The position numbers and the translations under genes were made by a program. The notes beneath the pieces are model-generated. The model was not told the origin of the DNA, did not search any database, and saw nothing but the letters and a program-made list of their open reading frames with translations. DNA of 64,000 nt from Alloascoidea hylecoeti (lineage: Eukaryota). This document shows positions 1-64,000 of the stretch, piece after piece (the first letter of the stretch is position 1; each line of letters begins with the position of its first letter). The stretch covers positions 186,001 through 250,000 of the forward strand of contig BCKZ01000006.1 of the NCBI GenBank assembly GCA_001600815.1, written 5' to 3'.

Positions 1-1
1 T

Positions 2-2143
2 GAGGATACTGAGAATCTGAAATGGACGACATCTCTACAAGATACTGCACTAGGTCCCACACGAACCTTATGTATAATGAACTTGCCTAGTTCGGTAACC
101 GATTCCACCTTACATGATATTCTTAAAAATTTTGGGCTAATCACAAGTATTAAATTAATCCAGCAAGAAGGATGTGCTTTGGTAGAATTTGACACTGTAG
201 ACTCATCAATGGAAGCTAAAGTCTCTCTCAATCATTTAGAGTTTGTCCCTGGTGTTCCATGTATTACTGCATTTGCGAAATATATTAAGAATGTTCAACA
301 AAAACAGCAGTTAATACCCCCTGCGTTGGAGACACAACTTGAAGAGAATGATCAAGAAGAATACGAGGAAGAAGAAGAGGAAGAAAAAGAAAAAGACGCC
401 GTTAAGCATGCCCCAGAATTGTCACAAATTTCTGATGATTTAATAGCAATCTATGAAGAATTAGACTCTGATAATAGGGTTTATATTAAGGACGCAATTT
501 TGATTGCAGAAACAAACAATTATGAACCAGACTTTCCAGCTTTACCGATAACTAATTCAAGACAGACTGATTCCTCACAACTTCGTGATTTTCGTAGAAG
601 GCTTGATACTCCGACAGCAACAGAAGAAGATGGTAATGAAATCGCTAATACATTAATGTCAGAAATTGATATTCTAGCAAGTGATTATTTAGGTAATACA
701 ATTGTTCAAAAATTATTTGAATTATGTTCAATTGACGTAAGATTAAAGATAATTGAAAAATTATCATCATTTATGGCATCTATTGGTATTCATAAAAATG
801 GAACATGGGCTGTTCAGAAATTAATAAATGTCGCACAATCATCAGAAGAGCAATTATTAATTTCAAAGTCATTACAACCATATACAAAATTATTATTTAA
901 TGATCAATTTGGTAATTATGTTTTACAAGGATGTCTTAAATTTTCACCTCCATATAACAACTTTATCTATGATGGTATAATGTCTGGTTTCCATGAAGTT
1001 TCACTTGGTAGATTTGGTGCAAGGGCAATAAGAGCATGTTTAGAGAGTTCTTTTTCTTCAAAACAACAAATTTTAACTGTTGTTGCTTTGGTTTCTGTTT
1101 ATTTTGAAACACTTTGTTTTGATAGTAATGGAGGTTTACTTATTTCATGGTTATTAGAATCTGATCTAAAACAAAGCTATACAGTAATTTCTAAGAAACT
1201 AATTAATATGGAAAGGAATAAGTTTATTGATATCTGTACTAATAAAATTGGAAGTGCTGCTGTTTTAAAAGTTATTGGAAATAAGGATGATGTCAATGCA
1301 AGAAATGCAGTTTTACATAGAATATTCCCAACAATATCATTAGAATCTGTTGAAAATACTAAAGATAAAGACGCAGATACAGATAAAGTTGAAGATGAAA
1401 ATGAAAATGAAAATGAAAATGAAAATAAAAATGAGAATGAAGTAAATGAAAGTGAAAATGAAAATGAAGCAGTGTTGGAAACGATTCTTCAAGATGCATC
1501 TCATGGACCTACATTTATATATAAGATTCTTACATCATCATCTTCATTTTGGGATCAAGAGCAAAAAGCACAGGCGATTACATTAATAAGAAATGTGTTA
1601 ATTACCTTGAATGTTAATAATAATTACTATAGAAGACTTTTTGATGAGGTTGGATTACCAAACCAGAATCAAGGCACTGGCCAAGGGCAATCAAAGAGAC
1701 ATCATCATCACCACCATGGATATGGAAATGGTAATGGAAACGGTAATCCAAATGTAAATAATAACAATGGGAATAATAGTGTCAAACATCGAGGAGGTGC
1801 ACGTGGGTATGGAACAGGATATCAAGATTATCAAACAATGCCATATATTAATCAATTACAAGGAAATATTCAACCTCCACAGCTACAACAATATGATTAT
1901 CAGAATCAAGGAGGTGTTGAATTGTCTCAACACTTTGAGCAAATGAATCTAGGACAGAACCTGGGTCAATATTACGAACAACCCTCAGCTCTATTACAAC
2001 CGACACAATTAGTTGGTGTTTATCAATCTTCACCCCAAGTATTAGGAGCTCAGTTGACTCAACAATCACAATCAACACAGCAAGGACAACAACAATATTA
2101 TGGGTATACGAATACCAATATAAATCACAATCAAGGATATTAA
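2..2143 (+). CDS. JSN1: RRM plus Pumilio-repeat RNA-binding protein (Jsn1/Puf1-Puf2 type), 5'-truncated by the window edge
   Basis: The frame is open from base 2 (…LGPTRTLCIMNLP…, RRM start; CALVEFDT RNP1). PUF repeats: SDYLGNTIVQKLFE, IHKNGTWAVQKLI, NDQFGNYVLQGCL, GRFGARAIRACLE. Q/N-rich C-terminus. Confidence 0.9.
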   Translation, partial: EDTENLKWTTSLQDTALGPTRTLCIMNLPSSVTDSTLHDILKNFGLITSIKLIQQEGCALVEFDTVDSSMEAKVSLNHLEFVPGVPCITAFAKYIKNVQQKQQLIPPALETQLEENDQEEYEEEEEEEKEKDAVKHAPELSQISDDLIAIYEELDSDNRVYIKDAILIAETNNYEPDFPALPITNSRQTDSSQLRDFRRRLDTPTATEEDGNEIANTLMSEIDILASDYLGNTIVQKLFELCSIDVRLKIIEKLSSFMASIGIHKNGTWAVQKLINVAQSSEEQLLISKSLQPYTKLLFNDQFGNYVLQGCLKFSPPYNNFIYDGIMSGFHEVSLGRFGARAIRACLESSFSSKQQILTVVALVSVYFETLCFDSNGGLLISWLLESDLKQSYTVISKKLINMERNKFIDICTNKIGSAAVLKVIGNKDDVNARNAVLHRIFPTISLESVENTKDKDADTDKVEDENENENENENKNENEVNESENENEAVLETILQDASHGPTFIYKILTSSSSFWDQEQKAQAITLIRNVLITLNVNNNYYRRLFDEVGLPNQNQGTGQGQSKRHHHHHHGYGNGNGNGNPNVNNNNGNNSVKHRGGARGYGTGYQDYQTMPYINQLQGNIQPPQLQQYDYQNQGGVELSQHFEQMNLGQNLGQYYEQPSALLQPTQLVGVYQSSPQVLGAQLTQQSQSTQQGQQQYYGYTNTNINHNQGY
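1337..1468 (+). repeat. Coding GAAAAT hexamer microsatellite (Glu-Asn repeat) in JSN1
   Basis: (gaaaat)n run encoding ENENENENENKNENEVNESENENE. Confidence 0.85.
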
Positions 2144-2860
2144 TGATAAATGATGATGAATCGTTTTTTAAAAAACCCATATAGCTTTTGTTTGTTTGGT
2201 GATCTGTTTGTTTGTTTTTTTGTTTGCTTTGTTTTCGTAATTATAATTACAATTTAGTTTTTCTTTATTCTTCGAAATGCTTTTTTTTTTCTTCCCGACT
2301 TTTTCATCATTGTTTTTGTTTGGAATTTGAAATTTGAAAATTCGAACTCTTGAATTTTTTTAATTTTTAAACTAAGATCTTTATTTTTGCTAATAATTAC
2401 GTTTCATTTTAACATTAAAATTTGCACATCCTTTGACGATTGTATATTGACTATAGCTAGTGGTTTTGTTCTTGGCTGATACTATTACTATTATAATGCA
2501 TTCAAATGTTATGGTTCATAAGGTAATTTCATGGATATGAGAAATCCAAACATGAACTATAATTATAACAGGTTTAGATATTTTGTATGTATATTTATAG
2601 ATTAATAAATTTATGGCTATTAGAAGCTCAGTGCGGGTAAATAGCAACGCCTCGCCATGCAGCAGATGGACGGATGTGTGAGTAATGAGTATAACAGGTG
2701 AAGTCTCTTCACCAAACAAACAAACATCACACTTTTTTGCCAACCTCTTTTTTTTCTATTCTTTTTCTACTTCTCTGTCATCTTTTGGAAACTTAGTTTC
2801 TCATCAGATTTTTTATACATTTACTCATATAAGTTTGTTGGTTAACACTATCTAATAGAC

Positions 2861-5479
2861 ATGGCTTGGACTCCTGGACGAAGTTCGCCTTCTGCTTCAC
2901 AGATCTCTACTATTTCGAATTCGGAACGACATTCCACAAGCAATTTATCACTCCTCGACCTTCCCCCAGTTATCTCTCAACGACGCCACACACATCATAC
3001 ACATCACATGGAGTTAAGAAATAGGAATGACGAAGCTAGGAGTGGCCGTTTCGCTGGTCCTGCCGAGGATGGTTTTGTGGACACTCAAGCTACTAGTGCC
3101 GACTCCCAATCTGAACAAGAAGACCAAGGCCGAGAACTTGAGATCGACCTTGATGAAAACGGAAGACCGTTGGACGATGACGATGACTATGATGGTGACG
3201 AGCATTTTGATGTTAACTACGATATTGGAACCTCCGATAAACCTCAGGCTTTAAGTCGTTCTTTTAATGAAGACTCTATAGTTCGCCTGTCCACTGGTGG
3301 AGCGAGTAGATACAAACAGCACTCCAATCATTTATTCCCATCTTCTATTTCTGTACTTCCTGCTGAGTTATTAATTTTGATTTTTAATAATTTAACAAAA
3401 AAGTCTGATATGGTTTCCGTGTTGACAACGTGTCGCGCGTGGTGTCATCTCCTCATCGAAATGATATGGTTCAGACCAAACATTCAAAACAAGGAAACAC
3501 TTCTGTTGATCTCTGAGGTTTTAAACAACAAGGATACTAATATGTTTCCTTATGCATCGCTCATTAAACGTTTAAACTTAACCAGTGTCGTCAGTCATGT
3601 GACTGATGATCAACTATCTGCTTTTAAAGATTGTAATAGCTTAGAAAGACTGACACTAACAAACTGTGTTAACCTAAATGATGAACCACTTGCCTCGATC
3701 TTAAACAACAATCCAAATCTACAATCCATAGATATCACACAAGTGTCAAATATAACAGATAATACCATAAATGCCCTTGCTACAACATGTAAAAGACTTC
3801 AAGGACTATATGCTACAAAATGCTCACAAATTACTGATAATTCGATTATTGAACTAGCTAATAATTGTAAACTATTAAAAAGAATCAAGTTAACACAGTG
3901 CGATAAAGTTACTGATCATTCAGCTTATGCCCTAGCAACAAATTGCCCAGCATTGCTAGAAATTGATTTCTTTGGGTGCTCATTTTCAACAAATGAATCG
4001 ATTCATAATTTATTTATTCAACTAAGAAATTTACGAGAATTTAGAATTGCATCGGGTCCATTATTGAATGATTCATCACTTACAAAGTTTGATAATGATT
4101 TAGTTTTTGATAGATTAAGAATTATCGATTTAACATGTTGTACAAATGTTACTGATAAATCTATCGAATCTCTTGTTACACATGCACCAAGATTAAGAAA
4201 CGTTGTTTTATCAAAATGTATAAATATTACCGATAGGTCTCTAAAATCTTTAGCTAGATTATCTAAATCTTTACATTATGTTCACTTGGGACATTGTTCA
4301 AATATTACAGATTATGGTGCTTGTATTCTCATCAGAAGTTGCCACAAACTGCAATATATTGACTTAGCCTGTTGCACGCAGTTGACAAATCAAACATTAG
4401 TCGAATTGTCTACTTTAACTAAACTGAGAAGAATAGGATTAGTAAAATGCGCTAATATAACGGATGCAGGGATAATGGCTCTTGTGGATAGGAAAGGTTA
4501 TGAGGAAACATTAGAAAGGGTACATTTATCATATTGTACAAGCTTAAGCCTATATCCAATTTTTCAATTATTAAGAACTTGTCCAAAAATTACACATCTC
4601 AGTCTTACGGGTGTTCATGCTTTTCTACGAAATGATTTAACAAGACATTGCCGTTCTCCTCCTCCTGATTTCACTCCTCAGCAACAATCGATGTTTTGTG
4701 TCTTTAGTGGTCATGGAGTCTTGAAATTAAGAGAAGAATTAACAAGAATATTTATATCACCTGATGGCTTAAATCTTTTCAATACATTTAATAGATCTCT
4801 TAATCAACAAGGAACCTTTCATCAGCCTTTACAAGTTCCTGGGCTGGGGTTTCCACAACTAAATCATATGAATGGCCTTCCCGCTTTATATAATGAAGAA
4901 GAAGAAGAAGATTTAGGTACTGCTCGTCAACGAATAAGTACTCAAACTAGACAACAATTGCCACCACATCCACCGCTTCAACTTCCTCCCACAAACTTTG
5001 GATTGGCTAATTTATTTCAACAAATGAATCCTGAAGGTCATTTCACTATTAATGGACAACAACGACCAATTAATGCTGTTGGATTAAATAATCTTATAAT
5101 GCCACATTTAAGGCCTGATTTTCATAATCCTTTAATGCGCCAAGATGCTATTGGACAAGCAGTACAAGCAAGGAGGTTTAGGTTTGGAAATACTTCGCCT
5201 ACTCGCGATTTAATAGAGCCTGATTTAGTACCTGATTTTGATGCATTGTTTACCCAAAGACACCTAGTCAACAGACGGCAACAAACACAGACGCCGCCGA
5301 TTCCTCAAATATCCCAACCACAACAGCTGCAGTCACAACCCCAACAACTGCAGCCACTACCGGAGACCCCAACGGTGACGGAAACTATGGTCATACCGGA
5401 AATTGAGGCTTTGCCAAACGATCCTCGAACACCAATGAATATGCTCACAGATCCCAATGCATTTGAAAATAGAAGTTGA
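2861..5479 (+). CDS. GRR1: SCF F-box/leucine-rich-repeat protein Grr1
   Basis: F-box ISVLPAELLILIF…CRAWC. LRRs LERLTLTNC, LRIIDLTCC, APRLRNVVLSKC, LHYVHLGHC, KLRRIGLVKC, LERVHLSYC. Grr1-typical PPPDFTPQQQSMFCVFSG. Confidence 0.95.
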   Translation: MAWTPGRSSPSASQISTISNSERHSTSNLSLLDLPPVISQRRHTHHTHHMELRNRNDEARSGRFAGPAEDGFVDTQATSADSQSEQEDQGRELEIDLDENGRPLDDDDDYDGDEHFDVNYDIGTSDKPQALSRSFNEDSIVRLSTGGASRYKQHSNHLFPSSISVLPAELLILIFNNLTKKSDMVSVLTTCRAWCHLLIEMIWFRPNIQNKETLLLISEVLNNKDTNMFPYASLIKRLNLTSVVSHVTDDQLSAFKDCNSLERLTLTNCVNLNDEPLASILNNNPNLQSIDITQVSNITDNTINALATTCKRLQGLYATKCSQITDNSIIELANNCKLLKRIKLTQCDKVTDHSAYALATNCPALLEIDFFGCSFSTNESIHNLFIQLRNLREFRIASGPLLNDSSLTKFDNDLVFDRLRIIDLTCCTNVTDKSIESLVTHAPRLRNVVLSKCINITDRSLKSLARLSKSLHYVHLGHCSNITDYGACILIRSCHKLQYIDLACCTQLTNQTLVELSTLTKLRRIGLVKCANITDAGIMALVDRKGYEETLERVHLSYCTSLSLYPIFQLLRTCPKITHLSLTGVHAFLRNDLTRHCRSPPPDFTPQQQSMFCVFSGHGVLKLREELTRIFISPDGLNLFNTFNRSLNQQGTFHQPLQVPGLGFPQLNHMNGLPALYNEEEEEDLGTARQRISTQTRQQLPPHPPLQLPPTNFGLANLFQQMNPEGHFTINGQQRPINAVGLNNLIMPHLRPDFHNPLMRQDAIGQAVQARRFRFGNTSPTRDLIEPDLVPDFDALFTQRHLVNRRQQTQTPPIPQISQPQQLQSQPQQLQPLPETPTVTETMVIPEIEALPNDPRTPMNMLTDPNAFENRS

Positions 5480-5983
5480 AAGCAGATATAAATAAGCTAG
5501 TATAGCTGCATTATGAGAAAAAAAGATATGGTGTAAAATCAGTTGCATGCTCGGACAATAAGTATATATTTATAGCCATATCTCTCCTATTAAAATTTTT
5601 ATTGTTCAACTTGATCTTAATGAAATTACTTTTTGTAGTTGTTACCTCATTGTTATTATTATTACATTTTCCATTTTATCCGGCCATTTATATAACAGCA
5701 TTACAATTGTAATTTTATTTAAGTATAACTAGTTTTTCTTTTTCTATAAGATATATATGATGGGTAAACTGTGATTTATTGCATTAGTAACTTAACTGGA
5801 ACATATTCAACATAGTATATGCCATTTAAAGAAAAAATCAGTTAATATACTAATATTACTTGGCTTCTGATATGTAATGTAAGCACGTGAAATTGAATAT
5901 TTTTCTTCTTCCCCTCTGAATCTTCTAGCAACAGTTAATATTGCTAGAATTTTCATATATAAAATTCAAGGCTGGTTATCAAA

Positions 5984-6528
5984 ATGAGTACAGTATGAAA
6001 CAATAGTGAACCATCTTTAATAAAGCGTGGTATAGCACTCTTTGTATTGTTAGCCATCTTTTGATACTCGGAAAATGAAATTTGGAATTGAAAAACTAAC
6101 AAAAAATAAATATTAGGTATACGTTTCAGCAATATTATCATTCCTCTGTAGTGTAGGAGGTTCAATAGCTTATTTGTAAGTTTATTAGCTATGGTTCATT
6201 TATGATGATGATTCAGATCTTTGAAAACGTCGGAACAAAACTAATTATAATTAGTCGTCGTGGTTCTAAACCTTCTTTGATTTCGGGGGTTTCACTTGGA
6301 GTACTTTATGCTCTTTCGGCAAATCAAGCAAAGAAAGGATCAAAATCAGGTATTACAATATCATTAATCGCATCAGTTATTTTAGCTCTTGCTGGGGGGT
6401 TTAGATCATTTAAAACTGGATTTCAAAAGCCAGTTCCCCTAGGTTTGTTAATTTTAGGGGTCTTAACTAGTTTATATTTCGGAAAAAAACATGGTGAGGT
6501 GTTGCCATTGAAAGCTGGTTATCGATAA
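5984..6528 (+). CDS. TMEM14-family small membrane protein (Tmh11/YJR085C-like), 3 exons: 5984-5992, 6117-6175, 6255-6528
   Basis: Introns 5993-6116 (GTATGA…ACTAAC…TAG) and 6176-6254 (GTAAGT…CTAAT…TAG). Splicing gives MSTVYVSAILSFLCSVGGSIAYFRRGSKPSLISG…, matching the TMEM14 GG..gY.r.GS.PSL.aG pattern. The 9-nt first exon is the least certain part. Confidence 0.8.
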
Positions 6529-8513
6529 ACATTCAATTCTAGATTTAAAAGTAAAGTGAAGTAATTAAACCTATGATACTAATAATTATAAAAGATTTTA
6601 AATAATTAACAAGTAAGAATATCAATGGAATATATCTTTTTGGGGGGTTCTGTAGACGATCATGATCCAAGGTCAGCATTTATTTTAGTCGATGGTAGAG
6701 TATTTTTGTGTTTAAGTGTCGATCTCACGATATGTCGTTTGACAATTGTCCCTATAGTAATATCTTTCACCTAACAATGATATTTATCTATCTAGATATC
6801 ATAGACATGCGCACTGTGCAGGTGGCCCTACATTAGTATTGTTATTAAGTTAGCAATATGATTGTCTTATATTACTAGTAGGTATTATCCTCAACTTACT
6901 CATTTCCCTTGTATCGCTTCTTCTTTGTTCTTAATTAAGAAAGCTATCTATTTTTTCTTGGTTAGAACTTAGTAGAGTAGCTGGATTCTTCATGATGACT
7001 TGTCGTATACAAATACCGAAGAAGGTGAACTTGATATCGATGATAACTACGCATACAATTACAAATATTATCAAAAGACATGTAATCAGAGCGGTAAACA
7101 GGTTACAAGATGAGACCGCAACAAATAAATTGCAATGGTATACCTCAAATATATATAATGTACCATCTGTTAGCAGGTGTATGATTGCAGTTATAGATTT
7201 AATATAAATCAACTATCGATATATAAATACAGTGTTAAATGAATCAATTGTCACTGGCTTGAGCAGATCGTTCTATCATATGCTTATCTCTGTTTTTCAA
7301 ACTCTTTGATTTCATTTTCAAAAATTTATTGAATAAGTGGTAGTGGAAATTGACATTTCAATTGACTTTGAGTTTAATATGGTCTCCATTAGATAGCTGT
7401 AAGCATATATATATAAGATCTTATAGATGACTATCATCTCCGATAACCAGATAGGGTAAGGTACAGAACCAGTCTTATTCACGCTGGTATCCGTTCCCTT
7501 CTAAGCCTAACACCAGTAGTGGATTACAGGTTACATATATGTCCCATGAGACACCAAGTTCGGACAAATTTAAATAATAAATACAACTACAAAAATAATG
7601 CCAAGGATCACCATCTTCAGACCAGTTAGGATGGTGAGGAAGCTGACTGAAAAAATATATCTTTCAATTTCACTAGAAATAAAGGGGTTGGATTATAATG
7701 TACTGACGGAAAGATTACAGAGAGTTGTTAGAGTGTTGAGTCCTAAAAAAGCTAATTAAAGTTAGATTCCCACAATACCTCTATCTATAGCGTTTCCAGT
7801 CGATTTCTTTCACATTTGGTAAAGTCGTATATATAATAATATTACATATATAATATATCTAATATCTATACCCTAGTATAGAAATGCTTAACTGGCGAAA
7901 AGTTGGACGATAATTATTCATCAAAAGATTTTTGTTGGTGGAACTGTCATTTTAGGGTAACTTACAAACATACATAACTATAAATAAGCTACGTCCCTGA
8001 AACCTTTTTATCGAATGCAGTTCTATCATAAACTTAACACATGTATATACACATAGCTACTCTCAACTTGCAATTGCAATATATTCATTGATATCATAAT
8101 TATTAGATAAGTTAAAGCATGAGCAAGTATGACTAATGGGGATCTCCAAATGAGGATACTTTTTTGTTTGGCTATTATCTATATTGGGGAAGAGGTAAAC
8201 ACAAAAATCTAAATAATAGCGAGTATTAAGGTTAGGTTTAACTTATTACTGTATTAGTTTAATTTATCGTATGTACCACGTGAACATCAGTGCGGTTATC
8301 GTTGTATATTATGTATATAAAGTTCAGATTACTTACTTGTTTATTTTGTTGCTTGGTTAATTTTGATTTTTAACTACGATTAGTTCTTCTTATATATAGA
8401 CATATAGTTATAATTTTTATATTCTATTTGAAACTATCTTTTTGTTTATTTTCTTTACAATTTCTCTTTATTTACAATTAATAATATATCCTTAAATAAA
8501 CATTCAATTTCAA

Positions 8514-9842
8514 ATGAATTGTGATTCAGAGTTATTTTTGTTTGAAAACACGAAAGATTATATCTTTTCCAATCACAACAAGAAAAACATAATCGCTATT
8601 AGCGATAATGAATGTCAATTCGACCCAAATGAATATATGGCAGAGGATTGTAAGCCCTTAAAGCATATTAATCGACATCATAAAAATAATCTTAATGCTT
8701 CAAATTTAGCACATGAGAGGTACCATCTGATCAATAAAAAACTGAATTCAATTAAAAGTGATCCACTACAATCGAGGGAAATACAAAAACCGCCGCTTGG
8801 TGTAACTTTTAAATCAGAAAGAATAAAGATTCTTTGTAACAATTATAAAAATCCTTATGATCATGCATATGATGATGGAACAACCAATACAACAAACAAT
8901 TTGATAAAACTACGACTTGTTGAAGGAACAACAAAAAAAAATTTACATACGGTTAAGGAAGGTCGATTAATATGGGAAAAAGAAAATGGGAAAAAAGTTA
9001 CACGAAGAACTGGCTTAGGTATACACTTTGACTTAATAAATAATAATTCTATTAATCTACAGAATCCAAAAACTATTATGTTGAAAAGTCCAGTGGATGA
9101 ATTAATAAATTCAATTAATACTAAAGGTTCGAGTCATCTATCAATATTGTCTAATTATAACCGAAGTTCAAATACTAGTTTAAACACTTCAAAGACTACA
9201 CATTCTTTGACTAATACTACTATCGAATACCCAGATGTATTGAATCATTATTTTTATAAGCTAGCAGAAAAAAAAAGACAGATAGTAGAGCTTTCAGAAA
9301 AGCTACAAGATGCACAAGAAGATTATCAAGTAATGGAAATGAATAGCCCTATATCAGGTTTTTTGCCACAATTGTCAACGTTTCCTAATTCATCAACTTC
9401 TAATTCACCTCCAGGGAATTTAGAGAATTTGGAGGATATGTTTACTTTCGAATCACCAAAACTAAATCTGAATCTTTTCGAGGAAAATTCTGGTAATGAT
9501 CCACATGATCATTTTAAAAGTGGGAACGCTAACATATACTTACCTAACACCCCACCTCAAACACCCCCTTCTCCTATGACCGATCCTACTCTTGCTCCTA
9601 ATTATTTTTCCAAACTTCCTCATCCTTTCAACTCTCATCCTATCCATACTGCTTTAAATTCTCCTCCTAATATTCCTCCCAAAAATAATGCATCTGCTTG
9701 TTCTAAAATAAATTCAAAGAATTCAAGAGATCTCAGTAATACTGAAGCAAAACCAAAGGGAAATGAATTAATAAAATCAATATTATCAAGATTTAGTTCA
9801 TTATCATTAAATTTTAAATCGAGACTAAGAACTAAAAAATAA
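8514..9842 (+). CDS. Uncharacterised 442-aa protein with one coiled-coil segment (possibly Tda11/DUF4048-like)
   Basis: Long ORF in AT-rich DNA, mostly N/S/P low complexity. YKLAEKKRQIVELSEKLQDAQED resembles the LA.kERrvlEL.EeL..Ae motif I recall for Tda11-like proteins. Confidence 0.6.
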   Translation: MNCDSELFLFENTKDYIFSNHNKKNIIAISDNECQFDPNEYMAEDCKPLKHINRHHKNNLNASNLAHERYHLINKKLNSIKSDPLQSREIQKPPLGVTFKSERIKILCNNYKNPYDHAYDDGTTNTTNNLIKLRLVEGTTKKNLHTVKEGRLIWEKENGKKVTRRTGLGIHFDLINNNSINLQNPKTIMLKSPVDELINSINTKGSSHLSILSNYNRSSNTSLNTSKTTHSLTNTTIEYPDVLNHYFYKLAEKKRQIVELSEKLQDAQEDYQVMEMNSPISGFLPQLSTFPNSSTSNSPPGNLENLEDMFTFESPKLNLNLFEENSGNDPHDHFKSGNANIYLPNTPPQTPPSPMTDPTLAPNYFSKLPHPFNSHPIHTALNSPPNIPPKNNASACSKINSKNSRDLSNTEAKPKGNELIKSILSRFSSLSLNFKSRLRTKK

Positions 9843-11504
9843 AAACAATAAAAATAAATATAACAGCAACAAATCTAATAGTCATAACATCGATATCAAT
9901 AACAACTAACCATAATAACCAATTACAAAGAAGAAAGACCGTTTAATTATAAATGGCTCTTTATAGATTTAAGAAAGTGATTTATTTAATTTTCTTAGCT
10001 TACAGGTTCAAGAAGAAGGTGAGGCTGAATATTTTTACTATAATGATGAGAGTTATAATAATGATGTTATTTCAAATCACACTACGACATAAATTTCCTA
10101 TGATAAATACATAAGAATATAACTATATGATTAATGTGACATATATATAACTAATGATCATGTTTAGTTGGATATAGCATTTATTATGATTAGTAGAATT
10201 CCAACATGTTTGTTATGGTTTGTTGCGATTCATATGTTTCTGTCATTGTTGGTTTTATTGAAATTTGAACTATATAGTAGTGTTATGCGACAGCATACAT
10301 AGGCATATATAGATCACTATTCTCATTTTTATTTAGAGGTTGGGATTGATATACACATATATACATTGATATCAAGCAAGAAAAACACATAAACACGTAG
10401 TTTTTTTTTAACTCGGTTGCAATGATTTTATCTACTCCCATAAGCCAACTGTAATCAAATAAGCAAATAATGTAGTGGCATATTAATTTATATCCAAACT
10501 GAATTTAAGTCATTTTACACCACAACTCGAAAACTATTATTTCTAGCCCGGCGGTCATACCCCTCATATTAAAATTAAAGGAACCTCCACATGATAGCAC
10601 CTTATCTATTGGTTGTTTGTTTGAAATATTTACGTTTGGTTTTTAGGGTTAGAATAATCGTTATTGTTGGATATATTACACTCTTAGAACAGTTCACTAA
10701 AGAGTCGATTGGCTTTTTGACAATTGGCTTTTTGGCGATTCTTTTTGGCTTTTTGGTGAAATTGGGAGAACAGACATTTTGAACTTTAATAGTTTTGATC
10801 TCATTATTTACCAATTTAGTATTGTAATGAGTTTTCCATTATTATTAGAATAGTAAAATATTAGACTATATAAAGATTAGATATTTCCTACTTATAATAA
10901 ATTAACTGAGAATATTGATTTTCCCAAACAGATATCGATATTATTATTACTACAGAAATGGATTTCGAGAACTACATTAAATAACTTGCTGAAACAATGC
11001 AAGAGCTTGTGAAGCTTAAGGAGATGAAAGGTAAAAATTATCCTATCAGACACCTCTGTACTTATCAATGACTTTTTGTTTGCTCGTTTATTTCTTAAAA
11101 ATAGTTAAGGGTTATAAAATCTGAAAGTGTTCAACGAGCATGTGAGAGCTGTTACTGAGAGAAGATACTCTAAATCGCAGATATTTAGAAGTCAAGAAAA
11201 CCCTTTTATAAAAACTGTGGTACCCGTACCAAACCTGTGTTGGTAAAACTGCATTCTTTCGATTCTCCAAAGTATGCCTTCCTACTTTCCACCACAACAT
11301 TTTTCTTGTTGTAGGCCTATAACTATATTAAAAAAATGTGATATTGTAAAACTTATACTCCTTTAAAGGATTAAGAATAATGCTTTTCTGCATTATTTTG
11401 GATTAAAGGTATAACCATCAAAATATAAGCTAAACTATTAAATCCGATTTTTAGAAAAATATTTTGTTATTTAATATAATTTACCAGATCTAGAGAGTAT
11501 GCCA

Positions 11505-11970
11505 TTTTTTTTTCGTTTACAATTGTTTCACATGTATTCGTTTTTAAATCTTTTTATATCAGCTTATGTCAATATCACTAAATCGTCTCTATAAGAATCA
11601 TTTCAGAGATGGTACTCAAATCTTTAATGATTGTATGAGTCTGTATATTGGGATACATTAATTCTAGATTTTCCAATGAGATATCTTTTCCATCTATTGT
11701 TTTGAATATGAATGTCTTTATTTGACAATGAGTAAAGATGTGATTATCTGTTCTCATTACTGATTTCAAGCATAGTATGCACCCTTCAAATGCTTGTGGT
11801 GAGAATAATTCAATCAGTGAAATTGTGAGTATAAAGTCCACTTATCCTGAGGTTCTCCTACGTGTAAGGATATATTGATTTGTGATAGTGTTTTCCGCCA
11901 ATCACAATTAACTTTTGTTCAAGGATCAATTCTTGTTTGTCCAATTGGTATAATTGGTTCTACAGGCTGG
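11505..11970 (-). mobile_element. Degenerate 3' end of an L1-clade non-LTR retrotransposon (ORF2 C-terminal CCHC finger)
   Basis: The minus strand reads …PIIP…DWRK…*VDFIL…CILCLKSVMRTDNHIFTHCQIKTFIF. This is collinear with PIIP…EWK…CILCLKPNVEIKEYIFNQCRLKTIIF at about 59530-59840. In-frame stops are present and a short A-tract lies near 11505. Confidence 0.7.
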
Positions 11971-12408
11971 TTGTATCTTTTTATTTTTTTATTTTTTTTT
12001 ATATTTTATCGTTTTATTATAAATTATACTAATCTATAAGAGGATTGGAACTATGAGCAGAGAATTATTTAAATAAATTGTTATACAACTATGTCTTAAT
12101 TATATATTTATTTGTATCGAAGGATCAGCTTTTGCCGTTCCATATTTTCTGAATGAATGATGGACTCAGAGTCTGTTTTTAATTCAAAAGAGTTGAATCT
12201 TCTATGAACCCGCATTTACCATAATATTTTTGAAATTTGACTTCGAGGCGCAATTTTTTTCAAGTGGCCATTAAAGCTCTATGTTAAATTGCTTTTTCTA
12301 TAAATACTATATTTATAACAACCAAAAAATTGTGAAAATAAAAAGACCTATTACTAATGTTGTTAAAAACAGATATTTAAAAATATAATTTCATTAAAAT
12401 GAATGTTC

Positions 12409-12480
12409 CTCCGATACGGGGAATCGAACCCCGAACTGCCCGGTGAAAGCGGACCGTGCTAGCCGTTACACTATATCGGA
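12409..12480 (-). tRNA. tRNA-Glu(UUC)
   Basis: Minus strand TCCGATATAGTGTAACGGCTAGCACGGTCCGCTTTCACCGGGCAGTTCGGGGTTCGATTCCCCGTATCGGAG (72 nt). Acceptor stem, anticodon TTC and GTTCGATTC T-loop are present, with a T4 run just downstream. Confidence 0.97.
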
Positions 12481-12481
12481 T

Positions 12482-12785
12482 TTTAGTGGAGTTCGTAAAA
12501 TCACCAACTTCCATCTACCAATATGAATGTCAAATTTGGGAAACCATAAGAATACTAAAGAAGTTGATGTTAGGAAGCGATAGAATTGGGATCAAATTAT
12601 TGATCATAAATCCAAAAGATAACCATATAGAAAAAAATGGGCCTTTTATCAAAAAGGCACTAAAGCTAAGGAAAAATATTAGATTTGCAGGGACACCACC
12701 ACAAATATTAAATGAGATTGATTGGGGGATTCTAATATCTAAAAACTTGAAAAAGTAAAATACATCTAAAAAAAAAAAAAAAAAA
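12482..12785 (+). mobile_element. 5'-truncated L1-like retrotransposon 3' end with poly(A) tail
   Basis: With one frameshift it reads FSGVRKITNFHL/QYECQIW…, the second half of a C-x2-C…H-x4-C finger. The ORF stops at 12758 and is followed by …ATCT plus A18 (12768-12785), the same ATCT(A)n end as at 60151-60164. Confidence 0.6.
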
Positions 12786-12833
12786 TTTACTTTAAAGGTG
12801 GTCTAGGTACATAAGAAGGGAAGAAAGAAGAGT

Positions 12834-13250
12834 GTCAAGAATACACAAAAATAAGAAGGATAGAAAGAGAGGTTTTTATTTCACTATATATAGTAGAGAT
12901 TTCCTCAGAATTTACATAGTTTCTAGTTATATAATTTAATTGGAAAATATATGAAAAGTTAAAAAAAAGGAAAAGAGAAGAGAGATATATGTCAAGAACA
13001 TATAATAAGAAGATTGGATATAGAAGCTGTTTTTTCACTATATATAGTAGAGATTTCCTCAGAATTTACATAGTTTCTAGTAATAGAATTTAATTGGAAA
13101 TTATATAAAAGGTTAAAAAAAGAGCACCATCACAACTATGAGATTGAAAGTTAAAAAGAAGAAGAGGTTTTATACTCTATGAGTGATTTACTCACTTTAA
13201 TAGTTTCTAGTTAGAAGTTTTAATCGGAAATTATATGCATAAAAAAAAGC
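12834..13250. repeat. Tandem repeat of about 155 bp (two close copies plus a third degenerate copy)
   Basis: TTTCACTATATATAGTAGAGATTTCCTCAGAATTTACATAGTTTCTAGT occurs at about 12879 and 13033 (period 154). TAGTTTCTAGT…TTTAAT.GGAAATTATAT recurs at 13201. Confidence 0.9.
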
Positions 13251-13273
13251 CGCCAGTTGCTCTTATGTATTAT

Positions 13274-13830
13274 TTAATATATCATTAATACTCTCTTCAA
13301 ATATTTAGAGAATATTATCACGTATCCGCAAATATTAATATAAAGTTTATTTTGTAACTTTTTCAACTGATGGTAAAAAGAATATTGGTCATCCTCTTGA
13401 CATTGGAACGTAGAGTTCTCATAATGTGTAATGACTGAGGTCAATACCTGTGAGGCACGGTGCAACAGGATTTTAATCCTCAGGAAACGAAACCTATATT
13501 ATTTACTCTTCATGTCGTTAGAAAGTCTATAAGAGTAGTAGTCCTATTGTTCTCACTAAGCTTCTTTTTGTCAGCAGCCATCCCCATTTTTGCATAATAA
13601 AGTAGGACATCAGTTAGCAGATTTTCACCAGCGTTTGATAAAGTTTGGTAAACTTCTTTGGCTGTTGATACGGATTGTCTGCCTTTGATTCGAGATACGA
13701 GAGTTGAGTGAGCTAACCCGGCGTCCTTTGTAATCTGTCTAGTTGATGTATTGTTCAGTTCATGATCAGAATATCCTAAATTTTAATATCTTCCACCCAG
13801 GTCTATCCAATTATCTTACATTTATCTTAA
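13274..13830 (-). mobile_element. pogo/Fot1-type DNA transposase relic (N-terminal HTH region)
   Basis: Minus-strand translation of 13779-13510, not in the ORF track: STRQITKDAGLAHSTLVSRIKGRQSVSTAKEVYQTLSNAGENLLTDVLLYYAKMGM. This fits the S.R.aA..yGvp.STL..R..G……Q.L…EE..L HTH pattern. Stops and frameshifts follow; boundaries are approximate. Confidence 0.7.
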
Positions 13831-15689
13831 AAGGTAAATTTCTCGAAAGTCCTTCCATAATCTTTTTGTAAAATTGGAAATTAGAAATGCTTAAATAAGT
13901 GAATTATATGCCCACATGTAAAAGGTATATGATAGTTATCGCCTACAATTAAGATCTAGAACCATATTGATGAAATGTATAAAATGAATGAATGCATTAT
14001 GCCTATGTAGTTTATATCAATTGCAATCACAACTCATCTTTTATGATCAACTGATTAGATATATAGAGAATTCCCAACTGCACCTACCCTACAGGGAAAC
14101 ATTAACTTTCCTTTTTAATTTTGCCTATTTTTTCGATATCATTCAAAAAAAAAAAAAAAAACAATACAAAATCTTAAAAATCGTAAAACTAGTATAAAAC
14201 TTCTAATTATATTAAGATCTCTGACGTTTGATTTCTTTAATTTTCTTGATTTCTGTACAGTACATGGCTGTTTTGACGGTGATCATCAACATAGTTAGCG
14301 TTAGTTATAAAGAACTTCAACAAAACTAAATGGTCAACCTGAGAAATATAAAAAATTAAAGAAATCAAACTTGAGTGGTATCAATTTCCTCTATATCTAT
14401 AATATATTAACTATTCGTCGTAATAGAAGGCCCTATAGCTAGCTGATATATTGGATCCTGTTGATTACTAGCTATAAAATTTATAGTTTAGCTCTATTTT
14501 CTCAATTGCAATCAATACGAGGGATATTAAAGGGTTTTAACAAGTAAATAGAAATACTGTAACATTCTTATGTCCTTCTTATCACTTTCCTAGAATTCTC
14601 TAGCTACAGCTCTTTTTTCTTGTATATTTAAAATTTACTTATAAGGCCTTAGATCTATATAAATAGTCCATAGACTCCGTACGCGTAGTTTCTCTTCTAG
14701 GATTATAGCTAACCATATAGACAAGCTTTTCATTACCAATTAATTTTACATCTAATGTCAATATTATTGAATTTTGATATCGATTTCATCGAAGCTGTTA
14801 ATAAAAGTTTAGCTCTAATGATGTCATACAGTTACAATTCCCTTTATATGCACGCATTTCTTTTCTGTTGGGATGGATTCCTTTCCCTAGAATCAATATT
14901 AATTATATAAAAGCTTAAAATTTTATAAATGACATATATCATATGATATATGCAACTTGAGCTCTTCTTAAGCTTGCAATTGTGTATATTTCCGACTTTT
15001 GTTTTGGTGATATATTTCAATTTTAGATGAGCAAAATAATGATAAATGCCATTGTGTAAACGCCAACTTTATATTTCAAAATTTCTCCACGGGCTTCATA
15101 TACGATTGTAGTTAACGTTAACGTTGTCCTAACATAGCAATAGTGTTAAACGTTAGATCTCAAGGTTAGATCACAAGGCATCACATGACATCACATGATG
15201 CTAAGTAGCATGAAATATTATATAAAATGAAAATTTTTGGGATGAGACAACGGTAGAGCTACAAATTTCAGAAAAATTTAACAAGATTTTAACATGAAAT
15301 ATAGCTATAAAAATTAGATGGCAACTTTTTTTAAAGAGAACCAAATCCCTCGGCCATTCATGAATATTATAATAAAGGTGTCAAGATCTTCAACGGGATA
15401 TGCATGGGGATGCATCACTGCACAAAATATTATATAAAATTTTCATACAAGGGCCGTTTTTCCAAAAATGGGAGTTAAATTTTTCGTAACTGTCAATTAC
15501 CGACAGTGATCGATCACCTTCTGTAACAACTGTTGGCGACGTTGATGTTGATTCGAGACACTTCTGTCCTAATTGAGGATACAAACATCAACACTTGCAA
15601 ATGACATATAACATCACCATTTAACAGAAATATTAAAGTATGATCTTCAAGTAATATTCTTTGATGATAGTCAAATAATATTATTAATA

Positions 15690-16005
15690 CCAGATAAGAG
15701 TGATTTGATTGGTGAGAGATAACATTAATCTCTCAGTTATTTACCCCACAAAAACTGAGCCCAGCCGAATTCGAACGTCAAGTCGGACGAAAGCTGTAAT
15801 CACGTGCATTTCCGAGCTCCGGTCCCACCGAACGCCTATTCCGGAAGGTAGCGATTGGCGGGCAAAAAGCGGCTATCAATGCATACACATAACGGGCGAA
15901 CTTTATTAGTAGGGACTGTTCTGCATCAGCATGCATTGCACTTCCTTCCGCAGATTTGGAAGAGTCAAGAGATTTAAAAATACTTATTTTTTTTGGTTAT
16001 AAAAC
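15690..16005 (+). promoter_or_regulatory. GLN1 promoter with GATA site, E-box and TATA box
   Basis: GATAAG at about 15693, TCACGTG at about 15800, GC-rich segment, TATAAAA at about 15998, upstream of the ATG at 16137. Confidence 0.55.
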
Positions 16006-16136
16006 GGCTTTTTTCCACTCTTTTCTTTCTTCATCAATTCAGATCTCATATTCTATATTGTATTTCTATAATTCTAGAAATTATAAAAAAACCTATTTTT
16101 ATCTTTTTATAAATCACATATAAATAAAAAAAGAAA

Positions 16137-17249
16137 ATGTCGACTTCAATTACTTCAAATACTGCTACTTTGCAAAAATATCAAGATTTACCTCAAAATG
16201 GTAAAATCATCGCTGAATACGTTTGGGTTGATGGTACGGGTAACTTGAGATCTAAAGGTCGTACATTAAATAAGAAACCTTCAAATGTTGAAGATTTACC
16301 AGAATGGAATTTTGATGGTTCTTCAACAAATCAAGCTCCAGGCCATGATTCTGATATCTACTTGAGACCTGTTGTTTATTACAACGATCCTTTCCGAAGA
16401 GGTGATAATATTGTTGTTTTAGCTGAATGTTGGAATAACGATGGTACTCCAAATAAATTTAATCACCGACATGAATGTTCTAAATTAATGGATGCTCATG
16501 CTGATCAAAAGACCTGGTTTGGTTTAGAACAAGAATATACATTATTTGATCAATATGATGATGTTTATGGATGGCCAAAGGGCGGTTTCCCAGCTCCTCA
16601 AGGTCCTTATTATTGTGGTGTTGGTACCGGTAAAGTTTACGCAAGAGATGTTATTGAAGCACATTACAGAGCTTGTTTATATGCTGGTATCGAAATTTCA
16701 GGTATCAATGCCGAGGTTATGCCATCGCAATGGGAATTTCAAGTTGGTCCATGTGAAGGTATTAAAATGGGTGATGAATTAACAATTGCTCGTTATTTCT
16801 TACATCGTGTTGCTGAAGATTTCGGCGTTAAGATTTCTTTCCATCCAAAACCATTGAAGGGAGATTGGAATGGTGCTGGTTGCCATACAAATGTATCTAC
16901 ATTAGCAATGAGAAAGAAAGGTGGTATGCAATATATTGACGAAGCGATTGCTAAATTGGCTAAAAGACATAAGGAACATATTGCTTTGTATGGTGCTGAT
17001 AATGATCAAAGACTTACGGGTATACATGAAACTGCCTCAATGGCCAATTTCTCAGCTGGTGTTGCAAATAGAGGTGCATCTATCCGAATTCCAAGATCTG
17101 TTGCAAAAGAAGGTTTTGGATATTTTGAAGACAGAAGACCTGCTTCAAATATTGATCCTTATTTAGTTACAGGTATTATGATTGAAACAATTTGTGGTTC
17201 TATTCCCGAAGCAAATATGACAAAGGATTATGAAAGAGAGTTGGCTTAA
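16137..17249 (+). CDS. GLN1: Glutamine synthetase (type II)
   Basis: [58 protein letters not shown]. Confidence 0.99.
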
Positions 17250-18085
17250 GTTTTTTAGGAAAGAGTTGTTGCTTGTTTTTTTGATATAGAAAAAATTTAT
17301 ATTGTTATACTGTTATACTGTTATTGTTTGATACTTTTTTTTTTTTAAATTTTTTTTTTCTGCTTTTAATCTTTTCTACTAGATATATACATTAGATTTC
17401 CCATTGATTTGGATATAGGAATCAAAAGTTCAAGTCGAAAAGACTGAAAGAGAAGTTTTATTATATAGTTATAGTAAACTAGACTTAGGTTTAGTAGACT
17501 AGAGATACCCAAAAGCCAAACGCCGAAGAACCAAATATCCAAATACCCTGATGAGTCATCTGACTGGCAGTGCCCACGTGACTCAGAAAAATATTCTAAA
17601 AATAATTTTAGGGATAAAAATACAAAAATACCTCAAAATTTCAACCTTAACCATAATTATAATAATACCCCCCGGACGCCATATACGCATGTAGCTGCCG
17701 GAAACCAAAATACCCGACGAAATCGTCACATGTGACATGAAAATTCGTTTTATTCTAAGGGCTAGTTCGTCAAATATAATTAGAATAATTAGTCTGTGGT
17801 TAATTAATTAACTTGGCTCTGTGGGAGTCCTCGATTACCATACATATTACATAGTGGACCACCACATAACTATAGAAAATTCGTGGGCGCACCGTAGCAA
17901 GGCTCCACCTTTATAAAAGATATTTATTTAAATTCATTCTTACTTTATAAACTTCTAAGTAACCGTTTATTTAGGGTTAGCAGTAAGCATTCGATCTTAT
18001 CATTCACTGCAAATTTACTTCATTTCATTTAAATTTAGTATTTTCACATAGTACTTACTCGTATTTACTTGAAGCTAATGGAATA

Positions 18086-20300
18086 CTATACGACTTTATT
18101 ATAAATGTCAACCAATAAATAATCCATGCTCATCCCAACAGATTTTAATTGTTCAGCTTGATGTTTTGTAGCCAATACACATGATTTAATAATTGAAAAG
18201 TCTCCTTCTCCATAAAGTTGTCTTTCATAAAGATCAATATATTGTTTAACTTCATCTTGAACCCAAGCAACTAATTTACTAATCTTTAATTTATTTTTAA
18301 AATTTTGCTGATATAATAAAATTGATGATTTAATTAATTGAAATGTTATAATTGAAACTTGATTAATATATTTAAAAATTTCTCCTTGAAATTCTACTTT
18401 TTGAATTCTTTTATGAATTAATTTACTTTTTATATTTAAAAAAATATTAATTGAGTCATCTTCAAGATCAATATTTTTTAAAATTGATAAATATTTATTT
18501 ATTTCTGAATCTTTAATATTTTCAAGACTTAATTCAAATGTTGTTTTTTCTTTTAATTCTTGAATTCGAATTTTTAATTTACTTTCCATAAAAATTTTTA
18601 AAAATGATGAATTATTATTATTTTTATTTGATGTATTTTTATCTTGTGATGATGGTGATTCTTTAATTACTTCTTTACATTTTTTAATTAATTCAACTGC
18701 TTCTTCATAATTATGTCTTGCAATATTAATATCTAATTCTGACATTATATCATCAACTTTTTGAATCATTTTTGCTCTACCATTAAAATCATTTGAATTC
18801 TGATTACCATTTCCTTTTAATCTTAAATTACCATTACCATTGCTGTTAATTGACATGAGTTGTAATAAATCTTCATTATCTTTCAATGATAAATAATTCA
18901 TTGATTCTTCTCCAATTCTTCTTTCCTTCTTTTCGGTTGTTGCACTTGATTCTTCTTGATCTCTTGCTTTCCTAAAGGCAGTCATCACTTTTTGATAATG
19001 ATCAAGTCTTTCAGTTTGATAAACATATGGTAGTGCTCCATATTTAAATTGAATCGTTGCAACCTCAATTTGTTGTTTTGATTTGTTAGGTATTGTCGTT
19101 GTTCCTAAATCACTAAGTTGTACTTCACGTAATGGGAAGCATTGATCAACTGTTAAATTAATAGCTCCATTTGAAGAAGAGGCATCACCTGCTTTACGCC
19201 TTTTCCTTGTTGCAATTAAGATGTGATCATTAAGTATGAATATGTGACTTGGTTGTAATGGTTTCCATGTTGCTGAATTTAATTCAACCCACGTTCCACT
19301 TTCAGCAATAACATGTCTGCCAGGTATAGCTGGTAGATATTTTTGAGCTCCCTCAACATGTTTATATAATGAATTTAATTCATGAGTCCACATTTTTTCA
19401 AGTAATACAACACTTTGTCTACGATTAAAAGAGTTTGATTGTTTACCACCTGCCGTTGCAGTTGTAATCAATGATGTTGTTGATGATGCTGGAGATTTAT
19501 TATTTATTGATAATTTTTGTTCTGCTGATTCTTTCATAGTTGATGAATTTTCTTGTAATTCATTAATTAATTTCCTAACTGAATTTAATTCTTGTTGTAT
19601 ACCAATAACTCTTTTACTAACTTGTAATATTTGAAAATTTGAATTTTCTAAATTTTCATTAATATCTTCCATTGCTTTATTATTCATATCAATTAAGCTA
19701 TTGCTAAATTTTTCAATTTCAATTGCAGTTGCATCTTTTAATTTATGTGATATGAATAATTTTGGATCAAAATTTTTACTACTCATTTTTAAAGATTCAT
19801 CAATTTTATTTAATTCTGCCTTCTTTTTAGCATTTTGAGGATATATTAATTGATTATTTTGTCCTTGTATCCCACCTTGTGTTCCTACTGATGGGCGTAA
19901 TCTAGGATCTTGAGATCTAAGATTTAATGAAGATGTTGATGATGATAATGATGGAATTGCATTGTTATGATTGGCAATTATTCTCGAGGCTCCTGGTGGT
20001 AATGGTGGTGCAATATTCACTGGCAAATCTGAATTTTTAACTTGAACGGACATTCTACGTTTCACCAATCTACCAATCTATTCATAATTCATATAAATAT
20101 TAATATTTGAAGCTTAATGATTATTTATAAATATGACTTACCCTTTCTTGATCTCGGGATTCAACTGGGAGTAAAGAAGATGAACCTCCTCCACTTGGAA
20201 CCGATAAATTAGCATAAGGATTGGCCTTTGGCTGTTTCCAAGCACCCTTTGGAATCAACCTACTTTTTCTCATCGAGGTATCTTTCGGTACTTCCATCAT
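18086..20300 (-). CDS. EXO84: Exocyst subunit Exo84, 2 exons: 20300-20142 and 20077-18086
   Basis: Phase-0 intron 20078-20141 (GTAAGT…TAG) joins MMEVPKDTSMRKSR…NPYA…DQER to IGRLVKRRMS. Core LYKHVEGAQKYLPAIPGRHVIAESGTWVELNSATWKP…HIFILNDHILIA is the Exo84 PH region. Confidence 0.9.
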
Positions 20301-20507
20301 ATTCAGATATGTGTTGTTTTTTGATTGTAAGTAAGTGCCAGAATTATGAAAAGAAGGTTAAGGAGAAGATTAGGTGTACGGGTGCACTCATAAACTTTTT
20401 GTGTTTAACAGGTTGAAAAACTCTTTGTTTAAATTTTAAACAAATTTCTCTGTGTTTTGTGGATAAAATCTACTATTTTATCTTAAGAATTCGAGGGAGA
20501 CTGAGTG

Positions 20508-23500
20508 ATGCCAAATAACAATGGAACGAGTTTAATAAATTCTGATCAATCTGGCCATGGTTATGGAACATTCTTATCAAACCATAATAGTAATATCAAT
20601 ATCAATCACAATCTTATCAAGAAAAATATCAATAATGATGTACTAAAGTCTTCAAAACTAGGTACTTTCACAGGGGTCTTTGTTCCAACAACTTTAAATG
20701 TTTTATCTATTTTGATGTTCTTACGGTTTGGTTTTATACTTGGTCAGGCAGGCATTTTGGGATCTTTATTGTTATTGCTCTTAAGTTACGGTATTGATCT
20801 AGTTACAACATTATCTATTTCTGCAATCGCTACAAATGGAACTGTTAAGGGTGGTGGTACTTATTATATGATTAGTAGATCTTTAGGTCCAGAATTCGGT
20901 GGAAGTATTGGTCTTGTTTTCTATATTGGTCAGATTCTAAACGTGTAAGTAGTGTATTATGCATTATATCTTTTGGGAAATCTCTAATATTTATTCTTTC
21001 AGCGGTCTTAATGTTGTTGGTTTATGTGAACCTCTTTTCTATAATTTTGGTCTTGAATCAGGTACTACTCTTCAATTCTTACACACTGGTTATTGGGCTC
21101 AATTTGCCTACTCAACTATAATTTTAGTCTTATGTATCGGAGTTTGTTTAATTGGCTCACAGGCAGTTTCAAAAGCAAGTACACTTTCATTAGGTTTATT
21201 AATACTCGCAACGCTTTCCATTCCAATATCATGTCTATTCGTAAAACCGTTTGAAATCCCAATATTTGATTCGTTCTATACTGGAATAACGTGGACGAAT
21301 TTTAAAGCCAACTTACTACCCAATTATACAAAAGGTGCGGCTGGTAGTATTCTTAAACGTAAAGAAAATTTCAGAGATTTATTTGGAGTTTTTTTTCCAG
21401 CTACAGCTGGTATATTTGCAGGTGCAAGTATGTCGGGAGATTTAAGAAAACCATCAAAATCAATACCAAAGGGAACATTATGGGGTCTTGGAGTCACATT
21501 TATTTGTTATTTTATTGTAATTGTTAGTATGGGGTCTGCTATACCAAGAGATTTACTGTATAAAGATGTTCAGGTAATTCAAACAGTTTCAATTTCAAAA
21601 TATATTATCTTAATCGGTGAAATTAGTAATTGTTTATTCTCTGTTATAACTGGTATAGTTGGTGCATCAAAAATTTTAGAAGCAATTGCAAAGGATAATA
21701 TATTACCTGGTTTAGATATTTTCACAAAAACTAGAAAAAATTCAGATGATCCAGTTGCGGCGATTTTTTTATCATATCTTTTGGTTCAGATAATTTTGTT
21801 CTTTGATGTTAATAGTATTGCAAATTTTATTGCAATGGCTTTTTTGATGACATTTATCGTTACAAATCTAGCTTGTTTTTTATTAAAAATCGGTAATGCT
21901 CCCAATTTTAGACCATCTTTCAAATATTTTAGCAAAAAATCAGCTTTTGCTGGTGTTATATCTTGTATAATTGCAATGTTTATGGTTGATGGTATGAGTA
22001 CATGTGGTTGCTTTATTATATTGATGCTATTATTCTTACTAATTCATTACGTTTGTCCACCAAAGCAATGGGGGGATGTTTCTCAAAGTTTGATCTATCA
22101 TCAGGTTAGAAAGTATCTATTAAGATTAAGGCAAGATAATGTCAAATATTGGAGACCACAGATTCTTTTACTAGTTGATAATCCAAGAACATCTTGGAAA
22201 TTATTACATTTTTGTAATCATTTGAAAAAAGGTGGGTTATATATGTTAGGTCATGTTTGTGTTATTGAAAATTTTAATAAGAATTTCTCAGAATTGAATA
22301 AACAAAAAAATGCTTGGACTAAATTACGTGATGCCATGAATATTAAAGCTTTTGTTCAAATTGCAACTGGACCAAATTTCGTTTGGAGTGCAAGAAATGT
22401 TTATCTTGGTTCTGGTCTGGGTGGTATGAGACCAAACATTACAGTTTTGGGATTTTTTGAATTAAAAAATCATATTGAAGATGATTATAGTGATAATGAT
22501 AAGACTTGCAATCTTACCAAAAAGGACAACAATAAGAAAAGACAGGATCATATCATCGATATTGAAGATTTACCAACAGATGGTTGTAGACAAGAAAAAA
22601 CCATCAATGTTCAAGAGTGGGTTCATTTAATTGAAGATTTATTAATTATGCAAGCAACCATTGCAATTACAAAAGGGTTTCAAAACCTTGATTTACCAAA
22701 TGTTGACATTGATAGTAGATTTCAAATTCCAAATAAAGAAAGATATATCGATTTATATCCAATTCAAATGGCTGCTGAAGTTATAAATGAAAATGGCGAA
22801 GCAAATTCTTTAACAACCAACTTCGATACTTATACTTTAATTTTACAACTAGGTGCGATTTTAGAAACTGTACCACATTGGCATAAAACTCATAAGCTTC
22901 GAGTTATTGTTTTTGTTGAACATATTGAGGAAGTCTTTGAAGAAACAAAAAGAGTTAAATCTCTTTTAGCAAGTCTTCGAATTAATGCAAAAGTTATTGT
23001 ATTATGTTTGAGTTCTGGTAAATATGATACCTATGAAATACTCATCAATGGTAAATCGTCGTCCGATGTTAGTTCCTATTCGTTTTTAAATAAAAATGAA
23101 ATTGAAAACATCTTACAATTAAATAAAGATTTCCCATTGATGGTCCCTACAAAAGGAAATTTAATTTTGAAAGAACCCTTTTCAATAACTAAAAGAAGGT
23201 TCACAATGGCTAATATTTCAAATTCAAAATTTATGCAATTGGGACATAGACGTCAATTAAGTATGACAACTGGTCATTTATTCCCCAAAACAGTTTATAA
23301 TTCTTCCTCATCTGATGAAGAGGATGGGTTAGTATCTGAATCTGATGTAGACTCGGCATATGGAGATAAAATATCATCAACCGATATCTCTAGCCACGGT
23401 AAAGTGAAAGAAGATGATTCGCCTTCTGGGATACAGTATTCCCGTAATTCTGAACTGAAAATGAAACCTTCATTACGGAGGTTATCCTTACCATCAATAA

Positions 23501-24111
23501 CAAATAGATATGCGCCAACAACAAGTTCAAGCCAACGATCTCCTAACCCATCACGGTCGAGACCAAATTTCTCAAGTCAAGCCATTCCTCAACCCGAAAT
23601 ATTGGATACTGATGATGGAAGACCAACGATCAAATTTGCAAAAGAATTACCTCCACCAAGAAGAGTACTAAAAACGTCTTCTTTTAATACTCGTCAATTG
23701 CAAAATGATGATTATTTCGGCGGAGGGATACCTAAAAGATCTCCTAACATTGCACCCAAATCACCTAGTGATTATAGTGTTCCTTTATCTCCCAAGTGTG
23801 GTGGGAGTATTCTAGACTCTTCATCTTCTAGTCCCAAGTTTGAAGAAGATAAAGATGACGACGAATATGAACATTTATCATTCAATGATCTTCCCGCCCG
23901 TCAACAACATGTTATATTAAATGAATTGATGAAGAAAACATCTAGCAAAGCATCAGTGATATTCTCAACACTTCCTTCTCCACAACCAGGTACACACTTA
24001 AGTCAGGAGGATTCATTACAATATGTAAAGGATTTAGATGCTTGGTGTCATGATTTACCTCCAATTATGTTAATAAACTCACAATCAATTACTGTCACTA
24101 CATCACTCTAA
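20508..24111 (+). CDS. VHC1: Vacuolar cation-chloride cotransporter (SLC12 family), 2 exons: 20508-20944 and 21003-24111
   Basis: Intron 20945-21002 (GTAAGT…CTAAT…CAG) fuses the two listed ORFs (…GQILNVGLNVVG…). Motifs [78 protein letters not shown]. Confidence 0.93.
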
Positions 24112-25047
24112 TAAATCTTTTTTTTCAGCTGATATAAATTTAAAAAGGAATGTTAAATAAATGATATTTCTGATTGGGTTAGATTTTTGTTCTTTTTTCC
24201 CCTTACTCTATGGTTATAAACAGTATTGATGATTAGATTTTTTATATTTGCTATCAATTTGATGTTATAATTATATGTCTGGATTTATTATCAACTACTT
24301 ATATATATCTGAATATAGAATACTTATAGATAAATATCCATTTATTGTATTGCAATTATAATATTAAAGACACCATTTGGTAAGACTCTCTTAGATTTTT
24401 TAACTAATTATGGTATGTAGATAATGTGATTAAGGATTTTATTACTCTGTCTCGGCCAATTCTAGAGTTAATAACAACTTTTTGGAAGGGTTTTTATATA
24501 ATTATTGGATAAAAAGTATCAAAAACCCAATTCCCCTTTGAGGTTCCTTGGTGAGTCAATGGTGACTCACAATAACGTTTCGAATTGAATTGCCTTGTAC
24601 TAACAATAGTTCGTTCAAATTTCTCTAATGAACCTCATTATCACTATATGGAGATACGGGAAACACAGGAGATTGGGGGACTTGGAAGCTGGAACGGTAA
24701 ATCCTCAGCGCATGCCCCGAATATTAGTGAGAACTTAAAAGGTTGAAAACTATCATAATTAATGGTTTGTTGGTGATTTTAATTTCGCTGTCAGGAGGGT
24801 AAGTATTCAGTAGAAGTAAGTGTATAAATTCGGACAACATTAATATTAATACTTGTGTTCACTGTTAAGAAGTACCTGATTTTCATATTTACACATACGG
24901 TCTTAAATATACGCACTCGTTAATTTTTTTTTCTAACTCTATTTCCTATTTTTATTAAATGTTTTAACAACGATAACAAAGAGAATATATTTAACATAGC
25001 TCGAATAAAAGTACAAAACCCACAAAACACATAATTTTAGAAATCAA

Positions 25048-25968
25048 ATGACCGATGAAATACTTAAGATTGAACAAATTAATGGTTATTTTTGCCTTCC
25101 GATAGTATTACCAACTGTTAATTTTAAATCATCATCAAATTCAAAATCAAAATTAAATTCAAAAGATAATTATCATTATACATATCTTCGAAAACATCAA
25201 ATCCCAAAATCTAATAATAATTCGAAAGAACTAATTAATGAATCTGAAAGATCGTTATTTTTTATAAATTTACCAAAGGATACAACTAATGAATCAATGA
25301 AAGATATTTTCCATCAAATTGGAGGAGGATTAATTGAAAAAATAACATATGGATTAGATTATGATATAGATATTGGAAATCTAAGTCGAATCGATAATAT
25401 TGATGAAAATGATGGTAAACAGAGATTAAATTTACCAAGAGATTGTGGACTAATTACTATGGTTGATAAATCAGCTTGTTCTTTAACAATTAATCAGGTT
25501 AAAAAGATACATTCTAAAAAAATTAATATTCCCAAATGGCCAAATTTATCATCATTATCAGGCAAACAATATTACTTATCGCAATATAAAAAAAATTTCC
25601 CGAGTTCTGACTCACTTTCAAATAATGTTAATAGTTTTATGATCGAATTTAATAAATTAGAAGAAGAACGATTAAACAATATTAAATCATTAAAAAATAA
25701 AATAGATGATGATGGTTTTGAACTTGTTGTTTCAAATAAAAGAAAATCAAGTGCAGGATTAAATTTAATTCGAAAAAGAGATGATGATAATGATGAAGTA
25801 ACATTAAAGAGAAAGAAGAAAAATGAAAAGAAAGAAAAGAAAGATTTTTATAAATTTCAGATAAGAGAGGTTAAAAAAGAAAAAGTTAATAGATTAGTTT
25901 TGAAATTTCATGAAGATCAAGATAAGATTAAAAAATTAAAAGAAAGAAGACTATTTAAACCATTTTAA
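25048..25968 (+). CDS. RRP7: rRNA-processing protein Rrp7
   Basis: HYTYLRKH, RSLFFINLP, IDDDGFELV, EKKDFYKFQIRE…F.ED..KI..LKE.R.FKPF. Confidence 0.92.
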   Translation: MTDEILKIEQINGYFCLPIVLPTVNFKSSSNSKSKLNSKDNYHYTYLRKHQIPKSNNNSKELINESERSLFFINLPKDTTNESMKDIFHQIGGGLIEKITYGLDYDIDIGNLSRIDNIDENDGKQRLNLPRDCGLITMVDKSACSLTINQVKKIHSKKINIPKWPNLSSLSGKQYYLSQYKKNFPSSDSLSNNVNSFMIEFNKLEEERLNNIKSLKNKIDDDGFELVVSNKRKSSAGLNLIRKRDDDNDEVTLKRKKKNEKKEKKDFYKFQIREVKKEKVNRLVLKFHEDQDKIKKLKERRLFKPF

Positions 25969-26200
25969 ATATTTTATATTTTTAACTAACTTTTGTATTG
26001 TTTATAATTACTGTTACTATTAGAAGGAAACAAATATTATAATACTAATATTTTGAAATTTATAACTATCTTGAGTCTTGATTAAAATTAATTATATATT
26101 AAACAAGTTAACAAACAAATTAAGCAAATTAAACAAATTTAAACTAAGCAAATTGTAAATAAATAAATAAATAAATCATATAATTAATTAACTAAAACTT

Positions 26201-27406
26201 CTATAGCTTACCTCCAGGTGTTCCATTAATAATAACTCCTTGTTCATATTGAATCCCCTCCATCTGTCTTAACATTATCGATGGATGCTTTCCTTGATCC
26301 TGTAACTCTTTAAATATAACAACAGGTTTCTCATCCAACCCTAGTATTCTTTCTTGATCACCATAGCAAATGACTAAGGCGTACTGCCTTGAATCATCAT
26401 TAATTCTATGTCTTCTCATGGCAGCCTGTAATACTTTATTACATGAATCGTCCTTGGAAGCCCGTAGTTGTTTTAAAGGCTCGTTTCGCGGTGCTTGATA
26501 GGTTGAAGGAGTTGATGCTTGTGATCGAGATGGAGACGTGGGAGATGTCACAAAGGAGTTTTTATGTACTCCTGCTAGCAATGTCGAGGATGATGAGTTG
26601 GAAGATAGTAATTGATTTTGTAAAAAATCTGGATCTGTTGGAGATACACCCTTTTTTTTAGAATATTTTCGAGATATTGATGCATTCGACGCAGATAGAT
26701 TATTCGTTGATTTAGTAGGCGATATTCTAGAATACATTGAAAGAGAGGGAGAAAGAGGGAAGTTTGAATGTAAATGATCTGGAGTAGGTAAAGGTTTTGA
26801 ATCTTTGACGATTTTAAAGACTGGTAGTAATTCTTCACGTAATCTGTTAAAATTGTCAGTCAATTTCTTAAGTTCTTTATTTGTAACCACTAACGATCGA
26901 TCTTTTGCAGTCAGTTGTCGTTGTAGTTTGGTCATATCATTGGATATTTTTTCACTTATAAATGAGGAAACGGTTGATTCTATGGATGTGGATGTCGTCA
27001 GTGTGCCTGTACTTGAAGTGTTGTTGTTAAGGCCAGGAGCAGAAAAGAGGGAAGACGAGGAAGAATTCCGCAGTAAATATGGATCCGGATGGATATTGTA
27101 GGCCGACAGGAGGTCATTGGTCTGCTTCAAAATGGCCAGACGGTGGGATATCGACCTGACCCCGATGTCCTTAAGGTCTGTGTTGGAGATATACGGAAGA
27201 ACATCGCCAGATATATTATTATCCACAAAGGCCTGGGTATACTGCGAGAAGCCGACATTCGCAAGCCAGACAGACACGGATTGGGCGGACCACTGGAGCA
27301 CGTTGTCCGCGTAGTCGAGGTCGCTGGAGGACAGGGCGGAGAAGACGGATGACGAGGGGGACGGGGCGATGATGGAGGCGGATGTGGAGTCTTCTAATTT
27401 GGCCAT
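26201..27406 (-). CDS. STE50: MAPK adaptor Ste50 (SAM and RA domains)
   Basis: SAM domain [10 protein letters not shown]…F..NNISGDVL…DLKDIGV…HRLAILK. RA domain [21 protein letters not shown]…[12 protein letters not shown]…P…FK.L…GKHP.IMLR. The listed start at 27418 is TTG; the first ATG is at 27406. Confidence 0.92.
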
Positions 27407-27502
27407 AAATGTGTACAAAAGAAAAAGGCTGCAGTTGAAATATTTATTTGGCTACACCCTCTCTTCCACATCTCATCTACATCATTACCAATCAATTTTA
27501 AT

Positions 27503-28402
27503 ATGAACGGAAAAAACTTACACTACGATCACGACGAAGAAGTGAAAGCCTATAAATCTTCTCATCATGGTCTACCGATCGTCGAATGTGCTGCCAGAGC
27601 AAGAATACCCACAACTCAAGGTCCGGAAATATTCCTACACCTCTACAAGAACAATTTTGATCAAAAGGAACATTTAGCTATTGTTTTTGGTCAGAAAATA
27701 CGTTCAAAGTCTTTGTATAAACGGAAACCAGGAGAAACGGAAAATGAACGGATGACTCGAGGTGCCTACGTTGGCAGGTTATATCCCGGAAGATCAAGAA
27801 GTGATCTTGATGAAAAAACTGGTGAAACTTGCTCTTTTACGGATGATGGGGAACTTGTTGAGCAAACACATCTAACTGATCCTGCTTTGGTAAGAATTCA
27901 TTCCGAATGTTACACTGGTGAAAATGCATGGTCCGCACGATGTGACTGTGGTGAACAATTTGACGAAGCGGGAAAACAAATGGGGCTAATAGGCACGGGT
28001 GTCATTGTTTATTTGAGACAAGAAGGTCGGGGAATAGGTCTTGGTGAAAAATTAAAAGCTTATAATCTACAAGATTTGGGAGCTGATACAGTTGAAGCAA
28101 ATTTATTACTAAAACATCCGGCTGATGATAGAAATTTTGGCTTAGCTACATCAATTTTATTAGATTTAGGAATTAGAGAAATTCGTTTATTAACAAACAA
28201 TCCGGATAAAATAGCTGCCGTTGAAGGTGAATATGGAGAAGTAAAAGTAATCGAAAGAGTCCCAATGGTTCCGAAAATGTGGACAGGTGATGATGGTGCC
28301 GTTTCTTCAAAAGAAATTGACGGTTATTTACGAACTAAAGTTGAAAGAATGGGTCATATATTGAATATTCCAATACAAATGCACACTGCTAATCATAACT
28401 GA
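27503..28402 (+). CDS. RIB1: GTP cyclohydrolase II
   Basis: [59 protein letters not shown]. Confidence 0.97.
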
Positions 28403-29139
28403 TTAAACACTACCTTCTTCAACACTTTTAATGCTTTATAGACTATACATAATACCTAGTACATTTAATTTTATATATGTAAATAAATTGAGGGTATAAC
28501 TATAATATAGATGGGTATTCTAAATATCATTTTACCTGTAGATTTAAATGTCGTAATCGGTATCCTGTAAAGATTACAACATTAATATAGATATTCCTTC
28601 AACTCAATCTCCTGTAGAAAATTAGTAGAACTGATAAGCAAGTGTAAGAATGTGGAAGTGGAAGTGTTTTGATGAATTTTGTCCGATGAATTCAGAACAT
28701 TTATTAATTAAGATACTAATAATAACAAATAGCCAGATTCAAGTAATATAAAAAAAATCCTCACGACAATCCTCCAAGCATAAATTATCTGAATAAAATG
28801 TATGATAGTAGTTAATAATGGTATAAAAAAAAAAAGAAAAAAAAAAATAACACGTAATAAATAAGTGTATATGTATTATCATTAGTATAATTGATAATGG
28901 TGTTTGCTGAATTGATAATGTTGCAATTGTTTGCTGAATTAAAACGTCGAGTTTTGCATATATTTCATCAGCCAAAAAATAATAAACAAAAAGAATGAAA
29001 AAGTAAACCCAAATTTAAAAAATAAAAAATAAATAAAAATAATAAAAATTGATAAGACCTAAATGGTCCCCTCCATAAATACTGTTGGGCGTAATATGGT
29101 ACAAGAAACGATTGATATCAAATGATAATAATGCTAATT

Positions 29140-29946
29140 TTAAGCGCGTTGCAACTTAAAATTTAAAGGATTGGTACCAGCCCTAGGAGTTTCATTAATT
29201 TCACTTTCTTCCAAACATCGTTTATTATTTTGATATCCAGCACGTAAATCATCGTTTGAAGGATTTGGTGTCATAACATGAACCTGATAATTAGCTTGAC
29301 GAACTTCTTGATAAGTTAAAAGAATGTTTCGATAATATCCTTCAATATTAACACATAACCGTTGACTTTGAATATGGCGATAAGATTCTTCAAAACTACC
29401 TTTATAATAATCCATCAAAAGAGAACAAATGATAGCTGCACTCTTATCATTACCAGATTCACAAAATACATAGGCAGAAACGTCATAATCTTGTGATGAT
29501 ACGACGTTAGCAAGAATATCATTTGTTACAGCAAAACTAGACATTAAACTTCCAGTCATTATCGGTTGAATATCCAAATTTGGATAGCAATCACCAATGT
29601 TTGCCTGTGCCTGAGTAAACTCATGTAAATGGTTTTGAACATGAATAGATTTAAAATGATTCAAAGAATACTCTGGGTCAATAATAATACAGCGGTAATC
29701 TGGAAGCGCGAACTTTTTCAAAAGCATTGCTGCTCTTTCGGCCCTCATACACGCGATAAAAACGCGAATATTATTTCCTTCGATAAAACTCTCGCTATCA
29801 ACCAAAGAACTCGGGCCTAAAAAGACCTTTGGAACAATTTGTTGAGCAGCATATCTGTCAGCAAACTGCCATGACTCCACCTGTGTTGTTACTGAGTTAA
29901 CAGTAGCATTGTTAGCACAAGAATTGCTTATGAGACTCTTAATCAT
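29140..29946 (-). CDS. Dual-specificity-phosphatase-fold protein, STYX-like, with a non-canonical active site
   Basis: WQFADRYAAQQIVPKVFLGP resembles the STYX N-terminus. The P-loop reads VFCESGNDKSAAII, followed by a …IQSQRLCV DSP C-terminal motif. Confidence 0.8.
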   Translation of the reverse strand: MIKSLISNSCANNATVNSVTTQVESWQFADRYAAQQIVPKVFLGPSSLVDSESFIEGNNIRVFIACMRAERAAMLLKKFALPDYRCIIIDPEYSLNHFKSIHVQNHLHEFTQAQANIGDCYPNLDIQPIMTGSLMSSFAVTNDILANVVSSQDYDVSAYVFCESGNDKSAAIICSLLMDYYKGSFEESYRHIQSQRLCVNIEGYYRNILLTYQEVRQANYQVHVMTPNPSNDDLRAGYQNNKRCLEESEINETPRAGTNPLNFKLQRA

Positions 29947-31426
29947 TTTTTAAAAATATATATCAAGTGAGTAATAATATGAATACAAAGTAATGTGAGG
30001 TTATGAAAAGAATAAAATATTCTTTGTCTTGTCAGTTACCGAATAAAAAATAGACACCCCGAAAAAAGATGGAGAAAAAGAGAGAAAGAAGAAATCCAAA
30101 AAGTCAGTTTCCTCTAAAAAAGAAGGCTGGTCAGCTGATATGCACGTGTATTACTTGAAAGGGGAATATGCATGTAGAGTATATGAACTTTATGCCCAAA
30201 CAGGGAAGATGATGATCTAGAACAATATGCAATACATTTGAACTTGTACCTGATTGGTTAATGCATATGCACGCGGGAGGGTCATGCAGAAGCATGCAGT
30301 CAATGTATGCGGGAGTCTGAAATAATTATAATGATTGCTGCTATACAGTGACTGCATTTACTCCCAGTATGAAATGTACACCTCCTATAAATCTCGTGAT
30401 TCCACATATGAGTTGCACGTGCACTAATGTAATCAATCGCTTTCAATAATGGTGTGCCTGTGTGTACCAGTAAGAAAACCAATGCAAGATAGACACCACT
30501 GTTCTCCTCGCAAAAGCCTGGGAAAGTTTATTGAAATCTTGGCCTTCATAACCAGCATAGGCACCTTGCTTCTCTTCCCACCCCTCAAATTTCATATTTT
30601 TTTTAGACTATTTCCTAATCATAATGAGTCAAATGTAGATTTAAATAGACTCTAATTGCTATAATTGAAAACTTGATTGCATCTATCAAAGTTTTGAAAA
30701 ATACCTTTATTTTTAGTAATAAAAACGTTATGAAACTTGCTACAGTGAAGTCACTAGCTCTCTCTGTAAATATAAAAAGTTGAAACCGCCACATTAATTA
30801 GACAAAAATTAATTCGTACATCTGTAGAATTTACTTTGAAATATTAATTTCATTACAGTTGTATTTATTCGCAGCTGTAGTGCAAAATAGTCATATACCG
30901 GAGCATGAAGAAACAATTCGGGCATTTAGAGAAAATGATTCGTTTATCAATTACAACTCACATAATCATAGCTACTGATATACTTCACATTCATTGAATG
31001 CTTTTCTTTTTTTAATTATTCTTTAAAGTATATATTAGCTAAATTATACACACACAGGTGTGTGTGGTGAACAAAAAACGAAATACATCAACGGCAATCG
31101 AATTGTATTTTTCTCGTCTCGTCACGTGACAAACTTGTTTTCCTCAAATGTTGTACTCCCCTTGAGTGTGTGTGTTCCATCTTCTTTGTATGTAATCGAT
31201 TACTTTGCAACAATAATCGCCAGCTAACTATTTAAGTTTAATTCAATTACCGTTTTCGTCTATCCGATATGCAATCTTCTGCATAATTCATTAACGATTT
31301 GATGAAAAGAAATTGCAACATAAAAAATGTTACATGATAAAAAATCCGGTCCCGATATTAATAAATATTTCTATTCCCTTCCTGTATTCAGTATTTCCAT
31401 TTCTACTTACCCTTCTTTTTTTCAAT

Positions 31427-32509
31427 ATGTCAATTATAGTTCTAACACCCTCTGAATCAGAAGAGACACTCGCGCAAGTTTGCTCAACCAGTTCACGCGC
31501 ATCCACACATGGTCAACACAACAACATTACCACTCCTAGAATAGCCAAAAGGTCGTTACTTCTATCACCAATAGTATCCATGAAGTAATTGTCTCTTGCT
31601 CTGCGAAATGCAGAAGATTTAGCTTGAAATCACATAAAACTAATTCAACTTCTTCTTCTGAGTATTTTGTCTGTGGTAACATCAAAAGGAATGATAGCGA
31701 TTGTGACTCAGATGCCAGTCTTCTAGGTATTTATGATAATTCTTCATCGCATAAATTTATAGATAATACAGTCTTTATTTCATCAACTGATTATGATAAT
31801 ACTTCACCTATAGCTACTGGAATTAAAGGATTAGATTCGAGAATTAAAATTTTACAAAAGCTATTTGAATAGTTTGGATGAATTTATCATTCTTTTGGAG
31901 TCTTATAATGAAATTAATGTAATAATGATGAAATATCCACACATTATCTAAGAGATGAAAAAAGATGATCTTAGATATGATTCCATGACAGAAGTAACTG
32001 AGAGCGATCCAAAACCTTCATCGGTCAATAATGAAGACAGACAAAGAGGTTCTGATGCTATTTCCAGAATGAATAAATCTCGATTTAGTATCGAATCAAA
32101 GGAGCTCTCTGGTTCCCTAGCAAAAGTTATATCTAAGTTACCAAGTACCAATCAAAATTTCTTCCTTTGTTTATTAGAAGTTTTATTTTTATTTCAAGAA
32201 AAGAGTGAAGTTAACTTTATGACCACTTATAATTTATCAGCTATTTTCCAACCTGGGATTTTCAACCATGATAGTCAAAACTCTGAGGAAACTGCTCTAA
32301 AAATGTTCATTTCGAAGAAGTTCCAAGTAAGTTTTATATGCGCCGACGCAGCTCTACTCTATTCTTCAATAAAAAAATCGAGGACAAAGCACACAATTGA
32401 AGTTCATCTACGATGTAATATGAATTCGAAAAGGAAGAATAATGAAATATTAAAGATCCAGAAAAAGAAGAAGAGCCACATTCTAATTTGGAAAACTGGA
32501 GGCCTATGA
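31427..32509 (+). pseudogene. Decayed Sac7/Bag7-like RhoGAP
   Basis: LPSTNQNFFLCLLEVL..FQEKSEVNFMTTYNLSAIFQPGIFNH is a RhoGAP C-terminal half. GIKGLDSRIKILQKLFE resembles a GIFR..G…RIK.LQ..F relic without the arginine finger. Fragments are split by stops and frameshifts at 31588, 31872 and about 31950. Confidence 0.7.
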
Positions 32510-32839
32510 AAGACTGATAAAATTAACTATCACAAAGTTATAGCTCTTAATTATAAATTTATAATTGGCTAGGTATATTCTAAATGATTATTAGGTTATC
32601 ACCAAAGTCGTACTTTGTTGCCTGACTTGAAAACTTAAGGGCAATGATTAATATTATGACTACAACAATAATATGCATATATATTTTTAAATTTACTGTT
32701 TAAAAGGATACGGAGGCTGGGGTATAATAATATGATTGTGATTTATAGGTGTACACATTTGATTCAAGATTCTGTTTTTTGTTATTCTAATTGCTTTCTA
32801 AATGCTACTTAAATATATGTACTCAATATTAGTTTCCCA

Positions 32840-34411
32840 TTACTTGTATTCATCCATAAACGTATTATGAAAAGTAACCCAGCGACCAATGTAATCAGTT
32901 GGATCCAGAAAGGTTGTTCTAAAATGATATGTTCCCTCCACTTGACCAAATCCTGAGCCTGGAACAACACAAATTCCAGTATTATTTAGTAGTTCCATAC
33001 AGTAAAATACATCGGGCTCCTCTCCTTTTTCTCTCGCTTTATCTATTGCCTTTGGGGGTAAGAGTAATTTAGGGTATAAATACATCGCACCTTGGGGTTT
33101 CTGAACTTCCAAATTCTTCATTCTTTTAAATGCATTGTAAAGTTTTTGAGATTGCTTGTACATTGTATTATAAATAGTATCATATTCATTCTTGAACTTA
33201 GTATATGATTCATCACCTGGCTGTGGTGGATCAACCATTAAATCAACCAAAGCCTGTCCTATAACTACTGGACAGATTGATATTGAAGCTAATTTGAAAA
33301 ACATTTCTTTAACTTCTTTTTCAAATCCAACCAATTCCATATAACCACCTCTTTGGCCACACTCACCATTCATACCCTTAGAAATAGAGTGTAGAGATGC
33401 TAATTGAACATCATCATATATAGAACCGTCATCATTTTTGTAATTACTTTGTAATTTTCTTAAAATAGACTTGAAAGAGTGAAATTGGCCTTCTTTAAAA
33501 ACATTTTCTTGATAAACCTCATCAGCAACTATAACTAAGGAGTTTTCTGCAGAAATTCTTATAATTTCTGTAATGTCATTTACTGATAAACATGATCCAG
33601 TTGGGTTTCCTGGGTTTATTACGATTATCCCCTTAATATCAATACCTTTTAATATATTTTCCTTAACAGTATTTTCTAAGCATTTAATATCAACCGACCA
33701 ACCTTTAGATTCATTAAGATAATAAGGAACGGCTTTAGTATTCGTTAATGTCAAAGTAGCAGTATAAAGTGGGTATTGAGGAATTGGAATCAAAAATCCA
33801 GTATTAGGCCCACAACTAATAGTGGGTATAAGATAGCTAGCAGCAGGAGTAGCACCATTAGTTAAAAAAATATCGTTAGGGTCTGCTTTAAACCCATCTC
33901 TTCTTCCAATAAATTTTGCAACTGATTCACGGACGCAAAAGGATCCTTGACAATGGGAATAAGCACCAACGTTTCCAAGAGTTTTTAATAATTTCTTAGC
34001 TCTTTGAATGACATCCTTTTTGTATATATTTAATATATCTGGATTATCAATCATTGAAGGATTTTCTAATAATGATAGAACTTCTCGATAAAAGGATATT
34101 GGCTTTTGGCCCATTTGTTGTGGGTTTCCAATATTACAATTAACGATTCTATCAAAAGATAACGATGACGGATTCACTTTTAATATTTCTCGCAATTCAT
34201 CAGATCTAACTTCAAGTTGTCCTCGAACTGCATATTTAGCCCCCACAACTTGTTTATTTAGAGAATCCAAATGTAATTTCCCTGGTCTTTTCAATTTGGA
34301 ACACGGATCATTTAATTTTAACAATGATTGAGCATTAAAAGTTGATGAGCTTATATACTCATTTATGATGTCAGAAGTATTATTAGCTTTGGTGGAAAGT
34401 ACAATAGACAT
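32840..34411 (-). CDS. ALT1: Alanine aminotransferase (Alt1/Alt2 family)
   Basis: AKYAVRG, NIGNPQQ, PIPQYPLY, VINPGNPTG, ADEVYQEN, SLHSISKG..GECGQRGGY (PLP lysine), VPGSGFGQ..GTYHFRTTF. Confidence 0.95.
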   Translation of the reverse strand: MSIVLSTKANNTSDIINEYISSSTFNAQSLLKLNDPCSKLKRPGKLHLDSLNKQVVGAKYAVRGQLEVRSDELREILKVNPSSLSFDRIVNCNIGNPQQMGQKPISFYREVLSLLENPSMIDNPDILNIYKKDVIQRAKKLLKTLGNVGAYSHCQGSFCVRESVAKFIGRRDGFKADPNDIFLTNGATPAASYLIPTISCGPNTGFLIPIPQYPLYTATLTLTNTKAVPYYLNESKGWSVDIKCLENTVKENILKGIDIKGIIVINPGNPTGSCLSVNDITEIIRISAENSLVIVADEVYQENVFKEGQFHSFKSILRKLQSNYKNDDGSIYDDVQLASLHSISKGMNGECGQRGGYMELVGFEKEVKEMFFKLASISICPVVIGQALVDLMVDPPQPGDESYTKFKNEYDTIYNTMYKQSQKLYNAFKRMKNLEVQKPQGAMYLYPKLLLPPKAIDKAREKGEEPDVFYCMELLNNTGICVVPGSGFGQVEGTYHFRTTFLDPTDYIGRWVTFHNTFMDEYK

Positions 34412-35758
34412 TCTTAGAAGACTGAATTTGCAATTTGTTTGATCAATTTAAGGGGATTTCAATTTAAGTGTGGAAGAATAAAGCTAGTTATAAAAGAGGG
34501 AGACTAGGCTTATTTATATTTATTTATATATAAAGCGCTACTGTAAATAGTCCAGACAATGACTTGAGTACTAAATGCACTAGTAATAATTATATCGGGT
34601 GGCTAATATTAATATTCTTATCTAGATTTATATAATATATATTAATATTAATGCTAGCAAGCGGAATTTCATATGTGTGTGTGAAACAATTCATGATAAG
34701 AAATCTACTCGGAACATTATTACTAACTTAAAAGGTTATCTAAAAAGATTATGGTGGTTTACTTTCCATTATTATCAGTTAAATGCTATAGGAAAGGTAG
34801 AAGATATAAATAAAAGGTCGACTGTGATTATAACTTGCAATTGTAAGAGTCCCAATTATCTATTCAATTCAAGAAAATAGAATAAATCGCAGGTAACCCA
34901 TATAAGGGATAACCAATTGTGAGACCCGAACCAGATCTATAATTAATTTAATTAATATATCCTGTTTACCATATCAAAATGCGGTAATTGTGGCTATGCA
35001 GTCATTATGGTAAAGCCACTTTATAATTTTAATTGGGGCTTAATTAGCCACTCGATTTAGTCATGAGCCTCACACATGAGGTGGATCGTGTTATATGCCC
35101 AATTATAAATTAAAACGTTTATTTGAAGTGATAAGATCCTTGTGATCATGATATAAAGCTTATATGGTATAGCTAGCTAATACTCAAATAAAGTCATAAA
35201 TTATAGGGTATTTTCCGTAACAACTTTATAGAGAAGCTTAGATAATTACTCAAACATTTGATCTAACTGAATTTAATATAGGAATAACTAACTATATGTA
35301 TAATATTTTCATTTATGACCTTAACTATAAGTGTTTTTACTCTAATCGAGATTAAATAATATTTGGATATCATGAGGGCCAAGATTTTATCAGTTCCAAG
35401 ATACTTCAATTTTACCAGATCAAGTTATATACTTGAATTAGAAATTAATTAATCGCATAATCCTAGATCCAACTAGAAATTTACATCTTTTTATACTGGC
35501 AAATGATCATAGCTGTAGTAGAGTTCCAAATAAAACAATAATATTTGAGTGTATATTAAACAATCATTGCAATCGTATATTTATATATCGATATATTATT
35601 TTGTTTTTATTCGGATATAGTTATATATGCCCTTATCCCATATGACTTCATTATGGAATTAACACCGCTCGACGCCCTTCAATAATATACAAAAACCAGT
35701 TCAACTTAACTAAAAATAAAATATTAATTCTTTTTTATCTCGCTCCACAATCTTCTCA

Positions 35759-36482
35759 TTAAACAGCTATAGGTGGAGGGATTGAAACTGTATTAGAGGT
35801 TTCATTTTGCTGTTTTGGTTTAATCTTCATATCTTCAGTTAACGCTTTCCACTTAGGATGAACACCAAGTTGGCAATCGGGACCATAAGGACAAAATCCC
35901 GTCAAATATAAAGGACAGAATTCTTTTCTAACATGTCTTTTTTCACAATTAGGACCATCAGGACAAAAACCTTGATCATATTTTGGGCATGGAGGTATTT
36001 TCGATAATGGATCGATATGTTGATATTGACAATCCGGTGTTGTACAATAACCATTCTTCGAAAAAAATTGGCATTCAGGCATTTTACGAAGATTATATTC
36101 ATGAAGAAATTCACAATGGTCACCTTTTTTGCAGAGCCCTCTTAGCCAATGCTTACAGACAATTCTTAAAAGAAGAGTTAGTATATAAAATACGGTCAAA
36201 GTTCATTTTTTACTTACTTATTTGAAAAATTGGATGAAACATGTTTGTCTGGGCAATCGTCTCCTCTAGGGCAATGACCTTGGGCATAACTCTGACATAT
36301 AGGTCGATCTGGATATAGTTAGCATTGATTACACAAATGATGTTGAAAAAGAGGATGGAAAAACACATACCAGGATCCAAACCAAAATGAAACTCTCGCC
36401 GTAGGAACGGTTCAAAGTTGAAAGAAAAATGTGAAGTATCAGGTTTTATTACCTTTAGAAGAGGATCTGTCTGCTTCATCAT
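35759..36482 (-). CDS. YTH1: CPSF30 homolog Yth1, 3 exons: 36482-36371, 36308-36218, 36164-35759
   Basis: Introns 36309-36370 (GTATGT…GCTAAC…CAG) and 36165-36217 (GTAAGT…TACTAAC…AAG). The spliced product …[12 protein letters not shown]…CPDKH…[33 protein letters not shown] has five CCCH fingers. Confidence 0.95.
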
Positions 36483-37215
36483 GATATATTTTAGATTTAA
36501 TGATTAATGAAAGTGGTTTAAACCTTTTGAGTGTATGGGTGTTCTTAAGTTTAAACTAACCAACAATAAATTTAAAAAAGAAAATAGAGGTTCAGCTTAT
36601 AACCTATAATTGTTTTTATGCTATTTATTTAGAAACTGTCTATAAGAGACGTATATTTTCTCACGTTTAAACGTTCAAACACAAAAAGCAGAGTGAGTCT
36701 TAGTGACTCCAATCAATTCTCAATATTTAGTATATCAAATGGCCTAAATTAAATAAACAATTGAAGTTACCCGGCTTTTATATGTTAGTTGCCGTTTTTG
36801 TTATCAATAGGCGGCTATATTTCTGGCATTTTTATTGTTTAAACCTTTCTCGCTTACGCATGCCATTTTTAGATATCAACTCAAACAAGGAAAGAAACTA
36901 TTCGCATATGGCAAGCTGGAATTGAATTAAGTTAACTTTGTTGAAAAATGTCCATATTTGTATGGATTAATGGATACGACAAATCTAACCGAGACCTAAA
37001 AAAATTAAACCTAAATACAGCTGGAAATTAACCAAAATATTTACATTTTTTCTTAATTGGTAATTATGGAGTGTTCATTTTTCTTAGTATAGACATTTTG
37101 GCACAGGTAAACAAGATTGAAATGTTCACTTTTCTTAATAACTATGGACTCAACTGTAGAAATCCAAGCCCCAATTAAAATGTTATCCTCTCATACATGT
37201 ATACCAGATTGCTAA

Positions 37216-37475
37216 CTATTTCACTTGTGACATCTCTTTACCTATTCTATAGAGTCTTACATACTCGTGTATGATCACAATTTCTACAAAGTGTGTAGAG
37301 CGTTCGAGTGAAGCAAGATAATACTTTGAATCCCAATTACAATACTTGGAATGAGTACCTACCCAAACATCAAGCAAGAGATTATGTCTAACTCCTGCTG
37401 GTACATTTGTGACTGCTCCCCGAAATGAGATGGAAGTCATTATGCTACTTGCCGAGATGAAGGCAGAACATCAGG
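37216..37475 (-). mobile_element. Possible Ty1/copia integrase fragment
   Basis: CSAFISA…F…LLLDVWVG…SKYYLASLERSTHF resembles the rve pattern C..C..gK…F…liH.DvwGP…kYfl.fiD..sr. Short and degenerate. Confidence 0.4.
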
Positions 37476-37619
37476 AGCTAACAGAAAGTATTAGGAACCA
37501 TCAACTTCTCTATACAATAAAATATGAATTTTAAATTTATATCATAAACTCGTAATATATAAACATTAAACAAAGTCATTCCCAATACCACATATATTTA
37601 TGCTCTTTTCTGTCTATAA

Positions 37620-40571
37620 TCATGGGTGTCCGTGACTTGTACCTGGCCAAGCCGCAATTGAAACGGGTCCTTGTTCTGATAAATCATCATCTTCGACAGT
37701 GTATATCTTCTCCTCAAAGCCATCCATTTTCACCGATTGTAATTTTTGATTTAAAGCATCTGTTAATCCATCGACTAACTGTGTAGAAAGATGTTTTTCC
37801 GTTGGTGTGTTTTCTGAAAGAACCTTCTTTAATGCTTTAACTAAAGATATTGAAACGGAATCGTCAATATTTAATTCCAAACGAGAAGAATAAGAATCAT
37901 GTTCTGACCCCTCATCATTGTGCGGCGCATTTGTCGACGAAATTCCCCCTTTACTAGCGTGTAATAGCAGTAAAGCAGCATAATATAACATAACATGGAT
38001 ATAAACAGGGACATATCTTAGGTTACTAATGACATCCTCATCCGCTGTCGCCATTTTTAAAATTGCGGTTGCTGATGATATTGCTATGCTATCAGATATG
38101 AATGCTTCCTCCCTACTTCTTTTGTCCAGTTCTTCTTTTGATAGATTACTTCCAATATTGGAATCTTCGGAATCGTTGCCAAGTTGAACCCATTGTGGTA
38201 AATGACCCCCCTTAAATTGTAGTTTTTTCATAACAGTGGAGTTGATATGCATTTTAGCGAAATTATAATGAAGTAACGTAGACTTAGAAGGCCATGCATT
38301 TTCTCTAGTTGGGGTTAATAAACAAGCCCAACTAACCATCCATTTATCTAATTCAATATTTGTTTTCCATGGAATACCAAGAACAGATGGAGGCAGTATA
38401 TCCCAGGACCATTGATCAAAAATACCACGAATTGCAGAATTATATTCAAGTTGTGATACTAATCTCATATCATTATATTTATTGGAAAATGATGTTTTTG
38501 CTTCTTTTTTACCTAATAGTTTAGTTAAAGTACCACCTTGTGACAAAGATCTATTTTCTGGTGTATCGGAATCTGAGCCCTTTAATATCATTCTTGTTGT
38601 AGATAACCTACGCGTTGGTATAAACCCTTCTCTTAATAATCCTTTTAAATATTCACCAAGTGTTGAATCCGGTGCTTCATTTAAATTAATATCTAATAAT
38701 CTTCGGGAATTTGAGATAGCACTATCTTTTGAAACCATTGGAGGTCTATTATACGCTAGACTCTGATTTCCATCAATTATAAATAATAAATACCATAGTT
38801 TTAATCTATTTGTAACAACTGGTGGATCATTCGAATTATTTCCAAAACATGATGATAAATTTCTATGCATTATTGGTAGGTTCAATCCAATACTTGTTGC
38901 AAATCTTAAAGCAATCCCTGTTAACATATAACTGTCAGGTAGCCATAAACTTGCAATACATAATGCAAATATTATATTTATTGAATCAGATTCATATTTG
39001 GATATATTAAATAGAATATTTTGACATAACAGTTCAAATTCTTTCTTCATTGGTTTATAAAGTTTATTTAATGTTGTATGATGAATGCTTGAAATTGTTG
39101 TTATAACTGCAACTAATATTGGTGATGTTTTCCAAATCATATCAAAATTATTATTTATGAATTTGATTCCAAATAAATGTGGCTCAATATTTTTTTCAAA
39201 ATGATCAAATAAATCATTTGCTTGTTTGTAAGTTATTACACCAGATTTTCTAAAGTCGACTAATATTTCTCGAGGTTTAATTAGAGTCGTAGAAAAGTTA
39301 TTTTCTGGTATTTCAACTGTTTGAATAGACTTTGAAAGTTTTGGTACACTGGGCTCTTTATCATCTAGTGTTTTATTTTTAACCGGAGAGCTCTTAGAGG
39401 AGGTATATGGACTAGGAGAATCGAAAAAGGAGAATTTCTTGCCATCGAGATTTGGTGTTGGTAGTATATCTAAATTTGACAGTTTGTCGGTTGAGTTTGA
39501 ATTTGAATTTAAATTGGAACGTGTTTTAAATAATTGATATAAACGTTTTTCTTCATCATCCGAAAATAAAGGAACTCCATTAACTGACGAGGGATAAACT
39601 AATGATAGATCCGTAGTTGTGTTTGAAATATGAGAACTGTTTAACTGAGAAGATGATGCTATAGGGGGATCAAACAAGTTTGGGGCATTACTATTAACTG
39701 GTATGGAGATACTAGAGTCATAAGGAGCTCCTAGTTGGTTTGGAGGTTGAAGTGAATTTTGGAAAAGCTGTTGTTGGCCCAGCTGAAGCGGAGGGATATT
39801 GATCATATTTGTATTGCGGATATTAGGGTTTATTTGCAAATTTACATTGCTATTTAATGATGGCAGATAGAAGCTGGAGGCTGCTTGACTATTACCTATG
39901 CTTGAAGGGGAGGGGTCTGACCTTCTGTCCAAATGGTCGCTATTCTGAGACGAAAATCCATAAGCTCCGAGAGAACTTGAAGGAAATGAGGGGAGTTGTT
40001 GAACTTGTTGATTGATATTTGTATTCACATTTGTAGACCCTAGACCTCCAAATCCAGATCCGATGCCACTATTAGTGTTTGCCTTTAAAATATCCAGTAT
40101 TCCTTCCAGAGTTGTTCCAAATGACTCCAATCGTGTTTCCACTGCTGTTTTCCACTCTATATTGCCTGCCAATGGGCCATCAATCAAATCTGAGGAGTTC
40201 GTAGAATAGGCAGGGATTTTCATCTCAAAAACGCATTCAATGTGATGGTCACGACACCGCTTACAAGGGGCTTGTCCTTCATGTTCACAACGAGTCTGTA
40301 TTGATACGTTAGAAGGTTGGGTTCAAGCAAAAAGAAAGCAACGTATTACACTTACCTTGGCTTTCCTACAGGATGTACAAGCCTTTAGTTTCTTAACCAG
40401 AGGTGTATTAGGTCCGTTTTTCTTCGAGGGTGTGGGTTTTGTGCTATTATCATTTTTTATCGACCAGGCAGTGGTGAGAGTGCGTGGGATCTTTGTCTTT
40501 CGGGCAGTAACGGTTGCACTCGGGTCCGCTTCCGTGAAATGGACTTCATTAGGAAACTGATGTTTTTTCAT
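37620..40571 (-). CDS. Zn(II)2Cys6 fungal transcription factor, 2 exons: 40571-40356 and 40295-37620
   Basis: Phase-0 intron 40296-40355 (GTAAGT…CTAAC…CAG) assembles ACTSCRKAK|TRCEHEGQAPCKRCRDHHIEC. A fungal middle-homology-like region (RLKLWYLLFIID…L.YNRP) follows. Confidence 0.9.
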
Positions 40572-43500
40572 TTCATGATCATTCTCAAACAGTAATTATA
40601 AGTTGAAATGTCCTCTTTTTTTCTTTTGTTAGTGCCTATATTTACTCACTTGCGAGTGTTGCTGGTAGGTGCGGCGTAATTTGTAGTACGTTAAATTATA
40701 GTAAAACTTAATTGGAGTATGAAGGGTAAATAAGGTTTATGCTTAATATGTATCTCTATTATCACTCCTTTCGTGAGTCTTTTTTTTTTTTTGTGTATGA
40801 CAGTTTCACCTATCCCAATGCGACAGGACTGTAACCTGGAGAAACTACTCTTGATCTACCATCTTGAGGATTCCGTTGCCGAGTTTCTGTCTCCTTGTTT
40901 CACGAATCGGATAAGTAGCTCTAAGTGGAATATGCAACCTTTTATAAATGCTCATGATCAATCCACAACCATACACGAGTAAATGAAATCCAGTTTCTAG
41001 AGCCTCCTGTTTTGAGTATATATGTAGATAGAGTACTAATATTAATTTTCGTTCCTCGAATCTTTTAAAATTTAAACTTCACATTTCTCCATAGATTTAT
41101 ATACGTATCTAAGTTTTAGCACCACTATAGCTAAATTCTTGAAAGATAATATAATAATTAAACGCATTTTAGATACAGGTAACTGGCTCGAAATATTAGT
41201 TGAAATAGGGCATATATTTGAATTTCCTTGATACTTTTAGGTGCTCGGAAGCTCAACCGGTTCCAATATATTGATCATCTTCTCTTGGATATGTAAATAT
41301 GCTATAACTAGCTGTATTTTCAATATGAGTTTTTACATGGAAAAGCTCGCCTCAAAGCTTAAGAGTTAATACTTAATATTTAAAGAACACGCTCTCATAA
41401 ACATACACCCATATTGTATATCTTATCACCATTTTATCTAGCTCTTTTGGATAATCTATTAATTCCAAATATTCAAAAGAAATTGTTATATTCAACAGTT
41501 TATGCAAGGCTGATGATCAGTACTACCATTGTTAATACCTCCAGAATCAATACCATTACACCTGTAGAATCTATGGCCAATAAAAAACAATCATTACAAC
41601 AAGATTATAAAAATTGTCCTTGGCTTAGGTGTTTACAAAGCTTTTGTGAGTTATAGGTTTTTCATAATTATAAAATGAATTTTTTAGCTAAGTCACAGCT
41701 AGACAGATATATATGAATTTGAGAAACTGTCTTCTATTGAAATATGAATAACTTTACAATTGAGAGTTTATTTAGAGAACATCCCATGTACCAATCGCAA
41801 TATAGCCTATATATAAATTTTATTAGGCATCAAAAAAGGAAATTATTCATGATCAAGTTTTAGGGGTAGAAACCTGGATGAATATTCGAATCACTTAACT
41901 AAAAGCTATATCACGTATACATATATAATTGAAACGCCACATTTATTTATTTTTTGCCAGTCTGCCAGTTCTGTCCTTTTAGTTATTGTTTAAGAGTGCA
42001 AGATTTGAATATAGTAGATGATAGTCGACCGGTCTATGAGTTATTTGTGACTTCTGTGTGTCAAAGGAAAACCTTAAAAAACTTACGTACAGTCTATATT
42101 ATTAAAATTAGGTGCTTACCCCTTTTAGGTTAATGTTGTTTAACTTTAAAACTTTTAATGCCCTGAAAAATGCATTGATTTAATTTTTGTTGTATTTTGC
42201 AATTGGTGTTGAAGATTTTTTATTGAAAATTCTTCAGAAACATGTTATATGTAATGTTTCATGGCCCGGACAGAGAAATTTTTTATATTTTCAGCTGGTG
42301 TAATCAGTAATATTAAATAAAAAATTTTTATTAAACAAGCCCTTCCCCGATTGCAACATCCTACAACAACTCCAGTTGGTGTTTATAAGTTGAATTTACT
42401 ATACACTACTTTTTGACATTTTCGGCAAATAATACACAATTGATTATAAGCTCAAGTAAGTATAAGCTTATGGACCTTATACACATGTGGTATTAAATAT
42501 GGCTAAGTAGGGCCACCAGGGGTAACGATAGCATGAATATGTCTATAATATTTAATTATATCGCAACCAATTTGTTTAATGATAAATAAATTTTAAAAAC
42601 TGTGATCATTCTGTAGACTCTATATCATTAAGTATATAGTATTAATTAGGTTTTGTATTTTTCCGATGTATAATTTTTAGCAGACTTTATACAATTTTGT
42701 TTACTTTTTGTCTGTATTAAAGATAAATATAGCTGACTAAAGTCATAGCATTTCATTCCATGTATTTTAATCAAGAGTTTAAGATTATATATGTGGTCTA
42801 TTGCGACAAATCATATTTTTGCTCAATAGTCCAATTATATAGACTTCATGATCATAGCTACAGATAGAAGTTCGTATTAATATTCTACATATATTTATAC
42901 ATGTGTCTAAATAACGTTAATGTATAACAAGTGGTCTCTACCCGATATATGCCAAATAAATTGATAATTATAAACCGCATACGCATTCTAAAGAATATTT
43001 TAGCTTATGATTAATCATGAACTATCCCAGATGAAAGAAACATAATTATAAATTTCATTGAAAATTAAATTGTTCGAGGGTAGAGGCTAGGCACGAAGTT
43101 GATTAGATATCGTATATATCTTATATTATTTAGTTTAGAAACAATAATGAGCCAATTATATATCCTTCAATTCCCAGAACTCTTATATACTCACACCTGT
43201 GCTGTACCGGTGCCAGGTTTACTGATACCACATCTTGTATACGTGGGCAATACATGTTAATCAAAAAAAAATTATTGGTTGGTTATTCATAATTTCAGAG
43301 TGTATAATTTTAAGAGAAACTAATTATTCAAGGTTAAAAAGTTAAGGCGCGATTCTGATTAAATATCAGGTTTAGTCCAAGTACAATAACGAAATGATTT
43401 TATTTATATTATATATATAACCTACTCGATATATTTTATAGGATATATATTTTCATGAAATAGTTTTAATAGAGTATAATCTCATAACAAACTGGAAAGC

Positions 43501-44865
43501 TTTAAAGGTACAACATCTATTAAATATATTCGTCATAAGCTGAGGTAATATTTATATAAGTTATAGTTCTTGATAATGAATCTTTATTACTTCAACAAGT
43601 GAAATTCTATAAAGCAATTGATTTTAAGTTGATAATAAACCAATAACCATCATCCTAATATTAATCAGTGATTCCCTCTTCATTCATGATCAGGTTCAAG
43701 CTTAATGCTAGTATTCTTCGTGATCACACCTAGCTAGCTATAATTATAAATCACGTGTAAATTTTAATACTATATCCTGATTAATATATTGATAATGATA
43801 TTCATCATGATCAAGATTCTGATTGTACTATATTCAATCATAAAGTCCTATAATAATAACGTCAGTGTCATGGAACCATATTTAAATCAAGGTACTGCTT
43901 ACAAATATTGTCTACGGGTCTATCAAAGCTATATAATAATATTGAACAGTTGCGATTGTGATTTCAACTCCGAATTCAACGTTCTCGTTTAAAATAAATA
44001 AAAGTTGTTGTATACGATTAAGCGCTAGTGCTAATAAGTGTCTGATTTACGTACGCTATTGGTTATCAACGGTAGTTGTGAATACAACAAAATCTCATGA
44101 TAAAAAAGTTCCGATTGTTTATATACAGAAAAGATCTGGATTTGCGATCTGTTTGTCTCTTTCTAATATGTTTATCCCAACAACAAATTAATTTAAAAAA
44201 GAAAGTAAGAAACTATATATACGTATGTGCATGGTTAATCAGATCTATTTAAGATTATCTTGCTAGATTTAAGCGTATAGTGAACATCTTAGAGAAGTAT
44301 ATAGGCAATGCAAACTGCATTGTTATTGAAAACGTTTTGAAGATAAAAATATATGAGATCAAAAGCTACGTATCTTAATATTCTTTCTCTCTATAAATAT
44401 TATTTATCGAGTTATCTGAACATTTCACAAGAAGTGTATACCGGTACGTAATTATTGCTATCGATGGGTAAAGCTTATACAAACTAGTTATACTTATATA
44501 TTAATCAAACTTATTATTTAGTTTAAACCCCAATTCATCAGCCCTCTAGATCTTTCTAGAGTCCAAAATAAATATAAACTAGTTGTACTACATGTATAGC
44601 TTTGAGCCTTAGACCTGATTATATCACGATATTAGAGAGATTTTCATTTATAATTTAAAGTAAACTTATACTACCTACTAGTGATTTTTTATAAGCGTGC
44701 CCACTGCCTATTTTATTGTCATCAATAACTTTGACTACCCGAATAGTTGTATTTTGAACTTCGAGGCATATCTTAATATTCACATAGTTGAATTCAAGCT
44801 CAAAATTAACTATAAAACTTAAGGCCATATGCAAAATCTTCACTACACTTTTGAATAGGTAAAAA

Positions 44866-45019
44866 CACACAAACTAAATGATAACAGCAGGGATAAAAGA
44901 CTAACAAAATAAACTACTCTTTCCCAAAATTAATCATTACATCCGTAACAAAACATAACGGCAAAGTAATAGTCATCCCGTTAGTCTCTTATCCCTGCTG
45001 TTAGGACGCAGCTTGTGTG
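44866..45019 (-). ncRNA. Candidate structured hairpin RNA (pri-miRNA-like); alternatively a small MITE
   Basis: About 55 bp of pairing with 8 G-U wobbles that form only on the minus strand. TATAAAAAGG lies upstream at 45150-45141. The inverted repeat is certain; its nature as an RNA gene is inferred. Confidence 0.55.
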
Positions 45020-48000
45020 AAGGATTAAACAAAAGTATTTCCGGATACTCGAAGCAATAAAAAAAACTTAGGAAGAGCCTGATGATGAAAAATAAAGAAA
45101 AACTTAGAGTGTGGAAAAAAATCCGGAGGGAATGTGGTGGCCTTTTTATACTTCAAAAAAATAATACTCAAGTTCTATTTTTTAGGAAAATCCTCCATAC
45201 TAACCTTCTGAATGAAATATTTTGCAAATTATTTTTTTTTCGTATTATAATACATGTACCGGTAGTGAAAATTTCAGTCAATCAATCAATTAACTAATTA
45301 ATTAATTAATCAGTTACGTTAATGGCGAAAATTGCCGCTGAAAAGGAGATCAACAGAGAAATAAATGCCTTTCAGTTGAACAATATCTTTCTCCATCAAC
45401 CAATAAAAAAGAATTGAAGACTTGGGTTAATTAGTCGCAGCCCATCTTACAGAAATTCTCTCCTGTGCATTAATAATACTTGACTATGTCAGCAAGCATA
45501 TGCTGCATATTATATATATAATATTAATTGCAATATTATCATTAATATTATATAGTTATGATTCAAAAAACAGTAAACTAGTCACCAAATTTTTTACATG
45601 TTCTACAAAAATATGTCTCAAATGGCCATATATGGTACTGCTTAAATGTTGAAATCTTATAATAGAAGAAGTCTTAAAATAATAGCCATATATTTCGAAG
45701 GAGCGCTAGCCAATATTGATATTATGTTTATTAAACCCAGCTATATATCGATATCGATATCCAGTTAGTCATATTATCAGTCAACCAGCCTAAATATTCA
45801 TGTAAATCCATTGTATAGTGCTTATCACATGATGTATATAATAAATATTAACTTCAGAACACATATGTTTAAAATTTAATTAAATATATTATATAATATG
45901 TTTTATGATGTTGAATTTTTCAGGTTGGGATAAGTAATAATATTTCTTTTACCTTCGATATTTGTTTGAGATATATCACGTTCTTATGATTTTAGTAAGT
46001 TCAGTTACTTTTTTCCCGTCCCTTCCTTCAGATTATATTAATTTTATTGGTCAAGATTATTGGAGATATATATGAGTGTCAGGTCATAGTTACTTTCCTT
46101 ATGCAAAACAATTAAATTATTCATAAATTATGCGGGAGTGTGAAATTGTTATAGATATATGAAATATAAGAATTTTTATGGACATGATAATATATATTTA
46201 ATAGTTATGTATGAAATACTAAGAATATACAAGCGTAAGTGAAGCTTCATGATAATTAAGTCTATGTGTTACTAATTATAGCTATAGACCTTACAAAAGA
46301 AGCCAGAATTGAAATATTTTGGCTCTATGTGGCATCTAGATCTATTTTGAGAGATCTCCAATCGGAATTCTACCTTCTGTTTTTGATATGAGTTGTTATT
46401 ATATTTAATATTATGTAGAATATCGATATCTCTTCCTTGATTAGTTTGTTGTTATACGTACAGGTATAGGGTTTATGTAAACAATTCGAGCTCTAATCAT
46501 AATTCATATATGGATAGTTAACTGTCAATCGTTAGATCAATACAGCTATGGGTGAGTATATTCCAATGAAAATTAAAATTAAAGCACAAAATAACCACTT
46601 TAATTCTAAACTTAGTCATGGTTTAACTATATACGCCATTGTCAAATCTTTAGAGTCTTTCAACTTTGAATTTTGTTTAGAATTAGAATCCTGGATGTAT
46701 ATATATATATATAACTTATAAGCCTTACATGTTTACTCGGATACCATACTTAATTATAAGCTATAGGCTATATAAATATGTTGTTCCTTTAATTCAGTCC
46801 ACAGTTTAGAAATTTTTAAGGAATTTCTGACTAGTTAGATCGCAATATTATCATATCTAAAAATCATATAACATAATATATGCTACCTTATATTATTTAA
46901 CTTAATCAACGATTGTCAAGTATTAATAATATATAAAACTAAGATGAATCAATTATACTAAGGGTGAGGTAGATCAATTCGTTTAAGGCGATCATAACAC
47001 ATATAATTTTTGCCCTAATTTTTTCCACAGACATGACCTTTATTATAGTACAATGAAACTATATCAGTACGCATAAAATAGAATTCGAAATAATCTAGTG
47101 CTATGTATAGTCATTATAAAGGAAACTTAGTTATAACTAATACCCCATTATACAGCCTACATATAGGCGGATGTAATGGTTGCTTAAAAGAAGAACTCCA
47201 TATATCTTATAATTACGTTCATTGATGAAAAGCATAAGTGAAAACTACATGTATACTTTATAGCGCTAGCTATAAATATATTTATAAGCTAGTATATTTT
47301 GCGATATTAGTCCTGTTAATGATTTATGTAAGCATATTTGATCATTAACACCTCATGAGCAATTACAATTTCTATGTATAATTATAAAGCTAGCGAAAAG
47401 TTAACAATATAACTGTAAAGTTCATAACTGCGACCATATAACTATACTCTACTACATACTGCTAGCGCTTAAGCTTTGGAAATCTTACTGTTTCACTTCT
47501 AGACATGATGTATGTACTCTGCTGATTGTTGAAATTTTATTTGTTATGATTAATATGTATAAATTTCCAATTGTAATTACCATATTAATCAGCATTAGTT
47601 CTAATAATTAATTCATTAACTAGTTAACTTCTGAACTTCAGTTATACAGTTAGCTAGGATCATATTCTTCTCTTTTGTTAAATTATGCTCTTGCAATTGT
47701 ACTTATAAGAGATGGATTGTCTTTTGTTAGCATATATAGCCATAAGCCTAAAAACAGATCAACAAAATTATAGTCTAATATTGTTAGGCTTGACATTCAT
47801 ATTAGTAAATGTGTATCATGATCACATATGAACTTCATTATTGCTCCGTCATATTAGTAATTATAAAATATGAAAAGTCTCATTAACTATAGAATATTTC
47901 ATTTAATCAGATTTGCATATTTAGAAGTCTATGAATATTTCGAATCAAATGATCATAAGTGATTATAAATGTTATTTGCTAGCTAAGCTTAAGGAATATA

Positions 48001-48140
48001 GAAATTCCACATCATATAGCTAATTATAATTATGTATTTTTTATCTTCCAGCGCAAAGTTCAACATCCTTTAAAACCAAATAAAAATATAATTCCAATTT
48101 ATTAATTTATAACCACGAATTTAAGCTTAAATGAAGCAGA

Positions 48141-48174
48141 TCAAGTTCAAGTTCAAGTTCAAGTTCAAGTTCAA
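48141..48174. repeat. (TCAAGT)n microsatellite
   Basis: Five perfect units plus TCAA. Confidence 0.9.
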
Positions 48175-50854
48175 ATAAACAATATTTAAATGTTTTCGCC
48201 CATCCTACAGCTGTCATTATATAATATCCCTAAATATTAATATATACCACCATACTCATGTTATAATTATGGTTTATTATTTCAGGAATTTCAATATAAT
48301 CACTTCGAAGTTTCAGATAATTTCCATTACTCTCGATGATGAATAAAAGTATTGAAGTAAACTTTCTTTTTATGATAATAACCCAGTTGTAGTTGATAAC
48401 TCTTGATTACAAAGGAAGCTCATATTAATATCACACTTGAAGATATAGAAAGAGGAAATTGGAGCATGTAAGGTTTTGAAGAACTATAATCAATTATGTA
48501 TCTAAATTTAACAAATATATACACGTGTAATTACTATTACATCAATAAAAGGAGAGGTGTACCTTAAAAAAGAGTAGCTACCATTGTGAGTATCAATCCA
48601 TAATTACCATTTACAAAAGCATAGTTATATGCTTACATATGTGTTTTAAAATTGAAAGAATTTTAATGATTTATTCCAGAAAGTCAAAAATTTTTATTAG
48701 TTCATCATGAATCTATTAGAAATAGATATCGGAAAATGGGGATAAAGGCTGCTCATGAGGTTTCTTAAGGTCTATAGTTAGTAGAAAAGGAAAATTGAGA
48801 CTATAATTTAAAAAAACTTTACAAAGAAACTGGATATTGACGGTGTATTAACTTCTAATTCTAAGAATACTGCTAAATTACCAGATAGCTCTTAAAGTAG
48901 TAGTATATCTATATTAAAAATAGTCTAGTTTGATGATATATCCAGAACAAGAAAGTATTAAGATTGAGAAGAACAAGTGGGTTACGATTGAGAGTGTTTG
49001 AGATCTAGATTTAATGTGTGATTAATAAAAAAATGATTATAATACACACCAGTCTCAAACTACAGCTGGAATTTCAATTTCTGTTCTCGATAACCAATTG
49101 CAAAAGAAAACAATTATTTATCCTTTGATTAACAATACAAATAAATTCATTATAATTATGTTTTTCTTATTGAATTACCAACAATATGTTATCCAATGAA
49201 TTAACTTATCAGAAAATTTTATTAGGTTACATCTATAACATGAACAGGTCCGACTTATATCTATATTAGTACACCCCATGCTCACTAAAGAGATCTACAA
49301 ACAAAACGTGAAGTTGCTGGCCTATTTTGTGGAAGAATATTCGATTTCTGGTGAGAAGACTGCTCATCTGCTACATATGGTTGGGTCCAATCGGCCCTAC
49401 TTCATAGATGTACCAGAGCCACACAAAACACTCCATCAATTGGAAAATATGAATGAGATATCTTCTAGAGTTACTTCGGAGGTGATTACAAGATTGTACC
49501 TATTCTTAATATTAATGAATTCGTGGAAATGGTGAATCATGCGAAAAACATGGTACCATCTTTACGACATATTCCACCTGGTGAGCGGGACGAAAGAATT
49601 CTAAAATCTATAAAAAAAATAACTACCAGATTCTCCTGTGTATCATTAAAGATATTTAGATTTTATATAGACATTAAATAGTTTTGTTAAAATTTAAATA
49701 ATATGTTTTTTATTAATGGTGCACGATGGACAGTTGTTAGTGTACATACCCTATATACATAAGATAGTAGTTAAAGATTCACCACTGTTCTGTTTTTCTT
49801 TTTAATTATATAATCACAGGTCTATAGGTCTGCCCCTCATACATATTAATATCAATATAAAAGGATTGTACTATGGTGGCAGACATCTAATATAATATAT
49901 GGGCTTTTCCAGACACACTTTTTTGAAAACTCGTCCACCAACCACCGACAATATTAATTGACTTGTTAGGATAGATAGTTGACCGATAAAGTTTAAATCT
50001 CTTTTAATTCATATTTATTGATCTCAGTTAAAGCGTGGACGGCTATTTTTCAAATATAGACCTTTTTTTCCTACCTATACATATCATGTATACACTGCCT
50101 ACTTAATTAGGGGATATGAACAAGCATACGGTATGCGCAATCAGAGTTTCAAGCCTTTGGCTTCTTTACTATGTGCAAATCATGTCTCTATGGAAGGAGG
50201 ACCTAATTTTACAGGTGGTTAGTTATATAAAATCACAGTACTATCTTTGAGGATAGTTTCACAGTAAGCCGAATTTTAATGAATTTGGTAGGGTGGAAAA
50301 CGGGTATGAAATACTGTGTTTTCAAAGGAAAGCACTCTAGTATTTCAGTTATTCAGAAAACTCAAGCAAATGGAAATTCAAAAGGAATGAGATAGTTACT
50401 GGTAGTGAGGGATTATCGAGGAGAAGGCCTGGTAGTTTATTGAAGGGCACAATCGTGATGAGATTTTGGGTTCCGCAATAACAAAGTTTACTAAGCATCA
50501 CAGCATTAATGATAATTAAAAGTTAATTTATGAGCAATACAGCGCTAGTACTTATAGAGGAAGCTATTCTCACTTTTTGTACATATGCAATGTGGATTAT
50601 TCATTACCATATATAGTATCACTGCACATTTTCATATGCACATATCAATAAATAGTATATGCATACCGATATGAATATGTATATAGCCAAATATGGTAGT
50701 TAGCGATTCGTACAAAAATCTGCGCATGTTATTTTTTAGACACTCTTCCAAAAAACGATAGTATTAAATACCTGAAAAGACCTTAAACTGTTCCTTAGAT
50801 GCTAGAGAGTCTACTAGGGTATATAAAATAACATTTCAAATTTAATAATTAGTG

Positions 50855-51738
50855 CTAGTTAACACCATAAACGGTTGCCACTCTACGAGACATGGAGCCA
50901 ATCAGATTAATTATCATTGATATCCTGTTTATGCTTTGAGATGATACACTTCTTGGAGGAGATATATTCCAAATATGAGGCCACTCTAACACCTCTATCT
51001 TCTTGTGACTAAGCCAATTTCGGGATTCCTGCTTTATAGATAGGTGCATTATTCTGGTTGAATTTAAGACCCCCAGTAATCTCATAAAAGGCCTCTTCCA
51101 GAAGCTTTATGTAGGAATGTGTGGTGTCTCCTTTTTTTCTGCTATTAGGATCCCCATCTACTCTATACAGTGAAACACGGCCTCCTTTCCAAATTTCAGT
51201 CCATACCACAAGTCTCATCGATCCACACTTCCTTATATTATTACTATTTTGAAGTCCAAAGGCCAGATGTGACTGTTGTGGAGCATATACTTTTTCAGAA
51301 CATTCGTCACTAAATACAACACCGTTCCAAACGTTCAAGACCACTCCAATCTATTTTTAGATTGTATCGTTCTGTTCCATTGGTTCCTCTCATTTAGAGT
51401 GGGCCTTTAAATTATAAGAATATTTCAAGTCCAGCGTAGAAGCATTCCTAGATGGCCTTTGATATTCTAATGTTAAACTTTGAAGCCAGCTCATTAAATT
51501 TATTCAAGAAGGAGGCCTTTAAAATCTTCAGATTTTGATTTAATACCCTTTCAGAAAGTGTTCGAGGAGACATGTTAGAAAAATTGTTTGTATGTAAAGG
51601 TGCGATATGTTTTTAGGCCTATTTTGGGAACTAGAAGAAGCCATTTATTTACTCAGATTGCAAATAATATGAAGGGATACAGTTGAGGATTCCGATAATT
51701 GGTGATGAGAATGGCCTAAATTAAGTGTAATCACTGTA
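50855..51738 (-). mobile_element. Tc1/mariner-superfamily (DD34E-type) transposon relic
   Basis: WNGVVFSDE, VVWTEI..GGR, FNQNNAPIY (cf. FQQDNAP.H), W…IEVLEWP, LIGSMSRR; frameshifted. A TA-CAGTG terminus at 51738-51732 lies upstream of the transposase. Confidence 0.85.
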
Positions 51739-52359
51739 CCAGGTATATTAGTGTATTATAATATTACAAAATTTCAGGTATTGAAATCATCTCAAAGTGC
51801 TAATGTATTAGGCATACATCCTCTTTGGTGACCTGATTCAATCGAAAGGCAATGAGACAAATTAAGTTACTGTATCCATCGAAGTATCATAATTAACGTT
51901 AACATTATAACTACCCCATTTGACATTTAACCATCGTATATTATAAGGTTCAGATCCAAAACAATTCGTAAGGATACAAATTATACTTTGTTAATCATAT
52001 TTTTATAGCAATCAAAACGTCGGTAGACGTAGTAATATATAATCGTTGATTGATCATAAAACATCAAAAAAACTGTCACTTCTCCCAAAAAGTAAGATCT
52101 ACAATGTTTTCTTTTGATTACTTCCTATTTCGACTCACGCCCATTATACGGGCACAGTAGTATTACTCTAGCTAATGTTGATGTTAACATCGTTGTTCTA
52201 CAATTATATTAGTATGATTACTTTTATTTTAATATTAATCTTTTATACGGAGAGGACAAAATTTAAAGCTAAAATCCATCAAAAAGGTTTTTTTTTCATA
52301 TCGTCAAATATTGTTTATATAATCTAAGTATAAGTACATTGTAATTAAATGCTTTTATT

Positions 52360-54006
52360 TTACAATTTAGATTTGAATTGATCTTCAGTAACACCTTTGC
52401 CCATTGCAGCAGTACTAGTAATACCTCCGGTCACCATTTTTAATAGGTTATCAATATATTCGGCACCAGACCATTTTTGATGTTTGACAACCTCGACATT
52501 GGTATCAATTTCTGGTTGTTGAACAGTTGCACCATAATGTTTCATACCAATTTCACTATATCCCTTTGCAAAGTTATCAACAGCCAAAGCGGTAGTATGT
52601 AAACCAGCTAGAGTGATGAATTGCCAGACATAACCTAATTGTGCGAGACGCTGAATGTAAGTTTTCTGATCATCTGGCGACATAGCTTTTGTCCAGTTAA
52701 ATGATGGAGATAAATTATAAGCAAGCCATTGTTCTGGCCAAACCTTTTTAACACCTTCAGCAAATTCTTTAGCTTGGGCATAATCAGGTAATTTGGATTC
52801 CATCCAAATAAGATCGGCATATGGGGCATAAGCAATTGCACGATTAACAGCGCATTGTGTACCACCTTGGTATCTGTAATATCCCTCTCTAACTCTTGGT
52901 TTCTCCCAATCAAAATAGACATCTTTACCAAGTAAGTTTTTGGCAAATGCACGTGCTTCGTTATTTGATTTATTTGCAGTTGGATACAACTCTTTCTGAA
53001 CAGCCTGGATTAATTGTGATTTGTTGTTATATGAACCTTTATTGATTTCATCGATAATTGCTTCATGGAACAATTTAAGACCAGCCTTTGAGCTCCAGTC
53101 ATCTTCAATCCTTTGAAGAGCATCGCCTTGAAGGCCTTCAAGTTCTGCTTTAACCATAACATCAACCAATGGTGGAAGATCTGGATTTGTTGAACCAATA
53201 ACAAAATAATGATCTCTAAAATCAATAGTAGAAGTAAGTAAAGTTGCAGCTTCGGAATCAGTTCTTGCGACAGCAAGTAAATCACTTCCCAACATATCAG
53301 CAGAAGCTCTAATAGCAACTAATCTATTAATATGCTCTTGAACAGGTACTAAAACTTTACCAGCCATATGACCACATTTCTTTGTACCCGGAGCTTGATC
53401 TTCAATATGAATACCAGCAGCACCACGTTCAATGAATAATTTTGTCAATTTGATGATAGCAGTAAGACCACCATGACCAGTATCTGCATCAGCAATGATT
53501 GGCCTTAAAAAATCAATGTATGGTAATTTAGCACGTTCTTCAGGAGAGAGACTTAATCTTTCTTCACGTTGCTTCCTGTCATGAAATAATTGAGCAAACC
53601 AGAGTTGTTCGGTTTTGTTTGGAACAGTATCGTAAGGATAATCAGCTAAATCAGGAGAAGGTTCATTTGAGGTTGATGCAGTTGAAGATGATTGCCAACC
53701 AGATATGTAAACAGTGTCTAAATATTTGGCCATTTGAGTAACGTGAACGGGATCAAGAGCACCAAAAGTAGCAGAAGCAGTTTTATTTTTATCATGCTCT
53801 GTTAATACACCAAAAAGTTTTTTTGCTTGGTCTGACGAAGGATAATTAATTTTTAAAGTACCACGCTTTTGTGCAATAGCTTCAGCAGTATAGACACGTT
53901 TAGTGTGTTTCCATCTGGGATTGGACCACCATTGCTTTATTTCAGCAACCTCTTTTTCATAGTATTGCTGTTCAGCTTTAAGATCAATCTTTGTGTAGGC
54001 ACCCAT
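52360..54006 (-). CDS. ICL1: Isocitrate lyase with C-terminal PTS1 (SKL)
   Basis: KKCGHMAGK catalytic motif (ICL rather than the KRCGH methylisocitrate lyase type), [19 protein letters not shown]; ends …FKSKL. Confidence 0.98.
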
Positions 54007-54099
54007 TTTAACTAACTAATATCCTCAAAGGGTTATGGAACTTGAAAGGATCAATTATGTTTAGAAAGAATAAGAAAATAAAATGAGGTGTTTTCGGCA

Positions 54100-54280
54100 G
54101 TTTATATACTTTTCATCGGCCAAGGTTGGGGAACAAAATCCGGGGTAGATGGGCGAGCCTCACAAAAGTTCGGACGCGGCCATCTGCATATATGCCTAAT
54201 ACGGTCACGTGCATATACTAACTGCCGTCCGAAGTGCGGAATCTACATAAACTGGCCAATAAAGGACTGGTAGCGACGGA
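54100..54280 (-). promoter_or_regulatory. ICL1 promoter: TATA, Mig1/CreA-like GC box, E-box, CGG triplets, CCAAT
   Basis: TATATAAA on the minus strand at about 54108-54101, AAAATCCGGGG 54135-54145, CACGTG 54206-54211, CCG-N5-CGG at about 54229, CCAAT at about 54256. Confidence 0.55.
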
Positions 54281-54426
54281 AGCAGTAGGATTTTTACTCA
54301 CACGACACATTGACCTGCATATCTTCACATGCTAACATGGTTATTCAAGTCTAGATGTAAATATTATTATAATTATTCATTGCTTGTATACATAATTGCA
54401 ACTATATCTTATATGATTGTGACTTG

Positions 54427-55347
54427 TTACTGCTTAACTTTGGGGACCTGAAATACATATTCTTTTCTGAGAACACTGACATCATGAAGTGCTGCGTCGT
54501 CCACAAACCACGTAACATACCCCCCATTATTACAAACCGCTTCGTTAATGACACTACATGGGAGACCTTTATCAGGTCGTTCCATGATGTCTTTTACAAT
54601 TTTGGCTTTAACGTTTCCCTCAACCACAAATGTCACACGATTTGCATTTGTCACCACCGGAATTGAAAATGAAATCCGGTTGGGTGCCGCAGCCCCTGCT
54701 GGATGTGAAGAGCTAGGAACCGTAATTGGTAATATCCAAGCATTCGTTTCTCTTAATGACGGGGAATTTGGATGATGAGAAAGCGTATGTCCATCAGGAG
54801 CACAGCCTAATAATATCAAGTCAAACCTCGGTAACTTAACTGAATCTTTGGCTGCAAAACCTTTAATTAGTTCTTTTTCATAATCATTCGCGGCTTTTGC
54901 TGGATTCGATATAGATGATTCATCGATATGAAATATTCTTGGCTGTTGTGATTCTGGGATCTTATCAAATACAAGCCTTTTTGTGATTCCGTATATTGAA
55001 TCTTTAGAGTTAAATGAGACAAGTCTTTCATCTGCAAAATAAATATCCCACTTTGACCAATTAACGTCCTTTCTTGATAATAATCCATCTCTAATAACTG
55101 GTATAAGTGACCCACCTGATAAAGCAATTTTAAATCGTCTTTTTTGTTGTCGTTGAGCTTTCAAAGATCGCCTTTTCAGTAACTTCCCCACTGGCATGTT
55201 CAAATTTAAGTTAGAAAGTGATAATGACGATCGATGAGTATGCATGTTATTTAATGCAGCGTTTTGAACAGCGACAATATGGTCTGCTAGTGCTTCCGAT
55301 ACTAGATGTGTTTTCGGAAAAGAATATATTGTTGGTACAGAGGTCAT
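54427..55347 (-). CDS. SOL1: 6-phosphogluconolactonase-like protein (Sol1/Sol2 type)
   Basis: RRFKIALSGGSL, WDIYFADERLV, FAAKDSVKLPRFDLILLGCAPDGH, ERPDKGLPCS.INE; Sol1/2-type N-terminal insertion. Confidence 0.85.
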   Translation of the reverse strand: MTSVPTIYSFPKTHLVSEALADHIVAVQNAALNNMHTHRSSLSLSNLNLNMPVGKLLKRRSLKAQRQQKRRFKIALSGGSLIPVIRDGLLSRKDVNWSKWDIYFADERLVSFNSKDSIYGITKRLVFDKIPESQQPRIFHIDESSISNPAKAANDYEKELIKGFAAKDSVKLPRFDLILLGCAPDGHTLSHHPNSPSLRETNAWILPITVPSSSHPAGAAAPNRISFSIPVVTNANRVTFVVEGNVKAKIVKDIMERPDKGLPCSVINEAVCNNGGYVTWFVDDAALHDVSVLRKEYVFQVPKVKQ

Positions 55348-58099
55348 TATTGTATTTTATATTAGTGTAACAAATATTAGGATGGAATATTAATAAAAGA
55401 TGGTGTCAACATTTTTTAGAAATTGATTGGACATGAGAACATATAAATACTTTTAATGATCTGCCCTTAAATGCTCGTAACGCCACGTTAATAATATTAA
55501 TAACGACAAAATTTGTAAAATGTACCCCAAAAACAATTCTAAATGCTTAATTATAGATTTTTGAAAAGCCTTTAAGAGGTTATATTACTACATAAGGCAC
55601 TCTTTTGATATTAACTTGTACATAAATATAGAAATGGAGTAATCCTTGCTGATCTCAGACAAAGTTCTTAAGGGCTTTATATTCTAAGATTAATATTTAT
55701 ATTGTTATTATTTGAATGTTTGACATCTTCATGAGCTTAAGCTTTAAAATTCCCTTTGTTTGTTTTGATGATGTCACACAAGAATATTTACATAGTATTA
55801 CTCCACATTTTATTGAGGCCAAGTCACAGGAATTTTATAGCTAGCTAATTCATCCCTTTTAACAAAGTACTTCTTCGTTATCATATGCCATATACTTTGA
55901 AAAGATAAGAAGTTCATTTCATCAAGATCTTTCCGAATTAGTAATTGCCGATCTCTAGTTTCTAGTTATTTACGATAATCCATTTTTGGAATCATTGCGA
56001 TCGATATCCAGCTATTAATATTTCACACCTACCAAGTTTCTACGCTTATCCCTTATAATTAATCTCCAAGACGAAAGGACAAAAAATAATAAAAAAACGA
56101 AATATGATTTAATTGCAACTTCAAGTTAGAATCATTTCCGATCTAAAACTGCATTTCAAATTACTAGGTTAAAAGTCTTGAATTATAAAGAAGATGAGGT
56201 GATGAACTATTAAAATCTATTACAAAATAAAGTCATTGAAACTCTAAAAGAATTTCCGGGGGTGTAGGCTGTGTACTACAATGTGTGAAAAAAAGCCAAA
56301 TCTATAACTAATGGCCATGGTTATGCTTAACTTAATGGTAATTAGTTATATGGAGGTGTAACATGTGCTGCATAAGCCACAGGCTTGGAATGAAGCTTCA
56401 GTGACTTTAGTCGTTGCCCTGTATGTTTTCTTCTGTAGGGATATTTCTATTATAATTATATTATGGAACATCCGGAATGAATATGGTTCTAACTTAAAAA
56501 TAGGTCTTAGAAAAGATACCCCAACTTTTACTCCAATATTAATGGTTTAAAAATCTGCATTGTCGATATTCATCAAAAATTTAATATACAATACTATAAA
56601 AGTTAAATATTACAGATTGGCTAGTGTTATATATCAATTACGATTGCAACACTTTATCATTAATCACTCCTGAATCATTATATTTATAGGTTCTAAAGAA
56701 TTAAATTAATGTGCCTTTTTAAAGATTAGTGGGCTCATTGTAATACCTAAGGCAATTGCAACACATACATAATTATGAGATCTTATAAGCTTAGTGTGTA
56801 GATACTAGATAGTAATAGCCTATATAAAAGATAATAATCGATACCGTTGCCTGATGGCTTAATAATAATCCTCAAATCAATTTGGGCTTGAGTGAGAGCT
56901 ACTTGGAAGTTGGAACTGCTATGTATGTATACGTGCACTCGTATTAATACTAATTTGGGGCTCGACATTCTAAGCGCTAGCTGTTATGGAACTTGTAAGA
57001 TTCATATATATATCATTATATGTATCTTGCAGTTAACATTGTTCTCTGCTAACCGTTTCAAGCATTCTATAAGTTTATAGCTAATAATGTATGTTTCAAC
57101 TCAAATACGAGCTTAAAGCTAAGAATTATGAAGTGATATCCATGAATCCGGCTAACTGACTTTTATTTTGTGACCTTATAACCGATCCTTAGACATAATT
57201 AATACAGAAGCTGCGTATGTATAACTTGTACGTATACGTAGTACAAGAAATGTTTAAATAATTAGAATGTAAAGAAACTCATCGATATTTCAGGAGAAAT
57301 ATATTTATCAAATGGATATCTAGCTAGACTTGATATAAATTTAAAAATAGAATACCTCCCCTTAAATCTAATAGCTTGAAATTGATCAGACTTCTAAATT
57401 ATAATTACACTAGGCTATGATCATATAAGTTATAAATTATATGATATTTCTTCACGACAATATAAGGCTATAACCCTTATAGTATCAGTCCGATAACTTT
57501 AAGTTTAAGCTTAAGACAACTGATATCTGATAACGGCGAGAAACAACGTTAACCTTGGATATAAGTTATAATTTATATTCTACGGAGCCTGAAACCTTTA
57601 TCATTCACCATAATCACACCTAAAGTGACCTAACATACTATTTATGGTGGGGTTAATGTCTCACACACATTCAAGCCGTTTATATAATAAGTTTCTATTT
57701 ATGGTTATACAGCCGATTTATGTGCAATGTGTTGGAATAAACGCCATATGCAAACACTTAATATTAATAGATATATATGACCTTAAGCTTAATAATAAGG
57801 CGACTGTCATGATTGAGGATGTGCTTCTAGTGAGCCCATTAGCAAAAGTTTTGGAAAATAACTGAGGATATGTGATAATAGATTAGCTAATTTTTTGGAA
57901 ATTAAATGAGATAGTAACACAATTTATTTAATGATGCTTATAGAACTAGAGTTATCTAGGAAACAATATAGTGATTTGTATGATAATAATTTGGCATATA
58001 TGACTTAGCGATTCTACTTACAGAACTTTTGTGATTCTTAGAATATTCATAATCAGATACCTCAGAACAAAAATTAGTTATTAGTTTAAAAGATAATCA

Positions 58100-60164
58100 G
58101 CAATTCATCTAAAACATATTTGACGATTATCCCTAAAAGTATTTAGTAAATTATATCAGCTAATCAAAGTACACACAAAGCTTTCTTTTAATCTGGAGAC
58201 AAATATGATAGAAGAACATTAATCATTTATATGCACCTTCCATTAGTCTAGCTCAAGGTATTTCTCAAATCTATGTGAAGATTCATGGTGATACTGTTCA
58301 ACTTGGAATAAACTAGATTCAGCAAAAAAAAAAAAAAAAATAGAAAAATAAAAAAACGCAATAGGATAAGTTCTTCGAAAAGAATAGCAATTTTTGATAT
58401 GCCAGCAAATATAATTCCAGCGACTATCTATCTTCAGGCTATTCCTTTCTACCTTTCAAAGGACTTACCAAGGAAAACATCTACAGGATAGCTGATAGTT
58501 TGGTACAGTTTTACCGCGGTATTTGAGAACTTATAGATGTTTAGTAGGATATGAATGTACATATATGATGATCTCTTAACTTTCTGGGGGTTACGGATAG
58601 ATCATCAACAAAATATTGATGTTTGTGAATAGGGGCCACTCTATAGGTCATGATTGTAATTCATTCTAGTTTGCGATCCAGTTCATCGGCTAATGGTTTC
58701 ATACTGATTACAAATAGAATACCTGATAGTAGGTTTCCTTGGCGAACACCATTATTAAACGGAAAAGATCCACCCAAGGCACCACTTATCTCAATTAGAC
58801 CACCATTCCGTTGTTTTATTAAGGTCATTATCATAGATTCAACCACTTTACTTCCTTACATTACTTTATCAAAGGTATTTTTTTTTTAAATTAGACTACT
58901 AATTCTGAGTTTTAGAAAAAATGTGCCTTCTGGCCCCAGAATGAAGATCTTAAGAAAGAAGAATACAACGGAGTCCCTCTGAAATGCTGACCCAGTGGAA
59001 GTTCATCTAGGAAGTTTCCCCCGGCTATTACCTGTTGATTTTAAGTTACTGCTTTTCTAACCTTTGAAACTTCTGTAAAGATTATTATTTAGCAGAATCT
59101 CTCCAAATTTTACGGTCATATCTAGCAGAAAGCACCGTTCCCCGTCCGATCAACAGTAGTTAATATATAAGCTACTAAGAGCCACATCGAGTAATACAGT
59201 GGGAGGCCATACGTGAAACTGTGGTGCTGTAACCTATCCACCTGTGTTTGTAAATATAAAGCAGACAATTATGAAACAACTCTAAAATTTCCCTTGTATC
59301 CCAGAGGATCACGAGAGCTAAGTCAAACCAATAAAAGATGGAACGTATACTTGAAAACCTTCAATGAACCATTTGGTAATGGGAAAAAATGGGTCAACCA
59401 CTGGATCTTGATAAGATTATAGAACCAGTCCTAGAAGAAATATTAACTCGTATAAAAACAAACATAAATGAAAAGATAGAAGAGAGATGTTTTCAAAGGG
59501 CATCAAAAAATTACTACTCAAATAACAATAAACCAATTATCCCAAAATGACCTGATAACATTATTAAACCAAGTGCTAAATTGGAATGGAAAAACTCTGG
59601 TGGAAAATCCTTCAAACATCAATAATAAAAAAACCAGGTGGTGTCTATTTCCTACATAGACTAAATTTAAGAAATTATACCCATCACTGGGCTCAAATAT
59701 CCACTATTGAAGATGAAAATAACCCAAGTTTCAAGGAAAATGGAAGAATAAACCAATGCATATTATGTCTGAAACCAAATGTAGAAATCAAGGAGTACAT
59801 ATTCAATCAATGTAGACTAAAGACAATAATATTTGAACATTTTATGGGAAAAGATTATCAACTAAATGAAATGATTTGTGATGCTACAAGAAACACAAAT
59901 GAATTAATTCAAATCAACAATACAGGAGAAGCCATTAGAAACCAGAAAAACCGAATAAGAAAACAACAACATTAGAATCAATAGACAAAGGACTTTTAAC
60001 TGCAGTGGAAGCTGTCAATAATCAGTACTTGTGAGCATACAAATTTATGACATATTTTTAAATATTTATTTCAATCAACAAAATTAACTTTCTATAAATC
60101 AAATTTAATAGTCTAGGTTAAAGAGTTATACTTTTAATATAAAATAATGTATCTAAAAAAAAAA
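58100..60164. mobile_element. Degenerate L1-clade LINE: RT on minus strand (about 59120-58100), C-terminus and poly(A) on plus strand (about 59200-60164)
   Basis: Minus strand: LLNNNLYR, TFDKV, GVRQGNLLSGILF, QYFVDDLS, EKYLEL. Plus strand: LWWKI…CILCLKP…YIFNQC, then ATCT plus A10 at 60155-60164. Confidence 0.85.
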
Positions 60165-61083
60165 GAAGTGTTTGAGTTGCATAGTTGAGAAATAGGGACA
60201 CTTTTGTGTGAGTAAAAAGTTATGGTTGCAATTCGGCTTACTGTATTGATATGTATGCATACATATCAATGCTCCGATATTTCCCCATAGGGTAGTAGGT
60301 ATATTTGCATGTTATTTTTAGATATGCATACCAGAATTTCAGGGGAAAAAATTGTCTTGCCTCTCCTACTCTTACTTGTTTCATTTTGATTTCCAAGAGC
60401 TCTGTATGTTTAAGGGTGACAATTTAGCTAATTTTGAGGCTCTCACAGAGAATTCTCCATCCAGCATAGCATAAGTCTAAGCATATTGTACGTTTTAAAA
60501 ATTCCTGCTACTAAAAGATCTAGTTTTTGATAAAATTCTCTCAAAGTCAATAATACAGACCTACACGTATATAAAAACACAAAATAGCTTTATGAAGAAA
60601 GAATAGGTTGAGAAGACTTTAAAAATGGATCAGAGTGATAGATAACCTGCAGAAATGATTCTATGATTGGAATTGGATATAATTTTATAAAACTTATTGA
60701 GCTTAATTTAAAGTTTATTAATACTTTATTTACGGTATACTTATAAAGAGAAACGGAGTATAATTATAAGAAAATAAAATTAAAATCACATAACCGAAAT
60801 ATCTAGAAAAAAATAAACAAGACAAAATAAGAATTAGACAGTTGAAATGAAAAATAAAGGAAATAACAACAATAACAAATAACAAAATTAAGATTGAACA
60901 AATCGTAGCGCTGAAACTTATAAAATCACAAAAATGTTAGATTCGTTCAAATTTAAACAAAACAGAGTCATTATATATGGGAGAGAAATGATATAATGGT
61001 ATTAACGTTAGATGAAGAGGACCTCCAATCCCAGATTGAAGAGAACAAAAGGAAAATGCATAATATTTTTTTATTTTTTGGAC

Positions 61084-63999
61084 TCACTGATCTTGGGTAG
61101 GTATCTCATTATCAACTAAAAGTTGTATCCATGGTTGTCTAGATCTAATGGCATTTTGTCCGACTACTTTTTGTAAAGCCTGAACCCATTCCATCTTCTC
61201 TTCTAAATTATCTGCAGTAAAATCTATTATTTCACCGTTTAAAAATTTAACTTTAAATTGTTCTGCTCTTTGTCCAGTTTCAATGTCATCTGAAGAGTTT
61301 ATTATTTTCACAGCTTTAGATAAATTAATATTGGCTCTTGGTTTCATATTAGATTCATTATGAGCAATAAAATCAAGATCCTTTAATTTAAAATATCTTC
61401 GTTTCCAATAACGACAGTCTCCACCTTGCTGTGATAAGTAGCCCTCTAGTTTGACCGACCTCAAATTTTTCAGCATCCGAGCTTCTTCCATAGCCATCTT
61501 GATACTTCTAGGTAAAGTTTCAGTTTCTGAGGTTCTTGGAATAAATAACATTGTAACCTCCAACTTCGCAATTCGGTATGGTTCACGTTTTGTGTAGACA
61601 CCATCATTATTTCTATTTTTAGCCCACTCATTAAAACATGAAATTTCAAAAGCAGCAACTTTACAATTAACATCATTTTCATATTTAGCAAAATCGACAT
61701 AAGAACGAGCAAAAGATCCATCACGCGCCATTAAATGTTCCCATGGATCGTTTACTTTTTGAATTTTCTTAATGATTTTAGTTGCCTGTTGTTGCTGTTT
61801 TTGTAGTTTCTTTTTTTTTGAATTTTGGAAAAATCTTGCCAAACCTTTTCCTGGGTTGTGCTTATGAGCAGGTTTATGATTAGTAATGATTTGCTCTTTC
61901 TCTAGAACTTCAATTGTTTGGGTTCGAGGCGTATATGCTGCTTTCATAGTTAAAATGAATTCCAAGCTATCTTGAACAGTTAATTCAAATTCTTGATTAA
62001 TGGAAGAATCTTTTCCTAGAGCCATTTGTGATGTATTAATACAATGAATACCGTTATCCAAAATTAGATAGAATTTAGCATCATGTTCTGGAATATCTGG
62101 TAAATCAATATTCTTAATGCTTCCAATACGAACATATAGCCTACCACGTTCTTTAACCGGCATCCTTTCAGCATTAGATGACACCATTGACTTATTTGAT
62201 TTTTGCTCTTTTAGATCTGGGGTTGAAGCAGTCTTGGGTGGGACGGAAGCAGGTGCAGTTTTAGCTGGCTTGATTTCAAGTTCAGCGGCCTCAATTTCAG
62301 AATCTTCAGAACCTCTAGCGATTTTGAACTCAACAGGATCAGATAAAAGTGTTTCTAATGTCATTCCATGAGCGTTTTTATAAGATCCACCATCTATTAA
62401 TAATGAGCTATGTTTTGTGACTCTATCTCTTTCATTGGGACCACGTTTCTTAACAATAACAGTTTGAGTAGAAAATTGGCTTGCATCACTTTGTCTTGAA
62501 TGATCAAAGGCACTTGGAGGTTCTAAACCAGCAATCAACGAAGCTCTAATCTTTGGTGGAATAGCACTTGGTAAATTAAACCCATCTTTAGAAGGTATTA
62601 AAGATGTAGAAGCTTCTTGCGGGCTACGAAGTGCCTTCTCGATCTCTTGACGTTCACTAGGTGTTAATTTTGTAGTGGTTGAATTTCCCATACCGGAATC
62701 TGCGATACCTTCACGGTTTCTTGTATACAATTCATGACTACTAGATCTTCTGGATCTTTTAATTGATGCTTCACTTGTGCGGGATTTATATGCCTTTGCA
62801 ATAATTACTGTTTTATCCTCTCTTAAGGCGTATCCTCGCTGTTGAACTGACATGATTTTATCAAATTCCAAGTCCATATGACCAAAGAAATCACTACTAT
62901 CTTCCTCTTCAAAGCTTGGTAAGTCTAATAATGGTACAGGATCACTTTGAATATCTGCAAGAATTGCACTACCTAGTCCAATACTATCTTCAAACTCGGA
63001 ACCAAAAGTAGTATCACCTCCAAATTCACCTGAAACTTCAGCGGCTTGTTCAAGAGCATGTGCATGTTTATCAACCAAAGCACTACTAACCTTTTTCGAT
63101 AACTCATTTGATTTCCATTGTGTTACCTCATCACTTACTTTTCTTCTAGTAACTGAAATCTTCCTAACTTCACTAGGAGTAATACTTGGTCTTAATCTGC
63201 TTGACCCTTTAGTTGCATTAGCTAATCTAAGAGTAGGTGGTGCCATAGAGCCAAAAGATTTAGCTTCACTCTTTATTTTTGGAGAATTATTATTCCAGAT
63301 ATCGCTAACTTCAGATGATAAACTGGAAGAGCTTTTAGGCATATTATCTCTTAACCCAAGAGATGGAGGTGCTAAATCTAAGGCATCAGATTCCATTGAA
63401 TTTTCATTCGGACCAAAATCAATTCCTAAAGATTTGAATTCGTTTGTGAATGTAGCTAAAGGATCCCCTTCCTCATGATCAAAACCAGGTAAGGATAAAT
63501 CTAGGTGTGAAAAAGGCAATGATGTACGCTGCTTTGGTTCATCATCATCATCATCATCATCATCGTCGTCATCATCATCATCATCATCATCGTCATTATC
63601 TTTGCCTTCTTCTTCGTCTTCATCATCAACCCATCCGTGTTCGTCTTCTTCTTCTTCTTCTTCTTCTTCTTCTTCTTCTTCTTTTTCTTCTTCTTTTTCT
63701 TCTCCCCCCTCCTCTTCCTCTTCATGAACTTTCTGTTGCTCACTTTCAGTATCACTACCATGATGTATATCCGAAGCTTCTTTCAAAATCTCAGCTTCAT
63801 CATAAATTCCAGGTTTATTATGAGAATCTTGTTTATATGGAACAGGAATATCATCTTCATAATTACTACTAATATCTGAGACATCATCAATACTATTATC
63901 ATTTTTACTAAAATAATGATTATCATTTGCTGGATATTCTTTCTTAGCCTCTAATAAAAGTTGTTCTTCCAAAAATAAAGAATCATTAAAAGATTTATC
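61084..63999 (-). CDS. BUD4: Anillin-like bud-site selection protein Bud4/Int1, 5'-truncated by the window edge
   Basis: ERGRLYV, LDNGIHCI.T, INQEFELTV…LEFILTMK, LMARDGSFARSYVDF (anillin-homology region). C-terminal PH domain EGYLSQQGGDC.YWKRRYFKL. The frame is open to the window end. Confidence 0.92.
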   Translation of the reverse strand, partial: DKSFNDSLFLEEQLLLEAKKEYPANDNHYFSKNDNSIDDVSDISSNYEDDIPVPYKQDSHNKPGIYDEAEILKEASDIHHGSDTESEQQKVHEEEEEGGEEKEEEKEEEEEEEEEEEEDEHGWVDDEDEEEGKDNDDDDDDDDDDDDDDDDDDEPKQRTSLPFSHLDLSLPGFDHEEGDPLATFTNEFKSLGIDFGPNENSMESDALDLAPPSLGLRDNMPKSSSSLSSEVSDIWNNNSPKIKSEAKSFGSMAPPTLRLANATKGSSRLRPSITPSEVRKISVTRRKVSDEVTQWKSNELSKKVSSALVDKHAHALEQAAEVSGEFGGDTTFGSEFEDSIGLGSAILADIQSDPVPLLDLPSFEEEDSSDFFGHMDLEFDKIMSVQQRGYALREDKTVIIAKAYKSRTSEASIKRSRRSSSHELYTRNREGIADSGMGNSTTTKLTPSERQEIEKALRSPQEASTSLIPSKDGFNLPSAIPPKIRASLIAGLEPPSAFDHSRQSDASQFSTQTVIVKKRGPNERDRVTKHSSLLIDGGSYKNAHGMTLETLLSDPVEFKIARGSEDSEIEAAELEIKPAKTAPASVPPKTASTPDLKEQKSNKSMVSSNAERMPVKERGRLYVRIGSIKNIDLPDIPEHDAKFYLILDNGIHCINTSQMALGKDSSINQEFELTVQDSLEFILTMKAAYTPRTQTIEVLEKEQIITNHKPAHKHNPGKGLARFFQNSKKKKLQKQQQQATKIIKKIQKVNDPWEHLMARDGSFARSYVDFAKYENDVNCKVAAFEISCFNEWAKNRNNDGVYTKREPYRIAKLEVTMLFIPRTSETETLPRSIKMAMEEARMLKNLRSVKLEGYLSQQGGDCRYWKRRYFKLKDLDFIAHNESNMKPRANINLSKAVKIINSSDDIETGQRAEQFKVKFLNGEIIDFTADNLEEKMEWVQALQKVVGQNAIRSRQPWIQLLVDNEIPTQDQ
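63538..63723 (-). repeat. Coding trinucleotide tracts (poly-Asp, poly-Glu) in BUD4
   Basis: (TCA)n and (TTC)n runs on the plus strand. Confidence 0.9.
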
Positions 64000-64000
64000 T

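Follow-up and report, generated by a model that had tools for sequence, protein, structure and literature searches.

The minus-strand segment at positions 44866–45019 of the window (the whole 64-kb stretch of DNA that we analyzed) is an imperfect inverted repeat, discrete and 154 nt long, that lies within a gene-free stretch and that, as RNA, would fold into a long hairpin. Wherever the arms of this hairpin differ by a transition, the difference is of the kind that a minus-strand RNA accommodates as a G-U wobble, and this wobble-only drift of the arms suggests a hairpin RNA gene. Both the hairpin structure and the strand-specific pattern that it shows are real features that are unlikely to have a chance origin, and we lean towards the view that the pairing has been kept at the RNA level. 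The explanation that we favor, tentatively, is that the locus specifies a minus-strand hairpin RNA whose pairing is under selection and which would be cut by an RNase III- or Dicer-type enzyme into small RNAs.

The sequence and coordinates given for this hairpin in the initial annotation agreed with the letters of the window, and the whole element emerged from folding, from an inverted-repeat search and from a scan of the window. The MFE structure of the minus-strand RNA contains 65 pairs, 12 of which are G-U or U-G, and it confirmed the anatomy that had been described. An 11-bp basal stem, formed by a 5′ half, CACACAAGCUG (45009–45019; 2 of the 11 pairs are G-U), and a 3′ half, UAGUUUGUGUG (44866–44876), is followed by a 5×5 interior region, by 31 uninterrupted base pairs and then by 12 bp; the interior region contains two weak pairs, and the upper 12 bp are interrupted by a single G-G mismatch and by two bulges of 1 nt each. 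The 31 unbroken and 12 bulged base pairs place the 5′ arm of the upper stem at 44959–45003 and its U-rich 3′ arm at 44882–44926, with G in the former and U in the latter at 10 of the 12 wobbles of the hairpin. The apical region (44927–44958, about 32 nt) is loosely paired and carries a 7-bp tip helix with the loop GGAU, and, read along the minus strand, the hairpin is directly followed by a run of five U (44861–44865).

Folding of both strands, a check that the initial annotation had proposed, gave an MFE of −77.6 kcal/mol for the minus-strand RNA (z −12.55; none of 200 dinucleotide shuffles was as stable) versus −49.9 kcal/mol for the plus-strand RNA (z −10.43), which shows that the strand-specific hairpin is real. 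When the same segment was folded as DNA, the values for the two strands were −31.7 and −25.8 kcal/mol, a far smaller gap than that between the RNAs. Among the 1597 windows of 160 nt scanned on both strands of the 64-kb window (mean −24, sd 7), the two that overlap the hairpin were the most stable, at −63.3 and −60.3. The hairpin also remained an independent domain when it was folded in a 441-nt context. Local alignment of its flanks detected no further inverted similarity (score 25; the null had a mean of 24.7 and a maximum of 32), and on this ground we rejected the idea that the hairpin is part of a longer inverted repeat that has decayed.

The evidence for selection at the RNA level lies in the differences between the arms. 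Each of the 12 differences of the transition type is a G-U pair in the minus-strand RNA, and none in the stem is A-C (two-sided binomial p = 0.0005). An ungapped comparison of the outer 47 nt yielded 11 non-Watson-Crick positions, of which 3 are transversions and the other 8 are all minus-strand G-U, none being of the opposite kind, and so reproduced the count of 8 out of 8 transition mismatches from which the initial annotation had argued (p = 0.008). Of the 15 positions in the 3′ arm that are inferred to have been C, 10 had changed, whereas none of the 13 G positions had (Fisher p = 0.00025). As rough controls we used the other two inverted repeats in the window, whose mismatches are mixed and mostly transversions: the plus-strand ratio of G-T to A-C to transversions is 0:8:3 in the hairpin, versus 1:2:6 and 1:3:6 in the controls. 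The retention of G-U at 12 of 12 sites, with no A-C, is the expected product of purifying selection on the pairing of one RNA strand, and the pattern of arm differences thus fits the selection for minus-strand RNA pairing that had been claimed from the sequence. Because strand energy gaps of 22–25 kcal/mol also occur elsewhere in the window from base-composition skew alone, the G-U counts are stronger evidence than the energies.

The principal alternative is that the element is a neutral DNA palindrome, left behind by a local inverted duplication or by a dead non-autonomous transposon of the MITE or foldback type, that has no RNA function and in which one-sided C-to-T drift accumulated by chance or through a strand- and arm-specific mutational event. 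We regard this account as possible, if somewhat doubtful. To gauge it against the arm differences, the strand-symmetric decay of a perfect palindrome was simulated with 12 transitions and 4 transversions under four models of 600 runs each. The observed energy asymmetry of 27.7 kcal/mol was equaled or exceeded in 3, 4, 10 and 9 of the 600 runs under the four models, and the 12:0 ratio of wobbles to A-C appeared in only about 0.5–1.7% of the neutral simulations. The hairpin was singled out for its bias, and a large scan will yield some neutral palindromes that are biased by chance. A RIP-like mutational process was rejected, since CpA is not favored among the changed sites (an A follows only 2 of the 10). 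The orientation of the wobbles speaks for the neutral account in one respect: their 10:2 split between the arms is not predicted by selection on pairing alone, and it could reflect either a constrained 5′ arm or a mutational event confined to one arm and one strand.

A transposon origin also has a plausible source in the vicinity. Two adjacent frame fragments on the minus strand at 50855–51350 resemble DDE_3 or Tc1-type transposases in the protein Atlas (scores 0.95 and 0.92), which suggests that the genome has cut-and-paste transposons, and the multi-copy repeat to which they belong terminates in TA plus CAGTG at 51738. When five frames of this repeat were compared with Pfam at E values up to 10, no transposase match was obtained, and the 113-aa frame found no match when it was searched against longer proteins. 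That part of this region is Tc1-type transposon debris is therefore best described as a strong lead from the sequence that neither the Pfam nor the protein search confirmed. The hairpin itself has some of the features of such elements, being a short and nearly complete palindrome with a TA on either side of its inner 118 bp, and palindromic MITEs of the Tc1/mariner group can found miRNA hairpins, as Made1 did for mir-548.

In other respects the hairpin differs from Tc1/mariner MITEs. Many dispersed, TA-bounded copies, which the initial annotation had named as the mark of a MITE, were not what we found: one contig lies on the hairpin, and the pairing crosses the TA boundaries. We aligned the contigs of genome run X1, in which the whole stretch is present, to positions 44000–54100 with a likeness threshold of 80% and measured depth in 30 bins. 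Both bins of the hairpin had a depth of 60.6, which is the depth of the single 31-kb contig that spans it, and no second contig of run X1 lay on the hairpin or its arms at a likeness of at least 80%, a copy-number result that rests on the contigs of one run and on a filter that may drop records. The bins at 49.1–49.7 and 51.1–51.7 kb, by comparison, reached depths of 288–680 in the same run and were covered by several other contigs with loose ends. The inverted repeat passes through the TA dinucleotides at the proposed MITE boundaries and continues into the 11-bp basal stem; in the outer 16 nt of the arms, 10 of 16 positions match and 3 more are transitions. Inspection by eye found no direct repeat of 2–9 nt around the 154-nt unit that could represent a target-site duplication, and the minus-strand flanks, ...AATCCTT and TTTTTACC..., contain nothing that fits a known transposon superfamily. 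The terminal sequence of the local Tc1-like relic occurs only once in the window, and the arms do not resemble it.

Outside the two arms, the arm core had only one match in this window, a chance match with 2 mismatches, and 18-mers of the arms with up to 2 mismatches had only two matches elsewhere in the window, both of low complexity. Because neither another contig on the arms nor a credible 18-mer match was found, a target of the siRNA type, with extended complementarity, is not in sight. A metagenome scan with a two-arm pattern gave 0 matches, as did scans of a viral and of a prokaryote collection with the arm pattern. In run X4, which is labeled as the same organism, the six main-haplotype pieces listed between 44000 and 54100 showed 0 differences, including the piece that contains the hairpin (44684–45124); since all other listed main-haplotype pieces were identical too, the identity of the hairpin is uninformative on constraint. 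Run X4 also contains a second contig, which is diverged.

Under the explanation that we favor, the locus would be a single-copy hairpin-RNA element that is read from the minus strand, probably by Pol II from a start within about 150 nt upstream. Its transcript would form a stem of about 65 bp, a long duplex of the kind that a budding-yeast RNase III might accept as a substrate. Provided that the host has retained both the non-canonical Dcr1 and Ago1, the stem would be converted into duplexes of 22–23 nt, as at the palindromic loci of Naumovozyma castellii. The presence of the G of 10 of the 12 wobbles in the 5′ arm makes that arm look constrained and guide-bearing, and the 3′ arm would then be free for C-to-U drift. 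Piwi, PAZ and RNase III domains were found in none of the 17 window ORFs of at least 150 aa, of which 16 were scanned against Pfam and the seventeenth is isocitrate lyase according to its precomputed domains.

The palindromic siRNA-producing loci of N. castellii, which are said to have been described by Drinnenberg and colleagues in 2009, are by analogy the closest known kind, a likeness that we draw from the published description of those loci. The present element is likewise a non-coding inverted repeat of a budding yeast whose transcript is predicted to fold as a long hairpin, and the long hairpin that characterizes palindromic siRNA loci is found here in the predicted fold. It differs from them in being single-copy, 154 nt in length and rich in G-U pairs, in being a candidate proposed from its sequence, and in belonging to a host of a different order, whose isocitrate lyase is nearest to those of Cyberlindnera and Wickerhamomyces. 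Hairpin-forming palindromic loci of N. castellii yield 74.1% of the 22–23-nt reads that map to siRNA-producing loci (PMC7528652). Two further papers describe the distribution of Dicer and Argonaute across budding yeasts as patchy (PMC4629796, PMC5499181), and a third (PMC13017519) reports RNAi for only about 20% of the species of Saccharomycotina, which weighs against the Dicer step.

A more specific version of this explanation is that the locus is a single-copy miRNA-like gene of a Phaffomycetales-type yeast, in which a Pol II hairpin would be cut by the non-canonical yeast Dicer, the 5′ guide arm would be fixed, the 3′ arm would drift from C to U and the targets would be of the seed type and not transposons. 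Taken as a whole, this proposal is distinctly unlikely. The element resembles fungal milRNAs in that it is a single-copy fungal hairpin, has no extended complementarity elsewhere and possibly has one arm that is more constrained than the other; it differs from them in that its stem of about 65 bp exceeds a typical miRNA precursor and in that it is a candidate proposed from the DNA letters. We know of no established fungal milRNA in the Saccharomycotina. Outside this group, hairpin-derived miRNAs are reported in Cryptococcus neoformans (PMC3530498).

For budding yeasts with RNAi, siRNAs from palindromic loci are known, whereas an evolutionarily maintained, single-copy miRNA-like gene is not established. 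The exclusively wobble-compatible divergence of the arms would constitute sequence-level evidence for such a maintained gene. If the element is instead a dead palindrome, it provides a useful caution that function is not needed for a strand bias of 12:0 to arise. The hairpin would offer in addition a concrete, testable locus in a poorly studied yeast order.

The geometry that had suggested a pri-miRNA does not bear on these readings. An 11-bp basal stem beneath a 22-bp duplex is the rule of the animal Microprocessor, Drosha/DGCR8, and fungi, to our knowledge, are without a Microprocessor; the use of this rule as evidence was therefore set aside as irrelevant here. Like an animal pri-miRNA, the hairpin has about 11 bp of basal stem beneath a longer duplex, but its upper stem is about twice as long as that of a pri-miRNA. 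In searches of Rfam, no match was obtained at the hairpin either at gathering thresholds for the whole window or at E values up to 5 for positions 40200–52400. A flavivirus-hairpin match at 43253–43290 (E 1.3) was dismissed as chance.

It is also conceivable, though unlikely, that the hairpin forms one structured part of a longer RNA read from the minus strand and is not a precursor of small RNAs; examples would be a non-coding transcript that runs towards the gene P0001, or an element that consists of the hairpin plus its U5 run and governs stability or termination. This reading shares the strand-specific pairing evidence with the one that we favor and does not require RNAi machinery. The arrangement of the locus is compatible with it, since P0001 (37620–40223, minus strand; 867 aa, without a Pfam match) lies 4.6 kb downstream of the hairpin in the same orientation, and the U5 run stands directly after the stem. 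Against it, we know of no class of yeast RNA elements with a near-perfect stem of this length, and the Rfam searches likewise offered no family to which such a domain could belong. Rnt1 recognizes AGNN tetraloops, and the hairpin, although a yeast non-coding stem-loop like the substrates of this enzyme, has the tip loop GGAU in its MFE structure and so differs from them.

The initial annotation had placed a TATA box at 45150–45141 on the minus strand, and TATAAAAAGG is indeed present there; it includes the TATA-like octamer TATAAAAA (45143–45150, minus strand), which matches TATAWAWR and lies 124 nt upstream of the hairpin. As an indication of a promoter, the motif turned out to be weak. The window contains 196 matches to TATAWAWR, 60 of them in the 12-kb gene-free region on both strands, a density there of about one per 400 nt on each strand, and the chance expectation of a match on the right strand 40–140 nt upstream is about 1 in 4. 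Several runs of T5–T8 lie between the motif and the hairpin. A Pol III unit that starts at the TATA motif was rejected as unlikely because these runs intervene, which also counts against the longer-RNA reading in that form.

It is very improbable that the element functions in the chromosome as a DNA cruciform, whether at a centromere or at an origin of replication, within the 12-kb AT-rich region: this would suit an ORF-free interval (40.6–52.3 kb) with a GC content of 27–29%, the lowest of the neighborhood, and the 4–7-kb repeat-bearing centromeres predicted in Phaffomycetales species (PMC13017519, supplementary files 3 and 8), but a function at the DNA level leaves the retention of RNA wobbles on one strand unexplained, the stem is much weaker as DNA, and no signal of a Ty5-type reverse transcriptase or integrase was found in 28 frames of the region, in which Pfam detected nothing credible.

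The gene-free region that surrounds the hairpin extends over about 12 kb between two genes, P0001 and the isocitrate lyase gene ICL1 (52360–54006, minus strand; Pfam PF00463, precomputed). The longest stop-to-stop frame between 40.3 and 52.3 kb is at most 113 aa, in accordance with the earlier statement that the hairpin region has no credible ORF, and the GC content at 42–50 kb is 27–29%. A metagenome scan for relatives of P0001 returned 105 pattern matches, of which 0 were confirmed. The nearest named relatives of the ICL1 product are those of Cyberlindnera fabianii (80%), C. jadinii (79%) and Wickerhamomyces species (75–76%), and a further relative (P0003) is 85% identical; these similarities place the host among the budding yeasts close to Phaffomycetales. 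Contigs of two runs from other organisms (X9 and X10) align only to parts of ICL1 and to simple repeats and leave the hairpin uncovered, an absence that carries no weight in either direction. Sequence of the same organism is also present in a wood-decay metagenome run.

Between a transcription factor-like gene and ICL1, the gene for isocitrate lyase, lies a 12-kb stretch free of open reading frames (40600-52300), in which no stop-to-stop frame exceeds 113 amino acids. The GC content of its core at 42-50 kb is 27-29%, and the cumulative GC skew reaches a plateau across the region. Possible identities for the stretch are an extended regulatory region, a graveyard of transposons or a regional centromere of small size. 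Centromeres of 4-7 kb associated with Ty5 clusters are predicted in Cyberlindnera in the supplements to PMC13017519; a Ty5-type protein signal was looked for in 40600-52300 and was not found.

Two degenerate multi-copy repeats were identified in this gene desert by summed contig depth, that is, from contigs of run X1, which covers the whole stretch, aligned at a likeness of at least 80%. The depth is 288-680 at these repeats, located at 50855-51738 on the minus strand and at 49324-49702, compared with approximately 60 in unique DNA. Two frame fragments resemble DDE_3/Tc1-mariner transposases (protein Atlas similarity scores 0.95 and 0.92), and a TA followed by CAGTG marks the end of the repeat element at 51738. 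PMC4316626 reports that class II transposons are scarce in Saccharomycotina.

The desert also contains simpler sequences. A low-complexity run of TTAATTAATTAATTAGTTAATTGATTGATTGA on the minus strand (45275-45310), which has stop codons in all frames of that strand, precedes the TATA-like motif by approximately 130 nt on the upstream side. Contigs from another organism, organism B, also align to the (CAAGTT)n microsatellite at 48141-48176; the sequence is a simple repeat rather than a conserved element.

A 5S rRNA gene on the plus strand (59108-59235; Rfam, 49.6 bits) stands isolated with protein genes on either side; the 5S genes of this yeast are thus dispersed and not restricted to the rDNA repeat. 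Following a tRNA-Glu(UUC) gene (12409-12480), two to three direct repeats belonging to families D1 and D2 occupy 12850-13248, with spacings of 154 and 130 nt.

At 25048-27406, an RRP7-like gene adjoins a STE50-like gene carrying SAM and RA domains. Because the pair is adjacent both here and in Saccharomyces cerevisiae, this arrangement suggests conserved synteny.

At 52359-53949, run X4, labelled as the same organism, contains a second contig with ICL1 (8282 nt), at a depth equal to that of the main contig. The two differ at 89 positions in 556 nt and at 179 in 916 nt, a divergence of about 16-20%, and the second contig may reflect a hybrid strain, a diverged paralogue or a mixed culture.
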